Positions 1 to 64,000 of a DNA stretch of 64,000 nucleotides are shown piece by piece. Location of the stretch: positions 1-64,000 of the IMG/VR virus record IMGVR_UViG_3300036857_000203, one strand, 5' to 3'. How positions within the stretch are numbered: position 1 is the stretch's first letter; each line of letters begins with the position of its first letter. Origin of the DNA: a virus. The position numbers and the translations under genes were made by a program. The notes beneath the pieces were generated by a model. It made no database searches and was not told where the DNA came from. It was given only the letters and a program-made list of their open reading frames with translations.

Positions 1-3000
1 GCCAAGCCATTCGCTCTGGTAACGCCTTCGGCGGTGACCGCGCTGGCATCGCCGAAGGCATCCTCTCCGGGCAGCAGCAGCTGGCGCAGGCACCCGTCAT
101 CGCCGGCCTGAGACAAGCCGGCTATACCCAGGCGCTAGACGAGTACAACCGGCTCAAACAGTTCGGCCTGCAGGGTGCAGGCGCGGCGCTGGGCTGGGGC
201 GGACTTCAACAGCAGCAACAGCAGCGTGAGTTCGACGTCGCGCAGCAGAACGCGATGATGTCGTCGGCATATCCGTTCCAGACTTTGAACTGGTACGGCT
301 CGATCCTGGGCGGCATAGCGCCATTGCTGGGCACGACTGCTTCCGGTGCCAACAACCCGCCCGAGCAAAGTGGGCTGGGTGGCGCTCTGGGCGTTGGCTC
401 GGCGGCGGTGGGTCTGGGCAGTGCTGCGCTTGGTGCCTTCGGTGGCGGTGGTGGCAGTGCTCCCGGTGTTGGTCCTGGCGGCAAGCGCGGCGGCATCGTC
501 GGGCATGGTGGTATCGGGAGCTACGCACGCGGCGGCGGCATTGTCGATCTTGAACCGGGCGAGTGGCGCTATGCCGAGGGTGGCTCGGTCTGGGGTGACA
601 GCGACGACGAGGACCGACCCAGCGAGAGCAAGGCCGAGAGCTACAGCAGAGAGCCAGAACCTTTCCGCCCGCCAGAGACGACGTCGACCACAGCTGGCGG
701 CAGCTGGGGGCGCAATGTCGGTCAGCTCAAGACCTCGGCGCGGCAGCTGCCGCAGCCGGTGTTCCCGAGCGCGGGCGGCGGTGGCGGCGGGCAGCAGAAG
801 AGCGAGGCCGAGCAGTGGCTCAACCTCGGCAAGGGGGCGCTCGATCTCGGCATCAAGGCAGCGCCGTATCTGGCGATGTTGTCCGATCCCAAGACCAAGA
901 CCGATGTCCAACGTGTGGGCAGGACCGACGACGGCGAGCCGCTCTATGGGTTCCGGTATCGTGGCGATCCGAAGAGCTATCCCAAGGTGGTCGGGCCGAT
1001 GGCTCGGCCAATGGCCTGGGGTGGATACATTCCGCGCTTTGCCGACGGCGGTCCCACCGACGAGGACGACCAGCTCACGCTCACCGACCTGGGCGTGCTG
1101 TCTCCTGGTGGGAGAGAACTCCCACCCTCGATTGCTGGCCCGGTGCGCGGCTCGCCCGGCGGATTGCCGGTATCGGCCGAGGACATGCCCAACCTCGCGC
1201 GGGTGCGGGAGCGGTTTAGACCGGTTCTAGAGAATGATCCCAAGCTGGCGCGGCAGTTCGACGTCAACACCACGGCCGAGGTGGGTACGGACCCTGGGGC
1301 GCGGCGCTTCTATCAGGCGCTCACGCTCGACCGCGCTGCAGCGCGCGGCGAGAGTCTCCCGTATACGCTGAGCCGGGGGCCTGGGACGCCAGACCGGTTC
1401 TATCCCGCCTCGACCATGGCGGCGACCCGGCCGTCAGGCATGGGGCCAGCTCCCTCGCTGTGGATGGGCGCCAACCCAGCGAATTACGGCACCGGCAATG
1501 CCAGCTACGACCCACGCACTGGTCGCCATGTGGGGTTCGCGGGAGGTCCTCAGACGGGCTCCATACAGACCGGCAGCGGGATAGAGCGAGCCGGCGTCGA
1601 AGGGCCTGATCTGCCGGCGGTGCGGCGCTGGGGCTACGCGGGGCCGACGAGGACCGCCATTGGTCCCAGTGGTCCGCAGGGCACGGGTGTCATCTCGGCG
1701 AAGATGATCGACCGGGGCGAGCAGCTTGAGACCGGTCCTAGCGCAGCAACTGGTCCTGGCGGCACCCGCAGCAGTGGCGAGCGTACCGGCAGCATGCAGC
1801 CTTCCCTGCGCGCGGGCGAGACGAAGGATTACCCCAGCCTCGCCAAGCCGGCGCCGACGTTCGCGCAGCGGCTGGCGACCAATCCGTTCTGGCAGTTCGG
1901 CACCGCACTCATGGCAAAGCCGGGGATCAAGGGCCGCGAGCTGTCGGCCATTGGTGGCGCTGCTCAGTTCATGAGTGAGCAGCAGATTAAAGAGCGCAAC
2001 CGGGTGCTCGACGAGAAGCCGCAGATGATCAAGCAGGACGACGGCTCGATTGGTTTCCTGAGCAGCGATGGCAAGTTCACCCAGATGTTCGGGCCGAGTG
2101 CATCTGAGCAGCGCGAGGCGCAGAAGCACGCCCGCGACATGAGCCTGCCGAAGGAGGTCACCACCGAAAGAGAGGGGCGGTTCGGCAGCACTCAGACCAT
2201 CAAGACGCCGTATGTCTGGGATGAGCGGCAACAGAAGATGGTTCCGATGAACCCGGCGGCGACGCCGCAGCCAGAGACCCCGCAGGTCGCACCACCGGCA
2301 GCGCCTCCGCAGCCACCTGCAGCGACCCCTCCGCAGCAGCCGGCGCCAGATCAGCCGGCGCCACCGACCTCGCAGCGTCCGGTACGCCAGACCCAGGCAG
2401 CGGAGCCCACCGACTGGATGGAGATCGGTGCCAACACCGGCACGTTCTACAGCGCCTCGACGCAGCAATATAAGCAGCCCGATGGTTCCATCGTCCCTGC
2501 GCTCGATAAGGGCGTGCGGCCCACGATACCGTCGCAGACGCCCGCCGCTTCTGGGCCGGCGGTTGCGGCTGAAGGACCGGGCCTGCAGAACACCCAGCGC
2601 GCTTGGACGAGCGGCGAGGTCGCGCCGGCTGGTAGCATCACTGATCCAGCGGCGCTGGCTGTGCGCCGCAACGAGGCTGCACTGGCGGGGCTGTCGCCAG
2701 AAGATCAGCAGACGATCAAGAATATCGTCGACTACAAGGCCGATCCCAACAAGCTGTTCGTCGGCAGGACGGCCAACCTGCGCGATCCTGCGATGCGCAA
2801 GGCGCTGGAATACGATCCCACTTACAATCCTCAGTTATTGGCGCAGCGGCAGAAGGCTGCAGTCGCCTTCGGCGTCAATGGCGTAGAGGCGCGCAACATC
2901 CAGTCGCACGACACCGCTATCCAGCATCTGGGTCGCGCCATGACCAACATCGAGCGGCTCAACAACTATGACTATCAGTGGGTCAACCAAGCCAGGGACT

Positions 3001-3512
3001 GGGCGCAGAAGAAGATTCCCGGCATGCGTGATCCCGCACTGCAGCAGGCCATTGGCGCGCTGGACTTCGACTACCATGCCGTGGCGAGCGAGCTGATGCG
3101 TGCCTTCCGGGGCACCGGCTCGGCAAGCGAGCGCGAGGCACATCGCATCGCCGAGAAGCTCAACGTCTATGCGCCGTTGGATGTGCAGCGCGAGACCATC
3201 AGGGAGGCCACCGAGCTGCTCTACGGTCGTGTCGAGGCCTCGGCCAAGACCTACAACAGCGCGGTTGGCCCGGGCTACGAGCGCTCGCCGGAGTCCTGGC
3301 TGAGTGGCAAGAGCCGCGAGACGCTGGGCCGCGCGATCAGCATCGATCCTAACAAGCCGATCCCGGCGGCACCCACATCTGGTGCTACGCCGCAGCAACC
3401 GCAGGGGCCGGGCGCTCTGTCTGCCGAGGATCAGAAGGCGGTCGATTGGGCGCGGCGCAATTCTGATAATCCCAAGGCGAAAGAGATACTGCAGCTGCAC
3501 GGGTTACAGTGA
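1..3512 (+). CDS. Internal virion/DNA-ejection polyprotein (5'-truncated) with a truncated S74-type autocleavage motif and a putative cell-wall hydrolase-like domain
   Basis: Frame is open from position 3 (..GNAFGGDRAGIAEG.., Q-rich), so it extends upstream of the 255 start in the ORF track. Contains SDPKTKTDVQRVG..LYGFRYRGD..VGPMA (S74-like) and several (F/Y/M)AxGG motifs. Confidence 0.7.
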   Translation, partial: QAIRSGNAFGGDRAGIAEGILSGQQQLAQAPVIAGLRQAGYTQALDEYNRLKQFGLQGAGAALGWGGLQQQQQQREFDVAQQNAMMSSAYPFQTLNWYGSILGGIAPLLGTTASGANNPPEQSGLGGALGVGSAAVGLGSAALGAFGGGGGSAPGVGPGGKRGGIVGHGGIGSYARGGGIVDLEPGEWRYAEGGSVWGDSDDEDRPSESKAESYSREPEPFRPPETTSTTAGGSWGRNVGQLKTSARQLPQPVFPSAGGGGGGQQKSEAEQWLNLGKGALDLGIKAAPYLAMLSDPKTKTDVQRVGRTDDGEPLYGFRYRGDPKSYPKVVGPMARPMAWGGYIPRFADGGPTDEDDQLTLTDLGVLSPGGRELPPSIAGPVRGSPGGLPVSAEDMPNLARVRERFRPVLENDPKLARQFDVNTTAEVGTDPGARRFYQALTLDRAAARGESLPYTLSRGPGTPDRFYPASTMAATRPSGMGPAPSLWMGANPANYGTGNASYDPRTGRHVGFAGGPQTGSIQTGSGIERAGVEGPDLPAVRRWGYAGPTRTAIGPSGPQGTGVISAKMIDRGEQLETGPSAATGPGGTRSSGERTGSMQPSLRAGETKDYPSLAKPAPTFAQRLATNPFWQFGTALMAKPGIKGRELSAIGGAAQFMSEQQIKERNRVLDEKPQMIKQDDGSIGFLSSDGKFTQMFGPSASEQREAQKHARDMSLPKEVTTEREGRFGSTQTIKTPYVWDERQQKMVPMNPAATPQPETPQVAPPAAPPQPPAATPPQQPAPDQPAPPTSQRPVRQTQAAEPTDWMEIGANTGTFYSASTQQYKQPDGSIVPALDKGVRPTIPSQTPAASGPAVAAEGPGLQNTQRAWTSGEVAPAGSITDPAALAVRRNEAALAGLSPEDQQTIKNIVDYKADPNKLFVGRTANLRDPAMRKALEYDPTYNPQLLAQRQKAAVAFGVNGVEARNIQSHDTAIQHLGRAMTNIERLNNYDYQWVNQARDWAQKKIPGMRDPALQQAIGALDFDYHAVASELMRAFRGTGSASEREAHRIAEKLNVYAPLDVQRETIREATELLYGRVEASAKTYNSAVGPGYERSPESWLSGKSRETLGRAISIDPNKPIPAAPTSGATPQQPQGPGALSAEDQKAVDWARRNSDNPKAKEILQLHGLQ

Positions 3513-6500
3513 TGGCCGACGACTTCGACCCAGATGCCTATCTGGCGGGGAAGCGTTCAGCGCCGGCTGAACCAGAGTTTGACCCGGATGCTTACCTGCG
3601 CAGCAAGGCGCCACCTGAACGCGGCGTGCTGCACCGTGCCGTTGCGGCTCCGTGGGAGAGTATCAAGGAGAGCGGGCGGGCAATCGCCGCTCCTTTCATC
3701 CCGCCGAAGACCAAGAAGGAAGCGGAGGAGAGGGGAGGTGTCCTCTCCAGTGCAGGCGAGGTCGGCGGTGCCATCCTCAGCGCGGCCGGTGCAATCCCAG
3801 GCGCCATCCTTTCGCCGGCACAGTCGCTGGTCTCATCCGGCTTGGCGGCGATTACACCCGGCGAGAAGACCTCCGAGCAGAAGTACGAGGAGTGGATGCC
3901 CAAGGTGGGCACCGCCTTCATGGGGCTGGGACGAGCGCCGGGCGTCGCGGGCGCTGGCAAGTTCCCGATGCCGGACCCGATCCTGGCACGCACGAAGAAG
4001 GTCCCAGCCCAGGGCAAAGAAGCCGAGGCTGGGCGCTTCCTGGAGTCGCAGGCGACCGACCCAGCCAAGCTGCGGGCCGACCTTGCTGCGGCCGACCAGG
4101 AGATCGTGCCGGGCTCCCAGCCCACCACGCACCAGCTGACCGGACAGCTCGGGCAGCAAGAGCGGGTTGCCGCGCGCACCGATCCCGAGATGGTGGAGGC
4201 GTTCAAGCAGCGGCAGGCGGCACAGAACCGCGCCCGCCAGCAGGCGTTTGAGGGCGCCGAAGGGACAGGGTCGCCGGCCGAGGTCTCGCAGCACCTGCGC
4301 AACGAACTCAACGCGACGAACGCTGCCAACGAGGCTGCCGTCAGGACTGCTGAGCAGCGGGCTTTCGAAGCCCAGCAGCGGCTGGGCGCCGAGTACGACC
4401 CCACTGTCATGGGCGAGCGCATGCGCCGCGAGATCGAGATCGCGGAGACGGCGGCGCGCGAGCGCGAGCGTGGACTCTGGCGGGCGGTCGATCCCGAAGG
4501 CACGCTGGTTGCTGATCCCGCCGGCATCCAAGCGGTCGAACGGGGCATCTATAGCCCCGCAAGGATGACACCCACGGCACGGGCTGGGGTCTCCCAGGGC
4601 GAGGCAGAGATCAGCAACCTGATACAGAACTACGGGCGCTACATCCCGTTCCAGGAACTCACCGACTTGCGCTCTCTGGTCTCGACGCGCATGCGGGAAG
4701 AGCGCATGGCGCGCGGCGCCAACTCGCCATCGTTCGTGCGCCTCGTGCGGATGCGCCAGGGCATCGAGGATGCGTTGGTGTCGAGCGTGTCTGATGTGCA
4801 GCCCACAGGCGTGGCGCGCGGAGCCGGCGCCATCGGCGCCCAGGAGCGGGTGCAGGCGGCAAGCGCGGCCACCCGGCAGCGCGCCGAGCAGTTCAATCCT
4901 TTGCGCAACATCACGCGCAGCGAGGCTGGCGAGGCCTACAAGCTGGGACCGTCCTCGGTCCCGGGCAAGATCGTGCTGCCGGGAGCCAAGGGCTACGACA
5001 GCGTGTCGAACTATCTGCGCGCTGTCGGTAACGACGCCGGCATGTCCACGGTGCAGGATGCACTGCTTGGTCGTCTGCGTGCCGAGGTGTTTGACCGCGC
5101 CGGCACGTCACAGCAGGCGCAGAACAGGCTCGAAGGCTTCTTCCGCCGTTACGGGGATACGCTACGTGCCATCGATGAGCGTGACGGCGGGGCGTTCTCG
5201 CAGCGGCTGCGCTCGGCTGGTGGTGCCCAGGGCGCCGTCGAGGCCGCACAGCTGCGGCAGCGGACAGCAGAAGCCGCGCAGGCTACTGATCAGTTCAGGA
5301 AGTTGGCGGGCCTCACCGAGGAGGCCGACATTGCCAAGACCATCGGCAACATCTTCGGCAAGCAGGACTCCGTGCAGCGTGCCGCCGACCTGATGCGCCG
5401 GCTCGTCGGCAACCCGGCGGCAGAAGAGGGCGCTCGCCGCGCCGTTATCCAGCACATGCGCAATGTCCTGACCGGTGACGTGCTGGTGGGCGACACTCCC
5501 AACGTGCGGGCGCAGGCGTTCCAGAAGTACGTGCGGCTCAACAAGCCTGCGCTGCAACAGATACTGCGGCCCGAGCAGATCGAGACGCTGGAGCTGATCG
5601 CGCGCGACCTCCTGCGCGAGACCCGCACCAACCAGACCAAGGCTGTGGGCGGTGGCTCCGACACCTATCAGATGTTCAAGGCTGGCGAGCAGAAGCAGGG
5701 GGCGATCAGGAGTATTGCTAAGCGGCTCACCAGCCCGCTGGTGGGCAAGGTCATCACGCACTGGCTCGCCGGCACCTTCGGTGGCCCGGCTGCGTCAGTG
5801 GCGCTGGCGGTGGGTGAGGGCGGGCTTGAGGCCGGGCGAGCGGCGCGTGCCGGGCGCCGGGCGCAGGAGGCCATCGACATCCAGCGCATGATCGATGAGG
5901 CCATGCTCGACCCTGCCAAGGCGAAGCAGTACCTCGGCAAGACCCACACCTACAAAGCAAGGACCCCAGGTGCAAAGACCATCCTCGGATATGAAGCAGG
6001 CGCGGCCGAGAAACAACGACAGTCGATCCCACGCCAATCGGGCGGTGGTGTTCCTGCGATTGGCGGCACAGGAGGGCGATCCCCGGGAGCGAGAGAGATT
6101 GCTCGCGCTCGCCAAGCACGCCAAGGGGCAAGCCAAGCTCTACGCGATGGTGGAGAGGCGGGGCAGCAAGAAGCCGATCAAGGCTCGCGTGAGAAGCTAG
6201 CCACAGCACTGACCAGTGCCGGGCCGTTCGGCGGCTCGCCTGCCGGTGGCGGCGAGATGACGGGGGGTATGTTCAAGACCAAGGGCAAGATGGGCGAGCC
6301 GTTGACGCGCCAGAAGGTGGTCGACACTCTGCGCCAACACGGCATCACCGATCCCGAGGTGCTCAAGGGCTGGACCGAAGGCTGGGCCCATACCGCTGAG
6401 TCGCGTGCTGCGGGTGGGGGCGTCGATGAAGAGGGTGAGAGCCTCACGCAGCCGCTGTTCACCGACAAGGACCCCGACGACGATCCGGTCGACTACGCGA

Positions 6501-9500
6501 GGCGGATGCGGGGCTGGGCTGCCGGGCGCCGCGATCCGGGAGAGTACAAGCCCAACCTCATGCGACCGGAGATGCGGCCCGAGGAGGTTGAGCAATACGA
6601 GGGCTGGCGTGGCCCGACCGGCCGGCGCTTCCTGCAGGGGGGTGGGGGTGTGGACCCGACGCCGCCGCCGGTTCCCGACCCGCCGCCAACACCGGAGCCG
6701 ACGACCGACGCAATCGCTGGCTCGGACCTGATCCATCCATCCCTGCCGTTCTCGGACCAGGATCAGCAGCGCAAGCAAAGGGGTCTCGGCCTGATCCCAG
6801 GCATGTTTGCGGAAGGCGGTGGAGTGGACGATGACAAGCTCCCGCTTCCCGGCCAGAGCATCGGCCTGGGCAAGGAGCCGCGCGTGCCGCTGCCCACCAA
6901 CAAGGCCGGCGAGACCCTGCCCGAGTACATCGTCAAGGCCTGGGGGCGCGGCGCCCGTGACTGGGCGACGACGCCGGGCCGCGCCTACCGCGAGGGTCTT
7001 ACCCCCGAGGAGGAGACGAACTGGGGCGCCGGCACTGCCATGGGCATGATGGGGACCGGCACACCGTTCGCTGGTCCGGGTCTCGGTATCTTCGGTGGGC
7101 GCGGCGCGCACACGGCGAACCTCAAGATGCTGGAGAAGGCTGAGCAGATGCGTGCCAAAGGCGCCAGCCCGGAGGAGATATGGAACCAGACCGGCTGGTA
7201 TCGCGGCGCCGAGGGCAAGCCCCGCTTTGAGATATCAGATGCAGAAGCGCGGTTGGCGGAGCTTGATCCCGACCAGCTCAAGCGCGCCCGCGCGAGCGGC
7301 ACGGCACATCGGTTCAGCCCGGTTCTTAGCGACGTGCTGGAGCACCCCGAGCTGTATCGGGCCTATCCCGAGATGAAGGGGGTCACCGGAGAGGTGGTGA
7401 CCGATCCTCTCGGGCCTAGATACGGTGGTTTCTTTCAGCAACCCCAGCCGACTCTTGTGGGCGTGGACCCGCCCTACATCAGCGTGACCGGCCAGACCAG
7501 CGACCTCGCGCTCGAAGCGCTGCTGCACGAGGCGCAACACGGCGTGCAGAACCTGGAGCGCTTCACGCCCGGATCAAGCCCGGCCCTGGCCGCCAAGGTT
7601 GTCGGACGGGGGCGTCTTGGCCAGATGGCGGAGGTGCTGGCGCAGGATAAAGGGCTGGATTACCGGATGCTCTCGCCCAAGCAGAAGCAACAGTTTCGCG
7701 ACGAGGCCGGCGTCACGTCCTACGAGCTGATGGCCGGCGAGGTCGAGCCGCGCAACGTCCAGCTCCGTTGGAGGAAGGGCATCTCCCAGCTGCCGCCCTG
7801 GGAGACGGAGAACCCGGGGCGGCCATACCAGCTCGTCCCCTCGGGCCAGAAGCGCAAGCCCTTCGTCAAGCCGGTTCCCTACCAGGAGGGCGGCGCGGTC
7901 GAGGAGGAGAAGCCGCCCGAGATGCCTCCCGCCGTCATGGACAGCTGGGGTGATCCGTTCGAGCACGCTGCTCAGCGACAGGCGCGGGCGGTGCGGCCAA
8001 GGTCAGTCACCCAGGAGGGACGTAAGGAGGGCTTGGCGACCCGCGCCATCGAGAGCATGGCCCCTGATCCGACCTCGCCGCTGGACATCGGCATGACCGT
8101 GGCGGGCGGCCCCTTCGGCCGCGCTGCCAAGGTTGGCGCGGTCAGCCTGGGCATGTTGCTCGAAGGTCTGTCCCCAGCAGAGGCCGGCAGGGTCAAGACA
8201 CTGGTTGAGCTGGGCGTCGATCCGGCCGTCATCCGGCGCATCCTGAAGGGAACCAAGGAGCAAGGTGGCGGCACCTTCCCATTGCATGGCCCATCGCCAA
8301 CCGAAGGCCTGATGATGGGCAAGTACAGCAACGTCGACCCTCGCAGCCTCAGACTGCCGCCTGGGGAAGAGCTGTCCCGCAAGAACCTGGATGAGTTCAT
8401 CCGGCGTAACTACAAGACGCTGGAGGACAAGGATCGCTTCATTGGAACATGGCGCGATCCTGATACGGGCAAGACCTACGCGGAGGTATCGCAGCGCTTC
8501 CCGGCCGAGGATGTTCGACAGGCGGTGAAGTTCGGCGAGCGCACCGGACAGATCGCCGGCTACAACCTTGGCAAGGGCGAATCATTCCCGGTTGGTAACT
8601 GGCAGGAGTTCATCCGCTCGCCTGAGTTCCGCAAGCGCATGGCCGAGATGGAAGAGGTCGGTCATGAGTATCTCAAGGGCCAGAAGTACCCGGACTGGTG
8701 GACGAACGTACCGTTCGCGCGGGTGTACGGCGAGCGGCGTCTGCCCCAGGTCGCCGGCTACACCGCATCGACCGCGCCAAACGCGGCGCCACGCGAGAAC
8801 CTGCAGACCATGTCGGAGTACATGCGCCGCTCGATCAGGGGCGAGCCGATCGTCCAGCCCAGCTGGCGGATACCGGAAGGCACCATGAGCCGTCAGGCTG
8901 GCTCCGAGATCGGCATGGAGCAAAGCCGCATCCCCAACCTATTGAAGTCCGAGCGTGGCGCGCTGGGTGAGTTGCAGCGCAACAAGGTGCGCGAGGAGGC
9001 TGCAGCCTTCATGGGTGACCCCGGCGCCGTGGTGCTCGACCGGCATCAGATCAGGCTGTCGGAAGCCCCCGAGCGCAACATCTTCGCTGGTGTTGGAGAG
9101 GGCACGATCGGATCACGGCCGCTCGCTGGTGGGCAGCTCAATGATTACGAGAAGCTCAAGCGTGAGTTCACAGAGCACGGTGCCCGAACCGGGCGCGATC
9201 CACGCAGTCAAAGCGCTGATATCTGGACCGGTATCCGAGACACTATCCAGAGAACCGACGAGCTGTATGGCACGCCGTACCGAGGCTCGGCTATCCCCGG
9301 CGAGAGCAAGTCTTATGCTGATCACTTCGAGGACTTGCTGGAGGACAAGGCCAAGCACCTCAACATCAGCAAGGCGAAGATGGAGAGCGAGCTGAACAAG
9401 GGCAACGAGAACCTGCTCAGCTGGCTTCTGGTGACGACCCCGGCGCTTTACGCGGCTTATCGGCAGATGCAGGCACCTCGCGAAAGCGGAGCGCCATCCA

Positions 9501-9535
9501 GCGGAGGAATCCCGCGTGGCGGCGGCGAGCTATGA
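3509..9535 (+). CDS. 2008-aa large polyvalent/internal virion protein with an LPD23-like HExxH metallopeptidase, a SAM-lyase-like domain and a HhH glycosylase-like C-terminal domain
   Basis: IWNQTGWYRGAEGKPRFEISD..LEHPELYRAYP..LLHEAQHGVQ..GEVEPRNVQLR; IGTWRDPDTGKTYAEVS..GQIAGYNL; VVLDRHQIR..QSADIW. Domains are separated by xxxGGxV motifs. Confidence 0.7.
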   Translation: MMADDFDPDAYLAGKRSAPAEPEFDPDAYLRSKAPPERGVLHRAVAAPWESIKESGRAIAAPFIPPKTKKEAEERGGVLSSAGEVGGAILSAAGAIPGAILSPAQSLVSSGLAAITPGEKTSEQKYEEWMPKVGTAFMGLGRAPGVAGAGKFPMPDPILARTKKVPAQGKEAEAGRFLESQATDPAKLRADLAAADQEIVPGSQPTTHQLTGQLGQQERVAARTDPEMVEAFKQRQAAQNRARQQAFEGAEGTGSPAEVSQHLRNELNATNAANEAAVRTAEQRAFEAQQRLGAEYDPTVMGERMRREIEIAETAARERERGLWRAVDPEGTLVADPAGIQAVERGIYSPARMTPTARAGVSQGEAEISNLIQNYGRYIPFQELTDLRSLVSTRMREERMARGANSPSFVRLVRMRQGIEDALVSSVSDVQPTGVARGAGAIGAQERVQAASAATRQRAEQFNPLRNITRSEAGEAYKLGPSSVPGKIVLPGAKGYDSVSNYLRAVGNDAGMSTVQDALLGRLRAEVFDRAGTSQQAQNRLEGFFRRYGDTLRAIDERDGGAFSQRLRSAGGAQGAVEAAQLRQRTAEAAQATDQFRKLAGLTEEADIAKTIGNIFGKQDSVQRAADLMRRLVGNPAAEEGARRAVIQHMRNVLTGDVLVGDTPNVRAQAFQKYVRLNKPALQQILRPEQIETLELIARDLLRETRTNQTKAVGGGSDTYQMFKAGEQKQGAIRSIAKRLTSPLVGKVITHWLAGTFGGPAASVALAVGEGGLEAGRAARAGRRAQEAIDIQRMIDEAMLDPAKAKQYLGKTHTYKARTPGAKTILGYEAGAAEKQRQSIPRQSGGGVPAIGGTGGRSPGAREIARARQARQGASQALRDGGEAGQQEADQGSREKLATALTSAGPFGGSPAGGGEMTGGMFKTKGKMGEPLTRQKVVDTLRQHGITDPEVLKGWTEGWAHTAESRAAGGGVDEEGESLTQPLFTDKDPDDDPVDYARRMRGWAAGRRDPGEYKPNLMRPEMRPEEVEQYEGWRGPTGRRFLQGGGGVDPTPPPVPDPPPTPEPTTDAIAGSDLIHPSLPFSDQDQQRKQRGLGLIPGMFAEGGGVDDDKLPLPGQSIGLGKEPRVPLPTNKAGETLPEYIVKAWGRGARDWATTPGRAYREGLTPEEETNWGAGTAMGMMGTGTPFAGPGLGIFGGRGAHTANLKMLEKAEQMRAKGASPEEIWNQTGWYRGAEGKPRFEISDAEARLAELDPDQLKRARASGTAHRFSPVLSDVLEHPELYRAYPEMKGVTGEVVTDPLGPRYGGFFQQPQPTLVGVDPPYISVTGQTSDLALEALLHEAQHGVQNLERFTPGSSPALAAKVVGRGRLGQMAEVLAQDKGLDYRMLSPKQKQQFRDEAGVTSYELMAGEVEPRNVQLRWRKGISQLPPWETENPGRPYQLVPSGQKRKPFVKPVPYQEGGAVEEEKPPEMPPAVMDSWGDPFEHAAQRQARAVRPRSVTQEGRKEGLATRAIESMAPDPTSPLDIGMTVAGGPFGRAAKVGAVSLGMLLEGLSPAEAGRVKTLVELGVDPAVIRRILKGTKEQGGGTFPLHGPSPTEGLMMGKYSNVDPRSLRLPPGEELSRKNLDEFIRRNYKTLEDKDRFIGTWRDPDTGKTYAEVSQRFPAEDVRQAVKFGERTGQIAGYNLGKGESFPVGNWQEFIRSPEFRKRMAEMEEVGHEYLKGQKYPDWWTNVPFARVYGERRLPQVAGYTASTAPNAAPRENLQTMSEYMRRSIRGEPIVQPSWRIPEGTMSRQAGSEIGMEQSRIPNLLKSERGALGELQRNKVREEAAAFMGDPGAVVLDRHQIRLSEAPERNIFAGVGEGTIGSRPLAGGQLNDYEKLKREFTEHGARTGRDPRSQSADIWTGIRDTIQRTDELYGTPYRGSAIPGESKSYADHFEDLLEDKAKHLNISKAKMESELNKGNENLLSWLLVTTPALYAAYRQMQAPRESGAPSSGGIPRGGGEL

Positions 9536-9644
9536 ACAGCTCGCGCTGTCGCTCGAAGCGTTCGCGCTGGAGCAGTTCAGCCCAGGCCTGATTGTATTGT
9601 TGCTTCGTCCAGCGTCGCATGCGTTACAGGTATAGCTCGGCAGC

Positions 9645-10052
9645 ATGAAAGTCAATCGCGCAGCGTTCCTCTACCTGGACCCGGTGCGGCCGGCGGCGAA
9701 CTTCGCCCAGTGCGTGCGCTGCCGCGACTGGGTGCGCGGCGATCGCAAGTGCGTGATCCATGGCCCAACGGTCAACGTGCCCGGCACCGCCTCGTGCGGC
9801 TTCTTCGTTGACGGACCCACGCAGCCACCAGGGACTAAGACCCACGCCTGGGTGACGCCCGAGGAGTCGGGTCTCGTGAACCGCGATGTGCGCTGCGAGA
9901 ACTGCAAGTATTACGAGAACGAGGACAATGAGAGTGAGTGCGGGCTCTTCCGCATGTTGAACGGCTGGCACCACGACATGTTTGAACTGGATGAGAAGGT
10001 GGACAAGCACGGCTGCTGCAACGCTCAAACACCGGGAGGCGACCATGGTTGA
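9645..10052 (+). CDS. Cys-rich hypothetical protein with two CxxC modules
   Basis: AQCVRC..C..CGFF and RCENCKYY..C..GCCNA. Confidence 0.65.
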   Translation: MKVNRAAFLYLDPVRPAANFAQCVRCRDWVRGDRKCVIHGPTVNVPGTASCGFFVDGPTQPPGTKTHAWVTPEESGLVNRDVRCENCKYYENEDNESECGLFRMLNGWHHDMFELDEKVDKHGCCNAQTPGGDHG

Positions 10053-10248
10053 GCGGGTGATCTACGCGCTGATCTACATCTGCGGGATCGCGCTCTGCTA
10101 CTTTCTTATTGTCTGGGTACTTGGGGCTATAGGCCTGCACCTGCCGGCGATGGTGTTGAACATCCTCATGGTGGTGCTGGTGCTGGTCGCGATCCTGATC
10201 CTGTGGCGGTTGTTCGCGGGCGCCGGCATCCCATGGTGGCCGCGCTGA
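10045..10248 (+). CDS. Small two-TM membrane protein (holin candidate)
   Basis: MVERVIYALIYICG.. with two hydrophobic helices, GGAGG RBS, upstream of the endolysin. Confidence 0.55.
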   Translation: MVERVIYALIYICGIALCYFLIVWVLGAIGLHLPAMVLNILMVVLVLVAILILWRLFAGAGIPWWPR

Positions 10249-10510
10249 TGCGTGACCGTGGCCATAACGATCTGCCGTGGGCGATGGTCATTCTAGTGAC
10301 GACAGTCATCTTGACGTTGTTCGTAATCTGGTTGTTCTCTCACTAGCGTACGGTCAGGGTGAGAGCGCGCCGGCCGCACGCCGGCACTGCGGCAGGAGGA
10401 TTACGGACACTCTCTGCTACGACAGTCTGTTTACCGCACCGGGGCCCGGCGGCCTCGAACCACGCCGGGTCCTGCGTGGTACCATAACGACCTGATTCGG
10501 AGGTCGTTTC

Positions 10511-12097
10511 ATGGCCGATATCCCGCCCTGGCTCTCTGTGATGCGGACCCTGACCGGGACCAAGGAGGTCTCAGGTCCCGAAGCCAACCCCGTCATTACC
10601 GGCATGACCACGGAGATTGCCCGCATCTGGGAGGATGTCCCGGGCATGGCGACCTACTGTAACCAGCCCGCCTGGGACAGCGACGAGACGGCATGGTGTG
10701 GGGTGGCCGCCGGCTTCTGTGTCAGCGAGGCCGGCTATATGCCCCCGTTCGGGGCAACCGACACCGACAAGTTCGGCTGGGCCGATAGCTTCCGCACCGA
10801 TCCCAACTTTGTGCAGCTCTCGGACTATGTGCCGGGTGCGATCGTAGTGATGACTAGAAGTGGCGGTAATCACGTCACGTTCTACGAGAGCGATGCCGGC
10901 GGCGGCTACATCAACTGCCGGGGTGGCAACCAGAGCAACAGCGTGAACGTCTCCTCGTTCGCGAAGTCTGGCGTCACCGGGATCATGTGGCCGCGCGAAG
11001 CGCCGATGCCGGACATCCCGCGCGGCACCATCCAGAAAGGCTCGAAGGGGCCGGACGTCGTGGCCTGCCAGACGATCCTCGGGGTGTACCCGGCGGACGG
11101 AGACTTCGGAAGCATCACTGACAGTGCCGTGCGTGGCTATCAGGCAGCGTGTTCTATCTCGGTCGACGGCGTGGTCGGCCCCACCACCTGGGGCAAGCTC
11201 GATGATCTCGACCTGCGAGTAAAGAAGGGCAACGACGGGCTCCCTCCTGAGTTGATCGGCGAGATCGTCGACGTTGCCGAGAATAGCGCCATCGCGAACT
11301 TCAGCTGGAAGGATCGCGGCAAGGCGCCGCTTGGCTACACCGCCGGTATAGCCCTCTGCTTCGCGCTCGCCCTTGACCGGCTCAATGCCGAGGACGAGGC
11401 GGCCTGGGAGATGGCCAAGGCCAACACCCACAACGCCGACAAGGACGTATTCGCTTGGTACGCGAGTGAGTTCACCAGCCAGGGCATGGACAACAGCGAA
11501 GATGCCGATCCGGAAGATCGGCTACGGCACCTGTTCGCCTTCATGCTGGGCCTGGGGCCACGAGAGTCCTCTGGCCGGTACCCCGAGGGCCGCGATCAGT
11601 CCGCGAGCAACGTGTCCGCCGACACAGCCGAGGCGGGAATGTTCCAGACCTCCTGGGATGTTCGCTCGTGCAGCGAGAACATCCCGCCGCTGCTCACCCA
11701 ATACTGGGCCAACCCCTGCGGCTTCCGCGAGGCGTTCAAGAAGGGTGTCACGCTCAAGTCATCTGATCTGGGAGGCTATGGCAGTGGACCCGGTGCGCAG
11801 TACCAGTTCCTGTCAAAGTTCGCACCCTGCTTTCATGCTCTAGTCACTGCGCTGGGGCTCAGGGATCGGCGCCAGCACTGGGGTCCGGTGAACCGCAAGG
11901 AGGTGCAGCTGCGGGCCGAGGCCGATCAGATGCTCTCTGCCGTGCAAGCGATGGTCGAGGATGCGCCGGAACCGGAGCCGCCCGAGCCTGAGCCGAGCGC
12001 GAACCGGGTCGACATCATCGCTGAGCACGTTGACGAGATCACCATCACCGGGGATGTCGATGTCACCCTCAATGGCGAGCCCTATGAGCAGCAGTAA
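10511..12097 (+). CDS. Modular endolysin: CHAP/NlpC-like (TIGR02594-like) domain, peptidoglycan-binding domain and a third putative catalytic domain
   Basis: DETAWCG..GNHVTFY..GGNQSNSV; GSKGPDV..DGDFGSITDSAVRGYQ..DGVVGPTTW; RESSGRY..AGMFQTSW. Confidence 0.85.
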   Translation: MADIPPWLSVMRTLTGTKEVSGPEANPVITGMTTEIARIWEDVPGMATYCNQPAWDSDETAWCGVAAGFCVSEAGYMPPFGATDTDKFGWADSFRTDPNFVQLSDYVPGAIVVMTRSGGNHVTFYESDAGGGYINCRGGNQSNSVNVSSFAKSGVTGIMWPREAPMPDIPRGTIQKGSKGPDVVACQTILGVYPADGDFGSITDSAVRGYQAACSISVDGVVGPTTWGKLDDLDLRVKKGNDGLPPELIGEIVDVAENSAIANFSWKDRGKAPLGYTAGIALCFALALDRLNAEDEAAWEMAKANTHNADKDVFAWYASEFTSQGMDNSEDADPEDRLRHLFAFMLGLGPRESSGRYPEGRDQSASNVSADTAEAGMFQTSWDVRSCSENIPPLLTQYWANPCGFREAFKKGVTLKSSDLGGYGSGPGAQYQFLSKFAPCFHALVTALGLRDRRQHWGPVNRKEVQLRAEADQMLSAVQAMVEDAPEPEPPEPEPSANRVDIIAEHVDEITITGDVDVTLNGEPYEQQ

Positions 12098-12336
12098 TCT
12101 GCCCATGCACACGCTTCCGCAGCATCAGTATCCCAGGCTGCGGGGTTATCAGGTGGGAGAGGACGGTGAGGTCACTGTTCATCTTTGTCTCGGCCTTCCT
12201 TGTTGTGGTCTTGATCTGCTGATCGAGCACCCGCCCACCATGACGGCGCTGGAACTCTACCGCATTGCGGGGGAGTTCGTTGCAATGCGGGAGCGAGTCA
12301 AGCAGCTACCGAGCTTCCAGAGCTGTCGGATACCCC

Positions 12337-12549
12337 ATGAGCCCGACCGCTGAGATCGGTAAGACGGCAAACGCCGCGATCGAGGCGCTCAAGACCTCGC
12401 CGGCCTTGCTCGTCCTGACGATCTTCATGGTGCTCTACATCGGCTTCAACAGCTATCTGGGCCTGCAGGAGCGCGATCGATGGAAGGAGCTGGTCGAGAC
12501 CGCCATGAAGTGGTGTCCGGCAGGCACGTATGAGAGGCCGAAACAATGA
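12337..12549 (+). CDS. Small membrane protein (lysis cassette)
   Basis: One TM helix; resembles 13047-13247 (ALKTSPALLVL vs ALSSTPLVLSL; ..RW...AM/L..C). Confidence 0.55.
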   Translation: MSPTAEIGKTANAAIEALKTSPALLVLTIFMVLYIGFNSYLGLQERDRWKELVETAMKWCPAGTYERPKQ

Positions 12550-12720
12550 GGCGTGAACGGGTCAAGCAGCTTCCGGCGTTCAGTGTGTGCGCGGTTCCCC
12601 ATGAGCAAGGTTGAGTTCAACCTTGGAGGGGTGCTGCGCTTCATCACTGAGCCGGATAACGCCGGAGCCTTCTTCACGATCCGCTATCGAGACTTCGAGA
12701 TAACCGCAAGAGGGAAAGAT

Positions 12721-13050
12721 ATGGCATACACACTGTCGGTTGGCACACAAGTTCATGTTCAGGTTGCCTACGTCGACTCGGCCGGCAATCCCGCCACGGT
12801 TGATGGTGAGGTGGGCTGGAACAGTTCCGACGAGACAATCGCCACGGTCACGGTCGAGAGTGGCGATACGACGAAGGCGTTGGTCCAGGCTGTTGGCAAG
12901 CTCGGACAGGTTCAGATCACGGCCACGGCAGATGCCGATCTTGGCGATGGCGTGCGCCCGCTGGTGACGCCAATGGATGTCGAGATCGTGGCTGGCGAGG
13001 CGGTGGCCGGAACCATTACCCCGGTGGGCGCCGCTGAGCCGATCCCGTGA
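12721..13050 (+). CDS. Ig-like domain protein
   Basis: YVDSAGNPATVDG.V.WNSSDETIATV..GQVQITATADADLG. Confidence 0.6.
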   Translation: MAYTLSVGTQVHVQVAYVDSAGNPATVDGEVGWNSSDETIATVTVESGDTTKALVQAVGKLGQVQITATADADLGDGVRPLVTPMDVEIVAGEAVAGTITPVGAAEPIP

Positions 13051-13247
13051 ACTCTGGCATCACAGAACAAGCTGGCAAGACAGCACAGGCGACCATCTCG
13101 GCGCTGAGCAGCACGCCTCTGGTCTTGTCGCTGGTGATCTTCAACATCCTGTTCATGGGGCTGATCGCCTGGAGTACGCACGAGAGTGGCGCGCGCTGGG
13201 AGCGGATGATGCAGAAGGCTCTGGAGACTTGCGCCTCGAAGACATGA
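13047..13247 (+). CDS. Small membrane protein (lysis cassette)
   Basis: One TM helix; paralogue of 12337-12549. Confidence 0.55.
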   Translation: MNSGITEQAGKTAQATISALSSTPLVLSLVIFNILFMGLIAWSTHESGARWERMMQKALETCASKT

Positions 13248-13627
13248 CGTTTGGCACCCGGTTCCTGCTTACGGTCGTGATCGTGCTGGCGATCCTGTTC
13301 GCGCTGGCAGCGTTGGGCTATTTCACCGGCAACTGGGATGAGGACGAGAGCGCGCGGCCGGGATACGGGCTGGCGAGCGCGAAGAGCCAGATCATCCAGC
13401 CGGAAATATGTATGGACGAAGCCACGCGCGAGCGTATTCGCGACATCGTACTGGAAGGCATAGACGAGGCCCTCAAAGAGCACACCAAGCACATCTTCTC
13501 TATCTGGTTAAAGGACAGCACCGACCAGCCACGACGAGCGGTCACCGGCATGGCAACCGGCATTCGTGCATATCTCGGGAGTCGAGCAAACGCTTTGAAG
13601 TGGATGCCACCCGTATGTCCGGGATGA
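13244..13627 (+). CDS. Membrane-anchored hypothetical protein (spanin-like position)
   Basis: N-terminal TM helix followed by a helical domain; last gene of the rightward operon. Confidence 0.5.
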   Translation: MTFGTRFLLTVVIVLAILFALAALGYFTGNWDEDESARPGYGLASAKSQIIQPEICMDEATRERIRDIVLEGIDEALKEHTKHIFSIWLKDSTDQPRRAVTGMATGIRAYLGSRANALKWMPPVCPG

Positions 13628-13926
13628 AGAACCCCGGCGCTGGATGACGCTCATACGGTGGTGATCAGTCCAGCTGCAGCTTGCTGAAGCGCGCCTCGGC
13701 CGGGTCGGGTGGCTCTGGTTTGGGAGGCTCTGGTTTGGGAGCCAGTGATGCCGGCGGCCGGGACAGAGACAGATACCTGTACAGCTCCGTATACTGGTTC
13801 GTCTGTGCCAGAGCCATCTGCTCGGCCTGTTGTCGCTGCGCTTCCATCGATCGATAGTAGGCAGCGGGGGGAGGCGGATCGCAGACGCCAAGCACGACGG
13901 GTGGCCCTCCTCCGCTCTTGCACATG

Positions 13927-14307
13927 TCACTTCCCATTGTAGCGCTGGAAGCTCTGCAGCAGCTCGCTCGACATATCCTCCAAGTCGCGCTCTAGCTTCT
14001 GGAGTTCCTCCCACCTCGCCTTTGCTTTGGCACGCTGCTCCTCTGCTTCCGCTTCGATCTGGTGGAGGAGGCCCTCCGCGCGAGTGACTTGGCGGCGCGC
14101 CGCTTCGATGGCTGCGTCGTAGAGCTTGTCAGTGAGTTCGACAAAGCGTGGTACTCCTTGGTTATGATGCAGCGGCGGCTTGTTGGGTGGGCGCGCATTG
14201 AGATCGCGGGCCACACCCTTCAGCGCCGCTTCGACGCGGCTAATATCATGCGCCGTGTCGGCATTCGCCAGCACCTGCTTCATCGGTACCTTCTGTTGCT
14301 CGTCCAT
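13927..14307 (-). CDS. Coiled-coil hypothetical protein
   Basis: AAAGGA RBS; heptad-rich C-terminus. Confidence 0.6.
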   Translation of the reverse strand: MDEQQKVPMKQVLANADTAHDISRVEAALKGVARDLNARPPNKPPLHHNQGVPRFVELTDKLYDAAIEAARRQVTRAEGLLHQIEAEAEEQRAKAKARWEELQKLERDLEDMSSELLQSFQRYNGK

Positions 14308-14522
14308 TGTCGTGTCCTTTCACTCGCCTAAGTCTCACATCCTTGACGATCTCGCGGCCCAGCTCGGTGATCTCCCAGCCGTCAGGGTCGGAAACCTTGC
14401 GCAGGTAGCCTCGGATCACCAGCGCACGCCACACTCCATAAGGGAAGTTGATCTTCTCCCGCGAGCTGAACGGCAGGTAGTCGACTGCCGCAGCAGCCTT
14501 CAGCACGATGCACTGTCGCCAG

Positions 14523-14972
14523 CTAAGCAGTACGCTCACGCAGCATTGCCTCGATCTCATCACGCAGTTGCTTGCGCGTAATCCCTGGCATGATTTCTTC
14601 GATGATCACGTTGGTGATCTTCTCCGTCAGAAGGCGGAGCTGTTCGTCGCTGATTCGCGTCAGGCTCTTACCCTTGGCCTCGATCTTACGTGTGTGTGGA
14701 TCGTAGATCGCTTTGCTGTAGCCGACACGCACCTTGAACGCTTCCATGGCATGATCCTTGTCGAGAAATTCGTCCGAATTGTTTGCAACAAGATGAACGA
14801 GAGCCCAAAGATACCGTAGCAACTGGATGTTCTTCTCACGTCTGATGGTGGCAGTCACATCGCTGTCCATGGAGATGATATGCAGGTCCTCTTCCGCCAT
14901 TTCAGAGGACGGAAACAATCCGACCTCACCACGATAGTGGGCACGACGCTTTCGAAGAAAGGTTTCGATCAC
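14523..14972 (-). CDS. NinB/DUF1367-like recombination accessory protein
   Basis: GTG start after AGGAGG. RREKNIQLLRYLWAL..FKVRVGY..KSLTRISDEQ. Located downstream of the ERF gene. Confidence 0.6.
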   Translation of the reverse strand: MIETFLRKRRAHYRGEVGLFPSSEMAEEDLHIISMDSDVTATIRREKNIQLLRYLWALVHLVANNSDEFLDKDHAMEAFKVRVGYSKAIYDPHTRKIEAKGKSLTRISDEQLRLLTEKITNVIIEEIMPGITRKQLRDEIEAMLRERTA

Positions 14973-14987
14973 GTCGCGCCCCTCCTT

Positions 14988-15069
14988 GCCTGCCTCACCT
15001 CGCCGAGCCAAGCCACACCGAGGCCTGTCTTGCCGTGACGAGCCAAGCCGAGCCGAGCCGCGCCATGAA
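14988..15069 (-). ncRNA. Stand-alone GGC-NN guide unit B (14 pentamers plus GGCAGGC end)
   Basis: Intergenic minus-strand sequence AT GGC GC GGC TC GGC TC GGC TT GGC TC GTC AC GGC AA GAC AG GCC TC GGT GT GGC TT GGC TC GGC GA GGT GA GGCA GGC; same grammar as the main array. Confidence 0.8.
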
Positions 15070-15075
15070 CGGGCA

Positions 15076-16212
15076 TCATTGGGTGCTCGGCAACCCTCCG
15101 CCCGTATCCTCATCATCCGGCGGATTGAGCCGCATCTCGGTGCGCTGCCATTCCGCCATCAGCATGCTCCAGTCGCTCTCATCAAAGTCGTTCTCGCGTG
15201 GGGCGACATACTGGTTCCAGAACGCCTCGGCAGCTTCCATGCTTTGCAGCTGGGCGAGTTGATTGGCGACCCAGTTCAGCGCCTCGCCTGGGTCGCTCGG
15301 CATGTTGCCGCCGCCGACCTCCGACAGGTCATTGAGCCGGCGTCCAGTCGCGGCCTGAATCATGTCGTAGGTGCCGGGGAAGTTATCGCTGATGTTCTGC
15401 AAGATCGGCTCGTTGATCGCATCCCAGGCTCTCACCTCGTCCACCGACTGCGCCTTGCCGATGTAGCGGATGAAGGCGCTCGCCCACTCATCTGGGCCCT
15501 TGCCCTGGCCAAGCACGATGCGATGCGGCTTGCTGTCGTCTGGTGTTGTCTGCGCGGGCGCCGTCTCGGCTGGCCGCTGCGAGGGCCCCGGCACCGGAGC
15601 CTTCTCCTGACGCTGATTCGCGTCCTCGTCTACATCGGGGAAGTCACCGGCAGGCACCTGGAACAAGGCCAGCAGGAAGTATTTGCGCGCGTTGGTGTGG
15701 CACTTGGCGACCGCCTTCTCGTCCCAGTTGCCCTTGCGATCGCGCGAGATGCACACCCCTGTGAAGCGCGGCTTCTCGGGCCATACCTCGCCCGATGAGT
15801 GGAGGATGCTGAACTCGTAGGTGACCGCGAGCCGGTTGCCCTCCAGTATCTCCTTGGAGACCTCGTTCTGGATCACGGCCAGACCAGCGGCGCCCATCAG
15901 CGGCGTCACCGCATAGAGCACGTCCTCCATGCGGGCATAGTTGTAGCCGAAGTACTCGTTCCGGCCCCGCTTCTCGATGGTATCGACCTTGGACATGACG
16001 GCGGCGATGGCGCCGGCAATGTGCCCGACCGGTGAGCGAAAGAACGGCGTTTCGCTGCGCGGAGCCACCGGGCCACCGTTGGTCTTCTGCGGGAGGGCCT
16101 GCTGCTCGCGCACGGCAATGGCGCGCTGAGCAATACCGCCGCCGAGGCCGCCCGGGCTCGGCTCTTTAGGCGTTGGGCTTGGAACGAGGGGCCGGCGTGG
16201 GGTGGTGGTCAT
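15076..16212 (-). CDS. ERF-family single-strand annealing recombinase
   Basis: IEKRGRNEYFGYNYARMEDV..GLAVIQ..KAVAKCHTNARKYFLLALFQVPAGD. Confidence 0.85.
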   Translation of the reverse strand: MTTTPRRPLVPSPTPKEPSPGGLGGGIAQRAIAVREQQALPQKTNGGPVAPRSETPFFRSPVGHIAGAIAAVMSKVDTIEKRGRNEYFGYNYARMEDVLYAVTPLMGAAGLAVIQNEVSKEILEGNRLAVTYEFSILHSSGEVWPEKPRFTGVCISRDRKGNWDEKAVAKCHTNARKYFLLALFQVPAGDFPDVDEDANQRQEKAPVPGPSQRPAETAPAQTTPDDSKPHRIVLGQGKGPDEWASAFIRYIGKAQSVDEVRAWDAINEPILQNISDNFPGTYDMIQAATGRRLNDLSEVGGGNMPSDPGEALNWVANQLAQLQSMEAAEAFWNQYVAPRENDFDESDWSMLMAEWQRTEMRLNPPDDEDTGGGLPSTQ

Positions 16213-16565
16213 TGGTCATCCTTCCAATCGTCTTCCTGTTCCTTGATCCTGGCTTTCAGCGCATCAACCGCAGCCTTGTTCTCGAAATGCAGTTCTCGCA
16301 TAGAGACAGTGCACTCTGTCGTGTATTCGTTAGGTTCTTGGATGTGCAAGCCGTCCTCGTAGAAGTAGAACGCGGCGTTCTTCAGGTACGTCTCGATTGC
16401 CTCGTGGATGATCTTGCGAATGAGGGAGTGAAACAGCGATTCATCGACGTTGATGTCGATCGAGTAGCGATCTTTGTCGATCGATACTGCCTTCCACAGG
16501 TCTTCGGGCCATTCACCCAGCTCCCAGGCCGTCAGGTCAACCTTGATAAGTCGCTTCTTTGTCAC
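16209..16565 (-). CDS. Hypothetical protein
   Basis: Translationally coupled between neighbouring genes. Confidence 0.55.
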   Translation of the reverse strand: MTKKRLIKVDLTAWELGEWPEDLWKAVSIDKDRYSIDINVDESLFHSLIRKIIHEAIETYLKNAAFYFYEDGLHIQEPNEYTTECTVSMRELHFENKAAVDALKARIKEQEDDWKDDQ

Positions 16566-17467
16566 ACGGCCCTCGCGTCCTCGATTACGGTAACTCCTGG
16601 AACCTTGGCCCCCGCACGCACCGCCCTGTTGGCGAGCATCTGCACGGTGCCCCTCACGTCTTCGCTGTCCTCGAAGAACTTCAGACAGACCGCGTAATCA
16701 TCGATCCGCGCCTTCTTGGTCGACTTGAGCGTCTGGGCGCGGCCACGAGTACCAGCACGGGGACGAGGGGCATCAGCTGCAGCTGGCTCGCCCCTCGCCG
16801 CCGCTGCCTCGGCTTCCTGTTGTTGCGCCTCCGTCTGGCGCTGGAGCCAAGGCGTAGTGAGCCGGTACTTCAGGTTCTTGTAGACCTCGGCGGCAGTCTG
16901 GAGCGGCGACCACCGCGCTTGTATTCGCTTGAGTTCTTCGTCGTGGGGCTTGCGGTCGGCCTTGCGCTGCTCCTCGGCCTTCTTCCAGAGTTCCGCCAGA
17001 CGATCGGCGAGGTTGGCGATCCTGTTGGCTTCGTCCTGGTCCTGGATAGGTCCGCCCTTCAGGCGCTCCTCGGCCTCGCGCGCCAGGGGCTCGATTGCGT
17101 CCCGTAATCCTTCGAAGCTCTCATCGTCGGGCGGCTGGTTGTCGCCCATAGCGACCAGTTCGTGCTCGTCCGGCCACAGCCCACCGTTCTGAGCAACCTC
17201 ACGATAGGCCTGCTCGCTTACTGGGTGCTGACCGACCCGCGTCCAGAGTTCCAGGGCGCGCTGGGGCGTCACATCATCGTCGCCAATACGACAGTGCAGC
17301 TGACCGTTCTCGTTGGGCCAGTACGCGACAGGCCGGAACGTGCGCCGCGCGCCGTAGTGCTCCTTGCGCGGCTCCCGGTAGAACCCAGCCTGTGGGTGGC
17401 TCGGGCTCATCTGCACGGGCTTGCCGTTGAGCCGGTCGTGCCAGTACTGCCATTCCCATTCAGCCAT
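16562..17467 (-). CDS. Conserved phage recombination-region coiled-coil protein
   Basis: MAEWEWQYW..PQAGFYR..; coiled coil ..RKADRKPH..; C-terminal VPGVTVIE; GGAG RBS. Confidence 0.65.
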   Translation of the reverse strand: MAEWEWQYWHDRLNGKPVQMSPSHPQAGFYREPRKEHYGARRTFRPVAYWPNENGQLHCRIGDDDVTPQRALELWTRVGQHPVSEQAYREVAQNGGLWPDEHELVAMGDNQPPDDESFEGLRDAIEPLAREAEERLKGGPIQDQDEANRIANLADRLAELWKKAEEQRKADRKPHDEELKRIQARWSPLQTAAEVYKNLKYRLTTPWLQRQTEAQQQEAEAAAARGEPAAADAPRPRAGTRGRAQTLKSTKKARIDDYAVCLKFFEDSEDVRGTVQMLANRAVRAGAKVPGVTVIEDARAV

Positions 17468-17723
17468 TGCTCCTCCGCACGATGTTGCGCCAGACGCGCT
17501 CTTTGCCGAGTGCCCTCCCAGCGGCTTCAATAGTTGCGTTCTGCGGGCGCTTGGTGCCCTCGGGATTGAACCACGCCCTCATGCAGGCTTGGGATGGGCC
17601 GCCACCCTTCACGACTGATGACAGCTTGGTGTCACCCAGCATCTGCTGGATTTGGTAAATGACCGGGTCTTTGTCGCGGAACGTGTAGGCGCCGTAACCG
17701 TGTCCGTTCTTCTTTGCCATCAC
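17460..17723 (-). CDS. Small HTH-like regulator
   Basis: YTFRDKDPVI..SQACMRAWFNPEGTKRPQNATIEAAGRALG. Confidence 0.6.
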   Translation of the reverse strand: MMAKKNGHGYGAYTFRDKDPVIYQIQQMLGDTKLSSVVKGGGPSQACMRAWFNPEGTKRPQNATIEAAGRALGKERVWRNIVRRSNG

Positions 17724-18082
17724 GCACCTTTAGCCACTGTATAGGTGAAACTACCCGTCTTGCCCTTGCCCGCCTTGCGGCGAGTAAGGACCTTCGCCTT
17801 CAGGGCGCCGTGGAGCACGTTGGAGTAGCTCTTCTCGCTGAGCCCGTGCGTCACACAGAACTCGCGAATCGTGCTCGGCCCCTTCATCTCGGTAATCTTG
17901 TTCTCGCGCAGGTACTGCATCAGCATCCCAACGCGATCCTGCGCTTTCGCGCGCACCTTGCCGTTCTTGACCTGGGCATTGGCGACGGGCTGCGGTGGCT
18001 TCATCTCCAGGACATGCCCGGAGAGCGCCCAAAGCACGTAGGAAAGTTTCCGGTCGTCAACGAATATCTCGATCCTAAACAT
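17720..18082 (-). CDS. Basic hypothetical (winged-helix-like) protein
   Basis: GGAGG RBS; Lys-rich C-terminus. Confidence 0.55.
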   Translation of the reverse strand: MFRIEIFVDDRKLSYVLWALSGHVLEMKPPQPVANAQVKNGKVRAKAQDRVGMLMQYLRENKITEMKGPSTIREFCVTHGLSEKSYSNVLHGALKAKVLTRRKAGKGKTGSFTYTVAKGA

Positions 18083-18142
18083 TGGCTGGCCTCCGATAAC
18101 GACGACGGATGCGCTCGCGGTTGATCTCGTAGAGGTTCTTTC

Positions 18143-18478
18143 TCACTGCAGTGTCCTTCCATAGGGTTGGTGTGGAGAGATCGGCGGCGCCTGGGACTCC
18201 GCCAGGATGTGCTGGTGCATGCGCGTGAGGCATTCGTTGGCGATCTTGTCCAGCTCAGTCTCCATCTCCTTGCGCCACTTCTCGGTGATGCGCGGAGAGA
18301 TAAGCCACATGAAGGCGATGCCGGCGTGGATGCCAGAGCCGAATATCCAGACTAGCTGCGCGGGAGGCTCGTTGTAGCCATAGAGCCCAACCCCAGCGAA
18401 CGCGATGCACATCACCGCGCCGTACGTGATGGAGAAGCCCCTGCTCATCAGCACTTCAAGTGCGCGGTCTGGTTTCAC
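18143..18478 (-). CDS. Two-TM membrane protein
   Basis: Two hydrophobic segments. Confidence 0.5.
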   Translation of the reverse strand: MKPDRALEVLMSRGFSITYGAVMCIAFAGVGLYGYNEPPAQLVWIFGSGIHAGIAFMWLISPRITEKWRKEMETELDKIANECLTRMHQHILAESQAPPISPHQPYGRTLQ

Positions 18479-18601
18479 GTTTCACCTTTGGGAGCGTCAC
18501 CTTCACCTTCTTGGCGCGCTGCGTGTAGATCGCCTTGCGCACGCCCTTGGAGCCCGCGCCCGGCCACCGCTTGGTCTTGTTGAGCGATACCATCCTTGTC
18601 G

Positions 18602-19159
18602 TCATCGCTTCACCACTGTTCCATCCATCTTGCGCTTGAAGCGCTTGTCGAAACCGCGTGAGCGAAGTGTGCGGGCTGGACGAATGGCCACTGCTGAGAC
18701 GTCATCAGCTTTCCGGCACTGTCCGTCCAGCCCTATCCGCAGCTGCGAGACTGCGGAGTTCTTGACTTGTCTGGAGGCCGGACGAGGGGCTGCTGCGACG
18801 TGAGCACCATGTCCAGCATGCCGTTTAGACTCGCCCGACCCTGTCCGCAGCGTAGGTGCTTCCGCTGCGGCATTCATAAACGGTTCGTTCCACGCCCGGA
18901 TGCGTCGGCCCTTGTCGATGATCTTGCGATCTCGCTTTGTCTTCTCACGGTGGGCCTTGATCGGGAGCGGAGTCAAGTTCCAGAACCTGTCGGCATCCGG
19001 GTGGCCACTCTCGTGAAAGATGTTGTGATCAAAGTGGTAGAGCGAGATGATCTGGTCTTCCGTCATCTGCTTTGCGTCGTTATACGGAACACCACCCGGC
19101 AAGCGCAGCAGTGTTGCTGCAAGCTTCGTCTTCAAGCTGATGTGCTTGCGTTTAGCCAC
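18602..19159 (-). CDS. HNH-like endonuclease
   Basis: YHFDHNIFH..WNLTPL..HREKTKRD..FKRKMDGTVVKR. Confidence 0.65.
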   Translation of the reverse strand: MAKRKHISLKTKLAATLLRLPGGVPYNDAKQMTEDQIISLYHFDHNIFHESGHPDADRFWNLTPLPIKAHREKTKRDRKIIDKGRRIRAWNEPFMNAAAEAPTLRTGSGESKRHAGHGAHVAAAPRPASRQVKNSAVSQLRIGLDGQCRKADDVSAVAIRPARTLRSRGFDKRFKRKMDGTVVKR

Positions 19160-19183
19160 ACCCAGATATATACATTACATGCC

Positions 19184-19378
19184 ATGACAGTCAACAACGA
19201 CACCCCAACTATCCAGGTCTCGTTTCGGTTGGATCGCGATCTGGTCGAACGCATGCGCGAGGTTGCGAGTTCCAAGGACTGGCCGCCGCCGCCCAGCCAG
19301 ACCGAGATCGTCTCCCGAGGCATTGAGCTGGTCTTGTCCAAGCTCAAGAGCAAGCGGACTCGGGCGCGCGCAGCATGA
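19184..19378 (+). CDS. Ribbon-helix-helix regulator
   Basis: IQVSFRLDRDLVERMRE..SQTEIVSRGIE; divergent from the leftward operon. Confidence 0.7.
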   Translation: MTVNNDTPTIQVSFRLDRDLVERMREVASSKDWPPPPSQTEIVSRGIELVLSKLKSKRTRARAA

Positions 19379-19498
19379 TGATCCACATCGTGCTGCTGCA
19401 GGGCGTCCGGCCGGTCGAGGCCTGGACCGACAAGCTCTATGCCATGCGCCGGTCGCAGGAGCTTGGCGGTGGAAGTGTGATGACACTGGAGCTTCGCA

Positions 19499-20125
19499 GT
19501 GAGAACACCCCCGAGACCGCTGCCGACAACGCGATCGCGGACGCGGACAGGGAACCCAGGGCGCGACCCGCTCAGCGAACGCGGAGCTGATTGCTATCCG
19601 ACCCCGCCCGAGGCCACCTGGGCTCTCCTGAGAGCTGAGCAATTACCGGAATACATCTGGGAGCCGGCGGCCGGGCGTGGTGCCATCGCGGGCGTGTTGC
19701 GTGAGGCTGGCCACAGGGTCTCCTGCAGCGATCTTGTGGACTACGGCGGCCTGGATCAGCACGCCGACTTCCTGATCACCGTGGGTCCGCCGGTCGGATG
19801 CACCTGCATCGTCACCAACCCTCCCTACAAGCTCGCGGCACCGTTCGTGCGCCATGCGATCAAGCTCGTCCCGAAGGTGTGCATGCTTCTGCGGTTGGCG
19901 TTCCTGGAAGGCACCGGCCGCGACGATATCCTGGACAAGCTCACGAGGGTGCACCTGTTTAAGAACCGGCTCCCGCGCATGCACAGAGACAATTGGAATG
20001 GTCCGAGGGCCACCTCCACGATCGCCTTTGGGTGGTTTATTTGGGAGTGCGAGCACCAGGGGCCGGTCGCGCTGCATCGCATCAGATGGGAGAAGCTAGA
20101 TGGCAATGCGGATCGCGCTGCTTAA
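19499..20125 (+). CDS. DNA amino-(adenine) methyltransferase
   Basis: DCYPTPPEAT..IWEPAAGRGAI (SAM-binding motif I)..IVTNPPY (motif IV); start uncertain. Confidence 0.85.
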   Translation: MRTPPRPLPTTRSRTRTGNPGRDPLSERGADCYPTPPEATWALLRAEQLPEYIWEPAAGRGAIAGVLREAGHRVSCSDLVDYGGLDQHADFLITVGPPVGCTCIVTNPPYKLAAPFVRHAIKLVPKVCMLLRLAFLEGTGRDDILDKLTRVHLFKNRLPRMHRDNWNGPRATSTIAFGWFIWECEHQGPVALHRIRWEKLDGNADRAA

Positions 20126-20336
20126 TACGCAGATAGCTCTGCGCGCGCGCCAGATCGCACACGAGGCGACCAGGACCTGCAAGGGTGAACTGTTGCCCCC
20201 CGATGACGACCATCACACGCCGAAGTGCAACAAGCTCAAGCACGAGATCGAAGACCTCTGTCGGCTAATCAAGCTCGCTTCGCACCAAGGTGAACGGCGC
20301 GAGGAGGCGGAACCGTTTGCGCTGTCGGTGGAATAG
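20100..20336 (+). CDS. Hypothetical protein
   Basis: ORF in the rightward operon. Confidence 0.45.
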   Translation: MAMRIALLNTQIALRARQIAHEATRTCKGELLPPDDDHHTPKCNKLKHEIEDLCRLIKLASHQGERREEAEPFALSVE

Positions 20337-20348
20337 ATTGGTAGTTCG

Positions 20349-21086
20349 ATGCTGATAAGGGACTGGTATCGGCAGCAGAGACCGCTGATGGAGGCGCACG
20401 CTCGGCAGCGTGAGCGGCTGAACTACGGCGCAGGCGGGCGGCTGTGGGGACCACACAGAGAGATAGCCGGGATGGAGGGCCAAGCCTCGCTGGCGTGTGC
20501 CACCGGCAGCGAGATTCAGATGATCGACTTCGCGCAGGGCGGCGACGGCGGCGTGGACGTCTGGCTGCTCCTGTTCTTTGATGGCGAGTACCACTGGATC
20601 AAGGTTGATGCGAAGGGCGTATGGAACAAGCCGGTCTACATGCTGATCCCGACCAGGGACCTCGTCCATCGGACTGAGCCGCTGACGTTCGATCCTGTTG
20701 GAGGCAGGCTCCAGGTCGGCGCAGTGGTTGCAAACACCATCTACGTCCAGGCCTATCGCCACCGGGGCCAGGATGGGAACGAGAACAACGTCGATCTCGG
20801 CCCCTGGCCAATCAACGGCTGGGCGTGGGGCCATGAGGTGATGAAGTACTCGGCGGATTGGTACAAGGGGAACAATAGGTACGTCCACATGGTGCCGTCC
20901 TGGGGCGAGGAGAGCGTGCTCCACCCCATGGAGGAGCTGATGGCGATGTACTGTGACCGGTGGCGCATGCAGAACCTTCGGGAGCGGGTCGCCATGTACT
21001 GCGATGACGTGACGCTACGTGGAGGATACGGGGGACAGCCCCCACATGGTGGTGGACGACCAACACAGGAGGCACATCATGCCTAG
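20349..21086 (+). CDS. Hypothetical protein, possibly a PD-(D/E)xK nuclease
   Basis: E..G..GE/Q..GDGGVDV..IKVDAKG motif. Confidence 0.5.
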   Translation: MLIRDWYRQQRPLMEAHARQRERLNYGAGGRLWGPHREIAGMEGQASLACATGSEIQMIDFAQGGDGGVDVWLLLFFDGEYHWIKVDAKGVWNKPVYMLIPTRDLVHRTEPLTFDPVGGRLQVGAVVANTIYVQAYRHRGQDGNENNVDLGPWPINGWAWGHEVMKYSADWYKGNNRYVHMVPSWGEESVLHPMEELMAMYCDRWRMQNLRERVAMYCDDVTLRGGYGGQPPHGGGRPTQEAHHA

Positions 21087-21384
21087 CGAATTATTCGACT
21101 CTGACAAGCTCATCGCATGGCTGCGCCAGCAGCCGCCCGACGAGGAATACACCTGGAGCGATCCGGTGTTCTGCCTGATGGGGCGCTACGTCACCGACGT
21201 GGGGAGGCCCAAAGACCTCTACGGCTATAGCGACATGCCGCACTATCACGAGATTGCCGAGACCAAGCCGCACACGTTCGGAGCAGCGCTCCAGCGGGCC
21301 GAGGCACTCAAGGCGCTGCCGGCACCCGCGCTGCAGATCGAGGACAAGAGCCGCGAGCTGGTGACGGTGGAAGCGGCGGGATGA
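21079..21384 (+). CDS. Hypothetical protein
   Basis: GGAGG RBS; LIAWLRQQPPDEEY..C..TFGAALQRA. Confidence 0.6.
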   Translation: MPSELFDSDKLIAWLRQQPPDEEYTWSDPVFCLMGRYVTDVGRPKDLYGYSDMPHYHEIAETKPHTFGAALQRAEALKALPAPALQIEDKSRELVTVEAAG

Positions 21385-21860
21385 ACTTCTGGGCGGACCT
21401 TCAGTACGAACCGGAAACCGGTAAGTTCTACCGGCTGAAGTCCGCTCGCAGCGTGAAGGCTGGAGATGAGGCTGGTTGCCTGAACCCCTCAACTCAGTAT
21501 TGGATCATCCGCGTCGGAGGGAGAAGTTATCGCCGTGGGCGATTGGCATGGCTTTATATGACCGGTCGCTGGCCGATCGCGCAGATTGATCACATCAATG
21601 GGGTAAAGACTGATGACCGGATCGAGAATCTCCGAGAGGCGACTAATTCACAGAACGCCTTAAACAAACGACGGACACGCCAGAACACATCAGGTTTCAA
21701 GGGCGTCACTTGGCATAAACGCACTCGCCGCTGGCATGCTCAGATCAACATCGGCGGCAAGAATAAGTACATCGGTAGTTTCCGGTCTCCCGAGGAGGCC
21801 CATGACGCTTATTGGCGGGCTGCGCAGGATGGTCACGGTGCGTTTGGGAGGAAAGAGTGA
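21381..21860 (+). CDS. HNH-AP2 homing endonuclease
   Basis: IDHINGVKTDDRIENLREAT..SGFKGVTW..WHAQI..YIGSF..EEAHDAY. Confidence 0.9.
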   Translation: MNFWADLQYEPETGKFYRLKSARSVKAGDEAGCLNPSTQYWIIRVGGRSYRRGRLAWLYMTGRWPIAQIDHINGVKTDDRIENLREATNSQNALNKRRTRQNTSGFKGVTWHKRTRRWHAQINIGGKNKYIGSFRSPEEAHDAYWRAAQDGHGAFGRKE

Positions 21861-23467
21861 AGGAACTCAGACCTTACCAAGAAGACGCCCTCCAGGCGAT
21901 CCGGCAGACGGTAGGCCAGGGGGTGAAACGTCTCGTGTGTCAATCACCTACTGGGTCAGGCAAGACGTTGCTCGCGGCAACGATCGTTGACGGCGCGCTG
22001 CGCAAGGGCAACCGGCTGTGTTTCACGGTGCCGGCGATCGACCTTGTCGATCAGACCGTGGAGATGTTCTACGCCCAGGGCATCAAGGACGTCGGCGTCA
22101 TCCAGGCTGACCACCGGATGACCAACTGGCAGATGCCAATCCAAGTCGCGAGCATCCAGACTATCCGCTCGCGCGGAATCTATCCCGAGGCCCAGGTCGT
22201 CGTCATTGACGAGTGCCACCAGTTGCACAAGGCGCACGTCAAGTGGTTGAGCGATCCTGACTGGCAAGCAGTGCCGTTCATCGGGCTCAGTGCAACTCCC
22301 TGGACGCGCGGCCTCGGGAAGCACTTCTCGTCCTTATTGGTGATGTCTACGACGAAAGAGCTGATCGAGGAGGGGTACTTATCCAGGTTCCGGGTGTTTG
22401 CGGCGGATCATCCTGATCTGAGCAATGTTCCGACCATGGGCAAGACCGGCGATTACAAGGAAGCGCCGCTGTCCACCGTGATGAGCCAGCAGCAGCTGAT
22501 GGCGAACGTGATCGAGACCTGGAGGGTGCGCCACAACGCTGACAAGACGCTGTGCTTCGCAGTTGATCGTGCGCACGCGAAGTCGCTGCAAGAGCGCTTC
22601 CTCGACGCTGGCATCTCATGCGCGTACCAGGACGCCAACACACCGAGCGCAGAGCGTGCAGAGATCAAGAGGAGATTCCATAGTGGAGATTATCGTGTGG
22701 TTTGCAGTGTCGGAACATTGTGCACGGGCGTCGACTGGGACGTCAGATGTCTCGTCTTGGCAAGGCCGACGAAGAGCGAAATGCTTTACGTGCAAATCAT
22801 TGGTCGAGGCTTACGAACGGCTGAGGGCAAGACTCACCTGCTTGTTCTCGATCACACGTCCACAACGGAGCGGCTCGGGCTGGTGACCGACGTTCACCAC
22901 GATAGCTTGTCGATGGGCAAGCTCGATGAGAATAAGGCTGCTCCGCGTAAGCCGCCGCTGCCTCGACCCTGTCCGCAGTGCAGCTGCCTGATGGCGGTCG
23001 GTGTACGAGTCTGCGAGGAGTGCGGCTTCGAGCGCAAGATCGTGTCGAAGGTCACCGAGAGAGACGGTCAGCTGGTGGAGTTCGATGGGACGTTTCGCAA
23101 GAAGGGCAAGACTGATCCCAAGTTGCTGCCGTATTCGTTCGCGGAGAAGATCAAATACTTTCAGCAGCTGCGCGGCTATGAGGTAATGCGTGGCTATCGG
23201 AAAGGTTGGGCCGCGAATCAATTCCGGGAGAAGTTCAATGAAGGCTGGCCCCCGTGGTCCTGGAACGATCTCGCACCAATGGCGCCCGGCCCCGAAGTCA
23301 CGTCCTGGATCAAATCCCGACTCATTGCATGGGCACAGAGTAAAGCTCGAACTGCTAGCGCTGCAGCTGGCACTCCACGGTCCGACAGCGGTAACACCCA
23401 GCGCAGTTCGTATTCTGGCGCGAAGCCCGCTGTGGCTGGAGACGAGACTACTCCTCCGTGGGAGTAA
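21857..23467 (+). CDS. Superfamily 2 (DExH) helicase with C-terminal zinc ribbon
   Basis: LRPYQ, SPTGSGKT, VIDECH, LSATP, GVDWD, QIIGRGLR, CPQC..CEECG. Confidence 0.92.
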   Translation: MKELRPYQEDALQAIRQTVGQGVKRLVCQSPTGSGKTLLAATIVDGALRKGNRLCFTVPAIDLVDQTVEMFYAQGIKDVGVIQADHRMTNWQMPIQVASIQTIRSRGIYPEAQVVVIDECHQLHKAHVKWLSDPDWQAVPFIGLSATPWTRGLGKHFSSLLVMSTTKELIEEGYLSRFRVFAADHPDLSNVPTMGKTGDYKEAPLSTVMSQQQLMANVIETWRVRHNADKTLCFAVDRAHAKSLQERFLDAGISCAYQDANTPSAERAEIKRRFHSGDYRVVCSVGTLCTGVDWDVRCLVLARPTKSEMLYVQIIGRGLRTAEGKTHLLVLDHTSTTERLGLVTDVHHDSLSMGKLDENKAAPRKPPLPRPCPQCSCLMAVGVRVCEECGFERKIVSKVTERDGQLVEFDGTFRKKGKTDPKLLPYSFAEKIKYFQQLRGYEVMRGYRKGWAANQFREKFNEGWPPWSWNDLAPMAPGPEVTSWIKSRLIAWAQSKARTASAAAGTPRSDSGNTQRSSYSGAKPAVAGDETTPPWE

Positions 23468-23593
23468 TCTGTTCACCGGGGCCGAGATCAACATCTTGAT
23501 GGGCGGAGTGCACCCCCATGGCTGTTGCTGCTGGGGGTGCATCCGTCAGTTACGACAGCGGGTGATAGCCCACCGTCGCAGGCTGGAGGCTAA

Positions 23594-24152
23594 GCCTGCC
23601 AAGCCCGGCCAGGACTGAACGCACCAAGCCAAGCCCGGCCCTGCCTTGCCTCGCCTCGCCAAGCCCTAGCTAGCCGGGCCAGGACTGCCACGCCAAGCCA
23701 AGCCCTGTCAGGTCCTGGCGTGCCGTGCCTTGCCGTGCCGTGCCTGCCGGGCCAAGCCGTGCCTGTCCGAGGCCTGCCGCGTCTTGCCGGGCCTAGCCCT
23801 GCCGGGCCTGCCGCGACATGCCGCGTCTTGTCAGGTCGGGACATGCCGGGCCATACCGCGCCCGCCTTGCCTCAACTGCCGCGACATGCCGAGCCTGGAC
23901 CTGCCATGTCCAGCCGTCCGAGCCGGGCCAATGCCACGCCTGCCGAGCCAAGCCAGCGTCGGGCCAAGGCATGCCGTGACATGTCATCCACGTAGATGAC
24001 GTGCCTGCCATGCCCCGCCTTGCCGCGCACCGCCGGGCCGAGCCTCGCCGGGCCAAGCCCCGCCGCACCGGGCCTGCCGGGCCGCGCCATGCCGAGCCAC
24101 GTCCCACCGGGACGCGCCACGCCAAGCCGCGCCGAGCCTGCGTTACCGTGCC
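23594..24152 (-). ncRNA. GGC-NN pentamer array: eight 59-70 nt guide-like units plus a 19-nt remnant
   Basis: The minus strand reads GGC-NN with 5-nt period (minor GGT/GTC/GAC/GCC variants). Register is reset by a 4-nt GGCA step. Units: 24075-24138, 24006-24074, 23941-24005, 23877-23940, 23809-23876, 23745-23808, 23686-23744, 23616-23685. Starts about 8 nt after the stop codon of 24161-24691. Confidence 0.85.
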
Positions 24153-24160
24153 TAAGACTT

Positions 24161-24691
24161 CTACCGTTGGGCCGCAGCCCTCGGTCTCTCCCCCGGCCGC
24201 CGACGCGGCGGCTGCGGGCGAGATGGCGGTTTCTTCTCGTCGTCTTTGCCAAGCTCATTCACGATGCTGTCGAGCCGGGCGTAGAACTCGCTTTCCAGTT
24301 TGGTTGTTCGCGCATGACCATGTGCATCGACCAGCAAGTTGCGGACTCGATCCATGAGCACTGCCAGGATGCGCGAGTTCTTCTCCTTCGTTGCACTCGC
24401 AACATCGACGTACGTGCCGACCGCCGACCTGGGATCGGGGTCGTGCCGATATCGCGGAAGCACGCGCGAGAGATCGATGTCGTTGATCTCGGGACGGGGA
24501 CAGCTACGGATGATCTCCTCGGCACGCGCCAAGAGATACCTTCGATGAACTCGCGCCGGGTCCCAATCGAACAACTTGTTCAACTCGCTGTTCTGATCCC
24601 TCCCCGCCTCCACGACATCGCGTGCGTTGATCGTGCCGTTACCGTCGCGCAGCTCATCGAGTGCGGTGATCTGCTCGGTCGTAAGATTCAT
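24161..24691 (-). CDS. Accessory protein of the RAMP-array locus (unknown function)
   Basis: Overlaps the RAMP stop codon by 4 nt. GTINARDVVEAGRDQNSELNKLFDWD..YLLARAEEIIR. Confidence 0.8.
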   Translation of the reverse strand: MNLTTEQITALDELRDGNGTINARDVVEAGRDQNSELNKLFDWDPARVHRRYLLARAEEIIRSCPRPEINDIDLSRVLPRYRHDPDPRSAVGTYVDVASATKEKNSRILAVLMDRVRNLLVDAHGHARTTKLESEFYARLDSIVNELGKDDEKKPPSRPQPPRRRPGERPRAAAQR

Positions 24692-25506
24692 GTGCTCGCT
24701 CCTGGTTGCTCGGGTTGATCGCTTGAACGAGAGCGCGTTACGGGATCGCGCCGCCGCATCACCTCAGCGTCGTACCAGCCCAGCAAGTCGGCGCTCTCTT
24801 CGTCAGCGAACGATGGATCATCGAGCGCTGCGAGCTGTGCCTCGCGCCCCTCTTTCTCGACAATGTCCATCCATTCGGGATGATCGTGGCTCACGACATC
24901 CCAGGAGCCGAAAGAGAATGCGCCGCGTTCCTGGCGCCCGTCGCCGACACCGACAATCATGCCGGCGTTCATCGCTAGATTGAGCACGTCGTCGAGCGTG
25001 ATCAGGTCGCGCACATAGCGAAAGCTCATGGAGCACGCCCAGCGCGGGAAGTAGGCGCGCGTGCGGATGTCGGGCGTCTTGGCGATGCCGGCCTGCCGCA
25101 CCATCGACATGTGCAGCTGCGGGATGCCGTACAGGAAGATCGTCGGCGTGGTTACGGTAATGAGCCGGCCCACTTCCGCTCGTGTTGCGCCCGGCGTGTC
25201 GACTGCCGCCTGGGCGAGCGCTTTCTTGATGCTGTTGCCGGGGAGGTGGACGGCGGCTGGCGCATCGGCGTCGCGGCAGCGATAGACCGAGGCGCGGAAC
25301 TCTTCGAGCGGATCGTGCTTGAGGGTGGCTGCGCGTGCTGCCCGGTTGGGAGCGCGTGGGGGGAGGAGTATCTGGCGCTTCGCCTTCTCGGTGAAGCGGT
25401 TCATCACGAGCGCGCTTGTGCCCAGGAGATGGAGAGTCGCGCCCACCATCTGCAATCGACTGATGAGCGGGCGCTCCGCACCAGTCTGCTTTGCCGCTTT
25501 CGCCAT
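24688..25506 (-). CDS. Cas7/Csm3-like RAMP-fold RNA-binding protein
   Basis: RAMP hallmarks: N-terminal strand ATLHLLGTSALVM, HLPGNSIKKAL (cf. IPGSSLKG of Csm3/Cmr RAMPs), a long insertion MVRQAGIAKTPDIRTR, and a C-terminal Gly-rich loop GMIVGVGDGRQERGAFSFGSW. Confidence 0.75.
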   Translation of the reverse strand: MAKAAKQTGAERPLISRLQMVGATLHLLGTSALVMNRFTEKAKRQILLPPRAPNRAARAATLKHDPLEEFRASVYRCRDADAPAAVHLPGNSIKKALAQAAVDTPGATRAEVGRLITVTTPTIFLYGIPQLHMSMVRQAGIAKTPDIRTRAYFPRWACSMSFRYVRDLITLDDVLNLAMNAGMIVGVGDGRQERGAFSFGSWDVVSHDHPEWMDIVEKEGREAQLAALDDPSFADEESADLLGWYDAEVMRRRDPVTRSRSSDQPEQPGAST

Positions 25507-25582
25507 ATTGAGGGTTCCTGTGATCGAGTGTATATAGAACAGGCGGATGCCTATCCAACGCAGACTATATCAGGAAACTACG

Positions 25583-25792
25583 ATGCACAAGCGGGAAGAG
25601 TCGGCGAACCTGAACGAGGGACTACGCGCCGCGATCGACGCTTGCGGTTCGCGCTATGCCCTGGCCAAGCGGCTCGGCCTGACACCGGTAGCAGTGCTTG
25701 ATTGGTGGCGCATCCCGGCGGACTTGGTGGTCGAGGTGGAGAGAGTATCGGGCGTGCCCCGCGAGAGGCTACGCCCGGAGCTGTACTACTAA
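25583..25792 (+). CDS. Cro/YdaS-like HTH regulator
   Basis: AIDACGSRYALAKRLGLTPVAVLDW..IP..VERVSGVPRERLRPELY; divergent from the RAMP gene. Confidence 0.85.
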   Translation: MHKREESANLNEGLRAAIDACGSRYALAKRLGLTPVAVLDWWRIPADLVVEVERVSGVPRERLRPELYY

Positions 25793-26337
25793 CGCCCGCG
25801 CAGGAAGCGCTCAGCCTCGCGACCGGTGAGCGGCGGCTTGCGCAGCTTGCCGGTCAGCGCGGCTTGCTTGTGCTCCTCACGCACCCTACGCTTCTCCTTC
25901 TCCACGAGCCGCCTCTGCTCGACAGTGGGAGCTTTGTTGTGACTGTTAGCGACGGCGTAGGCCGCCTCAGCGACATCCTTGGCGAGAGGGCTCCGCTTGA
26001 GATAGGTGGGAATCTCAAGCTCATCCAGCTGACCAGCAAGTGGTTTGTCGCCGGGCTTCTCCTGCACGACGGGCGCGTCGTTAACGTCGCTCCGATCCTC
26101 GGCTACATGCACGGCTGGACCCGGCAGCGGGTCCTTCGCTACGCCCGCATCCGGCACTGGACGGCCACAGAGCTTTGAAGCTTGCCGCAGCCTAAGCCGG
26201 TCGAGCGTCTTGCGCAGACCAGGAAGCTTGACCTCGGCATTCACCAGGGCCGCGAGCGCGCCGTTGCGTTGCATCTCCAGGCGAGCGACTTGGGCACGCA
26301 GAAGGCGGATGTCTCTTTGGAGCTTTGTCTCTTTCAT
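25789..26337 (-). CDS. Hypothetical protein
   Basis: MKETKLQ.. after CATGAAAGG and a strong promoter; contains LEIPTYLKR. Confidence 0.6.
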   Translation of the reverse strand: MKETKLQRDIRLLRAQVARLEMQRNGALAALVNAEVKLPGLRKTLDRLRLRQASKLCGRPVPDAGVAKDPLPGPAVHVAEDRSDVNDAPVVQEKPGDKPLAGQLDELEIPTYLKRSPLAKDVAEAAYAVANSHNKAPTVEQRRLVEKEKRRVREEHKQAALTGKLRKPPLTGREAERFLRGR

Positions 26338-26370
26338 GGTGTTACCTTTCATGTATCGCACTAGATAGGT

Positions 26371-26406
26371 AGTGTAGCACATCTGCAACACTATGTCAAG
26401 ATGGCA
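26371..26406 (-). promoter_or_regulatory. Sigma70-like promoter with overlapping operator
   Basis: TTGACA-17 nt-TACACT on the minus strand; TGTCAAGATGGCA at 26394-26406. Confidence 0.7.
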
Positions 26407-26512
26407 GATACCTATCTCAGTGGCATCTGACAGCCGCCCATTATTGCGATTACGCTGATGCAGATCGCCACCGCCAGGACGAGGATCGCCACCTCGCGCA
26501 TGGTGTAATGCC

Positions 26513-27097
26513 TCATCGGCCAACCCTCTCTGAGGCCGGCACCCAATGCGTGAGTGGCCACGGCACATTGCGCTGATCAGGATGATCACCCGGCCATCCG
26601 TTGCAGTGCCCGATCTCGTGCCGCAGCAGCAGACCAGTGTTCCAGCCGCGCGTACGCATCACCTCGTCCTCGACCAAATAGATCACGCAGCTCTTAGCGT
26701 TGTGACGGGCGCATGCCAGCATCTTTGGATTATAGACGTTGCATGCTGCGCGCAGCGCTTCGAACGTCGGCAGCATTATGATCGTCAGGTCGCCATCGTA
26801 GGGCTTGTCGTACTCAGGTGGCGGCAAGATCGGATACTGCGTCTGCGGCGGACGTGGTGCCGGCGCCAGATACCCCATGTCATTCGGATTGTGGGGTCGA
26901 TTGTTGGTGGGCTGGAGATCAGCCTTGGGCGCCGGGGGCGGTATGGGCACGACCTTGGAGGGCAGCGGCACGATCTTGGGAGCGGCTGTGATGTTGTTCA
27001 CGCGCTGGGGGTGGACCGGCGAACTGATGCTGATCACCCCCAGCGTTATTGCCGCCAGAGCAAGCGCGAACCAAGCTAGCTGCTTGTCGGTGAACAT
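26513..27097 (-). CDS. Secreted or membrane-anchored HExxH metallopeptidase-like protein
   Basis: N-terminal hydrophobic helix, Pro-rich linker, LLRHEIGHCNGWPGDH. Confidence 0.65.
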   Translation of the reverse strand: MFTDKQLAWFALALAAITLGVISISSPVHPQRVNNITAAPKIVPLPSKVVPIPPPAPKADLQPTNNRPHNPNDMGYLAPAPRPPQTQYPILPPPEYDKPYDGDLTIIMLPTFEALRAACNVYNPKMLACARHNAKSCVIYLVEDEVMRTRGWNTGLLLRHEIGHCNGWPGDHPDQRNVPWPLTHWVPASERVGR

Positions 27098-27271
27098 GTT
27101 GGACCTTTCATGCGTTACCTGTGAGGATTATCCCCACAGCGATGACGACGATGACGACAAAGATAGTTGCGCGTATAGATGTTCCCGCCGAGAACATCTA
27201 ATTCGGGCCGTTGTGTATGCGGTCGAATACCTGCCCCATTGTGTGGGTCTATGTGTTGAAGTGACGTCATT

Positions 27272-27487
27272 TCAGCCCAGCTGGCTCACGATCTGCTCGA
27301 ACTTCCGCTCGCTGGTGGTGAGCCGCATGATCACCAGGAGCCGCAGCAAGCGTGCTGCAGGCTCTGGGATGGTGGCGCCCTCGGCGTAACGGTAGGGCGT
27401 ACGACGCCCGAGACCGAGGACCTGGGCCATACGCAGATGCGTCCAGCCCAGGGTCTCTCGTGCATTACGGTATTCGCTCGTGGTCAT
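27272..27487 (-). CDS. XRE-type HTH protein
   Basis: EYRNARETLGWTHLRMAQVLGLGRRTPYRYAEG..IPEPAARLL. Confidence 0.8.
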   Translation of the reverse strand: MTTSEYRNARETLGWTHLRMAQVLGLGRRTPYRYAEGATIPEPAARLLRLLVIMRLTTSERKFEQIVSQLG

Positions 27488-27495
27488 GGTCTCCT

Positions 27496-27690
27496 CTAAT
27501 CTTCCATCAGTGCTGATCCAGGATCGACGTTGCCCTCGATGATGAAGCAGTCCTTGCGTGTCAGCGGCTTGCCGCCGTTGAACTCCAGGCTGATCGTTGA
27601 GCCTGGGAGCCAGACCTTGACCTCGCGGTCCAGGTCCTCGGGTTTGACTGCGTCGATGATCGTCCGCAGCTGTCGAGCGCTGAGGCTCAT
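27496..27690 (-). CDS. Hypothetical protein
   Basis: Coupled ORF in the leftward early operon. Confidence 0.5.
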   Translation of the reverse strand: MSLSARQLRTIIDAVKPEDLDREVKVWLPGSTISLEFNGGKPLTRKDCFIIEGNVDPGSALMED

Positions 27691-27918
27691 CGTCCTCTCT
27701 CCTTCAGAAACGCGATGGTGGCCGCAATCTCCGCAGCCCAGGCCTCCAGGTCGGCGATGGTGTGCGCGACGTTGGAATGCTGTCGCAGCGTCTCGGTGCG
27801 GATGTCCGCCAGCGAGAGCGGCAATGGCCTGTTCTCGGTGGGCTGCGATGGCGTCGGGACCGGCGGATCGCTCAGCAGCGGCCCGTGCTCCTGGATGGCG
27901 TCCTCCAGGGTGCTGATC

Positions 27919-28746
27919 TCACGCTTCTTGTGCTTGCGCTTCGCCATGGTCTTGCTCCTTTCTGAGTTGGGTTGAGACATAGTCGTGGTGGTCGAACGGG
28001 ATTACCGGAATGTTGTCGGCGAGCCCGTCCAGGTCGGGGCAGTCGCCGCCGATGTAGTTGGCGACCATGTGCCCGATGATCGCGCCCTGGTGGCGCTGGC
28101 GTAGCTGATAGGGCTTATCGGCGTCGGGCGGCAGCACGGTGAGCACATCGAAGAAGCTGTAGGACCCCCCCTTGTGCCGCAGCACGCCCACGGCAGTCAG
28201 TTCGGTGTTGGCGAGGCTGATCGACGTGTTCCGGTGCTTCTCGCTCTCGCGCATGATCATGCCGGCGAAGCCGCACATGGCGACCATGCCGCCGGCCTCA
28301 AAGATGTCGAGCTTGCTGCGCTCGGCAATGCCGCCCAGGGCGTGCCAGGAGAAGAACGCGAGCTTGGTGCGCTGAGCACTGAGCTTGCCTCTGCGCTGTA
28401 GCCGCATGACATAGGTGCGCACCATCACGCCATGCTCGCGGCCCGGGACCAGCGGATGCTTGTCCACCTCCCAGGTGAGTAGCTCCACGATGGCAGAGCG
28501 CTTGCGCTTGAAGTGCCCGTTGACGAAGCAGCAGCGCTCGCCCTGGGCGGCCTTGAGGCGCTGCACGCCGGCCATGAACTGGTCGGCAGCTTGCCTGGGG
28601 CCGCCCGTGATCGAGCCCAGGAACTTCTCCATGGCCTGGGTCCAGAGCGTGCAGCCCGGGGTGAGTATGCCGGCGCCCATCATCTGGCGTTCAGCCAGAT
28701 CGCGGGTGAGTTGCGCGATGAAGATGCGGCCGGCGGTGCTGATCAT
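27919..28746 (-). CDS. Hypothetical protein
   Basis: 275-aa ORF in the early operon. Confidence 0.6.
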   Translation of the reverse strand: MISTAGRIFIAQLTRDLAERQMMGAGILTPGCTLWTQAMEKFLGSITGGPRQAADQFMAGVQRLKAAQGERCCFVNGHFKRKRSAIVELLTWEVDKHPLVPGREHGVMVRTYVMRLQRRGKLSAQRTKLAFFSWHALGGIAERSKLDIFEAGGMVAMCGFAGMIMRESEKHRNTSISLANTELTAVGVLRHKGGSYSFFDVLTVLPPDADKPYQLRQRHQGAIIGHMVANYIGGDCPDLDGLADNIPVIPFDHHDYVSTQLRKEQDHGEAQAQEA

Positions 28747-29207
28747 CGCAGCATCCCCATGAAGCGGCCCTGCATCGCGTCGTAATCGTTCATGTGTAGC
28801 GGCGAGAGCGTCGCCGGCCCACGCTCGGGGCGCAGGATGAAGAAGTTCCCAGAGAGCACGTTTCCCCAGCGATCCTCGGCATTGATTATCAGCACCTCGC
28901 GCCGGTCAGGGTGCTCGCTCGGGCGCGGTCCCTCTTTCGCTTCGGTCATCGTGTTCACCGTGGCAATCCAGGCCTCGCAGATGAAGGCTAAGCGCTTCAC
29001 ATGCTTTGCCTGGAACATCATGCGCAGCCCGCGCTGGGTGATGTCCTTCTCCTCGTCGCTCGACCAGGGTGTGGCGATCAAGACGTGCTCATCATTGCCA
29101 TCGACGACATGCCACATCGGAAGAATCTCCCCGCTCTCGCCGAATATCCGCATGGCGTTCTCGGCAGCGTTGGCAAAGAAGTCTTCAAGCTCGGTCTTGG
29201 GGGTCAT
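28743..29207 (-). CDS. Hypothetical protein
   Basis: FICEAW..PSEHPDRREVL motif seen in phage early proteins. Confidence 0.65.
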   Translation of the reverse strand: MTPKTELEDFFANAAENAMRIFGESGEILPMWHVVDGNDEHVLIATPWSSDEEKDITQRGLRMMFQAKHVKRLAFICEAWIATVNTMTEAKEGPRPSEHPDRREVLIINAEDRWGNVLSGNFFILRPERGPATLSPLHMNDYDAMQGRFMGMLR

Positions 29208-29303
29208 GTCTCGCGTCCCTTCATGTTCTCCGGTAATCACGCCCGCCCCGGAAGCTCCTCAGCAAACAGGGCGGGCGCTTATCCGCTGGGAGCGGTCGGG
29301 GGA

Positions 29304-29525
29304 CTATTCCCCAGCGGCATCTGGCGGCAGGAGCCTGCCATCGACGTACCGGTAATTGACCGGGTCGTCGCTCTCTACGACGCGGGTCTCGCGCACCATC
29401 ATCCAGCGCATGGAGAGGTCGAAGACGTTCTGCTCGGCCTCCTCGCGAGTGGCGAATCGCAGTGCGTTGCCGCACCATTGCCCAGAGTTGTCGGCGATCA
29501 CTTCGGGGGCGTAGCTCTTGGGCAT
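29304..29525 (-). CDS. Conserved small phage early protein
   Basis: MPKSYAPEVIADNSGQWCGNALRFATREEAE..RVVESDDPVNY. Confidence 0.7.
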   Translation of the reverse strand: MPKSYAPEVIADNSGQWCGNALRFATREEAEQNVFDLSMRWMMVRETRVVESDDPVNYRYVDGRLLPPDAAGE

Positions 29526-29526
29526 G

Positions 29527-29805
29527 TCAGTCTTTCCTTTCATGGTCTGGGTTGGGGTCCTTGGCTTCACTGTCAAACACCATTGCCGCTGCCTCCAGGA
29601 ACTTCTTCTTGTTCTCCTGGTGTGCGCCATGCACCTGCACGACGATCATGGCGGCGGCCTTGAGAAACATCGCGATAAGACATGAGAAGACATCGCGCCG
29701 CCGGCCAGCAATCTCAAATGCCTGAGTCGTGTCCTTGATCAGGTGATAGAGCTTGCCCTCGGCATAGCCCTGCAGGTCCTGCTGGAGTTGGGTGAGCGGC
29801 ATCAC
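29527..29805 (-). CDS. Hypothetical protein
   Basis: Coupled ORF. Confidence 0.5.
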   Translation of the reverse strand: MMPLTQLQQDLQGYAEGKLYHLIKDTTQAFEIAGRRRDVFSCLIAMFLKAAAMIVVQVHGAHQENKKKFLEAAAMVFDSEAKDPNPDHERKD

Positions 29806-30074
29806 ACGGGCTCCTTCTGCCAGATGCCCTGGGCAATGCAGGCAATCTGAAGCTCGCGTTCAAACGCCTTCACGACACGCTTGAAGGTGGCCTTCGTCGG
29901 GTCGCAATGGCGGGTGCGGCTCCAGGTGCCGCTGCTTACGCTGTATTCCCATTGGCTCCATTCCCAGGCGGGATGCGCGGCTACGCGGGTGCGCTTCACC
30001 CGATATTGCTGATCGCCCACGACAATGTCGTAGCGCTCGGTGACGTTTCTCCAATCAATGGCTGGCTTGGTCAT
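29802..30074 (-). CDS. Hypothetical protein
   Basis: CATGAAAGG RBS. Confidence 0.55.
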   Translation of the reverse strand: MTKPAIDWRNVTERYDIVVGDQQYRVKRTRVAAHPAWEWSQWEYSVSSGTWSRTRHCDPTKATFKRVVKAFERELQIACIAQGIWQKEPV

Positions 30075-30272
30075 GTTTCAGTTCCTTTCATGGGTTCACG
30101 GCGGATAATTTCGGCGCGCTGGCACTCCCAGCCGCGTTCGTCCGCGACAGCGCCGGCCACTGCCAGGGCGGTGGCATCGTCAGTGGCGTTCACGGTGAGG
30201 CTCTGAGGATCGAAGACATCCAGCGAGCCCTCGGGGCGGACGTGGACGAGGAGGAGATAGCGGGTCATGGGT

Positions 30273-30617
30273 TTAGTGGTCATGGTGCCAAGTCACTTTG
30301 CCGCCATGACCAACGTGGGCGTGCATGCCGGCGTGGGTGTTGGGAGCGCGACCCGCTAAGGCCTGAGCTTGACGAACGAGTTCAATGAACATTGGCGACC
30401 CGGTCTTGGCCAAGATTCTGAACGAGCACGCATCCGACACGCCGTCCTTGCTCGTGTCCTCCCAGCCGGCGAAGGCGGGCGCGCCGGTTGCGGGATCGAT
30501 CACGAGGCGGATGCGCCCAGCAGCGAGCCCCTGGGCGAGGCGGGTGACCGCCTCGCGTACTTCCTTGGCGCGCTCCTGGATGGTCTGGCGCGGACGCAGT
30601 TTCGTGTCGCATGCCAT
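30273..30617 (-). CDS. Small partner of the AAA module
   Basis: MACDTKLRPRQT..FAGW..DGVSDAC; GAGG RBS. Confidence 0.65.
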   Translation of the reverse strand: MACDTKLRPRQTIQERAKEVREAVTRLAQGLAAGRIRLVIDPATGAPAFAGWEDTSKDGVSDACSFRILAKTGSPMFIELVRQAQALAGRAPNTHAGMHAHVGHGGKVTWHHDH

Positions 30618-30627
30618 AGTGCCCTCC

Positions 30628-31410
30628 TCACAGGTCCAGCTGGCGCGGCGTAGCGCTGTAGCCCTCGAAGGGCAGATCATCGTCCAGGTCCACGCCCCGG
30701 CCCTCGCCCTCGCTTGCCTCGACCGGGGCGGCGTCGTCCAGGTCCAGGAACGAGATGCGGGCTTCCTCCAGGCGCTGGATGGCGACGTTGTCCACCTCAA
30801 CGGCAGCGCCCTCGCCGGCCTTGACGATGTCGCGGGCAACCTTCCTGGCCACCTCGATGGCCTTGCTCACGCGCTCGCTGGCGTTGGGTTCCAGCATCTT
30901 GCCCAGGGTGCGGGCTTCGTTGGCGGCCTTGCGGATGGCCTGGGGATCGAGGTTCTTGACGCCATCGCGCATGGCGTCGACGAAGTCGCGCACCTGTTCG
31001 TTGATGGCGCGCACCGCCTCTACGTCATCGGCACTCACGCGGCCGATCATCACAGTGACGCCCACGTAGGTCCAGGTCGCGGTGGCGTTGAAGTCCTCGG
31101 CAAGCTGGCGCGCCTCGCGCACCGCCTGACGAAGCCTCTCCTCGCGCTCGGTCGGGCACATCAGGCCGAAGTCGCCGGCCTTGACGCAAGCCGACTGAAT
31201 CTTGGAGCGGGCAGCGGAGCGGACCTTGGAGGCGCGAGCTTGCTCGGCGGGGTCCTTGGTGGTGCGCTCGGTTTCCCAACGGGCGCGGCCCTCACCCTCG
31301 GCAGTGATATGATCCTGCTCAAGCTCCAGGGTCTTGTACTTGACGTTGCCCTTGACGGTGGTGCGGGCGCGCACCAGCAGGCCGGGGCGGAGGGTTGCGA
31401 TATCAGACAT
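30628..31410 (-). CDS. DUF3150-like partner of the Ycf46-type ATPase
   Basis: Helical protein ending in R.LDL motifs, like the ATPase; adjacent to it. Confidence 0.6.
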   Translation of the reverse strand: MSDIATLRPGLLVRARTTVKGNVKYKTLELEQDHITAEGEGRARWETERTTKDPAEQARASKVRSAARSKIQSACVKAGDFGLMCPTEREERLRQAVREARQLAEDFNATATWTYVGVTVMIGRVSADDVEAVRAINEQVRDFVDAMRDGVKNLDPQAIRKAANEARTLGKMLEPNASERVSKAIEVARKVARDIVKAGEGAAVEVDNVAIQRLEEARISFLDLDDAAPVEASEGEGRGVDLDDDLPFEGYSATPRQLDL

Positions 31411-31452
31411 CGTGGGTTCCTTTCACCGGGTTGGAGTAACCCGTGCCACGTG

Positions 31453-31481
31453 TATATGTCACCGTGGCACGGTCTTGTCAA
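31453..31481 (-). promoter_or_regulatory. Sigma70-like promoter with palindromic operator
   Basis: TTGACA-17 nt-CATATA; TGTCACCGTGGCA at 31457-31469. Confidence 0.7.
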
Positions 31482-31487
31482 TACATG

Positions 31488-33110
31488 TCATGCTAAGTCT
31501 AGCGCACGCTCGGTAGAGAACGCCGGACGCTCGGCGTCGGGGGTGGTGGCGAGACGAGCGCGCTTGCTCCAGGTGCGCAGGCGCTTGACTTGGTCGGCCA
31601 TGCTGTCCACCAGCGGCACGACCTTGCTGGCGGCGTTGAGGATGTCGGTGGCTGCGAGCGCACGCTGACCATCGGTGAAGCTCGCGAACAACGCCTCCTG
31701 CACGAGGTTGGCGACCTCTGCCGCCGTGAAGGTGTCGGTGGCTTTGACGATGGCCGCCGTGTCCTCGGTGCTGAACGGCTGGCGCTTGAACTTGGCCAGG
31801 GTGACGTTGAGCACTTCGGCGCGCTCGCGCGCAGTCGGAACGTCCAGGAACCACATCTCATCCCAGCGCCCCTTGCGGAGAAGCTCGACGGGGAGCCGGT
31901 CAGGGTCATTGGCCGTTGCCAGGATGAAGGCCTCGGACTTGCGGTCATTCATCCAGCTGAGCAACACCGCGAGTTTGTCTGCGGCCACGCCGCCGTCACC
32001 GGCAGGACCCGCGCCACCGGAGAGGGTCTTGTCCACCTCATCGAGCCAGAGCACGCACGGCCCCAGGGCATCGACGGTGTCGAGCATGGCGCGGATATTC
32101 TGCTCGCTCTCGCCCAAGAACTTGCTGCCGGTCGCGCCCAGGTCGCCTTGGACGAGCGGGCATAGCCATGACGTGGCGAGGGCTTGGGCAGTGAAAGTCT
32201 TGCCGCTGCCGGGAATGCCCACGAGCAAGCAGCCCTTGGGGCGCTGGATGCCGTAGGCACGAGCCTCGGGGCTCCAGGCGAGCTTGCGCTGGACAAGCCA
32301 GGGCTTCAGGGCATCGAGCCCGCCCACCGCGTCCAAGCCGCCAGGGAGCGGCTCAACCCAGCGCAGCATGCCGTTGGAGGCGATGATGCGCTTCTTCTCC
32401 TCACTGATCACCGCTGGCTCGATGGCGCGGCTTTGCACGATGCTCTTGGCGAAGCAGCCTTCGGCCTGCGGGCCGGTGAGGCCGACAGCGGCGTCCACGA
32501 TGGCTTCGCGCTTGCCGTTGAGCGGCTGCACCTTGCCAGGGTTCTGCCGGATGGCAGTGGCAATGGCCACATCGGCCATGCGGCCAAGCTCTTCACGGTC
32601 GGGCAATGGCCACTCCACCGTGACGGCGTCGTTGGCAACATCACTCGGAACCTTGGCCCCAGGCGCAAGCACGATGACGCTGGTGCCGGTGGCGGGCAGG
32701 GTGCGGGAGAGATTGCGCAGCCAGCGGGTGACGGTGACACCCGGGCCGCCATCGCACCACTTGTGCAGATCGCGGAGAATCCAGACCTCCTTGCCGCCGT
32801 CACGGGAACGCTCGCTGATCTTCTTGAGCAGGCTCACCGCATCGATGGGGGCGTTTGCCCCACCCTGGAGGGCGGCTGCGATGGGGTCGGTGGAGGCATC
32901 GTTGCCCATGCCGGCGACGGGATTGCCGCCCACATCGGTGGCACCCTCGGCGCAATCCCAGAAGAACGGCATGTAGCCCGCGCTCTTGGCGGCTTCGATC
33001 AGGCATAACTCGATCCGCCTCTCCTCGCGGGAGTTGACCCAGAGCACGCCGTTGCGTGCCTTGATCAGTGATGCGACATCAGCGCCCTGGACTTGAGACT
33101 TGGTCGGCAT
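31488..33110 (-). CDS. Ycf46/SpoVK-like AAA+ ATPase
   Basis: Degenerate N-terminal AAA domain (WVNSREERR, ILRDLH), VGGLDALKPW, GIPGSGKT, WLDEVDK, ATAND..ELLRKGRWDE. Confidence 0.9.
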   Translation of the reverse strand: MPTKSQVQGADVASLIKARNGVLWVNSREERRIELCLIEAAKSAGYMPFFWDCAEGATDVGGNPVAGMGNDASTDPIAAALQGGANAPIDAVSLLKKISERSRDGGKEVWILRDLHKWCDGGPGVTVTRWLRNLSRTLPATGTSVIVLAPGAKVPSDVANDAVTVEWPLPDREELGRMADVAIATAIRQNPGKVQPLNGKREAIVDAAVGLTGPQAEGCFAKSIVQSRAIEPAVISEEKKRIIASNGMLRWVEPLPGGLDAVGGLDALKPWLVQRKLAWSPEARAYGIQRPKGCLLVGIPGSGKTFTAQALATSWLCPLVQGDLGATGSKFLGESEQNIRAMLDTVDALGPCVLWLDEVDKTLSGGAGPAGDGGVAADKLAVLLSWMNDRKSEAFILATANDPDRLPVELLRKGRWDEMWFLDVPTARERAEVLNVTLAKFKRQPFSTEDTAAIVKATDTFTAAEVANLVQEALFASFTDGQRALAATDILNAASKVVPLVDSMADQVKRLRTWSKRARLATTPDAERPAFSTERALDLA

Positions 33111-33144
33111 AGGAGGATTACCTTTCATGGGTTACGGGAATACG

Positions 33145-33173
33145 TATATGCCACGGTGGCATCCTGGTTTCAA
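33145..33173 (-). promoter_or_regulatory. Sigma70-like promoter with palindromic operator
   Basis: TTGAAA-17 nt-CATATA; TGCCACGGTGGCA at 33149-33161. Confidence 0.65.
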
Positions 33174-33312
33174 GCCCCACGGCGAAAGATTACATTGATC
33201 ACAGCGAGCGCGGCTATTACGACGACAACGGTGCCTGCTGTGGTCTGTAAGCTGTAGCCGTTCCAAAGCGTAATTGCCGCCACAATAATCACGGTTGCCC
33301 AGTTATCGCTGG

Positions 33313-33516
33313 TCATGACGCGCACCCCTCGCACACGACTTGGACGTGGCGCACGCTCGCCTTGGGAAACTTGGCCTGAAGCTCGGCCCGCACGAGGTGG
33401 GCTGGGGCATCGGCGTGGAACGGCAGCGGATAGGTGCCGGCGGGATAGGCGCCGCCCTCGGGGAAGGTGGCGGTCCAGCAATGGCCTGGGCGGTTGGGCT
33501 TGATGACGATGGTCAT
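33313..33516 (-). CDS. Hypothetical protein
   Basis: CATGAAAGG RBS; YPLPF motif. Confidence 0.5.
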   Translation of the reverse strand: MTIVIKPNRPGHCWTATFPEGGAYPAGTYPLPFHADAPAHLVRAELQAKFPKASVRHVQVVCEGCAS

Positions 33517-33544
33517 TGTCAGGTTCCTTTCATGCGTGTATAGC
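33516..33544 (+). promoter_or_regulatory. Putative promoter for guide unit C
   Basis: TTGTCA-17 nt-TATAGC; predicted start about 33550, immediately before the first GGC. Confidence 0.55.
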
Positions 33545-33551
33545 GGTTGAT

Positions 33552-33640
33552 GGCAAGGCAAGGCGCGGCAGGGCACGGCCCGGCGATACAGGGCTGGGCC
33601 CGGCACGGCGCGCCTCGGGGGGGGGTCATGCCCCCTCCCC
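33552..33640 (+). ncRNA. Stand-alone GGC-NN guide unit C (13 pentamers) followed by a G/C hairpin
   Basis: GGC AA GGC AA GGC GC GGC AG GGC AC GGC CC GGC GA TAC AG GGC TG GGC CC GGC AC GGC GC GCC TC, then G9-TCATG-CCCCCTCCCC. Confidence 0.8.
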
Positions 33641-34336
33641 AATATCGAGCTTGTCTTCACCCCAGGGCAGGCCATAGCGGACGGCGCAGGCCTTGCCGTA
33701 GCCTACTGCGAGGCTCTTCTTGGCGGTGGGGCTGTCGCCGCCCAGGGCAAGGTTGCAGAACACGCAGCGGCCGGTGAGCGTGGCGCTCTCCTTGGCGACC
33801 TTGGCCGGCTCGCAGGCGAACTCACGCAGGCGCTTGGCGATGGCCTCGGTGCGACCGTTGGCAACGCGCGCCGGCTGATACTGCCCATCGACCGTTACGC
33901 GGCCCAGCCACACGCGGCGCGGGCCCCAGTCGCCTTCCTCGAAGACGTCATTGTCCTTCACATCGATGCTGCCGGGGACCTTCGCCTTGGCGCTGGCGAT
34001 CGAGAGGCGAACGACGGTGTCGGCCTCGGGGACGGCCAGGGTGATGGCGGGCTTCTTGAGGCTGACCTTGGCGCGGTCGAACAACTGCAACACGCCGCCC
34101 AGGTCGCCAACGGCTTGAATGGCCTGCGCGGGCTTGGCCTGGGGCGCTAGCGACCAGACCTGATCGCCGTAGCGGTTCTTGCCCTGGTAGGTACCCAGGG
34201 TGACTTCCTGGGTGCGGCCGTCGCGCTTGTAGACGATGACGGTGCCACCGGGCTCGGCGTTGGCGGCCTTGTCCTCGGGGATGCGAACGCCCCAGGTGGT
34301 GGCGTCGAGCTTCACGTAGGAGGTCGGGAAAGACAT
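33626..34336 (-). CDS. DUF6011-like Zn-finger early protein
   Basis: C-terminal GRCVFCNLAL..SLAVGYGKACA..LPWG; start MSFPTSY after CATGAAAGG. Confidence 0.75.
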   Translation of the reverse strand: MSFPTSYVKLDATTWGVRIPEDKAANAEPGGTVIVYKRDGRTQEVTLGTYQGKNRYGDQVWSLAPQAKPAQAIQAVGDLGGVLQLFDRAKVSLKKPAITLAVPEADTVVRLSIASAKAKVPGSIDVKDNDVFEEGDWGPRRVWLGRVTVDGQYQPARVANGRTEAIAKRLREFACEPAKVAKESATLTGRCVFCNLALGGDSPTAKKSLAVGYGKACAVRYGLPWGEDKLDIGEGA

Positions 34337-34375
34337 GTTCAGTGGCCTTTCATGGGTGAGAGCGACAACGGGATA

Positions 34376-34404
34376 CACGTATAGCACCGCAATGCATCTG
34401 TCAA
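34376..34404 (-). promoter_or_regulatory. Sigma70-like early promoter
   Basis: TTGACA followed by GCTATACG at promoter spacing; head of the leftward early operon. Confidence 0.55.
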
Positions 34405-34943
34405 TGGGTGGATTACGGTAATCGTCGCTGCGGTGCAGCAATAAGTTCCTGGGTGGGGATAGTGGGGATAGCGCGCAAAGGGCTTCCCGAATCAGACGCA
34501 ATCGCTTAAACGCATCAAGCCCCACAAGGATCGCTCCCTGCAGGGCTTGGTTTATGTCCGCGAGCTTGGTCGGCGCTCGGACACAAGGTCTGAAACACAA
34601 GACCTTGTACTCCGCCCCCCGACCAACAGCAAGCGGTAGATGCGCTCGATGGAACGCGACCATCGAGGCGGTGCGCTCTCAACGTTGCCGGAACCGCACC
34701 TTCCGGCACGCTAGCGGAGCATTGGCGGTGCCTCGCGCGCGCGTGCGCGGCAGCGGATATCTGGAGAGAAAGAGAGGGGTCTACCGAGTAGAGCACTATC
34801 TCTCACACTCACTGTTACCTTTGGATAGAACAGAAAGGTTCTTAGTAATTAGAAAGAATCTTTCTAGAACATCTAAGGAAGATAGGAAGAGGAGAGAATG
34901 GTGGTAAGGCACTAGAGGGGCAGAACCGGGTTGTAACAACTGA

Positions 34944-35420
34944 GTGGATACTGCCACGATGGCACGAGACAACTGGAGACGCATAGCGCAAGAGGCCTGG
35001 AATGCTCCTGGCTGGAAGCAAGCGGCCACTGAATACGCTCGTGATCCGCATGGATTACTTGATGACATGCCAGCAAGGGACCCTTGGGTGCGCCGGCATC
35101 AGTGGGAGAGACACAAGCGGCTTGTGCAGTTGGAGCGGGTACTGATTGGCATTGCTGTGCATGGGCCAAGCACGATGCAAGAGCCTGAGCATGCGAAGTT
35201 CATTGCGTGGGCCAAGGTGAGCTGGCGGTATACATATACGCAGATCATGGCCAAGCAGCGCGAGGAGTGGTTGAGGCGCGAGGCCGAATCGCGTCAAGCT
35301 CCTGCTGCCCATCCTGCTGGCTGTGCGTGTTGGGACTGTGTGCTGGCGCTGTATGGGGCAGCTGCCAAGCACCGTGCGGTGCTCGACCAGAGGGCGAGGG
35401 CAAAGGACGAGGCGTTCTGA
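34944..35420 (+). CDS. Hypothetical protein
   Basis: AWNAPGWKQAATEY motif; HPAGCACWDC. Confidence 0.55.
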   Translation: MDTATMARDNWRRIAQEAWNAPGWKQAATEYARDPHGLLDDMPARDPWVRRHQWERHKRLVQLERVLIGIAVHGPSTMQEPEHAKFIAWAKVSWRYTYTQIMAKQREEWLRREAESRQAPAAHPAGCACWDCVLALYGAAAKHRAVLDQRARAKDEAF

Positions 35421-35596
35421 TGAGCCCGGAGCAGGATGATAAGGGAGCGTGGTTCATTACGTTGCCCAATGGCGAGCGGGCGGAATTTGGCAGCAACGCT
35501 GAGGCGTGGCGCTGGCTTGACCGGCATGAGCGGCGCGAGACGTGGGTGAGCAGCAAGGCACAGTGGCGCATGCCGGCAAAGTACGATGCGCCGTGA
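35420..35596 (+). CDS. Hypothetical protein
   Basis: FGSNAEAWRWLDR motif. Confidence 0.5.
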   Translation: MSPEQDDKGAWFITLPNGERAEFGSNAEAWRWLDRHERRETWVSSKAQWRMPAKYDAP

Positions 35597-36619
35597 TGGT
35601 ATCGTGGTGGGACACATATTAGTGTCACGGTGGCAGATAAGTTCCAATGGAAATGGAGGTACCAAGGTACGCGGTTGTGGTCTACAACCAACAGCTGAAA
35701 TGGCCGTACAGCGGTTTCTAGCGCTGGACCTTATGCAGGGTAGCTCCCCGTAGTCAGACCCCGCAGAATCGCTTCTAATGGCGAATGGCGATGGGGTCGT
35801 GTAGTCACATATTGACATGTAAAGCGTCAGATGGTTGCAGATGTAACGATCGGGCTATGAGCTAAGTGCCTGATATTGTTGGTAGTCGCCGGAAACTACA
35901 ATCAACTACGTAGCTATACGTTGCTACGCATGTAGTTGGGGGTACGCAGATGCCACAGACACAGGACTTTGCGGTTGGCCCCGGCCCGGACGGCAAGCCG
36001 CTCTTGCATGTCGCGCACTGCCCAGCGGTGCGTGCCCAGGCCGAGGCGGGCGAGCCGGTGATGACGCTGATCGGCTGCGAGCGCCACCCGCGCGAGCTTG
36101 ACGTTGCCAAGCACGATTGCCTGCGCGAGACCCTGTCATGATCGAGCCCACCTACACGATCGAGCACGACGACGGCAGCGGCGACCTGCCGGGCTGGTAC
36201 GTGCGCCGCACCCTCCCTACGCCAGTGCGATCGCCCCCAGGCGGCGCCGTCTCCATCGCCGGCCCCTTCAAGCATGAGCGCAGCGCCCAACGCTGGCTGA
36301 CCTTGCGCAGGCTCGAAGGCTCGCTGACCCGCATGCTGCCCATCCCACCCGCCAGCATGATGCGGCGCGAAGGTCCAACAGCATGAGAACAAGGGATGGC
36401 CAATGGCTGCGTGGACGCCTGTGCGGCAAGGGCACATCAGTGGGCCGCGACACCACAGTGCGGTTCGTCTGCGCTCAGTGCGGTGCAACAGCTGCCAGCG
36501 CCCAGATGCTGTGCTATCCAATCCCGGCGCAATCGCCCAGCGGAGCCCGTACAGCCCTCGACGGCGACCCGGAGCTGGGGTAGAGGTCGACAGGTCGCGG
36601 TCCAGCAGAAACAGCTGTA

Positions 36620-37078
36620 ATGGCTAAGAGAACACGGTCTAAAGCCAGACCGAAACAAGCCGTAGTCCAGGCACCCGACGATGCACCCGCCCAAGTCGCT
36701 AGACGCCGCGCCAACGGCCAATGGCGGCCAGGGTATTCAGGCACGATGGGCACCGACGCGGCACGCGCACGGCGTCAACTGAATCTCTCGACCATCTCGG
36801 CCCTACAGTCCGCCTTCGACCGTTACGGTAGATCGGCCATCGAGAAGGTCGCGCGTCAGCAGCCCGCGATCTTCCTCAAGATGTTGGTATTGCTTGTCCC
36901 GCGCGAGCTTGAGATTACCCAGGCGCAGGGCCCGCGCGGGATGAGTGACGAGGCATTGGAGCAGGCTGTCCAGGCCATCGAGGGCTTCCTGGCCAAGCGC
37001 GCCGCCGGCCCTGGCGCCGACGCGCGGGTGATCGAGGCGCAGCCAGCGGCGGATGATCCATCCGCTGACAAGCCTTGA
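36620..37078 (+). CDS. Putative terminase small subunit (DUF5681-like)
   Basis: RRANGQWRPGYSG..G; AIEKVARQQPAIFLKML..PRE..MSDEALE. Confidence 0.6.
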   Translation: MAKRTRSKARPKQAVVQAPDDAPAQVARRRANGQWRPGYSGTMGTDAARARRQLNLSTISALQSAFDRYGRSAIEKVARQQPAIFLKMLVLLVPRELEITQAQGPRGMSDEALEQAVQAIEGFLAKRAAGPGADARVIEAQPAADDPSADKP

Positions 37079-37394
37079 TCCATAAGGGATATTCGGCGAA
37101 GTTCCCGTTCTGCCCATATCCTTACCCACACCCCAGGTCGCGACCCCACCCCAGCGCCGTTACCGTAATCCATTGATATTACGGGAGAACCGCGCGCCGC
37201 GCCACGCAGCCCCAGGGCAGGGCGCCCGGGCCCCCGAGGGGGGGTGGGGGGGGCGGCACAGAGAGCAGCTCATGGCTCAGGCCCCTCCCCCAAATCCCTC
37301 GCATTTCTCGGTCCCCGACCCACAACCAACTGATCTTACTATGATTTCGTCCGGGTTGCGCAGCAGACCCCCGGCCTTATTTCTGCGTACCTCC

Positions 37395-37895
37395 TTATTT
37401 GTGAAATTTCGCGCGGTGTTTCCGGGAGCGCAGGGTGGAGGGGCTGGGGTTTGCAACACGAGGACGTCCGCCTGGGTTTGCAACGCCCCCCTTTGCAACG
37501 CGCTTGGGGTTTGCAACAGTGGGGTTTGCAACGGGTGGTGACGATGGCGAGGTATGCGGGGTATCTGCGGCCGGTCCGGGATGCGATCTTGTACCGGCGT
37601 CGGCTGGGGTGGTCGTGTTTGGAGATTGCGCGTGACCTGATGGCGCGTGGGTTGGTGGAGCGGATGTGGGATGAGCGGCTGGCGAACTCGGTGCGGTATC
37701 TGTTGCGGCGGGAGGGGCAATGGGAGCCGCTGCCTTGGTGGAATAACGATCCGGCACGAGTGGCCGACGTTTCGGCTTGGGAGGAGGAGCTGGTGCTTTG
37801 GCTTCGGCGCGGGGGGTGCCGTGTGAGGGGTTGAGGTCTGGACATTCGGTCGTCCAGTGGTCGTATGTCTGGCAGTGGCGGCAGTAGGGTTTCAT
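37395..37895 (-). CDS. Zn-knuckle, Pro-rich protein with VANP repeats
   Basis: CRHCQTYDHWTTEC; C-terminal VAN/VAK x5. Confidence 0.5.
   Translation of the reverse strand: MKPYCRHCQTYDHWTTECPDLNPSHGTPRAEAKAPAPPPKPKRRPLVPDRYSTKAAAPIAPPAATDTAPSSPAAHPTSAPPTHAPSGHAQSPNTTTPADAGTRSHPGPAADTPHTSPSSPPVANPTVANPKRVAKGGVANPGGRPRVANPSPSTLRSRKHRAKFHK
37446..37532 (+). repeat. Five copies of (GGGG)TTTGCAAC
   Basis: Copies at 37446, 37474, 37492, 37506 and 37521. Confidence 0.9.
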
Positions 37896-37909
37896 GAAAG
37901 GGTTCTCCG

Positions 37910-38194
37910 ATGGACGAGGAGCGCATTCATCACGAGGTGGTTCGCGGGGTTGAGCGGGTGGATGATCCGCTGATTGTGCAGCAGTGCAAGGTTGCGCTGG
38001 CGAGGTGTGTGGCGCTGGACGGGGTGTTTGTGGGGGTGGCGTTCGAGGGCTTCCAGGGGCTTGGTGGCGAGCGTGAGGAGGTTGCTGGCGAGCTGGTGCT
38101 CACGGTTGAGCTGGCGGAGGCGGTGGCTGAGTTGCTGGTCAAGGCGGTGGCGAAGGCCAGGGCGGCGGGAGCGGACCATGATACCCAGCAGTGA
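37910..38194 (+). CDS. Hypothetical protein
   Basis: GAAAGG RBS; plausible globular sequence. Confidence 0.5.
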   Translation: MDEERIHHEVVRGVERVDDPLIVQQCKVALARCVALDGVFVGVAFEGFQGLGGEREEVAGELVLTVELAEAVAELLVKAVAKARAAGADHDTQQ

Positions 38195-38407
38195 GGCGGT
38201 GGCCGAGAACGTGCGCAGGCACTGCGAGGCGATGGCTGAGGAGATCGCCCGGCGGTGCGAGGTGAAGGGGCTGGATCGGGTTCTGGTGATCCGCGAGAAC
38301 GCGGTGATGGTGCTGCTCGACTGGTTCCTGGGAGACTGGGTTCCACCGCACGGAAACAGTGCTAAGCTCCCGCTGGAAGGTGATTCTAACATTCCAGCTC
38401 AGGGAGA

Positions 38408-38740
38408 TTGAGCATGCCCAGGAGCCGCACGCGACCGATCGTCGGGGATATTGTCTGGTTGCTGGATGCCTCGCCGCCGACCGCCTATCCGACGGCGGCG
38501 ATCGTGGTGGGGATTGCCACCCCGGCCGGTTCCGGCTTCGGCATCGGCATGCCGGGCGCCGGGCCGATCCTCGACCTGTGCGCGTTCCTGGCCACCGGCA
38601 ATACCGCGCCTGCGCTCGGGGTGAGGTTCTATTACGGCACCCGCCCGCCACCCGGGGCGGTGAACTGGTGTACCATGCCGCGGGTGAACATGCCGGCCAG
38701 CCCGACCTCGTTCCCGAGCGGCGCGGCAGTCGGCGAGTGA
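38408..38740 (+). CDS. Hypothetical protein
   Basis: PIVGDIVW..AAIVVG..CTMPRV. Confidence 0.6.
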   Translation: MSMPRSRTRPIVGDIVWLLDASPPTAYPTAAIVVGIATPAGSGFGIGMPGAGPILDLCAFLATGNTAPALGVRFYYGTRPPPGAVNWCTMPRVNMPASPTSFPSGAAVGE

Positions 38741-38779
38741 TCCAGTTCATCCCGTTTGCGCAAACAGGAGGAGACCACC

Positions 38780-39097
38780 ATGGCGGGCGCGGCGAAGAGC
38801 GAAGGCGGCGAGACCCTGCACGAGCAGAGGAACCTGACCGAAGAGGAAATCGCGGAGCGCACGGCGGCCAAGCTCAAGGCTGACGAGGAGAAGAGCCAGA
38901 AGGTGCGTGACGAGCTGGACGCCGAGAGGAAGAAGGCCGAGGAGCAGGCCAAGAAGGAGGCCGAGGAGGTCAGGGCCGACAAGGAGAAGGCCGAGCAGGA
39001 GGCCAAGAAGGGCGCCAAGGCCAAGAAGGAGGAGCCCGCCGCGTCCCAGCCGGCCGCCGCCGCCCCAGCCGGCAGCCACGGCAGCCGGGCGCGCTAG
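38780..39097 (+). CDS. Charged coiled-coil hypothetical protein
   Basis: AGGAGG RBS; E/K/A-rich. Confidence 0.6.
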   Translation: MAGAAKSEGGETLHEQRNLTEEEIAERTAAKLKADEEKSQKVRDELDAERKKAEEQAKKEAEEVRADKEKAEQEAKKGAKAKKEEPAASQPAAAAPAGSHGSRAR

Positions 39098-39360
39098 CTC
39101 TCGCCTCGCAGCTTCCCGGCCAGCGCGCGGCAGTCGCCGGCATACATCGCTCGGTTGGCGAACAGCTCCAGCTTGGCTGGTGTTGCCAGATTGGCAGCCA
39201 GCGCATCGAGGAAGGCGGCGGCCTCGGTGTTCTGCGCCCGCAGTCGCTCGATCTCGTCGGCGCCGTCAAACGGCGCGTCATCTGGCGTGAAGCCCATCCC
39301 TGTCAATTCGCGGTAGCCCCACTCGTGTGGACCCATCAGCCGTTTAACGATATCGCTCAT
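39094..39360 (-). CDS. Cassette gene 1 with shared C-terminal module
   Basis: ..GADEIERLRAQ..AAAFLDALA..DCRALAGKLRGES. Confidence 0.65.
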   Translation of the reverse strand: MSDIVKRLMGPHEWGYRELTGMGFTPDDAPFDGADEIERLRAQNTEAAAFLDALAANLATPAKLELFANRAMYAGDCRALAGKLRGES

Positions 39361-39677
39361 GGCTTCATTCCAAACTCGGCGTCATCACAGGGCGCGACAT
39401 CGGGGTCGTACTCGCGCTCGCCCCGCAGCTTCGCCGCCATTGCGCGGCAATCGGCGGCGGCTTGCTGTTGCTCCTTCAGGTGATTGCCGATGGCTGGCCA
39501 GCGCGTCATGTGGTGCGCCAGCACGTCAAGGAAGGCGGCGGCTTCGGTGATCTGTTCGCGCTGTTGCGACCGTTCGCGCGCAAGCTCGCTGGCGTCCCTT
39601 GCAAGCTCGCGATAACACTCCGCGCACATCGCGGGGGCGGTATGGCCGCATGACCAATCCCACGTTCCCGGCCTCAT
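39357..39677 (-). CDS. Cassette gene 2 with shared C-terminal module
   Basis: AAAFLDVLA..AADCRAMAAKLRGE. Confidence 0.65.
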   Translation of the reverse strand: MRPGTWDWSCGHTAPAMCAECYRELARDASELARERSQQREQITEAAAFLDVLAHHMTRWPAIGNHLKEQQQAAADCRAMAAKLRGEREYDPDVAPCDDAEFGMKP

Positions 39678-39916
39678 GTCTCGCCCCGCAGCTTGCGCGC
39701 CAGCGCGCGGCAGTCGGCGGCTTTATTCGGCCAATCGTCGCGCTCGAAGATATCCGCCAGTCCGTCGAGGAAGGCGGCGGCGCGGCGGTTGCGCTCCTCG
39801 GCAAGCTCCAGCTTGTTCCAGACTGTCTGGTTCTCGGCGCGCAGATGCTCCAGCTCGTTGCGCTCGTCCTGCGCCCGCATCGGCCAGGGCTTGTCAGGTT
39901 CGCTCTTGTTGTTCAT
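39674..39916 (-). CDS. Cassette gene 3 with shared C-terminal module
   Basis: AAAFLDGLA..AADCRALARKLRGET. Confidence 0.65.
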   Translation of the reverse strand: MNNKSEPDKPWPMRAQDERNELEHLRAENQTVWNKLELAEERNRRAAAFLDGLADIFERDDWPNKAADCRALARKLRGET

Positions 39917-40098
39917 GGCATGTACATACATGCATGGTGGGCCATGGTGGGGATGTGCAAGCTCCATCCCCGGGGAAGGGGCGGCTTGCCGGGCTTCGCG
40001 GCTCGCCTGTTGCAGGTCCGCCGAGCCCGGCCTTGTTGGAACCATGAAAGGTATAACGGGCTCCTCGCGCGCTGCCGCCGCGCCTGCGTAGGGGCACC

Positions 40099-40302
40099 CT
40101 AATCGACGGCGTCGTATGCCTGCAACGCCGCCTGCAGGCCACTGGCACAGGCGCGGCAGTCCGCCGCCGCCTTCCGAAACTCGGGGATCGATGCCTGCAG
40201 CGATCGAGTGCTCAGATTATCCAGGCGGCTCGCCATGCCGCGCAGAAAGCCGGCGGCCAGGGTGAGGTTGGCAACGAGGTGGTCCTCGCGGTCGCTTGCC
40301 AT
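40099..40302 (-). CDS. Cassette gene 4 (diverged module)
   Basis: AAGFLRGMA..AAADCRACA. Confidence 0.55.
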   Translation of the reverse strand: MASDREDHLVANLTLAAGFLRGMASRLDNLSTRSLQASIPEFRKAAADCRACASGLQAALQAYDAVD

Positions 40303-40360
40303 CGGGGGGTCCTTTCATCTGGGTTGTATAAGTGATTGGTCGCAGCGAAGTTCGCAGGGT

Positions 40361-40753
40361 TCATGCCAGCTCGCCCAGCTCCTTGAAGCCCACCAGGATG
40401 TCGGGCGGCGTGGGAAGCTCCCCGCGCGTGTAGCGCCACATGTGCAGCACATTGGAGTAGTTGTTGATGTAGCGGCTCTTGGGTGGATGAAATTGGATCA
40501 CGCAGTCTTCCGGCTCCCAGCAGCGGTCCTTGACCCAACTCATCTCCAGCCAGTTCGGAATGCGGCGCCTTGTCGACACCGAGCAATGTTCCCAGCCCTG
40601 GGCTTCGGGATCGCTGGCGTCAGCCACGATGATGGTCAGCTTCTCGCCGCACGGCCCGGGCACCTCGTGGAAGGCGCCATAGCTGGCGCCCGGCGGGCTA
40701 CGGTACTCGCCGCGCACAATACGGTAATGCTCAAGATGTGGATCGATCTTCAC
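40361..40753 (-). CDS. Conserved phage protein
   Basis: GWEHCSVS..RIPNWLEMSWVKDRCW..IQFHPPKSRYINNYSNVLHMWR. Confidence 0.75.
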   Translation of the reverse strand: MKIDPHLEHYRIVRGEYRSPPGASYGAFHEVPGPCGEKLTIIVADASDPEAQGWEHCSVSTRRRIPNWLEMSWVKDRCWEPEDCVIQFHPPKSRYINNYSNVLHMWRYTRGELPTPPDILVGFKELGELA

Positions 40754-41730
40754 GCGCTCTCCTCATGGCGGCCAGCGCCTGCGATTTCGGCGGGCAATGT
40801 GGACCAGATGATGATGAACCGCGACCGAGACCCAGAAGCCCAGGTTGAACATGATCGTGCTCCACAGGAACAGCCATGCCCAGAAGTCTTCCATAACCCC
40901 CTCCCTCAGAAAGAAACCGCCGCCGGGTACGGACTGGGTTCCCGGCGGCGGCGGCTGTTCCCCTACGTAGGCGTACGACGCGGGAACAGTGCGGCAACGG
41001 CTTTGCATAGCATGGTAGACGACACTATGCACGCATATACCTGTGGATAAACGTATGTCAGGTACCCGACCCCCAAACGGGTCAACGGTCATGGCCAAAC
41101 AGCTTCTTCATCGCTTCGTTCCACTTCAGGTGCGCAGCCTGCAGCGCTGCGCTGGGCGGCCGGTCGGCAAGCCGCAGATCGGCCATCAAACCGTCGATCA
41201 GCACCGTCGAGGTGTTCAGGGCGTTGCCGAGAAGCGTATTGCGCTCGACGTGCTGCGCCAGATTCTGCGCCATGAACTTGTAGGCCATGTCCTTGCGCTT
41301 CACCTCCTCTTCCAGGCCAGCGATCTTGCCGTGGGCGGCATGTAGCTCCTGCTCCAGCTGCTTGATCTCGAAACTGTGCACATTGGCCCGCTCACGCAGC
41401 TCTTTCGTCAGGTCCTCAAGGTCCTGGGCGTGGTCCTCCTCGCTCACTTTGCGTTCCTTCAGCGCCGGATCGCCTGCATCGCCCGCCTCCAGGCCTCGTG
41501 CGCGGTCGCCAGCCCGGGGCTCATCACCTGTCCCTCTGGTAGCCATAGCATCAGCGCCTCGATCAGCTGGCAGGAACGATCGAGCGCGTGGATCACCAAC
41601 GCAGCATCGCGCCGGCATGCTGCCAGCTCGTCCTTGAGCTGCGCGACCTCGTGCAGTGCCTCGACCCCGTCGTCCATGCCCGCTGCTACCATGTATTGAT
41701 TATGGATACAACGGCGCGTATTGTCGAATC

Positions 41731-41931
41731 ATGGGGACAAAGCGCAAGCTTCCCACCGGGCCGGTCAAGGCCCTGCGCTCGTCGGCGATGATGATCCGCG
41801 TCACCGACGTCCAACGCCGCGCCTTCGAACGCCGGGCATCGATGTCGGGGCTCAGCACATCGTCGTGGGCCCGGATGATCCTGCTGCGGCAGGTCTCGCG
41901 CGAGGAATTGGAGGAGGGAGACGAGAAATGA
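41731..41931 (+). CDS. RHH-like regulator
   Basis: MMIRVTDVQRRAFERRA..GLSTSSWARMILL. Confidence 0.65.
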   Translation: MGTKRKLPTGPVKALRSSAMMIRVTDVQRRAFERRASMSGLSTSSWARMILLRQVSREELEEGDEK

Positions 41932-42224
41932 GCCTGGGTGAAGATCGCGTGCGGCTGGGGTTCAATCCCTCAGCGGATAACGTGGTGGATCAGTTCAAGC
42001 GGATGACCGCAGATTTGATCGATGCGTGCAACGAGAACAACAGCATCGGCAAGTCCTCCGAAGAGGGCCGGCTGTGGGCATTGGCTATGACGTACTATGA
42101 GATCGCTGCGATGTTCGCGGTGAAAGCAGCAACCGCATCGCAGAAGCCGAGCATCGATCCTGCGGTGAAAGAATATCCCGCCGACCATCCGGCGTCCGGT
42201 GACCTCGGGAGCGTGCCGCTTTGA
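41928..42224 (+). CDS. Acb2/Tad1-like helical-hairpin protein (possible nucleotide sponge)
   Basis: RVRLGFNPS..RLWALAMTYYEIAAMFAVKAAT. Confidence 0.55.
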   Translation: MSLGEDRVRLGFNPSADNVVDQFKRMTADLIDACNENNSIGKSSEEGRLWALAMTYYEIAAMFAVKAATASQKPSIDPAVKEYPADHPASGDLGSVPL

Positions 42225-42688
42225 GCTGGGTTGACGGCGAGGCGGCCTGGATTGCCGCGCACTATCTGCATGGCCACACCCAGCGCCAGATTGCCGATGA
42301 GCTGGGGCTTACTCCCGCCTGCATCAATGTCCAGGTCAGAAGGTTCTGTGAAGTGTGGGCACGGCAATCGGTGGAGCTGGTCTACGACAGTGCGCGCAAG
42401 GTCGTCCTGCGCCGCGCACTCGATCGCTATCTCATTGGCGGCGGTGTGCCCATTAAGCCGGACACGGCGACTAAGCGCGCCTTGCTGCGGCCAATCCCGT
42501 ACTTCGATGAGACTTACAGCAAAGCGCGTTATGAGCACGCTTGGCTGTTGCGGGCCGAGGGCGAATCCCTGCAAGTGATCGGAGATCGCGTCGGGGTCAG
42601 CAGGGAGCGGGCGGGCCAGATGATCCTGAAGTACGGCCGGACCATGACGTGGGCGATGCTGCGCACCCGGTTCAGGATTGCAGCATGA
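42221..42688 (+). CDS. Double HTH (sigma region-4-like) protein
   Basis: GHTQRQIADELG; GESLQVIGDRVGVSRERAGQMI. Confidence 0.7.
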   Translation: MSWVDGEAAWIAAHYLHGHTQRQIADELGLTPACINVQVRRFCEVWARQSVELVYDSARKVVLRRALDRYLIGGGVPIKPDTATKRALLRPIPYFDETYSKARYEHAWLLRAEGESLQVIGDRVGVSRERAGQMILKYGRTMTWAMLRTRFRIAA

Positions 42689-44409
42689 CCGACACTGCCG
42701 TCGCAGCGCTCAACACCGGGCTCGATAAGTTTCCGATCACCGAGCAGCAGGCGCTTGAGACGCTCAAGACGCTCAAGGCGGAGATCGCCGTCCGCGCCAA
42801 TCGCAAGAAGCAGGCCAAGGCCGGCGGGCTGATCGAGTTCGTGCGCTACTTCTGGAGCGTGCTGGAGCCCGAGACCAAGATGGTCGAAGGCTGGCTCCTG
42901 GAAGCCATCTGCGAGCACCTGGAAGCGATTACCTTCGGCAAGATCACGCGCTGCCTGATCAACGTGCCGCCAGGATCGATGAAGTCGCTCATGGTGAACG
43001 TGTTCTGGCCCGCCTGGGAATGGGGGCCGATGAACATGCCGCACCTGCGCTACGTCTCTTTCAGTTATTCGAGCGGCCTGACCGAGCGCGATAACACCAA
43101 GTTCCGCAAGCTGGTGATGAGTGAGAAGTACAAGGAGCTGTGGGGTGAAAGGTTCAACCTTGAGAAGGAAGGCGAGATCAAGATCACCAACGACAAGACG
43201 GGGTCGAAGTTCGCGTCGTCGGTCAAGGGCATCGGAACCGGAGAGCGTGGAGATCGCGTGGTCATCGATGACCCTCACGATGTTCATAAGAGCGAATCAG
43301 ACGTGGTTCGAACTGACACCGTGCGCTGGTTTCGAGAGACGATCACGGATCGACTTAACAACCTTGACGACAGTGCCATCATCATCATTATGCAGCGCGT
43401 TCATCAGTCTGATATCAGCGGCTTTATCCTTGAGCAGGGTTGGGCGTACTGCCACCTCATGGTCCCCATGGAGTTCGAAGCCGGACGTGAGCCATTCAAT
43501 CCGCTCGGCTGGAAGGACCCGCGCACCGAAGATGGCGATCTCGCATGGCCCGAACGTTTCTCCCCCGAAGCGGTCGCCAACATCGAGCGCGAGAAGGGCA
43601 GCTTCGCCTACGCCGGGCAGTATCAGCAAAGACCTTCGCCCCGAGGGGGAGGAATAATCCAGCGCAACTGGTGGCGACCCTACACTGAAGCTGAATGCCC
43701 AAAGTTCGGCGTCCCGTGGCCGAAGTTTCCGGTGATGAGCTACACCGTGCTCTCGCTCGACACCGCGCAGACCGAGAAGAAGCAGAACGATCCCACGGCG
43801 GGCGTCGTGTTGGGTGTGTGCCGCGACATCTGGGAGAACCGGAGATTAATACTCATGTGGGCGTGGGCGGAACGCCTGGAGCTGTACGAGCTGGTCAAGA
43901 AGATCGAGGAAACCTGCAAGAAGTTCAAGGTCGACCGGGTTCTGATCGAGGACAAAGCCTCGGGTTATCCGGTCAGCCAGGAGCTGCGCCGTCGCGGGAG
44001 AGTGATCTCCGATGTGATGAGCCACAACCCCAAGACCGCCGACCGCGCTGACTTCGGTGTGACGCTCATTACGCCGGAAGGCGATCACGTCGCCCGCGCC
44101 TATGCCTGCCAGAACCTGTTCGAGTGCGGAATGATCTATGCCCCGGCCGAGGGCACCGGCATGGGCGACTTCCTGTTCAAGGATTGGGCCGATCGCGTCA
44201 TTGGCGAGCTGGCCGACATGCCCAAGGGCACGCACGATGATCTTGCGGATGCCATGACCCAGGCGCTCACGCATATGCGGAAATTGGGCCTCGCGACCCT
44301 GCCGGACGAGGACGAGCTGGAGGATCTGATCGAGAAGAAGACCTACCGGCGCGAGCCCTCTCCATTGTATCCGGCTTACGGCGGCGGATTGACCATTCCC
44401 CTGCGATAA
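42685..44409 (+). CDS. terL: Terminase large subunit
   Basis: LINVPPGSMKS, GTGERGDRVVIDDPH, IMQRVHQSD, YQQRPSP, SLDTA, LIEDKASG, THDDLADAMTQAL. Confidence 0.95.
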   Translation: MTDTAVAALNTGLDKFPITEQQALETLKTLKAEIAVRANRKKQAKAGGLIEFVRYFWSVLEPETKMVEGWLLEAICEHLEAITFGKITRCLINVPPGSMKSLMVNVFWPAWEWGPMNMPHLRYVSFSYSSGLTERDNTKFRKLVMSEKYKELWGERFNLEKEGEIKITNDKTGSKFASSVKGIGTGERGDRVVIDDPHDVHKSESDVVRTDTVRWFRETITDRLNNLDDSAIIIIMQRVHQSDISGFILEQGWAYCHLMVPMEFEAGREPFNPLGWKDPRTEDGDLAWPERFSPEAVANIEREKGSFAYAGQYQQRPSPRGGGIIQRNWWRPYTEAECPKFGVPWPKFPVMSYTVLSLDTAQTEKKQNDPTAGVVLGVCRDIWENRRLILMWAWAERLELYELVKKIEETCKKFKVDRVLIEDKASGYPVSQELRRRGRVISDVMSHNPKTADRADFGVTLITPEGDHVARAYACQNLFECGMIYAPAEGTGMGDFLFKDWADRVIGELADMPKGTHDDLADAMTQALTHMRKLGLATLPDEDELEDLIEKKTYRREPSPLYPAYGGGLTIPLR

Positions 44410-44423
44410 TTGGAGTTACGTGG

Positions 44424-44729
44424 ATGATTGCGGATATTCGTGATACCGACGAGGTCGACTTCCTGCGGCATTGGTCGGAACGGGTCTGGGACACCGTGCA
44501 GCTCGCGCAGATCAAGGCCATCGAAGAGCAGATGGTCAACTACGCCATGACGGCGTGGCGGCCGGCAGGAAGCATCCTCCCACCAAGCGACATCCTCATT
44601 ATCTGCGCGTGCGAAGAGGGCGTGGTGCTGATGGTGCAGAACCAGTTCGGCGAGTGGCGCACCTCGGAGGGCAAGCCGCACAAACCCCCCAGGGCTTGGA
44701 TGCCCTGCCCGGCGCCCCCCAAGGCTTAG
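44424..44729 (+). CDS. Hypothetical protein (DUF551-like C-terminus)
   Basis: AWRPA..AWMPCPAPP. Confidence 0.55.
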   Translation: MIADIRDTDEVDFLRHWSERVWDTVQLAQIKAIEEQMVNYAMTAWRPAGSILPPSDILIICACEEGVVLMVQNQFGEWRTSEGKPHKPPRAWMPCPAPPKA

Positions 44730-44803
44730 TGTAAGCCTAGCGAATCGCCGGCATTACGGTAGACTGCCGCCCGATCCTCCTTTGAGGGAGCGCGGGCTGG
44801 GTC

Positions 44804-45775
44804 ATGCTGATTCTTGCCTCTACCAGTGACAAGCTGCGGGTGAACTGCAGCGCCGGCACTGTCAATATCCATGCCAGCTGGCTCGACAACGTGTCGGGGG
44901 CGGTCAATCCGGGCCGGACCAATACCACGCTCACGGGCGCCGGCACCTTCGACGTCGTGGCGGCACCGGCCGCTGGCGTGTTCCGCAACGTCAAGACGCT
45001 CTATGTGCATAATCTCGACGCCACCAGCAAGGACATCACCGTCATCCACACCGACGGCACCATCGTCGCCGAGCTGTACAAGACTACGCTGGCCGGGCAC
45101 GCGACACTCTCTTACATCGACGAGCTGGGCTTCGTCAGCGACCTGTCGGCCACCCAGCTGGTTGAAGGGCTGGTGCGGCGTTGGACCTTCACCAAGATCA
45201 CCGCCACCAACGCGGCATGGCCGGTCCCAGCCGGAACCAGGGAGCTGAAGGTCGAGGCGTGGGGCGGCGGCTCGTCCGGTGCCGGCGCATCCGCTGGCTG
45301 GCGCGGCGCGGGCGGCGGTGGCGGCGGCTACGTGTGCAAGTTCTACAGCGGCATCATGGATGCGACCCTGAACATCACCATCGGTCAGGGCGGCCCTGGT
45401 GCCGGCGACGGCTCCAACGGCAACCCTGGCGCCAGCACCACGGTGGTCGGCGCCAACCTGGGCACCTTGACGGCCGGCGGCGGCCTGCCGGCTCCCCGCA
45501 CCGGGCGCTCGGAGGGCGGCTCTGGCGGCGGTGCCAGCGGCGGAGACATCAACATCAATGGCGGCGACGGTTACGCCAATGCCTTCAACTTCAACGATAG
45601 TCCTGACGGCATCTACGGCTTCGGCGGCGACTCGCCGCGTGGCGGCATGGGCGGCAAGGCCAATGTCACCACTCCCGGAGGCATCCCCGGTGGCGGCGGG
45701 GCCGGCGCCAACCATCCCGGCGGCACCAGTAGCGGCGCCGGGGCGCGCGGCGAGGTGCATATCTTCTCGCGATAG
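44804..45775 (+). CDS. Virion accessory protein with glycine-rich domain
   Basis: WPVPAG..VEAWGGG..GGGGGGY..ITIGQGG; N-terminal domain paralogous to 45801-46154. Confidence 0.7.
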   Translation: MLILASTSDKLRVNCSAGTVNIHASWLDNVSGAVNPGRTNTTLTGAGTFDVVAAPAAGVFRNVKTLYVHNLDATSKDITVIHTDGTIVAELYKTTLAGHATLSYIDELGFVSDLSATQLVEGLVRRWTFTKITATNAAWPVPAGTRELKVEAWGGGSSGAGASAGWRGAGGGGGGYVCKFYSGIMDATLNITIGQGGPGAGDGSNGNPGASTTVVGANLGTLTAGGGLPAPRTGRSEGGSGGGASGGDININGGDGYANAFNFNDSPDGIYGFGGDSPRGGMGGKANVTTPGGIPGGGGAGANHPGGTSSGAGARGEVHIFSR

Positions 45776-45800
45776 TGGGATACCCCAGGGGTAATGCAAG

Positions 45801-46154
45801 ATGCTGCTTCTGACCTCGGTCAATGATCTTCTGCAGATCGCGCTCAGCACAGCCGGGCCGGTCGACGTGCACACCAGCTGGGTCGATACCGTGACGGCGA
45901 CCGGAAGTATTACGCCTGGGCGCACCAATATTGCCGCGATCTCAGCCGGGCTGACGGTCGTCGTGAGCGCTCCTGTTGCCGGTGCCCAGCGTAACGTGAA
46001 GACCCTGCACATCCGCAACAAGAGTGCGGCACCATGTCAGGTGATTGTGATGCACAGCGACGGCACCAACACCGAGCACCTTTATGACACCACGCTTGGC
46101 GGTGGCGGCGCCCTGCAGTGCACCGACCAGGGCGGCTTCCGGTTATTGGGTTGA
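45801..46154 (+). CDS. Stand-alone paralogue of the N-terminal domain of 44804-45775
   Basis: VHTSWVD..PGRTN..RNVKTLHIRN..VMHSDGT..LY. Confidence 0.7.
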   Translation: MLLLTSVNDLLQIALSTAGPVDVHTSWVDTVTATGSITPGRTNIAAISAGLTVVVSAPVAGAQRNVKTLHIRNKSAAPCQVIVMHSDGTNTEHLYDTTLGGGGALQCTDQGGFRLLG

Positions 46155-46166
46155 TGTGAGAGCCAG

Positions 46167-48461
46167 ATGGCAAACGGTGTCGCTCCCACCGAGCATTACC
46201 TCAACGAAAGCGACCACTACCGTAATCTGGCGCGCAATCTTGAGATCGACAGCGGCGGCCAGGAGGGCGGCGAGGACGATCTGACCGTCGTCGTCCAGCC
46301 TGAGGCCGAGGAGCCAGTCGAGCAGATCGGCATCGAGCGCGCCGACGGTGCGCTGATTATCCGCCTGGACGGCAAGCCCTTCGTGCGCGAGCCCAAGGTC
46401 GCCGCCAAGGAGCACGACGCGAATTTAGCCGAGTTCGTCGACCAGATCGAGCTGGCTCGCATCTGCGACGAACTCTTGAACGGCATCGACAGCGATCTGC
46501 AGACGAGACTGGAGTGGCTGGAGCGGCGTGCGGCCGGCATCAAGCACCTCGGGCTGAAGATCGAGAACCCGCGCTCGCCTTCGGCCGATGCCGATACCGC
46601 CGTCGAGGGGCAGGCCACCATCCGCTCTCCCGTCATGCTGGACGCGGTCTTGCGCTTCCAGGCCAACGCCCGGGGCGAGCTGCTCCCGGCCGGCGGCCCA
46701 GTGAAGATGCGCAATGACAGCATGCCGAAGACGCCCCATCGCGACTTCATGGAGCAGCAGATGCAGGTGCCGCGCGAGCGGCGCGGAGACGACCGGGACA
46801 TCCAGGCCGACGCCCTGGAGATGCTCTTTAACCGTTACCTGACTGAGGTCGACAAGGAGTACTACCCCGATACGACCCGCATGTTCTTCATGCAGGGCTA
46901 TGGCGGCTGCGGCTTCAAGAAGGTCTACCGCTGCCCGATCAGGCGCCGCCCAGTGTCACGCGCCATCGATGCCGCCGATATCATCGTGTCCGACAACGAG
47001 GTGTCGCTGCACGAGTGCGGAAGGGTCACGCATCGTATCGAAATGCGACAGAGCGTGATGCGACGCATGCAGCTCGCCGGCACGTATCAGGACATCGATC
47101 TCACCACGCCGGTCGGGCCACAGCCCGATGCCATGGAGCAGGCCGAGAGCGACGTCGCCGGCCTCGCCAGCTGGTCTCAGCGCCCGGAGGATTACAAGCA
47201 CTGCGTCTACGAGACTTATTGCGAGCTGGACATCGCCGGCTTCGAGCACACCGAGAATGGCAAGATCACAGGTCTGCCTCTCCCATACCGCGTTTCCATC
47301 GACAAAGATTCCCAGACCATCCTGGAAATCCGCCGTAATTGGGCCGAGAACGACGACCGCTACATCAAGCACATGCCGATCGTGAAGTACCCGTTCGTGG
47401 ACGGCATGGGTTTCTACGGCATCGGCCTCCTGCACATCATGGGCAATGCCACCGCCGCGATCACCACGGCGTGGCGGCTGGCGCTCGACAGCGCAGGGTT
47501 CGCGTCCTGGCCGGGCTTCCTCTACAGCGAGACCGTCGGTCGCCAGGACACCATGACCTTCCGGGTCGGCCTGGGCGCTGGCGTGCGAGTGAACACGGGC
47601 GGCCAGCCGATCGCCCAGCACATCATGGACCTGCCGTACAAAGACGTGACGGCGGGGCTGGTGCAGGTCACCACGCACATCGAAGAAGAGGCCCGCCGGG
47701 TTGGCGGGACGCCCGAGCTGATGGTGGGCGAGGGCCGCCAGGACGTGCCGGTGGGCACCACCATTGCGATGCTCGATCAGGCGGTGAAGGTCTTGGACTC
47801 TGTGCACAAGGGCATGCACATCGCCCAGGCCGAAGAGTTCGGGCTGATGCGCGAGCTGTTCAAGGAGGACCCCGACGCGCTCTTGTGTGCGGAGCCGCAG
47901 GAGGGCGCGGTCTGGCAGTGGCAGCGCGAGGACCTCGTCCGGGCGCTCAACGACTGCAACCTGACGCCGCAGGCCGACCCCAACACCCCATCACACACCA
48001 TAAGAGTGATGAAGGCGGTCGCCCTCGTGCAGCTCGTCCAGCTCAACCCGGCGATGTTCGACCTGCACGCCGTGGTGCGAAGAGTGTCTACCATGGTTGG
48101 CTTGGGCAACATCGATGAGCTGTTCGCGCCCCCGCAGGCGCAGCAGGACGCCAAGACCGCCGGCAAGGCGGCCGAGCTGGCGCAGAAGGCGCAGAAGCTG
48201 GCGGCCGACGAGCGTGACTCTCAGCGCAAGGCGGCACTCCAGCAGTTGGAGATGCAGCTCAAGGCGCTGGTCGAAAGCGCGACCATTCAGGACAACGCGG
48301 CCGAGAGACAATCGCGTGAGCGCATCGAGGGCGCGAAATTGAGCCAGAAGAGACTTGAATTGGCGCAATCGGCATTGGTTCATCCGACCGCGACTCCAGT
48401 AGCGCAAGAGTTTCCTGGTCTTCCGCCGGGTATGCAGCTGCCGAGGGGGAGGCTCATCTGA
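46167..48461 (+). CDS. Portal protein
   Basis: 764 aa after terL; RFQANARGELLPAGGPVK, GCGFKKVY, GFYGIGLLH, PVGTTIAML, C-terminal barrel coiled coil. Confidence 0.92.
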   Translation: MANGVAPTEHYLNESDHYRNLARNLEIDSGGQEGGEDDLTVVVQPEAEEPVEQIGIERADGALIIRLDGKPFVREPKVAAKEHDANLAEFVDQIELARICDELLNGIDSDLQTRLEWLERRAAGIKHLGLKIENPRSPSADADTAVEGQATIRSPVMLDAVLRFQANARGELLPAGGPVKMRNDSMPKTPHRDFMEQQMQVPRERRGDDRDIQADALEMLFNRYLTEVDKEYYPDTTRMFFMQGYGGCGFKKVYRCPIRRRPVSRAIDAADIIVSDNEVSLHECGRVTHRIEMRQSVMRRMQLAGTYQDIDLTTPVGPQPDAMEQAESDVAGLASWSQRPEDYKHCVYETYCELDIAGFEHTENGKITGLPLPYRVSIDKDSQTILEIRRNWAENDDRYIKHMPIVKYPFVDGMGFYGIGLLHIMGNATAAITTAWRLALDSAGFASWPGFLYSETVGRQDTMTFRVGLGAGVRVNTGGQPIAQHIMDLPYKDVTAGLVQVTTHIEEEARRVGGTPELMVGEGRQDVPVGTTIAMLDQAVKVLDSVHKGMHIAQAEEFGLMRELFKEDPDALLCAEPQEGAVWQWQREDLVRALNDCNLTPQADPNTPSHTIRVMKAVALVQLVQLNPAMFDLHAVVRRVSTMVGLGNIDELFAPPQAQQDAKTAGKAAELAQKAQKLAADERDSQRKAALQQLEMQLKALVESATIQDNAAERQSRERIEGAKLSQKRLELAQSALVHPTATPVAQEFPGLPPGMQLPRGRLI

Positions 48462-48490
48462 CGAAGACACACCTCGATGCTCGCAAGGGA

Positions 48491-48928
48491 ATGGAGACGC
48501 CTGAGTATAGGGCATGGCTGAACATGCGCCGTCGTTGCCGCGCTAAGAACCGCTGGAGCTACAAGTATTACGGCGGGCGTGGCATCAAGATATGCGAGCG
48601 CTGGAGCAGCTATGAGAACTTCTTGGCTGACATGGGCCGCAAGCCATCACCGGCTCACAGCTTGGACCGGATCAATAACGACGGGGACTACGAGCCCGGT
48701 AACTGTCAGTGGGCGACATCAGTGCAACAGGTGCGGAATCGTCGTCACCCCGCGGGTCCTTCCGGGGCCAGAGGGGTCCTGATCAAGCGAGACCCGCGAG
48801 GTTACGTCTATATCCATGCGCGAATCTGGCAGAACGGTCGTCTCCGTCAGCTTGGCGCGTTCAATACTGTGGAAGAGGCGGCAGCGGCCTATGATGCTGC
48901 AAAGCGCGAATCAGGAGGCCTCCGATGA
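48491..48928 (+). CDS. HNH-AP2 homing endonuclease
   Basis: YRAWLNMRRRC..YGGRGIKICERW..SLDRINNDGDYEPGNCQWAT..LGAFNTVEEAAAAY. Confidence 0.9.
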   Translation: METPEYRAWLNMRRRCRAKNRWSYKYYGGRGIKICERWSSYENFLADMGRKPSPAHSLDRINNDGDYEPGNCQWATSVQQVRNRRHPAGPSGARGVLIKRDPRGYVYIHARIWQNGRLRQLGAFNTVEEAAAAYDAAKRESGGLR

Positions 48929-50085
48929 GCCACCCATACAAAGGTCAAGCGGACAGCTCGCAGCGCGCGCGTCTCAAGCGCCTCGGCGCCACCGCCGGCA
49001 AGAGCTTCGGCTCATCGGCGATGTACAGCAAGAAATCATACCCGAAAGGGGCTGGCACCCAGCGGGAGTACACGATCTCTGGCGGCAAGGCGAAGAGCCG
49101 GCCCGATCGCTTCGCCTATGGCGGCGGCGTAAAGAGCAAGAAGCGCCGGCCGCACGCAACGACCAATATCATCATCTCTCACGCTGGCGGCAGAGGCGGC
49201 TTCGGTGGTGCTGGTGGCCAGCCCGGTGGACCCGTTCCGGTGCCGGTACCCCGACCAGTGCCGGTGCCGGTCGGTGCCGGCCCGGGGCCGATGGCGCCTG
49301 GGCCGGCACCTGTACGCCCACCGATTGCAGGTGGACCGATGCCGGCAGGACCGCCGCCCATGGCGCGGCCTCCGATGCCGGGTGGCCCTCCCCCTGTCCC
49401 CGTACGCCCTCCCGGCATGAAAGCCGGTGGTGCGGTAAAGAAGGCTGCCAATGGTGGCTTTCTGAAGGAGAGCCCGGGCAAGGGCTATCCCGGTTACCCG
49501 CACTCACCGATCAAGGAGGGCGGCGACAAGGTCTCCGCACACAAGAAGGGTGGTGGCGTCAAGAAGCTGCAGTTCGGCGGTGGCTCGGGCCTGGGCTCGG
49601 GCGCAAATCCGGGGACCGCGCAGGGGCAGGGCCTCGCGGGGCTCCTCGGCACTGCGGCGCCTGGGCGCTCACCGATGCCGGCACAACGCGGCACGCCGAC
49701 GATCTCTGGGGTCGACCAGATTCCGGCGCAGCCGCTGACGGTGCCGCAACCCAAGCTCGCCAGCGCGTTCCTGCAGCGGCCGGCTCCTGGGACCACCACC
49801 ACCTTCAACAAGGGTGGTGCGGTGCATGACGATGAGGCGCAGGACAAGAAGCTCTTCAAGCGGATGATGAAGTCCGAGAAGCGGGCGGCCGGCGGCATCG
49901 TGAAGACCCCGGTCACCAATGCTTCCGGCGGCGGTGCCGGCGGCAAGGCGCGGCTCAAGAAGACCGGCGCCGCCAAGAGCGTGCCGGCCAAGACCGAAAG
50001 CGGGTCACCCAACCCCGGCCATAATCCAGCTCCTCGTGGGATGACCGGGTCGAGCTATCACCAGTGGGGCAAGGGAGTGTCCTGA
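48925..50085 (+). CDS. Basic, disordered head-associated protein with repeated xxxGGxV motifs
   Basis: FAYGGGV, MKAGGAV, HKKGGGV, FNKGGAV, RAAGGIV; HDDEAQDKKL. Confidence 0.7.
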   Translation: MSHPYKGQADSSQRARLKRLGATAGKSFGSSAMYSKKSYPKGAGTQREYTISGGKAKSRPDRFAYGGGVKSKKRRPHATTNIIISHAGGRGGFGGAGGQPGGPVPVPVPRPVPVPVGAGPGPMAPGPAPVRPPIAGGPMPAGPPPMARPPMPGGPPPVPVRPPGMKAGGAVKKAANGGFLKESPGKGYPGYPHSPIKEGGDKVSAHKKGGGVKKLQFGGGSGLGSGANPGTAQGQGLAGLLGTAAPGRSPMPAQRGTPTISGVDQIPAQPLTVPQPKLASAFLQRPAPGTTTTFNKGGAVHDDEAQDKKLFKRMMKSEKRAAGGIVKTPVTNASGGGAGGKARLKKTGAAKSVPAKTESGSPNPGHNPAPRGMTGSSYHQWGKGVS

Positions 50086-50337
50086 TTGGAGGGTCTCGAC
50101 AGTGCATTCGCGGCTGCGCTGCACCGCTGGCTGGTGCGCGAGATCAGTGGCGACGTCGCCGAGAATTACCAAGGGCAGCTGCGTGCGCTCTACACGGCGC
50201 ACGACTGGGACGCGGTGTGCCGGATCAAGGGCATCATCTTCGCTTATGACCAAGTGCTGAAGGTGATGGAAGAGATCGCCCGGAAGATGAACGAGCCGCA
50301 CGAGCGGCCACAATACGTGACGGGGAGAGTTAATTGA
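50086..50337 (+). CDS. Small head-morphogenesis-region protein
   Basis: DWDAVCRIKGII motif; located between portal and GroES-like genes. Confidence 0.55.
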   Translation: MEGLDSAFAAALHRWLVREISGDVAENYQGQLRALYTAHDWDAVCRIKGIIFAYDQVLKVMEEIARKMNEPHERPQYVTGRVN

Positions 50338-50837
50338 ACATTCCGATAATTGGCCGGACCAGCGAGCTGCCTCCTCCGAGGCTGAGTTCTCTGGCGACCA
50401 TGCACCAGGGGCCGATGCCGCCCTGGCGCACCGACGAAGAGAAAGAAGACTACAAGGCCGACCCGAAGGGATTCCTGCTCGATCGTTGGGCGCTGTTGGA
50501 GGACAACGTCGAGCCGTTCCACAACTGGGTGATCACGGCGACCTACTTCCTGCCCGACTACCTGGAGACTGCTTCGGGGCACAAGCTCTACCTGCCCGAC
50601 AAGACCCACGACGAAGCGTTGTGGCAGGGGAAAGTTGGTCTGGTGGTCGCCAAGGGGCCGCTGGCGTTCCTGGACGATGACCATGTCAAGTTCCAGGGCC
50701 AGAACGTCGAGATCGGCGACTGGGTGATGTACGACATCATGGAAGGACGTCAGTTCACCATCGAGCGGTTGCACTGTCGCAGGTTAAAGGACCTGCAGAT
50801 CGTCGCCCGCATCAAGGACCCCAGATTAATCTACTAG
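50334..50837 (+). CDS. GroES-like co-chaperonin
   Basis: ETASG..LYLPD..GKVGLVVAKGPLAF..VEIGDWVMY..RLKDLQIVARI. Confidence 0.8.
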   Translation: MNIPIIGRTSELPPPRLSSLATMHQGPMPPWRTDEEKEDYKADPKGFLLDRWALLEDNVEPFHNWVITATYFLPDYLETASGHKLYLPDKTHDEALWQGKVGLVVAKGPLAFLDDDHVKFQGQNVEIGDWVMYDIMEGRQFTIERLHCRRLKDLQIVARIKDPRLIY

Positions 50838-50864
50838 CGCCACCGCATTGGCGTGGAGGCAGTT

Positions 50865-51860
50865 ATGGCAGACGAGGTTAATCCCACCGCAGGGGAGAAC
50901 GAGAACCTCATCGTTAACCTGGACGAGGAGGACAACCCGGGCACAACTCAAGCCAGCTCAGGGGCGGACGGCAAGCCGCCACCCGTCCCCAGCCCATCGG
51001 CGCCCCCAGCGGCGCAGGAGGGCCTTGCCGAGCTGAACCGGCAAGTGGAGGCCGAGCGCGCCGAGCGCGTTCGCGTCACCCAAGTGGCGCAGCAGATCGC
51101 CCGCGAGCGCGATGAGGCGGTGGCCTTTGCGCAGGAGGCCGAGCGCAGGGGTGTCTCCACCTACGAGCTGTACAACGAGAACCAGATCAAGGCTGTCCAG
51201 GACAAGATGATCGCGCTGTCCAATGGTGCCGAGCAGGCCATGGTGGACGGCGATTTCAAGCGCGCACAGGCGCTGAACCTGGAGATCGGCCGCCTGGGTG
51301 GCAATCTCGCCGTGCTGGAGCGTGATCAGGCGATCCTGACGCAACAAAGGGAGCAAGCTGCGCAACAGGCGCGGCAGCGTCCGCAGCAAGCACAGCAACC
51401 ACGTCCTGCTGCGCCTGTGCAGCCAACCGACCCGCTGGAGCGCGCCATCCAGGGCAAGACCGAGGCGGCCAAGGAGTTCATCAGGAAGCATCCCGAGATC
51501 GTGCGCAGCGATGGCACCATCAAGCGGGTGGCGCTGGACGCCCACGAGCGTGCCCTGGACGAGGGGCACCGGGCGGACAGCCCCGGCTACTTCGAGTACA
51601 TCGAGAGGTCGATCATGGCACAGCAACCCCAGAACGGTGGGGGCAATCCTCCGCCGCGCGGCGCGCCCACTCTCCAGCATGGTGCGGCACCGGTCTCGCG
51701 TGGCGGTAGTCCAGGAGGTGGCGGTGGCGGCGGCAACGGCACCTTCGTGATGACACCCAAGATGCGGCGCCTCGCCGAGGAGCAAGGGGTCGAGCCGCGC
51801 GAGTGGGCCAGGAACTATGTGAGGCTTCTGGCCGAGGGCCGGATCACGCCCATTACCTAA
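50865..51860 (+). CDS. Capsid scaffolding protein
   Basis: Coiled coil, APVSR, C-terminal MTPKMRRLAEEQGV..WARNY; upstream of the head genes. Confidence 0.75.
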   Translation: MADEVNPTAGENENLIVNLDEEDNPGTTQASSGADGKPPPVPSPSAPPAAQEGLAELNRQVEAERAERVRVTQVAQQIARERDEAVAFAQEAERRGVSTYELYNENQIKAVQDKMIALSNGAEQAMVDGDFKRAQALNLEIGRLGGNLAVLERDQAILTQQREQAAQQARQRPQQAQQPRPAAPVQPTDPLERAIQGKTEAAKEFIRKHPEIVRSDGTIKRVALDAHERALDEGHRADSPGYFEYIERSIMAQQPQNGGGNPPPRGAPTLQHGAAPVSRGGSPGGGGGGGNGTFVMTPKMRRLAEEQGVEPREWARNYVRLLAEGRITPIT

Positions 51861-51875
51861 CCCAGGGGGTTAACT

Positions 51876-52451
51876 ATGATGGAAGTCCCGTCGCCCTTCC
51901 GAGAGGCGCCACATGAGGGCGGCCTCGCAGGAGGGCTTGCTGCCGGCGAAGCGATACTCCGGTCCGAGGTGCATGGTGAGCTGCGCGTCGATCCCGATCG
52001 TACTCGCCAGCATCAGGGCACTGCCTCTATCGATCCGTACGACATCGCCGACATCATGGCGAAGTACGCTCCCACCAGGGGCGATCCGACCAAGGGCAAC
52101 GTCAACAACGAGATCGACTTCAACTGGAAACGCTTCGAGACCTACGGCAAGCCCGACTTCGCCGAGGGCCGGATGTATCAGCAGCAGGGTTGGCGGGCGG
52201 TGCAGCACCATCACTTCCCGGGGCGCTTTGCGCCTCCTGGCACTCAGGGACCGGTGGTGGTCAAGGACATGATCCTGATGGAAAGGCCCATGCGCTTGAC
52301 AGTGCAGGCCAGAAATGAGGAGATACTGGAAGCGACTCGCGCTATGCAGGTGCACCGCCAGAAGGTGGCGGAGACCCCGGACGGTCACTCCGAGCGTGTC
52401 GTGTACGCCAACCGCACCCAGCGCGAGGCGATCTCTATCCCCGACGAATAA
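51876..52451 (+). CDS. Conserved head-region protein
   Basis: FNWKR..GWRAV..DMILMERP. Confidence 0.7.
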   Translation: MMEVPSPFREAPHEGGLAGGLAAGEAILRSEVHGELRVDPDRTRQHQGTASIDPYDIADIMAKYAPTRGDPTKGNVNNEIDFNWKRFETYGKPDFAEGRMYQQQGWRAVQHHHFPGRFAPPGTQGPVVVKDMILMERPMRLTVQARNEEILEATRAMQVHRQKVAETPDGHSERVVYANRTQREAISIPDE

Positions 52452-52563
52452 CGTCGGCGGCTTCAGGTAAGAGCGTCCACCGCCTGGACGCTGGGCACAT
52501 CCACCGCTCGGACTGCGGCGAAGCTCGCCAAGGCCGGCAACCCTTGAGGAGGGGAGCCAGCTC

Positions 52564-53154
52564 ATGGCGAACACCAATTCACCGTTTGGACTGCGCGCTG
52601 TCCGCCGTGGCGATGGTGCGGCTTGGACGAGCGCTCACAACACCCGCAAGATGCAGAACAACGCTGGCGCCTGCAATCGGGGCGACATCGTCAAGACGCT
52701 CGTCGATGGCACCGTTGCCGTCAGCACGACCGCCGACGCGGCTGTGAACGTCGGCGTCGTTGAGGGCTTCCACTACCTGTCGGCGGCCCTCGGTTATCCG
52801 ATCTGGACGAATTATTGGCCGGGCGCGGGTGCGCTCGGGCTGGTCGACGTCTTCGTCATCGATGACCCCAACGTGGTGTTCGAGATCATGGCGAGCGCCG
52901 GGCCGATCACTTTGGCCGACATCGGTTCCAGCGCGAACATCGTCATCAATGCGAGCACCACCGGCTTCTCCAAGTGGGCGCTCGGTGCTCCCGCCGCTGG
53001 TGCGGGCAGCGACGTGCTGCCGTTCAAGATCGTCGCGCTCGGCAACAATGGCGTGAATGTTGGCGAGAACGGCTACGACGCCGCTTCGGCGAACAACATT
53101 GTCGAGGTGGCGTGGAACGCCCACTACCTCAAGCCCGGCACGCTGTCGGTCTGA
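52564..53154 (+). CDS. Head decoration/cement protein
   Basis: MANTNSPFGLRAV..VIDDPNVVFEI; immediately upstream of the capsid gene. Confidence 0.75.
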   Translation: MANTNSPFGLRAVRRGDGAAWTSAHNTRKMQNNAGACNRGDIVKTLVDGTVAVSTTADAAVNVGVVEGFHYLSAALGYPIWTNYWPGAGALGLVDVFVIDDPNVVFEIMASAGPITLADIGSSANIVINASTTGFSKWALGAPAAGAGSDVLPFKIVALGNNGVNVGENGYDAASANNIVEVAWNAHYLKPGTLSV

Positions 53155-53183
53155 GGTCGGCAAAGGCAACGGAGGGATAGGTC

Positions 53184-54095
53184 ATGGCAATCGACATGGC
53201 ATCGATCAAGAACGAACTGTTCCCCGGCCTTGCCGCCGTGGAAGGTCGTTACAAGAAGATCGAGACCAAGTGGTCTCGGCTGTTCGAGAAGCGCTCATCC
53301 AAGATGGCGCTCGAAAGACGTACGCAGATGGCGTACCTGCCGCTCGCCCGTGAGAAGGGCGAAGGCGCTTCGACCTACTTCGATGAGAGAGCAGGTGAGC
53401 GCTGGATGTACAGCGCCGAGATGCGAGAATTGTCGCTCGGCTACATCATCACCCGGCGCGCTGTGGAGGACAATCAATACAAGGCGGAGTTCAACCCGTC
53501 CAATCTCGGCCTGCAGGACGTCTTCGCGACGACCAAGGAAATCTACGCGGCGAACATCTTCAACACCGGCACGGTGTTCGATCAGACCGTCGGTGGTGAC
53601 CAGAAATCGTTGTTCGCGATCGACCACCCGGTCGACGTCGGTGTGATCGGCAACCGGCCGGCAGCCGACATCGACCTCAACGAGAGTTCGTTGCTGACGG
53701 CGATGACCGTCATCCGCAACAACTGGGTCGACGAGCGCAACATCAAGATCAGTGCGCGAGCGGAACTGGTGCTCGTTCCAGCTGCCCTGGAACAGGTGAT
53801 CGTAAGACTGCTCCGCACTGAGCTGCGTCCGGGAACCAACGACAACGACGTCAATGCCATCCAGCACGTCGGCGGCGGGCTGCGCGACTACATCGTCAAC
53901 GAGTTCCTCACGTCGAACTTCGCGTGGTTCATCAAGACCGACAAGCGCGGGCTGATCTACTACGACCGCGTGCCGTTCGAGATGGACATGTACGTGGATT
54001 TCGACACTGATAACCTCAAGGTGAAGGGCCGCGAGCGCTACGCATTCAGCTACTTCGACTGGCGCGGCGTCTACGGGTCCTACCCCACCAGCTGA
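53184..54095 (+). CDS. Major capsid protein (Mu gpT-like HK97 fold)
   Basis: ELFPGL..KGEG..LGYIITRRAVEDNQY..GGDQKSLF..HP..DFDTDNLKVKGRERYAFSYFDWRGVYGS. Confidence 0.92.
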   Translation: MAIDMASIKNELFPGLAAVEGRYKKIETKWSRLFEKRSSKMALERRTQMAYLPLAREKGEGASTYFDERAGERWMYSAEMRELSLGYIITRRAVEDNQYKAEFNPSNLGLQDVFATTKEIYAANIFNTGTVFDQTVGGDQKSLFAIDHPVDVGVIGNRPAADIDLNESSLLTAMTVIRNNWVDERNIKISARAELVLVPAALEQVIVRLLRTELRPGTNDNDVNAIQHVGGGLRDYIVNEFLTSNFAWFIKTDKRGLIYYDRVPFEMDMYVDFDTDNLKVKGRERYAFSYFDWRGVYGSYPTS

Positions 54096-54101
54096 GCAAA
54101 C

Positions 54102-54127
54102 GTCGGCACATCCACGCATGTGCCGAC
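54102..54127 (+). terminator. Stem-loop after the capsid gene
   Basis: GTCGGCACAT/ATGTGCCGAC perfect 10-bp inverted repeat; weak U-tract. Confidence 0.5.
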
Positions 54128-54372
54128 ATTCATTCTGGGGAGGAGCTGATGGCGCGTCCACCTTCTGGTCCGATTGGCAACTCTCCCCGCGACTTGCGCG
54201 ATGACTTTGTCGGAGAGGAGCCCGACCCGTGCAAGGGCGGCGCGATCCCGACCAAGACGCGCGGCCCCAGGCGGGTCACCGGCAATACGTTCCACGCAAA
54301 GGTGAGTGGTGGCGGTGCGAGCAAGCGCGCCGATCGCGAGCCTCACTTCAGGCGGGGAGGCTTCGTGCGCCG

Positions 54373-55206
54373 ATGAAGAAGGACGATCCGAAGAAGAAGA
54401 AGAAACTGCCGTTCTATGGCCGGGCCTACGGCGGTGCCGCGCGACGGCGTGCCGACCGCAAGGCTTATCGTAGGGGTGGTGCGGTATCGAAGGCAGACGG
54501 CGAGCCGATCTCCCCCAACGAGCCTAATGCGCCGGTCGGCGGCAAGGTGCTGCAGACGTTCAAGAGGGGTGGCGTGGCCAAGCGTCAAGATGGTGGTGCT
54601 ACTGAGAAGCCGAAAGAGTCGCCGCGACCCTTTGACCGAGCGAATGAGCCGAAAGGTCTAGGTTGGGAGCCGCCGGGTGGCTGGAAGCCGCCAGATAAGG
54701 CGGTAACCGGGTCATCGATCGATAGGCCGACGTTGAGGCGCAGGAGCGGCGGCGCGGTAAAGAAGCGCGCCGTCGGTGGGACATCGGATGACGACAGGCC
54801 GACCGTGCCGAGGAGCAGCAGTGTCGACGACCTCACGACAGCCGGTCTCAAGCCGCTGCTCCCTGCCCTGGGTGCCGGTGATCTGACCGGCGGGCTCGGT
54901 GCCGGCGCCGCTGCTGCGCCACCCCCGCCCATGGCGGGGACACCGAGTGGACCGCCAGGGCCGGTGCCTGCGGGTGGGCCAGGGATGCGGCGCGGCGGCG
55001 CGGTGAAGAAGCGCCAGGACGGTGGCCCTACCGATGCCGAGCGCGAGGAGGGACTGGATCAGCTTAAGAAGAAGATGACCTCTCCGCTGGGCGGCAAGAT
55101 TGGTCGTTATCAGGAGGCGCAGTCCAGGAACATCGTTGATTCGCTACGGCCACGAAGCTTCGGTGGCCGTGCTGAGCCCGCGCTGCGCAAGAGCGGCGGT
55201 GACTGA
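54373..55206 (+). CDS. Basic, disordered protein with about 9 xxxGG motifs
   Basis: RAYGGA, YRRGGAV, FKRGGVA, RQDGGA, RRSGGAV, RAVGG, MRRGGAV, RQDGGP, RKSGGD. Confidence 0.7.
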   Translation: MKKDDPKKKKKLPFYGRAYGGAARRRADRKAYRRGGAVSKADGEPISPNEPNAPVGGKVLQTFKRGGVAKRQDGGATEKPKESPRPFDRANEPKGLGWEPPGGWKPPDKAVTGSSIDRPTLRRRSGGAVKKRAVGGTSDDDRPTVPRSSSVDDLTTAGLKPLLPALGAGDLTGGLGAGAAAAPPPPMAGTPSGPPGPVPAGGPGMRRGGAVKKRQDGGPTDAEREEGLDQLKKKMTSPLGGKIGRYQEAQSRNIVDSLRPRSFGGRAEPALRKSGGD

Positions 55207-55327
55207 TACCCGCGTGCGGCCCGTCTGCACACGCTCCACACGCGGATAGGGGAGGCTGGACCCGCGTTTAGGCCCTCCCCCTGGCGTACGGCGAGGTCCA
55301 GTCTCCCCGCACAATGAGGGAACGATA

Positions 55328-55579
55328 GTGGTAGCTCCGACGAACGCACTTCCGGTCCAGGATCAGGGCGCTGTTCCCTACGCGAAGGTCAAGGCGCTGC
55401 CGGTGATCTTGGTCACTGCCGGGGACCAGCCGTTTGCGCCAGTCGCCATTCTGCCGGTCAGGGTGTTCCCGAATGATGGCTCATATCCGGTCGCCAAGGT
55501 GCAGCCGCAGTATGCATCGTTGGTGGCAAGCGGGCCGCTCGCAAAGGTTACCCCCATCCCCATCGTTGTTGTGGGGTGA
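55328..55579 (+). CDS. Small protein with internal AKV..P repeats
   Basis: Three AKV motifs. Confidence 0.5.
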   Translation: MVAPTNALPVQDQGAVPYAKVKALPVILVTAGDQPFAPVAILPVRVFPNDGSYPVAKVQPQYASLVASGPLAKVTPIPIVVVG

Positions 55580-55582
55580 GTC

Positions 55583-56305
55583 ATGACGGCTGGGACCAAC
55601 ACCAGCAGGAGCTACAACTTCGCGCCCTCGCTCGCCGATGTGGTGATCACGGCCTATGGCCGTTGCCAGATCAGGCGCAGCGCCATCACGCCCGAGCATC
55701 TGCACGATGCCGCCATGGAGGCGAACCTGCTGCAGAGCGAGTGGTCGAACAACCAAGTCAACCTCTGGACCGTGGACTTGCAGAGCATCCCGCTGGTGCC
55801 CGGGAAAGCCAAGTACGACGTAGACCCAGCCACCGTGATGATCCTTGGTAGCTACATCGCAACTGGCAGCTCGCCCGAGAAGGATAGGCTCATCACCTCG
55901 CTCGACCGCGACACCTACGCGGCGTTCCCAGACAAGACTACGCCGGGTACTCCGAGCCAGTACTGGTACGATGCACAGATACTGCCGACAATCACGCTCT
56001 GGCAGCCGCCCGATGACATCGAGCCGCGCTGGCTGAAGTTCTATCGCGCGCGGCAGATACAGGATGCGCTCTTGCCCGATGGCCTGGAGCCAGAGGTGCC
56101 TTATCGGTTTCTCGACGCCTACGTCGGAGGTCTGGCGTGGCGGTTGGCTGTGCACTACGCGCCGGCCATGGCGGACAGCTTGAAGACGTTGGCCAAAGAA
56201 GCGTTTGATACCGCGAAGAACCGTGACGTCGAGAAGAGTTCACTACGCATCGTGCCGGCCATGTCGATATACACGAATGCGGTTTATTCCAAGGAGGATC
56301 GATGA
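55583..56305 (+). CDS. Head-tail adaptor / tail tubular-type protein
   Basis: NLLQSEWSN..VNLWT..PDKTTPGTPSQYWY..ITLW..VPYRFLDAYVGGLAW. Confidence 0.75.
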   Translation: MTAGTNTSRSYNFAPSLADVVITAYGRCQIRRSAITPEHLHDAAMEANLLQSEWSNNQVNLWTVDLQSIPLVPGKAKYDVDPATVMILGSYIATGSSPEKDRLITSLDRDTYAAFPDKTTPGTPSQYWYDAQILPTITLWQPPDDIEPRWLKFYRARQIQDALLPDGLEPEVPYRFLDAYVGGLAWRLAVHYAPAMADSLKTLAKEAFDTAKNRDVEKSSLRIVPAMSIYTNAVYSKEDR

Positions 56306-56784
56306 CGCCAGCTGAGGTTCGCGAGCTGTTTGATTACGATGCCAGCACAGGTGAGCTGCGCTGGCGTGGCGGGCGTAGGGCTGGTGGCATCGCTGGCATG
56401 GTGAACAAGGCCGGATACCGGGTGGTGTGGGGCAGGGGTGGCAAGGAATCGCGGAAGATGTTCTTAGCGCACCGCTTGATCTGGCTGTGGGTTTACGGTG
56501 AATGGCCGACTAAGATCGATCACATCAGCGGCGATAAGGCGGACAACCGGCTCGCCAATCTGCGACAGGCCACAAACTCCGGTAACAGCGCTAACTCAAG
56601 ACTTCAGGCCCGGAGTAAGAGCGGCTTCAAGGGCGTGTGGCGGCACGGGCCGGGTTGGGCAGCGAGCATCCGCAAGGACAATGTGACCCGTCACTTGGGC
56701 ACCTTTCCTACACCAGAGCTGGCATACGCTGCTTACTGCAGGGCCGCTGATTCGCTTCATGGTGAGTTCGCGAGGTTCGTGTGA
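56302..56784 (+). CDS. HNH-AP2 homing endonuclease
   Basis: AHRLIW..IDHISGDKADNRLANLRQAT..SGFKGV..HLGTFPTPELAYAAY. Confidence 0.9.
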   Translation: MTPAEVRELFDYDASTGELRWRGGRRAGGIAGMVNKAGYRVVWGRGGKESRKMFLAHRLIWLWVYGEWPTKIDHISGDKADNRLANLRQATNSGNSANSRLQARSKSGFKGVWRHGPGWAASIRKDNVTRHLGTFPTPELAYAAYCRAADSLHGEFARFV

Positions 56785-57089
56785 TGGGTGGATTCGCCCC
56801 GAAGGGCCATGCAAGGCTAGACCCCAGTAAACCCAGTGCCTTTGCACTGTGCGATACATGTGGCTTCATGTATTGCCACCGCGATCTCAAGTGGAAGGTT
56901 GAATGGACCGGCAACGAGCTGCGGCGCACCGGCTTCCTCGCCTGTCCGACCTGCTGGGATCATCCCAACTACACGCTTCGCGCCAAGGCTCTTCCGCCCG
57001 ACCCAGTGCCGATCCTCAATCCGCGCGGTACGGAGCAGAAGGCGACACCGCCGGTTAATCCAGACTTCGTGCCGCCGAAGATACCGTAG
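56781..57089 (+). CDS. Conserved Zn-ribbon protein of the tail module
   Basis: ALCDTCGF..LACPTCWDHP..DPVPILNPR. Confidence 0.75.
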   Translation: MMGGFAPKGHARLDPSKPSAFALCDTCGFMYCHRDLKWKVEWTGNELRRTGFLACPTCWDHPNYTLRAKALPPDPVPILNPRGTEQKATPPVNPDFVPPKIP

Positions 57090-57098
57090 GAGACGGAT

Positions 57099-57530
57099 GT
57101 GGCGACTGGGAACAAGATATATCCGCTCTGGAAGCAGGCGTTGATGCAGGAGCTGCCCGAGGACAAATCGCTCGATCAGGGCGGCATCGATCCATTGCAG
57201 GGTGTTTATGTCTCGCTGGTCGACACCGATGCCTACGTCTATTCGGACGGGCACGAGTTCTACAGCAGCATCGTGGGCGTACAGGGCACGCCGCAGATGC
57301 TGATCGATGCCACGGTGGTGGGTCGCATCTTTGCCGGCGGCACTGTCGTCTACACCAATGTTACCGGCACCAAGGTTGGTGGGCTGGTGCTCGCCCGGCA
57401 GAACGAGGGCGCGAACACTTCTTGGCGCCTCGTGCTTTACGAGGACACCGGGATTATTGGTCTTCCGCTCGTGCCTAGTGGCGGAAACATCATGGTCGAG
57501 TGGAACGTGCAAGGTATCTTTGGACTGTGA
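57099..57530 (+). CDS. Virion structural protein
   Basis: [23 protein letters not shown]-terminus. Confidence 0.65.
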
Positions 57531-57534
57531 ACCT

Positions 57535-57852
57535 ATGAGCAAAGACCCGCTCGATACCCAAGGCGCCGAGCGTGAACTCTTTGAGTCGATCGCCAAGCTG
57601 GTGGTCGGCAGGCCCAACCTTGTCGTGCAGAGCGTGGGGATGAACCTCATCGTCAATGCGATCCGGCAGACAGTGGCCAAGCGCAGCGATGCCGAGGCGA
57701 TGTTCGATGAGCTGTTCGGGCGCGGCAAGAGCGTGCTGCTCGACGTGCACTATGACTCTGTGACCGGCAATCGGCGCAGCGTCTTCCCGTTCACCCAGGT
57801 GATAAAGGCGCCCTTCCACGACGAAGGCAACGTGATCTTCCATGGGAAGTGA
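57535..57852 (+). CDS. Hypothetical protein
   Basis: Coupled ORF in the late operon. Confidence 0.55.
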
Positions 57853-57855
57853 TGG

Positions 57856-58212
57856 ATGCAGCCAGCCAACCTTCCGCTGGAGATATATCGCGGCGACAGC
57901 CAGCGCATGCGGGTCAAGCTCTATGTACCCGGTACGCCGCCGTCGCCGGTCGATCTGACTGACGTTGTCGCCAAGGCGCAGATACGCGACCGCCCGGCCG
58001 GCGACACGATCATCAACCTGATCTGCACCATCGAGCTTCCCAACATCATCGAGATCGAGCTGACGGCCGGCGACAGCTTCAAGCTTCCGGTCGCCGGGGT
58101 CTGGGACCTGCAGCTCACGTTCTCCTCGGGCGAGGTGAAGACGCCGCTGGCCGGGCAGGTGTCGGTCACCCCAGATGTGACGGACAGCACGCCCTTCCCG
58201 CAGCCGGTGTGA
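57856..58212 (+). CDS. Fibre-attachment (BppU-N-like) protein
   Basis: [38 protein letters not shown]. Confidence 0.65.
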
Positions 58213-58219
58213 GGGGGCG

Positions 58220-60226
58220 ATGAACGGCAGCGTCGAGATCGTCAACCTGGAGATCACGAGCTTCCTGGTCGAGGCCGATCTCCTGCTCGTGCCCGGTCCC
58301 GAGTTCGTTGAGGTCCAGGTCGACATCGGTCCGGTCGGTCCGGTCGGCCCGGCAGGGCCTGTCGGTCCCGTGGGTCCTATGGGGGAGACGGGTCCTCCCG
58401 GCCCGGATGGTGCTCCCGGGGGTCCCGGCCCGGCCGGCGCGGATGGTGCGGTTGGTCCGCAAGGGCCGGTCGGCGCCACGGGCGCTACCGGAGCGACCGG
58501 AGCGACTGGTCCGCAGGGTGATACCGGCCCGCAAGGCCCGGTCGGCGACCAGGGTCCTGCTGGCTCGACCGGGCCGCAGGGTCCGCAAGGGGTGCCCGGT
58601 ACGCCCGGGGCAACCGGGCCACAGGGGCCGCAGGGCGATACTGGCCCCGCAGGGCCGCCGGGACCGGGCAACGTCATCAGTGTCGGCACACCGGTCGCTG
58701 GTCAGGTCGCCGAGTGGACTGACGCCACGCACATCCAGGGTGTCAGCACCTACGCCAAGCTCGCCTCACCCGCGCTGACTGGAACGCCGACCGTCCCGAC
58801 TGCGGCGCCCGGTACCAACACCACCCAGGCTGCCAGCACTGCCTACGTCACCGCCGCCGACAATGCGGTGAAGACCCAGCTCATCGGCTCTGCCAGCTCT
58901 GGCATGGACACGTTGGGCGAGATCGAGAACTACATCCTCGCCAACATCAATCCTGTGCTCGGCAACAAGGCGGACATCAATTCGCCGACCCTGACAGGAG
59001 ACCCGAAGAGCGTAACCCCCGCTACTTCAGATAACGATACCTCCATTGCCACCACAGCCTACGTCAAGTCCAACCTCGCCAACTATCAGCCGCTCGATGC
59101 TGATCTCACGGCAATCGCGGCGCTGACTGGCACCAATGTCATCTATTACAGGTCCGCCGCCAACACTTGGTCGCCGGTCACCATTGGCACCGGGCTGACG
59201 TTCAGCTCGGGTACGCTGTCGGCGCCATCTGGTGGCGGCAACGTATCCAACGTCGGCACACCTACCAACGGTCAGTGGGCGCGCTGGACCTCGGCGACGA
59301 CCATCGAAGGGGTGGCAGCAGGTTCGACCGGCTTCGTGCTGAAGACCGGCGATACTATGTCGGGGACGCTTACTGTCATCCCGACCGGCAGCACCGATGG
59401 CGTGCTTCTGAGTGGTGTCACGACGCAGGCCCGCGTCCAGGCCACCGGCGGCACCGACGTCAGTTTGTTGCACGCCAGCAAGGGTACAGGGGCGCATTAT
59501 TTCTACACCAATGGCTTCAGCAATCTGCAAGCCGTGATCATCCATCAGACAACTAGTTCTGCGTATCTGCAAATCTCGGGCGGCGACGGCGTCACTAATT
59601 TATCGATGTCTAATGGCAGTAATGTTAGGGCGACGACGCCTGCCGCTGCGTCGAATGACACGAGCATTGCAACGACGGCGTGGGTGCAGGCCGCGATCCC
59701 CAAGGGTACTTTGGTGCAGATCGCGCGGGCGGATGTGTCGAGTGCGGTGGCGACGGTGGACTTCACATCAGGGATTAATACGACCTACGATGAATATGAG
59801 ATACATTACTTTAATGTGCGGGGTAATGTAGAAAACTCACTGCTGTTTCAAATCAGCCAAGATGGTGGGGCGACCTGGAAAGCAGATGGAAACTATCAAT
59901 ATGGTGGGTTTGCAGTTGGCTCTCTCGGTTCGCCGAGTTGGCTTCAACAAACGGCTTCAACTGGTGGGATAGCGTCTTACCCAACTGTCGCGGTAACGAG
60001 TAATGGGGCAATTAATGGAACTCTCAAGATGTGGAAGCCTAATTTGAACCAATTCAATATGATTATGGTTGATGCGGTGTCACACTATTCGGCCAGTTCA
60101 TTTACTCGTATCAGTATTGCCAATGGTTATGCGGGAAATACAAACGGATTTAATGCTATTCGTTTCTTCGTTAGTGGTAGCAACATCACGCAAGGCACCT
60201 TCATCCTATACGGGATCAAGAAATGA
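58220..60226 (+). CDS. Tail fibre with collagen-like GXY repeats
   Basis: Long G-X-Y run at about 58328-58668; three TxxxxxNxTxxAxTAxV fibre repeats; AT-rich C-terminal tip. Confidence 0.88.
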
Positions 60227-60373
60227 CCGATTACAAGCTGGTTGACGGCGAGCTATTCCCGCTTTCTCCCGAAGAGCAGGCGGAATTGGACAAGCAGCGC
60301 TCTACGCCAAGGGTCGCTACTGCGCCCTGGCTGAACGGACCTACTGTGGCGCAGGCCTTCGAGGAGCACATCA

Positions 60374-60727
60374 ATGTCAAGTCTTAATCACATTGCCGCA
60401 GCGAGAGACGACACCTTCGCCGGCCGCGTGACGATGATCTCGCTCAAGGTGGCGCAGAACGTGGCGGCGGAGGATCCGGGCGCGGCCGATCATGAGGTGC
60501 GGGTGCAGTACGCCCAGCGCATCTTCCGGGGCGCGGATCAGACAAAGTTACTATCGGCTCACGTCATTGCCAGCAATCCGACCATTCAGGCGAAGATCGA
60601 TGAGGAGCCCACGCAGTACGGCGCAAATGTCGGAGACGACGAGATCGAGTTTGCGCTGTCCAGCATCTGGACCGCCAGGGCCATGGCATTCGTTGACGTT
60701 CCCGCAACGCAGGTCGGGGGCGTCTGA
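60374..60727 (+). CDS. Hypothetical (fibre-associated) protein
   Basis: DDEIEFALSSIWTARA motif; follows the fibre gene. Confidence 0.6.
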   Translation: MSSLNHIAAARDDTFAGRVTMISLKVAQNVAAEDPGAADHEVRVQYAQRIFRGADQTKLLSAHVIASNPTIQAKIDEEPTQYGANVGDDEIEFALSSIWTARAMAFVDVPATQVGGV

Positions 60728-61101
60728 TGGCTTTCACTGTCCCTCCGTATGTTTACGAGATATTCGACCACGAATATCGGCGCCCCGAATGGTTCGGTAC
60801 TCCGACGACTGTTGCCGCTGGCTGGTTCGATGCCCAGAGGACGGTAACGGCATGGTTTGATGACGAGCTGATCAATGGGGCCGAGATCGTTCCCAAGCAG
60901 CTCGCCACACTCTGGGCGCCGTTCGTTGACGACGACGATGTGATCTTCAAGATGGAGGGCGAGAATGGCGAGTCGCTGATCACGGTGATCGTGTTCCCGG
61001 CGATGTTCGATGACGAGGACCTCATCTTCAGCCCGGTCGCGATCCGCAAGCTTGAGCCGCCGGATCGTTACCTCAAGAACGAGATCATCAGGACCCGGTA
61101 G
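60727..61101 (+). CDS. Hypothetical protein
   Basis: Acidic repeated FxDDDxIF motifs. Confidence 0.5.
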   Translation: MAFTVPPYVYEIFDHEYRRPEWFGTPTTVAAGWFDAQRTVTAWFDDELINGAEIVPKQLATLWAPFVDDDDVIFKMEGENGESLITVIVFPAMFDDEDLIFSPVAIRKLEPPDRYLKNEIIRTR

Positions 61102-61120
61102 AATCAGATAGGTTCGTGCC

Positions 61121-61468
61121 ATGTATCTGGGCAGAGAGTTCTCACCGCAGGAGTTCAACGAGTCCGAAGTGTTCGGTCTCGACTTCGTCAACGATCTCGA
61201 TGACGAGGAGCAGCTGCTGTCGTCGGTGTGGACGATCAAGGTGGCGCAGGGCTCCGATCCCAATCCTAAGGTTCACTTGCAGGGTCCGCCAATGGTGGTG
61301 GTGCCGCTCGGCAGTATCTGGAAGACGGCGACCATCCAGCGCATCGGTGGGCTGTGGCCGGACGTGACCTATGTGGTACGAGCGGTGGTGATCACCGACC
61401 GGGGAAATACCCGCAGCCTGTGGACGCATATCCGTGGAGTGAGAGAGCTGCAGCTGAGCTTCGGGTGA
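61121..61468 (+). CDS. Fibre-tail adaptor-like protein
   Basis: ESEVFGLDFVNDL..SSVWTI..YVVRAVVITDRG. Confidence 0.6.
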   Translation: MYLGREFSPQEFNESEVFGLDFVNDLDDEEQLLSSVWTIKVAQGSDPNPKVHLQGPPMVVVPLGSIWKTATIQRIGGLWPDVTYVVRAVVITDRGNTRSLWTHIRGVRELQLSFG

Positions 61469-61480
61469 GGAGACCGTGCA

Positions 61481-62299
61481 GTGACATACGATGAGGTCCT
61501 GACATCTCTGATGACGCTGGGCGCGATCCCGCTCAACAGCGAGGACTCGAACTTCCTGCGTATTATCACGGCGATGTTCAACTACGCCGAGGGCAGGATA
61601 TATCGCGAGCTGTCGTTCCTGGCGACCGACACCGTCGAGAAGGTCACGCTGCCGGCGATGGAGCGCGAGGTCGAACTCCCGGATAACGTCCTCACGGTGC
61701 GCTCAATCGGCATCTATGTGCCGCCGCCGTCTACGCCGACCCCCCCGCCCGAGGGGCCGCCCACGCGCCATATCCGCAGGCATTACCCGGAACGCATCTC
61801 GCCCGAGGCGCTCGACATCTTCTGGCCGCAGCCCAACTTCAAGCCCAGTGTGCCGAAGAAGTATGCCATCAGAGCCATCCGGTTGGTGGGTACTGAGGCG
61901 CCCAATCCCGATCCGCCGGGAACGCAGCCGCTGCCGCCGATCTACATCCCGGAGCAGTTCCGGCTGATTGCCGCTTTCATGCCGTCGCCCGATCGTATCT
62001 ACATCGGCGAGGTGTACGGCGGCATTCAGCCGAGGCCGCTTTCCGACAGCAATCCCGAGACCTACCTCAGCCGCTACTATGCCGAGCTGCTCATCGCTGC
62101 TTGCATGGTGTTCCTCACCGGGTATCAGCGCGATTACGGGGCACAGTCCGATGATCCGCAGCGGGCGATGAGCTGGGAGGCACAGTATCAAACGCTGAAG
62201 GCGGGCGTCACACAGGAGACTGGCAGGCAACGCGGCGAAGGACCCGGCTTCACGGCGCTGCCGCCGGCACAGCAGGCGCAGCAGCCGAGGTCGCCCTGA
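61481..62299 (+). CDS. Head-tail adaptor / tail tubular protein A-like
   Basis: MTYDE..YAEGRIYREL..PSPDRIY..LSDSNPETYLS..ELLIAACM..WEAQYQ. Confidence 0.75.
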   Translation: MTYDEVLTSLMTLGAIPLNSEDSNFLRIITAMFNYAEGRIYRELSFLATDTVEKVTLPAMEREVELPDNVLTVRSIGIYVPPPSTPTPPPEGPPTRHIRRHYPERISPEALDIFWPQPNFKPSVPKKYAIRAIRLVGTEAPNPDPPGTQPLPPIYIPEQFRLIAAFMPSPDRIYIGEVYGGIQPRPLSDSNPETYLSRYYAELLIAACMVFLTGYQRDYGAQSDDPQRAMSWEAQYQTLKAGVTQETGRQRGEGPGFTALPPAQQAQQPRSP

Positions 62300-64000
62300 T
62301 GCCGCTGGTCAAGCCGCGCGCAGACCCTGGCTTCCTCTCGCAGGCCACCCAGGTCCAGGCCGTCGGTGGCTGGTACGCCGGCAATCTTGTGCGCTGGCGC
62401 ACGGCACTGCTGGAGAAGATGGGCGGCTGGCGCCGGCTGATCCAGCAACCGTTTCCGACCATCATCCGCAGGATGCATGCGTGGCTCGATCTCGGTAACC
62501 TGAAGAACCTTCTCATCGCCTGCGACGACGGCGTGCGTCTGCTGGTCGAGAAGACGCTGTATGTGATGGGCCGCGCCCTCACCATGCAGGGCGGCTTTAT
62601 CCCGCAGCTGGGTGCGACGGCGGACGCGACAAGATTCAGCGTTGCGCTCAACGCCACCGAGGTGACGGTCAAGACGCCCGTCCATATCGCTGCTGGCGAG
62701 ATATTCTTCGTCAGGGTGCCGATCTCGATCGGCGGGCGGATCATCCTGGCTGGCTCGTCCTTCTCGGTGAAAGCTATCACTCCTACTGGCTTTACCTTTG
62801 ACATGCCGATGCCGGCGCTGGCGGCAGAGACCGATACCTATGGCATTCCGTTGCTCACCAACGACATCGTCAATGGGTTTACCGTCACCTGGAAAGCGCA
62901 TGGATTGGGGGTTGGTTCTCAGATCAAATTGTCGCAAGCGACATCGCTCAAGGTCGGTGCCGCTGGCGTGTGGGAGAAGGTGAAGTTCTCGGCGCCCGGC
63001 GGTTCGGCTGGGATCGTTGCCAGCGTGGTCGACGCCGATCACTTCACCTTCAACATGGGGACGCTCGGCACCGGCGACGGTGCCGGCGGTGCCTCGCATC
63101 AGGTCTATGTCGGCAGCTCCATCGAGATACCGACCGCTGGCAGCGTCATCGCGACAGCTGGCTCCGTCATTGGGGTGGTTCAGCCGACCACGCCCATCAA
63201 TCCGCAAAGAGACGCATGGTTTCTGGCCAACCTCGGCGAGGACGGGCTGGCGCTGGCCTCTGGACGGCAGCTGGAGGTGTACAAACCACCGATCAGCAAC
63301 GGGCCATTCCTCACCCCCGTGGGGGCTGGCTCGCCAGCGACCGCGCCGCAGAAGAGCAGAGGCATGATCGTGGCCATGCCGCAGGCGCAGGTGATCCTGT
63401 TCGGTACCGAGGTCGGCACCAAGGCTGCCGACGGCATCACGACGCTGTTCGGGGATGGTGTGGTCGATCCGCTGCTCATCCGCTGGTCGGATGTCGGCAC
63501 CTACGACAACTATCAGCTGGGAGTGGCCACCCAGGCTGGCAGCTTCCGGCTCTCGCGCGGCTCCAAGATCGTGGGGATGCATCAGGCGCCGCAGGCCACG
63601 ATGATCCTGACCGACACTGATCTGTGGCAGATGAGCTATATCGGCCCGCCGCTGATCTACGGCTTCACCATCATGGGCAGTGGATGTGGTCTGGCAGCGC
63701 CGCATGCAATCGGCACGATCGGGCGAACGACCATCTGGAAGGGACAGAAGAACTTCTGGCGGTTCGATACCGGCGTGCAGCCGTTGCCCTGCACGGTGTG
63801 GGATTACATCTTCGAGGACCTCGATACTGTCAACCGCAACAAGTGTCACGCTGCACCCAATTCCACGACCGGCGAGCTGGGGTTCTACTTCCCGTCCAAG
63901 ACCACGATCATTGGTGTCGAAACCAACCTGTTGCTGTTCTCGCAGGACTTCACCAGAGGCTGGCTGGCGAACAACGTCGTTGTAACGAGGCTGTCGACCT
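62299..64000 (+). CDS. Tail nozzle / tail tubular protein B-like (3'-truncated)
   Basis: MPLVKPRADPG..GGWYAGNLVRWR..EKMGGW..DPLLIRWSD..QAGSFRLSRGSKIV..MSYIGPPLIYGF; runs off the window, so absent from the ORF track. Confidence 0.85.
   Translation, partial: MPLVKPRADPGFLSQATQVQAVGGWYAGNLVRWRTALLEKMGGWRRLIQQPFPTIIRRMHAWLDLGNLKNLLIACDDGVRLLVEKTLYVMGRALTMQGGFIPQLGATADATRFSVALNATEVTVKTPVHIAAGEIFFVRVPISIGGRIILAGSSFSVKAITPTGFTFDMPMPALAAETDTYGIPLLTNDIVNGFTVTWKAHGLGVGSQIKLSQATSLKVGAAGVWEKVKFSAPGGSAGIVASVVDADHFTFNMGTLGTGDGAGGASHQVYVGSSIEIPTAGSVIATAGSVIGVVQPTTPINPQRDAWFLANLGEDGLALASGRQLEVYKPPISNGPFLTPVGAGSPATAPQKSRGMIVAMPQAQVILFGTEVGTKAADGITTLFGDGVVDPLLIRWSDVGTYDNYQLGVATQAGSFRLSRGSKIVGMHQAPQATMILTDTDLWQMSYIGPPLIYGFTIMGSGCGLAAPHAIGTIGRTTIWKGQKNFWRFDTGVQPLPCTVWDYIFEDLDTVNRNKCHAAPNSTTGELGFYFPSKTTIIGVETNLLLFSQDFTRGWLANNVVVTRLST

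What the first reader, a model, noticed from the sequence alone, without database searches (positions are those of the whole stretch)
24075..24138. Array unit 1 encodes a match to the RAMP gene family itself
Plus-strand NN = GG GC AT GA AC CC GG GC AC AA GC GA, decoding to G-A-[IM]-[DE]-T-P-G-A-T-[KN]-A-[DE]. The RAMP gene has A-A-V-D-T-P-G-A-T-R-A-E at 25175-25209. That is 9/12 dinucleotides and 20/24 nt identical in gapped register. My rough equal-base binomial estimate is about 3e-9 per site, or about 4e-4 over both strands of the window; GC bias would raise this. It implies either an attack on the same system in a rival phage (mismatches protecting self) or weak autoregulation.
Basis: seen in the sequence. 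Interest (0 to 1): 0.9.

Follow-up and report, generated by a model that had tools for sequence, protein, structure and literature searches.

The report
Phage guide RNA aimed at rival VIPR genes
This 64-base unit is one guide RNA of a recently described phage weapon (VIPR) that reads DNA two letters at a time and skips every third, and it is aimed at the VIPR protein gene of related phages, an ordinary new example of a known kind.

Summary
Unit 1 (24079-24138 plus the 4-nt step 24075-24078) carries the twelve dinucleotides listed. Read as NNx, they match 25175-25209 (-) at 20/24. This is the only site above 16/24 in the window.

Chance is unlikely:
- 4 of 3000 permuted guides reach 20.
- 0 of 300 Markov surrogate genomes reach 20.
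- Only the 1-nt skip gives the hit.
- Only this one of 8 units has such a match.

Three of 120 homologues (P0002, P0003, P0011) read [AV]AIDTPGATKAE, which is 23/24 and better than self.

The system is already described in 2026 bioRxiv preprints as VIPR. It has a RAMP-fold Vipr protein, a vap partner, GGY-NN vrRNAs and a 1-nt skip rule aligned to wobble positions. The preprints also report vrRNAs that target other phages' vipr genes.

The 272-aa protein has a Cas7-like fold and matches SUSP1 Vipr by profile. The array is of the preprint's "staggered" type.

The verdict is a new member of a known kind. The only twist is a self-match of 0.83, above the 0.8 cutoff used in print.

First-stage notes of this scan had already flagged the same locus.

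The parts
24075..24138 (-). vrRNA unit 1. On the - strand it is twelve GGY-NN-type repeats (24138 down to 24079) followed by the 4-nt step GGCA (24078-24075). On its 5' side it is bounded by a degenerate 4-nt step CGCA (24142-24139).
   Evidence: Sequence; pentamer parse; dinucleotides verified. Twelve repeats lies within the 9-16 range given for vrRNAs in the preprint.
25175..25209 (-). Target-like site inside the resident vipr gene. It is the sense strand of codons A100-E111 (AAVDTPGATRAE) and matches unit 1 at 20/24 informative positions, with the skip base at every wobble position. The mismatches are at dinucleotide 1 (GG vs GC), 3 (AT vs GT) and 10 (AA vs CG).
   Evidence: The conserved family motif AxAALDxPGATKAQIGRL is seen in alignment A1.
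24688..25506 (-). vipr: a 272-aa RAMP-fold (Cas7-like) protein with the G-loop motif GVGDGRQERG.
   Evidence: No Pfam, NCBIfam or PADLOC hit; phrog_4652, unknown function. AF2 pLDDT 87.9. Foldseek top hits are Csm3/Cmr4/type VII Cas7, E from 2.7e-5. VIA-align Z 8.8-7.1 to Csm, Cas7-11, I-D and IV Cas7. hhalign to SUSP1 agp039: probability 96%, E 3e-9, 51 columns.
24161..24691 (-). vap-like accessory gene (176 aa). It overlaps the vipr stop codon and ends 19 nt before the array's first 4-nt step (24142).
   Evidence: tblastn finds relatives directly downstream of the vipr homologue in 34 of 82 loci. AF2 pLDDT 83.6. No PDB fold match at E<=1e-3. No profile similarity to SUSP1 vap1.
23594..24142 (-). 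Staggered vrRNA array. It holds about 110 GGC-NN pentamers on the vipr strand, broken into units by 4-nt GGCA steps (a -1 phase shift).
   Evidence: GCC phase analysis; DP parse; TRF period 5. The preprint's fig. S18 legend describes staggered arrays with 1-nt overlapping vrRNAs.

Best explanation
The window is part of a 72-kb soil phage genome that carries a VIPR (Viral Interference Programmable Repeat) system. It consists of vipr (24688-25506, -), a vap-like gene (24161-24691, -) and, on the same strand, a staggered array of GGC-NN repeats (24142-23594).

Unit 1 is the first vrRNA after the operon. By analogy with the published SUSP1 and P. fulva systems, one Vipr protomer would bind each GGC and twelve protomers would form a filament. 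The twelve exposed NN dinucleotides would pair with DNA while every third target base is skipped.

The NN code of unit 1 spells the sense strand of the conserved vipr motif A-I-D-T-P-G-A-T-K-A-E, with the skipped base on each wobble position. Synonymous changes in the target therefore cannot spoil the match.

The most likely job is to bind and transcriptionally silence the vipr gene of related competitor phages, disarming their VIPR. The resident allele escapes in part because it reads V for I and R (codon CGA) for K. Together with a first-position mismatch shared by all alleles seen, this gives 4 mismatches in 24.

Shown here: the anatomy, the fold, the gene-array association, the match and its statistics, and the better match to other alleles.

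Inferred from the preprints: RNP formation, dsDNA binding, repression, and that 4 mismatches weaken binding.
For: The match:
- 20/24 is the only hit above 16 in the window.
- It appears only under the 1-nt skip rule.
- 4 of 3000 permuted guides and 0 of 300 surrogate genomes reach it.
- Only 1 of 8 units of the array has any above-chance match in its own genome.

Better non-self alleles:
- Of 120 homologues, 3 score 23/24 (P0002, P0003, P0011; 53-64% identical proteins), 3 score 22 and 11 score 21.
- Permuted guides never exceed 19 against the same set (0 of 300 reach >=20).
- For the residues A, V, I, D, T, P, G, K and E the first two codon letters are fixed, so these scores follow from the protein sequences.
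- In 82 fetched loci the best hit of unit 1 always falls on the homologous vipr motif, at 14-21/24.

System identity:
- Cas7-like fold and a profile match to SUSP1 Vipr.
- Same-strand GGC/GGT/GGA-NN arrays lie next to the homologue in 84 of 122 loci; an opposite-strand array was found in 1 of the first 83 sources and in 2 of the 39 later loci.
- The partner gene is syntenic in 34 of 82 loci.
- L058 and L063 share one identical 13-repeat unit between unrelated neighbours, which points to unit-level turnover.

A second unit of the same array behaves as a guide:
- The 9-dinucleotide core of unit 2 has 38 exact hits in IMG/VR.
- 36 of them are in frame on an xPGESGNPAG motif near the start of small ORFs.
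- 27 of the 38 reach >=0.8 over all 13 dinucleotides.
- An equally long core of unit 1 gave 1 hit, outside any vipr gene and as expected by chance.

Literature:
- Filament and triplex structures (10.64898/2026.04.26.720927, abstract and passages).
- vipr-targeting solo vrRNAs, with self scores lower than non-self scores for vrRNA-targeting vrRNAs (10.64898/2026.10.15.759431, section 8).
Against: - No allele with 24/24 was found. Exact searches of IMG/VR for the 11-dinucleotide core found nothing.
- The 9-dinucleotide core of unit 1 found one site outside any vipr gene. That site scores 20/24 by my own count and its skip bases fall on wobble positions of the opposite strand.
- The DNA of the three 23/24 homologues could not be fetched. 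Their phages, hosts and co-occurrence with this phage are unknown.
- The self-match of 0.83 lies above the >=0.8 cutoff that the preprints use to call natural targets. Their own guides gave no self-hit at that cutoff. Self-binding therefore cannot be dismissed.
- Among 171 distinct runs of >=10 repeats from 84 loci, no other unit matches any of the 122 vipr genes above shuffle level. vipr-targeting is therefore rare in this clade and rests here on one unit.
- Across all arrays, the NN composition resembles codon positions 1-2 better in the gene-strand orientation (Pearson 0.63) than in the orientation of this match (0.19).
- Staggered arrays were not among the architectures the preprint confirmed by sRNA-seq.
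- No RNA data exist for this phage.
Confidence: 0.7

Rival explanations
1. Autoregulation. The imperfect 20/24 match is itself the functional site. The Vipr-vrRNA1 filament binds inside its own vipr gene and dampens transcription of the vipr-vap-vrRNA operon as negative feedback, possibly in addition to hitting rivals.
For: The identity of 0.83 passes the >=0.8 threshold used for natural targets in both preprints. The site lies in the operon that makes the RNP. VIPR represses from either strand and needs no PAM.
Against: Other alleles match better than self (23/24 against 20/24). None of the other 170 runs from 84 loci carries a match to any vipr gene above shuffle level, so this is not a conserved design of the family. 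The preprints report no self-hits at >=0.8 for their guides, and lower self than non-self scores where relatives are targeted. In the preprint's reporter assay, perturbing NN pairing abolished silencing, although tolerance to 4 mismatches was not described in what I read.
Confidence: 0.15
2. Chance resemblance. A GC-rich guide happens to resemble a GC-rich Ala/Gly/Thr/Pro-rich coding stretch next door.
For: The per-unit probability is only about 1e-3, or about 1e-2 after 8 units. Many windows were read in this scan. One site outside any vipr gene in IMG/VR also reaches 20/24, by my count. No other unit of this array has an in-genome match.
Against: The three mismatched dinucleotides are not random. 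Two of them (AT, AA) are exactly what the closest homologues encode (I, K), which lifts the match to 23/24. By contrast, 0 of 300 permuted guides reach 20 on the same 120 proteins. The hit exists only at skip 1 and only in codon register. It also lies in the one gene family known to be targeted in this way.
Confidence: 0.05
3. Evolutionary leftover. The unit was inherited or recombined in from a phage for which this vipr allele was foreign, or the resident vipr was swapped later. The guide is now neither used against rivals nor against self.
For: Units move as cassettes between arrays. The self allele differs by only two conservative residues from the 23/24 alleles.
Against: The twelve repeats are intact and in phase, at the position nearest the operon. 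The identical sequence is found in contigs of a second soil sample (record 11, 0 differences), so there is no sign of decay. This is weak evidence.
Confidence: 0.08

Closest known systems
VIPR systems (Vipr + vap + vrRNA), type II of Escherichia phage SUSP1 and a Pseudomonas fulva prophage (bioRxiv 10.64898/2026.04.26.720920 and 10.64898/2026.04.26.720927)
   Same: A phage-borne two-gene operon with a RAMP-fold protein. The GGY-NN tandem repeats lie on the same strand, 9-16 per guide. Targets are matched by the 1-nt skip rule with the skip on wobble positions. There is a profile match of the G-loop region to SUSP1 agp039. SUSP1's own downstream region shows GGT-NN repeats.
   Different: There is no conserved 3' tail or pseudoknot between units. 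Instead the units abut through 4-nt GGCA steps, the preprint's 'staggered' architecture, which was not confirmed by sRNA-seq there. The protein is longer (272 aa against 195 aa). The accessory gene is unrelated to SUSP1 vap1. The constant triplet is GGC in a 63% GC phage. Which of the seven types it belongs to could not be decided, because the type tables are in supplements I could not see.
vrRNAs that target other VIPR systems: the P. fulva clade and SUSP1-family solo vrRNAs aimed at vipr (bioRxiv 10.64898/2026.10.15.759431, section 8)
   Same: A guide whose NN code matches the vipr coding sequence of relatives at identity >=0.8. The resident copy scores lower than the foreign one.
   Different: Here the guide sits in a VIPR-positive phage of a distant clade. 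It targets the middle of the gene (codons 100-111), whereas the preprint describes early codons and the gene end. The self score (0.83) is still above the published cutoff.
Class 1 CRISPR Cas7 backbones (Csm3, Cmr4, type VII and IV Cas7)
   Same: RRM-based RAMP fold with G-loop and thumb. One protomer binds per fixed number of guide nucleotides, with periodic interruption of pairing.
   Different: The period is 5 nt, with 3 sequestered and 2 pairing, rather than 6 nt with 5 pairing. There is no repeat-spacer array and no cas1, cas2, cas5, cas6 or cas10 nearby. The sequence models give no hit.
TRAP-type ring proteins binding (G/U)AG-NN repeats (recalled, not tested)
   Same: A constant triplet plus a 2-nt spacer, in about 11-13 repeats per unit.
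   Different: In TRAP the NN are meaningless spacers. Here the NN carry a target code, and the protein has a RAMP fold. I considered this early and dropped it.

Membership tests
VIPR system | Vipr protein: a minimal RAMP with RRM core, G-loop and thumb | tested here: met
   AF2 model pLDDT 87.9. Foldseek top hits are all Csm3/Cmr4/Cas7, E from 2.7e-5. VIA-align Z 8.8, rmsd 3.5 A over 137 residues to 9g9a_G, with further Cas7 chains down the list. The GVGDGR G-loop is invariant in A1. hhalign to SUSP1 agp039 gives probability 96%, E 3e-9, but over only 51 columns.
VIPR system | vrRNA: at least 4 (typically 9-16) tandem GGY-NN units next to vipr on the same strand | tested here: met
   Unit 1 has 12 units. 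The array has about 110 pentamers on the vipr strand. The same association is seen in 84 of 122 loci.
VIPR system | Two-gene vipr-vap locus | tested here: met
   A 176-aa gene overlaps the vipr stop. It is syntenic in 34 of 82 loci. Its vap class is unknown: there is no fold match and it is not vap1-like.
VIPR system | Natural targets matched by the 1-nt skip rule, with skip bases on wobble positions | tested here: met
   Unit 1: only skip 1 gives 20/24, in codon register, and 23/24 to three homologues. Unit 2: 36 of 38 exact IMG/VR hits are in frame on xPGESGNPAG.
VIPR system | Expression and processing of vrRNAs, RNP formation, dsDNA binding and repression | not testable with these tools
   No RNA run holds the locus. 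Function is inferred from the SUSP1 and P. fulva experiments.
VIPR type II (SUSP1-like) | Each vrRNA ends in a conserved structured 3' tail (a pseudoknot in the SUSP1 clade) | tested here: not met
   Units abut through 4-nt GGCA steps with no intervening tail. SUSP1's tails are visible. This fits the preprint's staggered arrays instead.
CRISPR-Cas (class 1) | A repeat-spacer array together with cas genes such as cas1/2, cas5, cas6 or an effector large subunit | tested here: not met
   No such repeats were found. No Pfam, NCBIfam or PADLOC hits for the two genes of the locus, and no cas-related Pfam hit among the 10 ORFs of 20349-29240 scanned. Rfam found nothing in 23000-26000.

The most novel reading that the evidence does not exclude
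The 0.83 self-match is not a tolerated accident but a tuned site. A VIPR-positive phage would keep one deliberately imperfect guide against its own vipr gene. The same vrRNA would then fully silence close rivals (0.96) while giving graded negative feedback on its own vipr-vap-vrRNA operon. This would be a self/non-self rheostat set by two conservative residue changes (I to V, K to R with the CGA codon). It would also be the first case of VIPR self-regulation, and evidence on how many NN mismatches the filament tolerates.
Probability: 0.12. Interest if true: 0.55.

Novelty: new member of a known kind. Interest (0 to 1): 0.3.

Why it matters
It was, however, published as VIPR in preprints from April to October 2026, so neither the mechanism nor the idea of guides aimed at rival vipr genes is new.

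What this locus adds:
- A clean example from an uncultivated, GC-rich soil phage of a distant clade.
- A 'staggered' array, the architecture that the preprint did not validate by RNA sequencing.
- A guide that sits in a VIPR-positive genome and scores 0.83 on its own gene, above the 0.8 cutoff used in print to call targets.

That makes it a convenient natural test case for mismatch tolerance and self/non-self discrimination in VIPR. The survey here also shows the gene-array pair in 84 of 122 loci. These come from prophages of Proteobacteria, Actinobacteria, Chloroflexi, Planctomycetes and Verrucomicrobia, and from cluster F mycobacteriophages. In one of those phages the array is annotated as a protein gene.

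Tried and rejected
1. A TRAP-like or scaffold reading, with a constant triplet plus meaningless NN spacers. I held this until the homologue alleles and the literature showed that the NN carry a code.

2. Protein-coding reading of the array. No ORF spans it, and 5-nt periodicity with -1 steps is not a coding signal.

3. Tweety gp54 'tetrapeptide repeats' (PMC2884959, passages read). These are 12-bp coding repeats and are unrelated.

4. Global test for gapped matches of 239 distinct runs against 2.3 Mb of loci.
- 6-dinucleotide seeds showed no excess at skip 1 (175 against 164.5 +/- 13).
- 7-dinucleotide seeds showed a mild excess (20 against 10.5 +/- 3.6).
- The windowed scan excess (87/14/1 hits at 17/18/19 of 20, against 34-55/2-5/0 in 4 shuffles) was due to window unit 1 (47 of 102 hits).
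- The rest looked like noise.
- So these local loci give no independent support for other guides. The true targets are probably elsewhere.

5. NN composition against codon usage. The gene-strand orientation fits codon positions 1-2 better than the orientation of this match. This was uninformative, and I report it as evidence against.

6. L006 run 12245-12324 against the 3' end of vipr in L078 and L074. It scores 18/20 locally but 24/32 (0.75) over its full length. Rejected.

7. The best hit is 24/40 at 23126-23184, with P = 0.08. Not supported.

8. Exact IMG/VR searches. The 11-dinucleotide cores of units 1 and 2 gave 0 hits each. The 9-dinucleotide core of unit 1 gave 1 site outside any vipr gene (L122).

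9. The metagenome scan for close relatives returned only 41-43% homologues.

10. tblastn against named phages gave only Gordonia phages and one cyanophage.

11. Partner protein: no PDB fold match.

12. Sequencing runs: no RNA holder is listed. The contigs laid of the three DNA soil runs showed no listed difference. Pieces of run X2 cover 23919-24213 and 25134-25600 with 0 other letters.

13. Literature. The searches found nothing on the pentamer arrays. Searches found the VIPR preprints. The preprint 10.64898/2026.10.21.760802 was seen only in the search listing.

14. Supplements were not opened. The preprints' tables of loci, types and targets (tables S2-S3, data S3-S4, fig. S15, Supplementary Tables 13-18) may already list this clade, or similar vipr-directed guides in VIPR-positive phages.

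Full report
**What is there**

The region 23594-24142 is about 550 nt of 5-nt periodic sequence. It reads NNGCC on the + strand and GGC-NN on the - strand, and it is interrupted by 4-nt steps (TGCC on +, GGCA on -) that shift the phase by -1. The finding's coordinates, 24075-24138, are one such step plus twelve pentamers.

Directly upstream on the - strand lie two overlapping genes, 24688-25506 (272 aa) and 24161-24691 (176 aa). The window is the first 64 kb of a 72,435-bp single-contig phage genome. A helicase and an HNH endonuclease converge on the array from the other side. The DNA is held by three soil metagenome runs.

**The observation**

In NNx register, the twelve dinucleotides match 25175-25209 (-) at 20 of 24 positions. 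This is the sense strand of codons A100-E111 (AAVDTPGATRAE) of the 272-aa gene, with every skipped base on a wobble position. It is the only site above 16/24 on either strand of the window.

Controls:
- 4 of 3000 order-permuted guides reach 20 in the window, as do 2 of 3000 guides drawn from the array's own dinucleotides.
- 1 of 400 permuted guides reaches 20 against the whole genome.
- 0 of 300 first-order Markov surrogate genomes reach 20.
- Skips of 0, 2 or 3 bases give at most 17.
- Of the 8 units with at least 7 repeats, only this one has an above-chance match in its own genome. The others have P from 0.08 to 1.0.

I collected homologues of the 272-aa protein. There were 201 at E<=1e-3 among 8000 scored candidates, and 120 were listed. 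The matched stretch lies in a conserved family motif with consensus AxAALDxPGATKAQIGRL.

I then scored the 120 listed proteins through the first two codon letters of each residue:
- 3 reach 23/24: P0002 (VAIDTPGATKAE), and P0003 and P0011 (AAIDTPGATKAE).
- 3 reach 22/24. One of these, P0001, contains Arg, so its score is an upper bound.
- 11 reach 21/24.
- Permuted guides never exceed 19 on the same set; 0 of 300 reach 20.

Two of the three dinucleotides that mismatch the resident gene (AT and AA) are therefore exactly what its closest relatives encode (I and K). The resident gene has V and R, with Arg written CGA, which mismatches both letters. No 24/24 allele was seen.

In 82 fetched loci, the best hit of unit 1 always falls on the homologous motif, at 14-21/24.

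**What the system is**

The 272-aa protein has no Pfam, NCBIfam or PADLOC hit. A confident AF2 model (pLDDT 87.9) matches only CRISPR RAMPs:
- Foldseek: Csm3, Cmr4, type VII Cas7, with E from 2.7e-5 and 44 hits at E<=1e-3.
- VIA-align: Z 8.8 to 7.1 for Csm, Cas7-11, and type I-D and IV Cas7.

Homologue-bearing loci from IMG/VR, metagenomes and GTDB genomes carry same-strand GGC-, GGT- or GGA-NN arrays within about 2 kb of the gene in 84 of 122 cases. An opposite-strand array was detected in 1 of the first 83 sources and in 2 of the 39 later loci. The hosts include:
- Alpha- and Betaproteobacteria
- Nocardioides
- Anaerolineae
- Planctomycetes
- Verrucomicrobia
- cluster F mycobacteriophages, where Donkeykong gp49 is 30% identical (E 1e-13) and sits next to such an array

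The 176-aa partner is syntenic in 34 of 82 loci. Arrays turn over unit by unit: L058 and L063 share one identical 13-repeat unit between unrelated neighbours.

**It is already known**

[quoted passage not shown] I read its outline, Results, methods sections 20 and 27, and further passages. It describes VIPR systems as follows:
- A phage-borne RAMP (Vipr) and an accessory gene (vap).
- vrRNAs of 9-16 GGY-NN repeats.
- Recognition of dsDNA by the NN only, with one target base skipped per repeat and the skip falling on wobble positions.
- Transcriptional repression, with natural targets in competing phages and satellites.
- 'Staggered arrays' in which neighbouring vrRNAs overlap by 1 nt. This is what the GGCA steps are. 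That architecture was not among those confirmed by sRNA-seq.

A companion preprint (10.64898/2026.04.26.720927; abstract and passages) gives the filament and R-loop-triplex structures, with 5 RNA bases per 3 DNA bases.

A third preprint (10.64898/2026.10.15.759431; outline, sections 8, 17 and 25, and passages) reports solo vrRNAs that target vipr at identity >=0.8. It also reports that, for vrRNA-targeting vrRNAs, self-match scores lie below non-self scores.

As a direct link, the SUSP1 gene agp039 (L124 28474-29061, -) matches my family profile at 96% probability and E 3e-9, over 51 columns around the G-loop. Its downstream region shows GGT-NN repeats with tails. Its vap is unrelated to the partner here.

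**A second unit supports the reading of the array as working guides**

The 9-dinucleotide core of unit 2 (24010-24074) has 38 exact matches in IMG/VR. Of these, 36 lie in frame on an xPGESGNPAG motif near the N-terminus of small ORFs. Over all 13 dinucleotides, 27 of 38 score >=21/26. A core of equal length from unit 1 gave a single hit, outside any vipr gene.

**Mechanism proposed for unit 1**

Twelve Vipr protomers load on the twelve GGC triplets. The exposed dinucleotides pair with the sense strand of vipr codons 100-111 in related phages (0.96 identity to the I/K allele). The filament then blocks transcription of the rival's vipr-vap operon.

The resident allele scores 0.83. Its mismatches fall on repeats 12 and 10 at the vrRNA 3' end and on both letters of repeat 3. 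Whether that is enough to spare self is not known. In the preprint's reporter assay, perturbing NN pairing abolished silencing, but I found no mismatch series in the text I read.

The self score exceeds the 0.8 cutoff at which the preprint found no self-hits. I therefore keep autoregulation as a live minor alternative.

**Against my reading**

- No perfect allele was found.
- No other of 171 runs in 84 loci targets any vipr gene above shuffle level.
- The global scans of local loci gave no signal beyond unit 1.
- There is no expression evidence.

**Verdict**

The phenomenon is a new instance of a kind described in 2026 preprints. Its interest is modest. It lies mainly in the staggered architecture and in the 0.83 self-match, which makes this a natural test of mismatch tolerance.

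Noticed in passing
window 24010-24074 (- strand unit 2): The 9-dinucleotide core of unit 2, read as NNx, has 38 exact hits in IMG/VR. Of these, 36 are in frame on an xPGESGNPAG motif near the start of small ORFs, a putative small-terminase/DUF5681-like motif (that name is recalled, not tested). 27 of the 38 score >=21/26 over the full unit. The full 11-dinucleotide core had 0 hits.
   Followed up: partly
window 14990-15064 (- strand GGC-NN, 15 repeats) and 33523-33631 (+ strand GGC-NN): Two further short GGC-NN arrays lie far from the vipr locus. They may be solo vrRNAs like those described in the October 2026 preprint. Their targets were not examined.
   Followed up: no
window 23970-24005: A short inverted repeat (GTCATC ... 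GATGAC) interrupts the pentamer pattern in the middle of the array. It could be a terminator for the convergent helicase operon or a vrRNA structural element.
   Followed up: no
L001 2996-3339 (Mycobacterium phage Donkeykong, record about 36894-37237) and L002 2997-3227 (Brocalys): Cluster F mycobacteriophages carry the same kind of array with TGCC steps, immediately upstream of a Vipr homologue (Donkeykong gp49). In Donkeykong the array is annotated as the protein gene gp48. Brocalys lacks a block of about 110 nt of it.
   Followed up: partly
L058 4590-4670 and L063 2330-2405: One 13-repeat unit flanked by GGCA steps is 100% identical between two arrays whose neighbouring units are unrelated, and L058 has an extra distal unit. 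This indicates cassette-like gain and loss of units.
   Followed up: partly
L048 9701-9912 and 11247-11551; L062 6382-6470; L065 11278-11346: Some loci use GGA rather than GGY as the constant triplet, and many use GGT. The preprint mentions alternative consensus repeats.
   Followed up: no
L116-L120 (Phycisphaerae, Chthoniobacterales, Opitutaceae, Gemmatimonadaceae MAGs): Homologues as distant as 22-27% identity still have same-strand GGC/GGT-NN arrays beside the gene.
   Followed up: no
L122 2162-2199: This is the single exact IMG/VR hit of the unit-1 9-dinucleotide core. It lies antisense to the first codons of a 143-aa ORF of a low-GC phage, with skip bases on wobble positions, and scores 20/24 overall by my count. 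About one such hit is expected by chance.
   Followed up: partly

Follow-up and report, generated by a model that had tools for sequence, protein, structure and literature searches.

A probable VIPR guide unit beside a phage helicase gene fits the helicase alleles of relatives better than the phage's own

A repeat unit lying beside the gene for a superfamily 2 helicase in a phage-like genome corresponds to a conserved C-terminal segment of that helicase when its dinucleotides are read with one base skipped per step at the wobble position, and among helicase alleles it agrees better with those of related phages than with that of the phage itself. The unit stands at the helicase end of an array of GGCNN pentamers and probably represents a single guide RNA unit (vrRNA) of a VIPR system carried by the phage. 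The array is a VIPR locus, an element of a known kind and not a new one, compared here with published Vipr by description. Its RAMP/Cas7-like gene, small gene and GGCNN pentamer array form a conserved module.

VIPR (Viral Interference Programmable Repeat) systems comprise a RAMP protein (Vipr) with an RRM core, a G-loop and a thumb, a vap gene (vap1-6 are named) and vrRNAs made of GGY/NN pentamers, and they are divided into types I-VII. According to the texts of two bioRxiv preprints of 2026 (10.64898/2026.04.26.720920; 10.64898/2026.10.15.759431), the GGY scaffold is bound by the Vipr protein, which presents the NN bases for pairing; dsDNA recognition follows a 1-nt skip rule in which the wobble base is passed over, works on either strand and requires no PAM. 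The same texts describe vrRNAs as tandem GGY/NN (YNNGG) pentamers, 9-16 per guide, which repress transcription of competing mobile elements (phages, satellites), and report solo vrRNAs as well as guides aimed at other VIPR systems. A natural target is defined there by an NN match of at least 80%; self-match scores are lower than non-self ones, and no self matches reach this value (10.64898/2026.04.26.720920; 10.64898/2026.10.15.759431). The text of the first preprint also states that perturbed NN pairing abolished silencing and that internal degeneracy is frequent in working vrRNAs (10.64898/2026.04.26.720920).

The DNA analysed here (the window) covers the initial 64 kb of a phage-like genome that comes from a soil metagenome and measures 72,435 bp, with 63.6% G+C. 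The period-5 signal of the window peaks at 23551-24151, and the array region, about 540 bp long, has the convergent helicase gene on one side and two minus-strand genes on the other (Table 1). By segmentation, the pentamers read NNGCC on the plus strand, which is GGCNN on the minus strand, and they are organised on a GGC scaffold into eight higher-order units of 59-90 bases, with 11-18 pentamers per unit. The units abut at 4-mer junctions (TGCC on the plus strand, GGCA on the minus strand) at 23686, 23745, 23809, 23877, 23941, 24006 and 24075. We take the array strand as minus because all the guide units called in homologous loci (227 in 45 loci, mostly of 8-16 pentamers, GGYNN with GGCA junctions) share the strand of the RAMP gene (227/227). 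Several pentamers of the units have degenerate scaffolds, GTC, GAC and ACC among them, and in the sixth unit the scaffold is disrupted around a short inverted repeat (GTCATC ... GATGAC, 23960-24000). Right after the helicase stop and before the array there is a GC-rich hairpin (23499-23545), which received no call in a consensus scan and which may be a terminator or the end of the array transcript. A promoter/terminator scan of 23300-25800 gave no usable calls, and an Rfam gathering scan and a tRNA scan of the window gave no matches. A glycine-rich coding repeat outside the window (G000 66300-66800) was rejected as a pentamer array; it has many GGC triplets, but its period is 3.

Table 1. Features of the locus and of the solitary units, in window coordinates
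Feature	Positions	Strand	Basis or remark
Array of eight abutting GGCNN guide units, staggered	23596-24138	-	Segmentation; transcribed strand inferred
Putative guide unit (vrRNA) closest to the helicase; unit 8 of the first-pass annotation, extended leftwards	23596-23685	-	18 pentamers
Putative guide unit closest to vap/vipr; dinucleotides match the RAMP gene itself	24075-24138	-	
vipr-like gene, RAMP/Cas7-like protein, 272 aa, phrog_4652	24688-25506	-	Fold model, family search
vap-like accessory gene, 176 aa, between RAMP gene and array	24161-24691	-	tblastn
Superfamily 2 helicase gene (ResIII, DEAD, Helicase_C domains), convergent with the VIPR operon	21812-23467	+	
The phage's own mismatched helicase allele of the guide-encoded site, LPYSFAEKIKYFQQLR, aa 439-454	23126-23173	+	
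Own vipr site matched by unit 24075-24138	25175-25209	-	Sense frame 0, AAVDTPGATRAE
Solo guide unit between ERF gene and NinB/Orf-like gene	14995-15059	-	13 pentamers
Solo guide-like unit, GGCNN on +, antisense to the surrounding operon	33552-33609	+	About 12 pentamers

What do the two minus-strand genes encode? The larger one is without a Pfam family and has 201 database relatives, none with a functional name among the 120 listed. The AF2 model of its product (pLDDT 84.6, pTM 0.78) matches 44 PDB chains in Foldseek at E of 1e-3 or lower, with TM 0.3-0.5; all of the matches listed are chains of type III Csm/Cmr or type VII complexes, or Cmr6. Judged by their lengths, the matched chains of about 200-235 residues are Cas7-type backbone subunits, Cmr6 being the only one listed by name. 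A glycine-rich loop, GVGDGRxEKG, is invariant in the alignment of the RAMP protein (A1). On the strength of the model, the protein is predicted to have the RAMP fold required of Vipr. Local blastp relates the gene to gp51 of phage Saal, which lies directly downstream of the Saal array, and to an ORF adjoining the array of contig L019. In 32 locus rows, tblastn places homologues of the smaller, vap-like gene immediately downstream of the RAMP gene. Its product has neither a Pfam nor a PHROG family and gives no Foldseek match at E of 1e-3 or lower; the best VIA-align hit (Z 5.8) falls on a helical hairpin, and residues 1-100 give weak winged-helix-like rows.

The resemblance to VIPR, as far as the preprint texts describe it, extends to most of what can be compared. 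The locus is phage-borne and minimal, with one RAMP gene and one small accessory gene, and the array occupies intergenic DNA flanking vipr, in the order vipr, 176-aa gene, array, all on one strand. The guides have about 11-18 GGCNN repeats and skip 1 nt on the wobble base; they find matches on either strand, one of them matches vipr itself, solo guides occur elsewhere in the genome, and self matches are lower than matches to relatives. The junctions of abutting units fit the '1-nt overlapping staggered array' of the legend to fig. S18. All features measured here fit the published description save the 80% target criterion, the best target here being 12/16 (75%). Two further differences concern the characterised systems (phage SUSP1 and a P. 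fulva prophage). These have vrRNAs of about 100 nt with a conserved 3' tail, whereas there is no tail here, and their targets are satellites or resident prophages, whereas the decodable guides here correspond to replication and recombination genes that are homologous to the phage's own. Another comparison is with the backbones of type III and type I CRISPR complexes (Csm3, Cmr4 and Cas7 filaments on crRNA), which share with this locus the RAMP fold, the glycine-rich loop and a guide-target pairing periodically interrupted by the backbone subunit. The step differs: it is 5 here, with two paired bases, and 6 with five paired in the CRISPR backbones. Unlike CRISPR, the locus has no Cas10, Cas5, Cas6, Cas1-Cas2, repeat-spacer array or adaptation module.

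The match to the helicase starts from a first-pass annotation, which had read 13 dinucleotides from 23616-23685, named this the array unit nearest the helicase and counted 7/13 dinucleotides (17/26 nt) in agreement with the phage's own helicase at 23126-23164. The segmentation places the unit where it was said to be; its 14 pentamers yield the same 13 dinucleotides on the minus strand, followed by a 14th, CA, and both counts were reproduced, that of the nucleotides by hand. The helicase codons at this site are LPYSFAEKIKYFQ, in frame 0. A scan of the 13 dinucleotides against both strands of the 72,435-bp genome finds seven matches only at 23126 and six at three positions. With 14 dinucleotides the site scores 8/14, a value that 29 of 1500 order-shuffles get anywhere in the genome (P 0.019). 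The pentamers run on to the left of the annotated start, to 23596, and the next two dinucleotides match the helicase as well. Over these 16 dinucleotides the score is 10/16, which none of 2000 shuffles reaches (shuffle maximum 9), and the match of the unit to the phage's own helicase is beyond chance. It is confined to the first 16 dinucleotides of the 18-pentamer unit. Outliers appear at a target spacing of 3; at spacings of 2, 4, 6 and 7 no unit has any. Sense frame 0 holds for each of the own-genome sites (3/3), in the helicase gene, the RAMP gene and a phrog_4046 gene, and the skipped base is therefore the wobble base; the wobble-skipping reading of the first-pass annotation is the rule of the VIPR preprint texts, with two bases paired and one skipped at the wobble base. 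No own-genome match attains 80% NN, the maxima being 10/16, 9/12, 8/12 and lower.

But which helicase does the unit fit best? The relatives surveyed were 30 viral loci, 78 metagenome loci and 14 homologues from a protein search. The closest viral relative among the 30 loci (L003), whose helicase is 74% identical, and a metagenome contig (L116) both carry LPYTYEEKRRFYAQ(LR) at the homologous site. The unit is matched by these alleles at 10/14 and 12/16, where the phage's own allele scores 8/14 and 10/16, and the maximum among shuffles across the locus set of 461 kb is 7-8 of 14. Besides L116, three more of the 78 metagenome loci score 9/14. Counted as amino-acid compatibility, seven of the 14 protein homologues exceed the own allele (9/14), six of them at 11/14 and one at 10/14, and none of the 14 is fully compatible. 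The proposal that the unit fits a homologue of the helicase rather than the neighbouring allele is thus borne out by L003, L116 and these seven proteins. The particular allele that had been predicted, LPYSF[DE]EK[SR]RFFA, is absent from the 30 viral loci, the 78 metagenome loci and the 14 protein homologues, and the same set holds no helicase target at 80% NN or more, the best being 75% (12/16). At the serine codon whose TCG spelling, in place of AGY, the first-pass annotation put forward as a possible escape from a wobble-skipping guide, two relatives (L128, L129) have an AGC serine and the best-matching alleles have threonine. By hand reading, the guide code is a mosaic: where the own allele and that of L003 differ, it agrees with one of the two at the amino-acid level.

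L003 is collinear with the genome over 13.9-34.6 kb and is without vipr, vap, array and solo unit; VIPR-less kin therefore exist. Contigs with the L003-type helicase allele are present in the same three soil metagenome runs, one of which may be the sample that yielded the phage. Between the phage and L003, the helicase target is among the 4-7% most diverged 14-codon windows, a value that is suggestive only, and the NinB window is unremarkable. A gene for an HNH_3 and AP2 endonuclease overlaps the start of the helicase gene (21381-21860, plus strand) and has no counterpart in L003; it is a further insertion beside the helicase and possibly a homing endonuclease.

Three other units can be decoded. 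The unit at the vap end of the array matches the phage's own RAMP gene at 9/12, as high as only one of 1500 shuffles, and in the homologue P0003 the corresponding segment, AAIDTPGATKAE, agrees with it at 11/12 at the amino-acid level, against 9/12 for the own protein (hand count). The solo unit between the ERF and NinB-like genes, part of a solitary array spanning about 14978-15064, scores 9/13 against the NinB-like genes of L003, L004/L128 and L121 and, by hand count, 6/13 against the phage's own NinB-like allele at 14751-14789. A longer, 18-dinucleotide version of it (14971-15065) has no match in the genome, the best score being 7/18; at the place of this unit, L003 has no gap. The third, on the plus strand, scores 8/12 in frame 0 at 34079-34114 of the adjacent phrog_4046 gene (33626-34663), a value reached by 10 of 500 shuffles. 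The decodable guides, four with that for the helicase, lie about 0.2-1.1 kb from the phage's own mismatched allele. For the six inner units of the array, neither this genome nor the roughly 1.8 Mb of related loci contains a match above shuffles, and in the same 1.8 Mb no target at 80% NN or more was found for any of the ten units.

Outside this genome, 69 of the 80 viral loci in which the RAMP gene has a homologue also have a period-5 array, mostly 0.4-2 kb downstream of that homologue. Among 30 control loci chosen by their helicase the array occurs once, and that locus also has a RAMP-gene homologue. Scanned against 1.3 Mb, the 226 units of other loci gave four matches at 80% or more, and shuffles gave five; for 192 distinct units from 45 other loci, partial matches to the own locus are not enriched, and the layout of a guide beside the own allele is not general in this sample. 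A 13-repeat unit common to L056 (1573), L057 (7456) and L058 (1668) scores 10/13 at L019 +4713, L031 +6121 and L034 -7645, which may be a conserved target gene. The cluster F mycobacteriophages Saal and Donkeykong, whose gp51 and gp49 are RAMP-gene homologues, carry GGCNN arrays with a TGCC periodicity of about 59 nt. That of Saal (NC_023580 36573-36822; L002 3011-3261) lies directly upstream of gp51 and is unannotated, and its units have no match above shuffles in the Saal genome; that of Donkeykong (NC_051648; L001 3001-3348) lies directly upstream of gp49, and a hypothetical CDS, gene 48, is annotated across it. The Tweety gp54 repeat of cluster F phages was rejected as a related array, as it is a 12-bp tetrapeptide repeat. 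The array of L019 (1-744) has at least 14 units, each of TGCC plus 8-11 pentamers, and extends past the start of the contig; it adjoins a RAMP-gene homologue, 5 kb from a relative of the helicase, and its units have no match above shuffles in 557 kb. RAMP-gene homologues annotated as hypothetical are also present in the Gordonia phages Pipp, ODay, Ecliptus and UmaThurman (28-30% identity, E 2e-12 to 5e-11; GenBank MN234179 32495-33061, MW534375 10406-10933, NC_031249 32750-33316). The closest isolate-phage match is an AAA ATPase with 40% identity to cluster O mycobacteriophages.

Could the whole pattern be a chance resemblance in a GC-rich microsatellite or a low-complexity coding region? Long ORFs do cross the array on both strands, and the GenBank record of Donkeykong annotates a gene over the equivalent stretch, which in Saal is unannotated. 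The shuffle tests speak against chance, the 4-mer junctions interrupt every reading frame, and the array is tightly linked to the RAMP gene and on its strand; we give this explanation next to no credence. A more serious question is whether the guides are alive. They might be relics of past conflicts or drifted copies with no current target, the similarity to helicase and other genes being a matter of history, and this would agree with the lack of a match at 80% or more for any of the ten units and with the degenerate scaffolds of several pentamers (GTC, GAC, ACC). Yet the NN positions vary along a scaffold that has been preserved for 540 bp, 69 of 80 loci retain the module, the target set scanned was small (about 1.8 Mb), and working vrRNAs are often internally degenerate according to the text of one preprint (10.64898/2026.04.26.720920). 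Decay seems to us an unlikely account.

About equally improbable is that the guides are really directed at the neighbouring genes of the phage itself (helicase, vipr, NinB-like, phrog_4046) and tune its replication and recombination genes as well as the VIPR operon. The position of the four decodable units, 0.2-1.1 kb from the own copy of the matched gene, is what such autoregulation would lead one to expect, and the own matches of 62-75% are far above shuffles. Relatives score higher than the phage itself, however: 12/16 versus 10/16 in the helicase, 9/13 versus 6/13 in the NinB-like gene and, at the amino-acid level, 11/12 versus 9/12 in vipr. The preprint texts also report no self matches at 80% or more and a loss of silencing when the NN pairing is perturbed.

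Our preferred reading is that the unit beside the helicase acts on relatives. The array would be transcribed on the minus strand together with vipr and vap, and the unit would pair with the helicase gene of a close, VIPR-less relative on its template strand and silence that gene during co-infection, the own allele presumably being spared by its mismatches (6/16 dinucleotides). L003 itself may not be a target of this unit, because perturbed NN pairing abolished silencing in the preprint. The placing of each decodable guide beside the phage's own mismatched target allele may be a new feature; term searches of the texts of the two preprints brought up no mention of a guide-allele linkage (10.64898/2026.04.26.720920; 10.64898/2026.10.15.759431). 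A linked guide-plus-immune-allele arrangement is supported, though unproven, because all four decodable guides adjoin the phage's own allele. It is conceivable, if somewhat doubtful, that guide and immune allele are linked poison-antidote cassettes against the sensitive alleles of co-infecting kin; by silencing these, the cassettes would, we propose, drive their own inheritance. A less likely alternative to the poison-antidote reading is that the adjacent gene serves as the template for new guides.

Homing-endonuclease marker exclusion occurs in co-infecting T-even phages. There, the weapon against the relative's allele adjoins the carrier's own resistant allele, and therefore both are inherited together. 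By analogy, poison-antidote cassettes of guide and immune allele would be the RNA-guided counterpart of this exclusion; marker exclusion works by DNA cleavage, whereas RNA-guided repression would be at work here, and the likeness is an inferred one.

The locus adds an uncultured soil phage of high GC content to the carriers of VIPR systems, and the published skip rule proved recoverable from raw sequence, as the first-pass annotation did so without tools. The module in cluster F mycobacteriophages and, at the gene level, its counterpart in Gordonia phages are found in phages that can be grown and tested in the laboratory. Templating from the adjacent gene, if true, would be a first hint of where vrRNAs originate. 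If confirmed, guides directed at conserved replication and recombination genes of close kin would extend the known use of VIPR to competition among kin, and the layout of a guide beside an immune allele would offer a testable model for how guides persist.

Follow-up and report, generated by a model that had tools for sequence, protein, structure and literature searches.

A minus-strand array of GGCNN pentamers in a soil phage belongs to a phage VIPR locus, and the second unit of this array is likely a guide RNA (vrRNA) that specifies the N-terminal motif of a DUF5681 gene in a rival element, a predicted new class of VIPR target. The window is the whole stretch of DNA that we analyzed, 64,000 nucleotides of IMG/VR record IMGVR_UViG_3300036857_000203. 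An earlier note on this DNA had read positions 24006 to 24074 as an array unit that decodes to the start of a terminase-small-subunit-like DUF5681 gene; the array unit is confirmed by our analysis, and the DUF5681 interpretation is supported.

VIPR (Viral Interference Programmable Repeat) was first described in 2026, in preprints for which small RNAs were sequenced from E. coli expressing representative loci of types III and V. As described there, a system comprises Vipr, vap, and vrRNA, with examples from Escherichia phage SUSP1 and a Pseudomonas fulva prophage (10.64898/2026.04.26.720920, 10.64898/2026.04.26.720927, 10.64898/2026.10.15.759431). The published vrRNAs are tandem YNNGG/GGYNN pentamers with a fixed GGY and variable NN, at about 9 to 16 pentamers per guide.

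A phage VIPR locus with a divergent Vipr protein

The locus comprises two genes and an array.

24688 to 25506, minus strand: vipr (P0002, 272 aa), a small RAMP protein with the G-loop GVGDGRQERG
24161 to 24691, minus strand: accessory (vap-like) gene (P0001, 176 aa) with a basic C-terminal tail
23595 to 24140, minus strand: staggered vrRNA array of about 550 bp, approximately eight units of GGCNN pentamers (NNGCC on the plus strand)

In the direction of the minus strand, the order is vipr (25506–24688), accessory gene (24691–24161), and array (24140–23595). A phmmer search of the PDB with P0002 returned SUSP1 Vipr (36pp_D) as the best match (E 0.02), and a profile of 37 homologs found the same chain as its only significant match (E 6.6e-7; next match, 0.26). 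In SUSP1 Vipr, the GGY is read by D177 and R179 of the G-loop and by R138 of the thumb, with W178 stacking on G2 (10.64898/2026.04.26.720927). The phmmer alignment pairs D189 and R191 of P0002 with D177 and R179, and R150 with R138. D189 and R191 do not vary among the 37 homologs, and conservation of R150 reaches at least 90%; G190 of P0002 stands at the W178 position. The aligned part covers about 50 residues around the G-loop, and H17, E71, and M72 lie beyond it. Foldseek searches with an AF2 model of P0002 (pLDDT 83.5, pTM 0.78) placed CRISPR type III/VII backbone RAMPs (Csm3/Cmr/Cas7-type) at all of the best matches, 14 of them at E ≤ 1e-3 and with probabilities up to 1.00, but with TM-scores of only 0.2 to 0.5. 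P0002 is thus predicted to have a Cas7/Csm3-like RAMP fold.

The accessory protein P0001 had no match in Pfam, PHROG, or PDB. It is homologous to gp52 of phage Saal, the neighbor of Saal's Vipr homolog (BLASTP E 2e-5), and of 80 related loci, 33 have a P0001-like ORF that begins on the same strand no more than 1 kb downstream of vipr. Viral contigs contain 491 relatives of vipr. GGCNN arrays occur on the vipr strand in 47 of the 80 related loci and on the opposite strand in none, and this bias, together with the GGY rule, assigns the array of the window to the minus strand. Related loci carry the array downstream of vipr in 45 cases and upstream in 12. Vipr homology, the RAMP fold, the same-strand arrays, and a recurring unit boundary, GGCA/GGC, identify the locus as a phage VIPR system.

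The array sequence from 23919 to 24213 was recovered without differences in a second study (three soil DNA runs). An Rfam scan of 23300 to 24400 gave nothing meaningful, a promoter and terminator scan placed no sites within the array, and a literature search for NNGCC-type or mycobacteriophage pentanucleotide repeats found nothing relevant.

Architecture of the guide array

In the array, GGC is fixed and NN is variable. Two units, a hairpin, and two short runs elsewhere in the window are described here.

24074 to 24138, minus strand: unit 1, 12 variable NN
24005 to 24074, minus strand: unit 2, 13 variable NN plus a terminal GGCAG, spanning 69 nt
23983 to 24000: hairpin GTCATC-cacgta-GATGAC within the third, degenerate unit, evident from the sequence itself
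15002 to 15064, minus strand: short run reading NNGCC on the plus strand, downstream of the ERF gene, a possible solo vrRNA
33552 to 33620, plus strand: short array reading GGCNN on the plus strand, in a gap between minus-strand genes, a possible solo vrRNA

Solo vrRNAs have been described (10.64898/2026.10.15.759431).

On the plus strand, unit 2 begins with TGCC at 24006 to 24009, followed at 24010 to 24074 by 13 pentamers: ATGCC CCGCC TTGCC GCGCA CCGCC GGGCC GAGCC TCGCC GGGCC AAGCC CCGCC GCACC GGGCC. Eleven of the 13 are NNGCC. The two degenerate pentamers, GCGCA at 24025 and GCACC at 24065, depart from GCC in their constant parts, which read UGC and GGU on the RNA strand. At both edges of unit 2, the phase slips by one base (plus strand GC[C]TGCC, at 24005–24009 and 24074–24078). 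In the RNA sense, this slip is GGCAGGC, and it accounts for 220 of 250 four-base spacings in arrays from the window and 47 related loci (48 sources). In the same 48 sources, slip-to-slip distances cluster at 49, 54, 59, 64, 69, and 74 nt, corresponding to 10 to 15 pentamers. GGCAGGC junctions lie at spacings of 5n-1, and the GGCA/GGC unit boundary recurs across Vipr family arrays.

The units of the window are joined head to tail through one-base overlaps, GGCA[G]GC. No pseudoknot-type or conserved 3′ tail was seen on them; the conserved GGCA/GGC junction stands there instead. This arrangement departs from the VIPR guides that carry a pseudoknot tail and fits the arrays with vrRNAs overlapping by 1 nt that the legend of fig. 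S18 in 10.64898/2026.04.26.720920 calls "staggered".

Unit 2 matches DUF5681 genes

A script that takes the first two bases of each pentamer returned the NN series AT CC TT GC CC GG GA TC GG AA CC GC GG, identical to the reading in the earlier note. The predicted target strand is AT.CC.TT.GC.CC.GG.GA.TC.GG.AA.CC.GC.GG, which decodes as [M/I]-P-[F/L]-A-P-G-[E/D]-S-G-[N/K]-P-A-G. This decoding takes each NN as codon positions 1 and 2 and leaves the third free, and it proved equal to the published "1-nt skip rule" of VIPR (10.64898/2026.04.26.720920), by which both bases of an NN pair with the target DNA and the next target base is skipped.

Viral, genome, and metagenome contigs were scanned with exact patterns only, so targets with scattered mismatches, better or different, could be missed. 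DUF5681 was scored as PF18932 with a gathering score of 27.5 bits and also at E ≤ 1e-4. The nine-NN core of unit 2, with 1-nt skips, has 38 exact matches in viral contigs; 36 of these are in frame and within x-P-G-E-S-G-N-P-A-G, with the skipped base at codon position 3. At E ≤ 1e-4, PF18932 matches the core-carrying frame in 35 of the 38 viral loci, 8 of the 9 metagenome loci, and 4 of the 13 genome loci; frames above 27.5 bits number 33, 7, and 4, respectively. An 11-NN pattern gave nine matches in metagenome contigs and none in viral contigs. The exact 13-NN pattern (26/26 bases) had no match in any of the three collections, the best being 24/26.

Five of the nine metagenome loci (L193, L194, L195, L198, and L199), found in a search that forced 22 bases to agree, match unit 2 at 24 of 26 bases, with 12 of the 13 NN exact and consecutive. 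Among the 120 relatives listed for the L195 protein, a fit at 12 of 13 codons is confined to P0125, the cluster of 99% identity to which that protein belongs, and the guide therefore fits one lineage, not merely the family consensus. With up to three mismatches allowed, the 13-NN pattern was absent from 401 genomes sampled from one candidate host order, that of G001 (a metagenome-assembled genome titled uncultured Rhizobiales), as was a backwards control. The other units (v1 and v3–v8) matched 60 DUF5681-pattern loci and their 1.2-kb flanks no better than shuffles did, so convergence of several guides on one element is unsupported. The only mention of DUF5681 that we found in the literature is in PMC8954984, where such a protein is listed in a virion proteome.

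Identity of the target gene

The placement of the motif at an initiator ATG, suggested earlier, holds for the viral loci L154 and L177, which match at 23/26 (MAFKPGESGNPAG). In the 24/26 matches, the AT unit, that of the start codon, is the mismatched one. Because the motif begins about 12 codons inside the called 147-aa gene P0125, an initiator-ATG start is unsupported for these matches.

The claim of a DUF5681, small-terminase-like target likewise divides. Its DUF5681 part is supported by the PF18932 matches in all three collections, and the terminase-small-subunit label comes from gene order only. Small terminase subunits are encoded directly upstream of the large terminase gene and form oligomeric DNA-binding rings that bring TerL to pac or cos DNA. 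A large-terminase ATPase domain is encoded in 16 of 31 ORFs directly downstream of PGESGNPAG-type DUF5681 genes, these 31 being the longer members of a set of 55 downstream ORFs with 80 aa or more; L196, L154, and L177, all matching at 23/26, are among those with a large terminase. In contrast, at the 24/26 loci L193, L195, L198, and L199, no terminase gene lies within the 0.7 to 1.2 kb available on each side, and an MqsA antitoxin gene or an RpiR/SIS regulator adjoins the DUF5681 gene.

These neighborhoods are what would be expected if unit 2 targeted a nonterminase DUF5681 gene, DNA-binding or regulatory, on a satellite, integrative element, or plasmid, in which case packaging would not be blocked. 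One of the 24/26 contigs is 528 kb long and therefore chromosomal, Pfam and PHROGs list DUF5681 as a family of unknown function, and the name terminase is given to none of the 120 relatives listed for the L195 protein, two of which are named DUF5681 proteins of Bradyrhizobium. Set against this are the 16 downstream large terminases and the biology of satellites: packaging hijackers among them frequently have a small-terminase-like gene of their own. We regard a nonterminase target as rather unlikely, though a serious contender.

Chance, sequence elements, and self-targeting

Unit 2 resembles the DUF5681 motif more than would be expected by chance. When the same nine NN were spaced by 2-nt skips, viral contigs gave 5 matches versus 38 with the 1-nt skip. 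Among 3982 NN (421 in-phase runs from 80 related loci and the window), the reading F/W-x-P-G-x-S-G-N-P-x-G occurs once, in unit 2, and it was recreated in none of 200 within-run shuffles. The pattern search proposed in the earlier note has DUF5681 genes as its best matches, above controls.

A genuine VIPR array whose unit 2 only happens to resemble DUF5681, with a different true target or none, would explain why no collection holds a perfect target, and NN rich in CC, GG, and GC decode to Pro/Gly/Ala-rich peptides that resemble many motifs. One 24/26 match, L183, falls in a frame of 39 codons that lacks any match to DUF5681, which shows that chance can produce matches at that level. Coincidence nevertheless accounts poorly for 35 of 38 exact core matches lying in DUF5681 ORFs in the wobble-aligned frame, for the skip-spacing and shuffle controls, and for 12 consecutive exact NN at five separate metagenome loci, and we consider it highly improbable.

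Still less credible is a DNA or RNA element, such as a C-rich Rho-loading tract, a two-tetrad G-quadruplex, an R-loop origin, or an iterated protein-binding site. The tract does lie in a gap between convergent gene blocks, beside a helicase gene, and its strand composition is strongly asymmetric. Such an element would not account for a Vipr homolog and an accessory gene directly upstream on the GGC strand, for the strand bias in the 80 relatives, for NN that vary beside a fixed GGC, or for two units that decode in frame to real gene families. An attP reading of the tract was dropped early, along with these Rho-loading, G-quadruplex/R-loop origin, and protein-binding readings.

Self-targeting, in which unit 2 would autoregulate one of the phage's own genes, is the least credible of all: unit 1 agrees at 20 of 24 bases (83%) with a site near 25209 in the phage's own vipr, which leaves some self-contact of the array possible, but the best match of unit 2 in the 72-kb phage genome is 18/26, at the level of shuffled NN (mean 17.9, maximum 21). 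These scores support a foreign target, as had been proposed. The gene at 36620 to 37078, previously put forward as the phage's own small-terminase candidate, is indeed divergent at its WRPGYSGTMG site (13/26); its protein has no detectable DUF5681 match, and the phage's small terminase is likely encoded elsewhere, at 42221 to 42688, adjoining TerL.

Unit 1 as a candidate anti-VIPR guide

Under the same rule and in the same sense as unit 2, unit 1 decodes as G-A-[I/M]-[D/E]-T-P-G-A-T-[K/N]-A-[D/E], a conserved Vipr segment that reads [A/V]AIDTPGATKAE in the close Vipr homologs P0005, P0006, and P0014. It matches at 21 of 24 bases within the vipr genes of L264, L207, and L206, where the maximum of 100 shuffles is 19. 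The exact 12-NN pattern had no match in viral contigs, and units v2 to v8 matched 80 vipr loci no better than shuffles did. Rival vipr genes are reported as VIPR targets (10.64898/2026.10.15.759431). Judged by these matches, unit 1, beside unit 2 in the array, is probably an anti-VIPR guide.

Proposed mechanism and significance

We infer the following steps of transcription, processing, filament formation, triplex or R-loop binding, and silencing from the VIPR preprints. The minus strand of 24005 to 24074 would encode one vrRNA of the phage VIPR system. Transcription of the array would accompany or closely follow that of vipr and the accessory gene, and the transcript would be cleaved into units at the GGCA/GGC junctions. 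Vipr protomers would polymerize on each unit, one per pentamer, burying GGC and presenting NN. The 13 NN of unit 2 would then pair with a double-stranded DNA target as NNxNNx..., the skipped base being the codon wobble. The specified site would lie in a DUF5681 gene that a rival phage, prophage, or satellite carries within the shared soil host, at the invariant motif P-F-A-P-G-E-S-G-N-P-A-G near the N terminus, and guide binding would silence transcription of that gene. Synonymous mutations would offer no escape, because only amino-acid-determining positions are read.

Taken further, unit 2 may be aimed at the most conserved, wobble-proof motif of DUF5681 so as to shut off the packaging-recognition gene of a resident satellite or prophage that competes for capsids; this is possible, although we would stop short of calling it likely. 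If true, packaging would be a new class of VIPR target, beyond the recombinases and lysis–lysogeny regulators reported so far, and a single array would arm the phage against both the packaging (unit 2) and the VIPR (unit 1) of its competitors, in a clade of soil phages far removed from the E. coli and Pseudomonas models. DUF5681 or small-terminase-like targets are not mentioned in the main texts of the VIPR preprints searched.

The locus is a clear example from a distant and abundant clade, with its 491 viral-contig relatives, 272-aa Vipr, and head-to-tail staggered guides. The guide–target pair that it offers can be tested, and the bases read by this guide are solely those that determine the amino acids of an invariant protein motif. 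The locus also illustrates that a reader can recover VIPR targets from raw sequence. Biologically, the published VIPR logic is confirmed, not overturned.

Comparison with known systems

The locus shares with published VIPR a small RAMP protein with a G-loop (GVGD.R) beside an accessory gene, same-strand GGY/NN pentamer arrays with units of 10 to 15 repeats, and an NN series that matches coding DNA when the wobble base of each codon is skipped. Both are phage-borne, with foreign mobile-element genes and rival vipr genes as targets (predicted ones here), and unit 2 has no self-target. In contrast, Vipr of the window has 272 aa rather than 202, carries G190 in place of W178, and has detected similarity to SUSP1 Vipr only over the stretch around the G-loop, and its accessory protein matches nothing known.

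Class 1 CRISPR backbones (Cas7/Csm3/Cmr4–6) have the RAMP fold in common with Vipr, the best Foldseek matches being Csm, Cmr, and type VII subunits. In both, each protomer binds a fixed number of guide bases, and the duplex is broken periodically by a thumb, the Vipr side of this comparison being taken from the preprint. The period of VIPR is 5 nt with two pairing bases, whereas that of Class 1 is 6 nt with five. VIPR also lacks a repeat–spacer array, cas1/cas2, and a Cas6-type handle; its guide is the repeat itself.

The Mycobacterium Cheoctovirus phages Saal (gp51/gp52) and Donkeykong share the GGCNN pentamer and the GGCA/GGC junctions with the window. The Vipr homolog of Saal is gp51 (hhalign 99.2%, E 1.1e-19), and gp52 is the homolog of P0001 described above. 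The array of Saal lies upstream of vipr, whereas that of the window lies downstream, and the hosts and phage backbones are unrelated (an actinobacterial siphovirus versus the soil phage of the window). The same type of locus is thus present in phages of Mycobacterium smegmatis, which are tractable to work with. In Donkeykong, the annotation treats a portion of the array as a protein-coding gene, gp48.

The array and its setting

The phage record (72,435 bp, 63% GC) encodes a large terminase, portal, capsid, ERF recombinase and helicase. A 550-bp gap separates the helicase gene (21812-23467, plus strand) from a minus-strand gene block that ends at 24161. It consists almost entirely of NNGCC pentamers (plus strand), and 23594-24136 contains 45 of the 93 GCC-N2-GCC pairs in the window. 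Unit 2 of this array (24010-24074) contains 13 dinucleotides (NN), with the constant part degenerate in 2 of the 13, and has a one-base phase slip (GC[C]TGCC) on either side, at 24005-24009 and 24074-24078. Upon re-reading, the 13 dinucleotides given in the earlier note proved correct.

According to the available text of the VIPR preprints, a vrRNA is a run of 9-16 GGY/NN pentamers (10.64898/2026.04.26.720920, 10.64898/2026.04.26.720927, 10.64898/2026.10.15.759431; a fourth preprint consulted is 10.64898/2026.10.21.760802). Each pentamer takes one Vipr protomer, which hides GGY (10.64898/2026.04.26.720920 and 10.64898/2026.04.26.720927, among others), and NN pairs with double-stranded DNA such that every third target base, usually the codon wobble position, is skipped; 'staggered' arrays, in which adjacent vrRNAs share a 1-nt overlap, are also described (10.64898/2026.04.26.720920, among others). 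Decoding unit 2 as M-P-F-A-P-G-E-S-G-N-P-A-G, with NN taken as two codon bases and the third base free, is the 1-nt-skip rule set out in that text.

Next to the array are two minus-strand genes:
25506-24688, minus (GGC) strand, directly upstream of the array: vipr gene (P0002, 272 aa), with G-loop GVGDGRQERG
24161-24691, minus strand: gene of the accessory protein P0001 (176 aa)

The top PDB sequence match of P0002 is the 'SUSP1 Vipr protein' (36pp_D, E 0.02). At E<=1e-3, searches returned 201 homologs, all of them lacking a Pfam domain, and a profile of the query plus 36 of the 120 homologs listed matched 36pp_D at E 6.6e-7, with no other PDB match below 0.26. D189 and R191 are invariant in this alignment and occupy the positions of SUSP1 D177 and R179, which are reported to read G1 and Y3; R150 is aligned with the thumb residue R138 (10.64898/2026.04.26.720927, available text); SUSP1 W178 is replaced by glycine. 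The AlphaFold model of P0002 (pLDDT 83.5, pTM 0.78) retrieved only CRISPR backbone RAMPs (Csm3-type, Cmr6, type VII) as top PDB fold matches, with probabilities up to 1.00 and modest TM-scores (0.2-0.5).

Viral contigs contain 491 relatives of P0002. Among the loci of the best 80 of these, GGCNN arrays lie on the vipr strand in 47 and on the opposite strand in none, the array is downstream of vipr in 45 and upstream in 12, and a homolog of P0001, which in the window lies downstream of vipr, follows vipr in 33. When the window is pooled with the 47 loci that have arrays, GGCAGGC accounts for 220 of the 250 four-base spacings separating GGC triplets, and distances between successive GGCAGGC junctions peak at 49, 54, 59, 64, 69 and 74 nt. 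Unit 2, at 69 nt, falls on one of these peaks and is therefore a typical guide unit of the family. Judged by sequence and structural model, the locus appears to have the computationally testable defining features of a VIPR system, with RNA expression, processing and binding as predictions. The system is of the kind already described in the 2026 preprints, and is a member of a large, unstudied clade.

Unit 2 matches a site near the start of DUF5681 genes

The pattern search proposed in the earlier note led mostly to DUF5681 genes. Because 18-22 bases were forced to be exact, the counts that follow fall short of a full mismatch-tolerant census. The complete 13-NN pattern with 1-nt skips had no exact match in the viral, genome or metagenome contig collections; its final 11 NN had none in viral contigs and nine in metagenome contigs. 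The 9-NN core (CC.GG.GA.TC.GG.AA.CC.GC.GG) matched viral contigs exactly 38 times, against five for the same nine NN with two free bases between them. These matches lie in frame within x-P-G-E-S-G-N-P-A-G in 36 cases, and the other two encode PGESGKPAG. With the fourth NN free, the unit 2 pattern had 13 matches in genome contigs.

Table. DUF5681 (PF18932) in matched open frames
Collection; matches; E<=1e-4; above gathering cut-off
Viral; 38; 35; 33
Genome; 13; 4; 4
Metagenome; 9; 8; 7

Frames without PF18932 include two polyprenyl synthases, one HxlR/peroxiredoxin read-through frame and several short frames. Five metagenome loci (L193, L194, L195, L198, L199) match at 24 of 26 bases, with 12 consecutive NN exact and AT alone mismatched; this 92% compares with a natural-target threshold of 80% in the available text of 10.64898/2026.04.26.720920. 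Their peptide is R-P-F-A-P-G-E-S-G-N-P-A-G, except that L194 reads Q-P-L-A-. One genome locus, L183, also reaches 24/26, yet is not a DUF5681 gene. Five viral loci match at 23/26, and in two of them, L154 and L177, the match starts at the initiator ATG (MAFKPGESGNPAG). The proposed start at the initiator thus holds for these two and is less certain for the 24/26 loci, where AT is mismatched. The median position at which the motif begins in called DUF5681 proteins is residue 15; in P0125, the 147-aa, 99%-identical protein cluster of L195, it begins at residue 12. The guide footprint therefore falls close to the gene's 5′ end.

A search with the L195 protein gave 448 relatives at E<=1e-10, and PF18932 was found in all 120 of those listed. 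Among these 120, only P0125 is compatible with 12 of the 13 decoded codons, five other relatives fit 11, and the remainder fit fewer, so that the guide fits one DUF5681 lineage at variable positions (Ala 4, Glu 7), beyond the family consensus. Two relatives at 47% identity are named as DUF5681 proteins of Bradyrhizobium, which hints weakly at the group of the host. With up to three mismatches allowed, the unit 2 pattern had no match in 401 genomes from one related order.

A probable foreign target, and its relation to the small terminase

With the array masked, the best match of unit 2 in the phage's own genome is 18/26, within the range of 200 shuffles (mean 17.9, maximum 21), in keeping with a foreign target. 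The phage gene that had been put forward as its own counterpart (36620-37078) is indeed divergent, its WRPGYSGTMG site matching unit 2 at 13/26, but DUF5681 was not detected in its protein. The small terminase of this phage is more likely a 155-aa ORF with an HTH (42221-42688), which overlaps the 5′ end of the large terminase gene, than the 36620-37078 gene.

The target may itself be a small terminase, with evidence on both sides. Neither Pfam nor PHROGs gives DUF5681 a function. Gene order favors that label: of 55 downstream ORFs, the 31 longer ones were scanned, and 16 of them are large terminases, including those at L154, L177 and L196. Against it, the available flanks of the four 24/26 loci scanned (L193, L195, L198, L199) contain no terminase. 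Their neighbors are an MqsA antitoxin gene or an RpiR/SIS regulator, and one of the contigs extends over 528 kb, so a satellite or island, rather than a full prophage, may harbor the target.

Together, these data support the core interpretation that unit 2 is a VIPR guide whose code specifies the N-terminal motif of a DUF5681 gene foreign to this phage. This predicted target class is unmentioned in the searched preprint texts, although their figures and supplementary tables may already cover it; relative to those texts, the locus adds a member of a large, unstudied Vipr clade and a predicted target class.

Unit 1 and other pentamer tracts

Read in the same sense, unit 1 (24079-24138) encodes G-A-[I/M]-[D/E]-T-P-G-A-T-[K/N]-A-[D/E], a conserved Vipr segment (..DTPGATKAE) that reads AAIDTPGATKAE in close homologs. 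It matches the vipr genes of three related viral loci (L264, L207, L206) at 21/24 (maximum of 100 shuffles, 19). The phage's own vipr (25170-25210, AAVDTPGATRAE) matches at 20/24, or 83%, slightly over the 80% line in the available text of 10.64898/2026.04.26.720920. The available text of 10.64898/2026.10.15.759431 describes guides that target the vipr genes of rivals and match self less well, and unit 1 is probably an anti-VIPR guide.

A third unit (23945-24005) is degenerate, with several GGC gone and a 6-bp hairpin (GTCATC-cacgta-GATGAC) at 23983-24000; it could be a guide in decay or have a structural role. Two short runs away from the main array, at 15002-15064 (about six GCC pairs, plus strand, after the ERF gene) and 33552-33620 (nine pairs, minus strand, GGCNN on plus, in an intergenic gap), may be solo vrRNAs.

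Blastn of the window tract against phage records found similar tracts in 27 Mycobacterium phage records, and nine GCC at 5-nt spacing matched at least 137 stretches in viral contigs; because of these matches, our initial ideas of a Rho-loading tract, a G-quadruplex/R-loop origin or a protein-binding array were abandoned. Loci built like that of the window occur in Cheoctovirus mycobacteriophages (Saal, 1295-2750 of L002; Donkeykong, 2505-2850 of L001, where the annotation treats the array as protein gene 48). In Saal, an array of GGCNN pentamers, joined by GGCA|GGC, is followed by gp51, a Vipr homolog (hhalign 99.2%, E 1.1e-19), and then gp52, homologous to P0001 (E 2e-5). The first VIPR preprint (10.64898/2026.04.26.720920) does not contain 'Mycobacteri' in its main text.

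Further viral contigs hold very long arrays (L037, 1366-2911, ~1.5 kb). In L078 (1501-2272), conserved ~100-nt spacers separate the arrays, possibly a ribozyme-interspersed type, and in L009 (1437-1793, minus strand) units end in TGAACGCC rather than a GGCAG junction. Elsewhere in the window, the 2008-aa product of 3509-9535 contains a 'large polyvalent protein' domain (LPD23, E 1e-20). The phage contig (72,435 bp) repeats its final 50 bases at 150-199, which may reflect an assembly overlap or a terminal repeat.

Follow-up and report, generated by a model that had tools for sequence, protein, structure and literature searches.

A small gene between a Cas7-like RAMP gene and a GGY-NN repeat tract in a soil phage is very probably the accessory gene vap of a VIPR system

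What does a small gene without a recognisable domain do between a RAMP gene and a long repeat tract? The question is raised by positions 24161-24691 of the phage DNA analysed here, a window of 64,000 nt (positions 1 to 64,000 of IMG/VR record IMGVR_UViG_3300036857_000203) which belongs to an assembly of one contig of 72,435 bp found in three soil metagenome runs. A first-pass annotation of the sequence had placed a 176-aa ORF between a RAMP gene and an array, and we found this ORF on the minus strand with both flanks as described. The codon composition of the ORF (GC3 of 0.72 vs. GC2 of 0.45) matched the pattern of the other genes of the contig. The analyses given below indicate that the ORF is very probably the vap gene of a VIPR system in a soil phage of about 72 kb, and the features of the locus are named here according to this identification:

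24161..24691, minus strand: vap, accessory protein of 176 aa, phrog_15946 family, partner of vipr
24688..25506, minus strand: vipr, Cas7-like RAMP protein of 272 aa, named from its predicted fold and phrog_4652
23560..24160, minus strand: vrRNA array of continuous GGY-NN pentamers, named from its period-5 signal and unit parse
24074..24138, minus strand: first in-phase run of the array, 13 units, a putative anti-vipr guide by 1-nt-skip match

The two genes are tightly joined. The letters TCAT at 24688-24691 of the plus strand read ATGA on the minus strand, so that the ATG of vap shares 4 nt with the TGA of the 272-aa vipr gene, and an AGGAG sequence lies 8 nt 5' of the vap ATG. These features are in line with the translational coupling to the RAMP gene that had been proposed before, and the overlapping start and stop codons imply that Vap and Vipr would be co-translated in stoichiometric amounts. 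On its other side, the vap stop codon leads into the repeat tract of about 600 nt, which begins within about 25 nt.

The 272-aa protein had no match in Pfam, and neither Vipr nor Vap was matched by PADLOC. Vipr did match phrog_4652 (E of 4e-12). Its structural model, built on 60 relatives, had a pLDDT of 87.7, and Foldseek searches with this model retrieved Csm3 chains of type III-A complexes (E of 1.2e-5) among a total of 51 chains that reached E ≤ 0.001. The best chain found by VIA-align was also Csm3 (Z of 9.5, rmsd of 3.6 over 150 residues), followed by Cmr4, gRAMP and Cas7-11 at Z of 8-9, and the 50 best VIA-align chains were nearly all Cas7, Cas5 or Cas6 proteins. The label of RAMP protein that the first-pass annotation gave to the upstream gene is thus supported by its predicted fold. 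Residues G186, G188, D189 and R191 within the G-loop of Vipr (G.GDGR) show no variation, and R150 in the thumb is almost invariant. The model also contains a helical C-terminal extension of about 60 residues.

VIPR is a CRISPR-related DNA silencer that was first described in 2026 in two preprints (bioRxiv 10.64898/2026.04.26.720920 and 10.64898/2026.04.26.720927), and the account given here follows parts of these two texts. VIPR loci are phage-borne and typically consist of vipr, which encodes a minimal RAMP protein, and vap, flanked by vrRNAs of alternating GGY and NN (10.64898/2026.04.26.720920). For the type II systems of Escherichia phage SUSP1 and of a P. fulva prophage, it is described that protomers of Vipr form a polymer on the vrRNA and flip out each GGY, while the NN dinucleotides pair with double-stranded DNA, with one base skipped per unit, and in this way VIPR silences the genes of rival phages (10.64898/2026.04.26.720920, 10.64898/2026.04.26.720927). 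Seven VIPR types and six vap families are named (10.64898/2026.04.26.720920, 10.64898/2026.04.26.720927). Vipr and vrRNA alone suffice for type II silencing (10.64898/2026.04.26.720920), and the alpha-bundle of Vipr itself is described as doing a Cas11-like job (10.64898/2026.04.26.720927).

The Vipr of SUSP1 (195 aa, 28474-29061) matched phrog_4652 with an E of 1.4e-96 and thus belongs to the same family as the Vipr of the window. Aligning the window's RAMP alignment with SUSP1 Vipr by hhalign gave a probability of 96% (E of 3.5e-9) over 52 columns that comprise the thumb and the G-loop. In this alignment, R150, D189 and R191 of the window's Vipr correspond to R138, D177 and R179 of SUSP1 Vipr, which are RNA contacts, two of them shown by mutation to be needed (10.64898/2026.04.26.720927). 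The two proteins also differ: the stacking Trp178 of SUSP1 is replaced by Gly in the window's protein, and the latter is longer (272 vs. 195 aa) because of its C-terminal extension. The Cas7/Csm3-type fold and the phrog_4652 membership shared with the tested SUSP1 Vipr therefore identify the locus as a VIPR system. Like the described VIPR systems, the locus has a two-gene operon of a minimal RAMP gene and a small accessory gene with a GGY-NN array on the same strand, and a conserved G-loop Asp and Arg and a thumb Arg in Vipr. One putative guide would follow the wobble-skipping code toward the vipr of another system. The Vipr of the window is expected to polymerise on its vrRNA.

The locus also resembles the backbone of Class 1 CRISPR-Cas effectors, i.e., a Cas7 filament with Cas11, in that a RAMP protein with a G-loop and thumb is encoded beside a small, largely helical protein. 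It differs from Class 1 CRISPR-Cas systems, however, in lacking a repeat-spacer array, Cas5, Cas6, Cas10, Cas3 and adaptation genes, and the period of the VIPR RNA is 5 nt, compared to 6 nt in CRISPR. The previous suggestion that no Cas6-like or nuclease gene is nearby was roughly right, with the qualification of an HNH-AP2 gene at a distance of 2.3 kb, which recurred in only 2 of 162 related loci.

The repeat tract gave the strongest period-5 signal in the 64 kb (23560-24160), its autocorrelation being 0.47-0.51 at lags of 5, 10 and 15 and 0.18-0.35 at lags not divisible by five. A parse of the tract on the gene strand gave 54 five-nt GGY-NN units and ten 4-nt units, together with some degenerate units that keep the period. 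The GCC-NN of the plus strand corresponds to GGC-NN on the gene strand, and this orientation agrees with that of the relatives. All ten 4-nt units lie within 23748-24081 (nine GGCA and one GGCG). The phase shifts that they cause recur at intervals of 30-70 nt, and the units may represent junctions between staggered guides. Two other explanations of the tract were discarded. A CRISPR repeat-spacer array was rejected, as the units are 5 nt long and the tract has no repeats or spacers of 25-40 nt, while an iteron replication origin or other protein-binding DNA tract was dropped in view of the strand-specific association with the RAMP gene and the VIPR preprints. The array of the first-pass annotation is thus real as a period-5 tract, not as a CRISPR array but as a VIPR vrRNA array. 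No variants of the array were found in the contigs from the three soil runs, which were identical wherever they overlapped the stretch.

The array of the window is one continuous tract of about 600 nt, whereas the SUSP1 guides are separate units with pseudoknotted tails. An Rfam scan of the array gave no match at E ≤ 1, hammerhead ribozymes included. The absence of a hammerhead match and the continuity of the array fit the description of continuous "staggered" arrays with 1-nt overlaps in legend S18 of one of the preprints (10.64898/2026.04.26.720920).

The published 1-nt-skip rule was applied by script to 2.7 Mb of collected sequence. The NN letters of the first in-phase run (24074-24138) matched vipr in antisense and in frame, such that the skipped base is the wobble position. 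Matches were found at 22 of the 26 positions in the vipr of relative L004 and at 21 of the 26 in the phage's own vipr (25175-25212), in homologous codons around 99-111. The mean best match of this run over 142 non-redundant vipr genes was 17.4/26, compared to 14.8 for shuffled guides. The run is thus probably an anti-VIPR guide whose owner would be spared by five mismatches, which agrees with the remark in the preprint that some guides aim at other VIPR systems (10.64898/2026.04.26.720920). The other four of the five in-phase runs of the array had no target above shuffles in the 2.7 Mb, and the 489 runs surveyed across all loci gave no excess over shuffles in the same sequence either. On the match of one guide out of five runs, the array may be a working code.

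To what extent vap belongs to this system was addressed by scans in both directions. In the forward scan, the RAMP alignment was used for pattern and tblastn searches of IMG/VR, which gave 489 relatives; the best 80 of these were taken, and two Gordonia phages obtained by tblastn were added to give 82 loci. The converse scan used a sub-alignment of the partner family, from which the best 80 of 402 relatives were taken. A vap family member was carried by 77 of the 82 RAMP-found loci, nearly always directly downstream and on the same strand, and the sequences of the remaining five all end 30 to 614 nt past vipr. Conversely, all 80 partner-found loci had the RAMP gene adjacent on the same strand. 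The co-occurrence with the RAMP gene that the first-pass annotation had proposed to check was thus observed in both directions, and the occurrence of the family independently of RAMP genes and arrays, which it had named among the findings that would refute its proposal, was not borne out, all 80 of the partner-found loci having the RAMP gene.

Collapsing identical RAMP genes left 142 non-redundant loci, which represent the closest relatives rather than a full census. Among them, 134 had the order vipr-vap, four had the order vap-vipr and four were cut by the end of the contig, so that the two genes were adjacent on the same strand in 138/142 and on opposite strands in none. Start and stop codons overlapped by 1 or 4 nt in 78 of the 134 vipr-vap loci. 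When a tract was defined as at least 11 of 20 in-phase pentamers beginning with GG per 100 nt, a GG-phase tract was present on the gene strand in 71 of the 82 RAMP-found and 63 of the 80 partner-found loci, where it almost always touched the gene pair, and on the opposite strand in only 1/82 and 0/80, respectively. These observations support the repeat tract as part of the vipr-vap module on the same strand. Of the other neighbours of the window's gene pair, the helicase gene recurred in 9 of the 162 related loci, the cro-like gene in 4 and the HNH gene in 2.

Vipr, vap and an array are also found in the Gordonia phages ODay (gp19 and gp20) and Pipp (gp42 and gp44). In Pipp, the deposited "hypothetical protein" gp43 (locus L001, 4599-4868) coincides with a GGY-NN array that separates vipr gp42 from vap gp44, and gp43 is most likely a guide array and not a protein gene. 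In ODay (locus L002, 2700-5655, genes 16-21), the cassette comprises two HTH genes, vipr gp19, the array, vap gp20 and another small gene, and is flanked by the genes for the tail assembly chaperones on one side and by the tape measure gene on the other. This odd place among tail genes suggests that the ODay cassette is a mobile module. The trio of vipr, vap and array is kept across very distant phages, among them Gordonia phages as well as high-GC phages of soil, and the vap family is effectively obligate for a large clade of Vipr with continuous arrays.

The sequence motif that the first-pass annotation had considered common in hypothetical phage proteins corresponds to residues 19-62 of the 176-aa protein and proved to be a family signature, with a consensus from 72 aligned sequences of G.L.P..VV.AARD..SPLH..FEWDD..AA...RL.QAR.LIR. 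Full-library phmmer searches yielded 178 cluster representatives of the family at E ≤ 1e-3. Of the 72 aligned members, 70 matched phrog_15946, to which the window's own Vap gave a weak match (E of 0.014). At codon 38 of vap (24578-24580) the window encodes Asn, where a His is nearly invariant in the family (at least 90% of the 72 sequences), and at position 30 the protein has Gly, where Ala is nearly invariant among the 72 sequences. Searches of Vap against Pfam, NCBIfam and PADLOC gave nothing meaningful, the PHROG search gave no function, and a PDB sequence-profile search returned coiled-coil noise only. Likewise, tblastn of Vap against 50,697 phage records gave no match at E ≤ 1e-3; the Gordonia homologues were found by profile only and not by tblastn. 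No fused or longer forms of Vap were found, which is weak evidence by the tool's own grading. The family has a median pI of 6.7, with a basic tail in 25 of the 72 members and an N-terminal part of 100 residues that is slightly acidic, in contrast to the basic Vipr (median pI of 9.0). The family is thus not uniformly basic, and Vap does not have the look of a classic DNA-binding domain.

The model of Vap (pLDDT of 91) consists of an alpha/beta domain (residues 1-98) with four helices and a small sheet, followed by a long helical hairpin (102-152) and a tail that is basic and proline-rich in the subclade of the window. The conserved motif belongs to the alpha/beta domain. Foldseek searches of the PDB with this model gave nothing at E ≤ 0.001, the best match of a wide VIA-align search covered the hairpin only (Z of 5.0), and a pdb_via search reached a Z of 2.2. 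Matches to the C-terminal hairpin filled the result lists, with no PDB match over residues 1-98. It should be noted that the lack of any winged-helix or HTH match comes from searches by which the N-terminal domain was barely probed, and that the lack of any match to a nuclease, Cas6, an RRM fold or Cas11 likewise comes from fold searches dominated by the C-terminal hairpin. A BFVD search identified one unnamed viral protein (E of 8e-4), and the ESM Atlas returned unnamed viral clusters together with weak structural similarity (TM of 0.34) to accessory domains from SF2 helicases and Mrr-type proteins. Prediction of a complex of Vipr and Vap gave a score of 0.00, a result without a verdict that is evidence neither way.

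The vap with which Vap of the window can best be compared is vap1 of SUSP1 (KT454805, 28031-28471; phrog_5926), the only vap for which the preprint's account of these genes gives an experimental result (10.64898/2026.04.26.720920). Like vap1, the window's vap lies directly after vipr and before the array, encodes a protein of similar size (176 vs. 146 aa) and has no enzymatic domain. The two belong to different PHROGs (phrog_15946 vs. phrog_5926), however, and have no detectable sequence relation, the hhalign probability between vap1 and the Vap family being 0.05%. Thus, the analogy is one of position only. Co-expression of vap1 raises protection, and in the passages that deal with them vap genes are described as apparently taking part in DNA interaction and are given no processing role; one predicted class of DNA-binding vap is WH-like or HTH-like (fig. 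S21) (10.64898/2026.04.26.720920). The structural preprint calls the role of the accessory genes unclear (10.64898/2026.04.26.720927).

By analogy with vap1, which raises protection but is dispensable for recognition, we tentatively favour the reading that Vap acts as an enhancer, i.e., that it would assist the Vipr-vrRNA filament after or alongside its assembly or during target engagement and would be unneeded for reading the code. Vap would then bind the Vipr filament, the target DNA or both, making silencing stronger or longer-lived. The conserved N-terminal domain might serve as a docking module and the helical hairpin as an oligomerisation element, while the basic tail of the window's subclade could provide a contact with nucleic acid. 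A role in guide processing, as a ruler or as a capping factor, by which Vap would set or protect the ends of the vrRNAs or nucleate or cap the filament in the manner of Cas6 or Cas5, is also conceivable, though on the whole unlikely. Its attraction is that the guides lie head to tail behind vap without individual tails, the array beginning almost at the vap stop codon, whereas the SUSP1 guides are separate, with their own promoters and structured 3' tails. The strict pairing of the vap family with continuous-array loci, the lack of an Rfam ribozyme in the array, and the GGCA units, which could mark guide junctions of the kind expected in the staggered arrays of legend S18 (10.64898/2026.04.26.720920), point the same way. 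Against such a role, the fold searches with Vap retrieved neither a nuclease nor Cas6 nor an RRM fold, the window's protein carries Asn in place of the nearly invariant family His, Vipr and vrRNA are sufficient in type II, and the preprint links vap genes with DNA interaction (10.64898/2026.04.26.720920). A bolder form of this idea, which we consider improbable, is that the family is the Cas6/Cas5 equivalent of VIPR, reading the GGCA phase-shift units, nucleating or capping filaments there and setting the guide boundaries. If that were true, Vap would represent an early non-RAMP form of guide maturation in a lineage proposed to precede CRISPR.

Two further explanations carry still less weight. 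Vap might hold back or time the assembly of the Vipr filament, or protect those genes of the phage itself that come close to matching. The near-self match of the first guide, the acidic N-terminal domain of Vap beside a basic Vipr and the stoichiometric co-translation implied by the start/stop overlap would suit such a regulator or self-protection factor, but vap1, the one that was tested, strengthens protection and does not damp it (10.64898/2026.04.26.720920), and the five mismatches may already spare the owner, which leaves this role very improbable. That vap is an unrelated early phage gene merely adjoining vipr has next to no likelihood: its place next to a Cro/YdaS-like gene within the early region and the absence of a recognisable domain could be so explained, but not the same-strand adjacency found in both sets of loci across phages of Actinobacteria and high-GC soil phages, in which the other neighbours are not conserved. 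Among all of these, the enhancer role remains the one that we favour.

The VIPR system itself is already known from the 2026 preprints, and the locus of the window adds an example with a vap family unlike vap1. As this family is effectively obligate in a large Vipr clade and unrelated to the tested vap1, it is a good subject for finding out what vap genes do. The annotation of public records can also be improved, in that phrog_4652 can be named Vipr and phrog_15946 a Vap family, and in that gp43 of Pipp is deposited as a protein gene.

The VIPR locus is embedded in the early region of the phage (15076-23467 and 25547-33128), which encodes an Erf-like annealing protein, an exonuclease, a DNA methyltransferase and the HNH-AP2 endonuclease, in addition to an SF2 helicase, a Cro/YdaS-like regulator and an AAA ATPase (phrog_8638). 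The helicase (21812-23467) was considered as a part of the system and rejected, as it occurs in few of the related loci and is unrelated to Vap. Short GGY-NN tracts are also found about 9 kb to either side of the VIPR locus, at 14980-15066 on the minus strand and 33552-33611 on the plus strand, and no targets above shuffles were obtained for them in the 2.7 Mb. One of the two separates the Erf gene from the gene that follows, at whose ribosome-binding site the tract ends, while the other is antisense to its neighbouring genes. These dispersed tracts are probably orphan guide cassettes.
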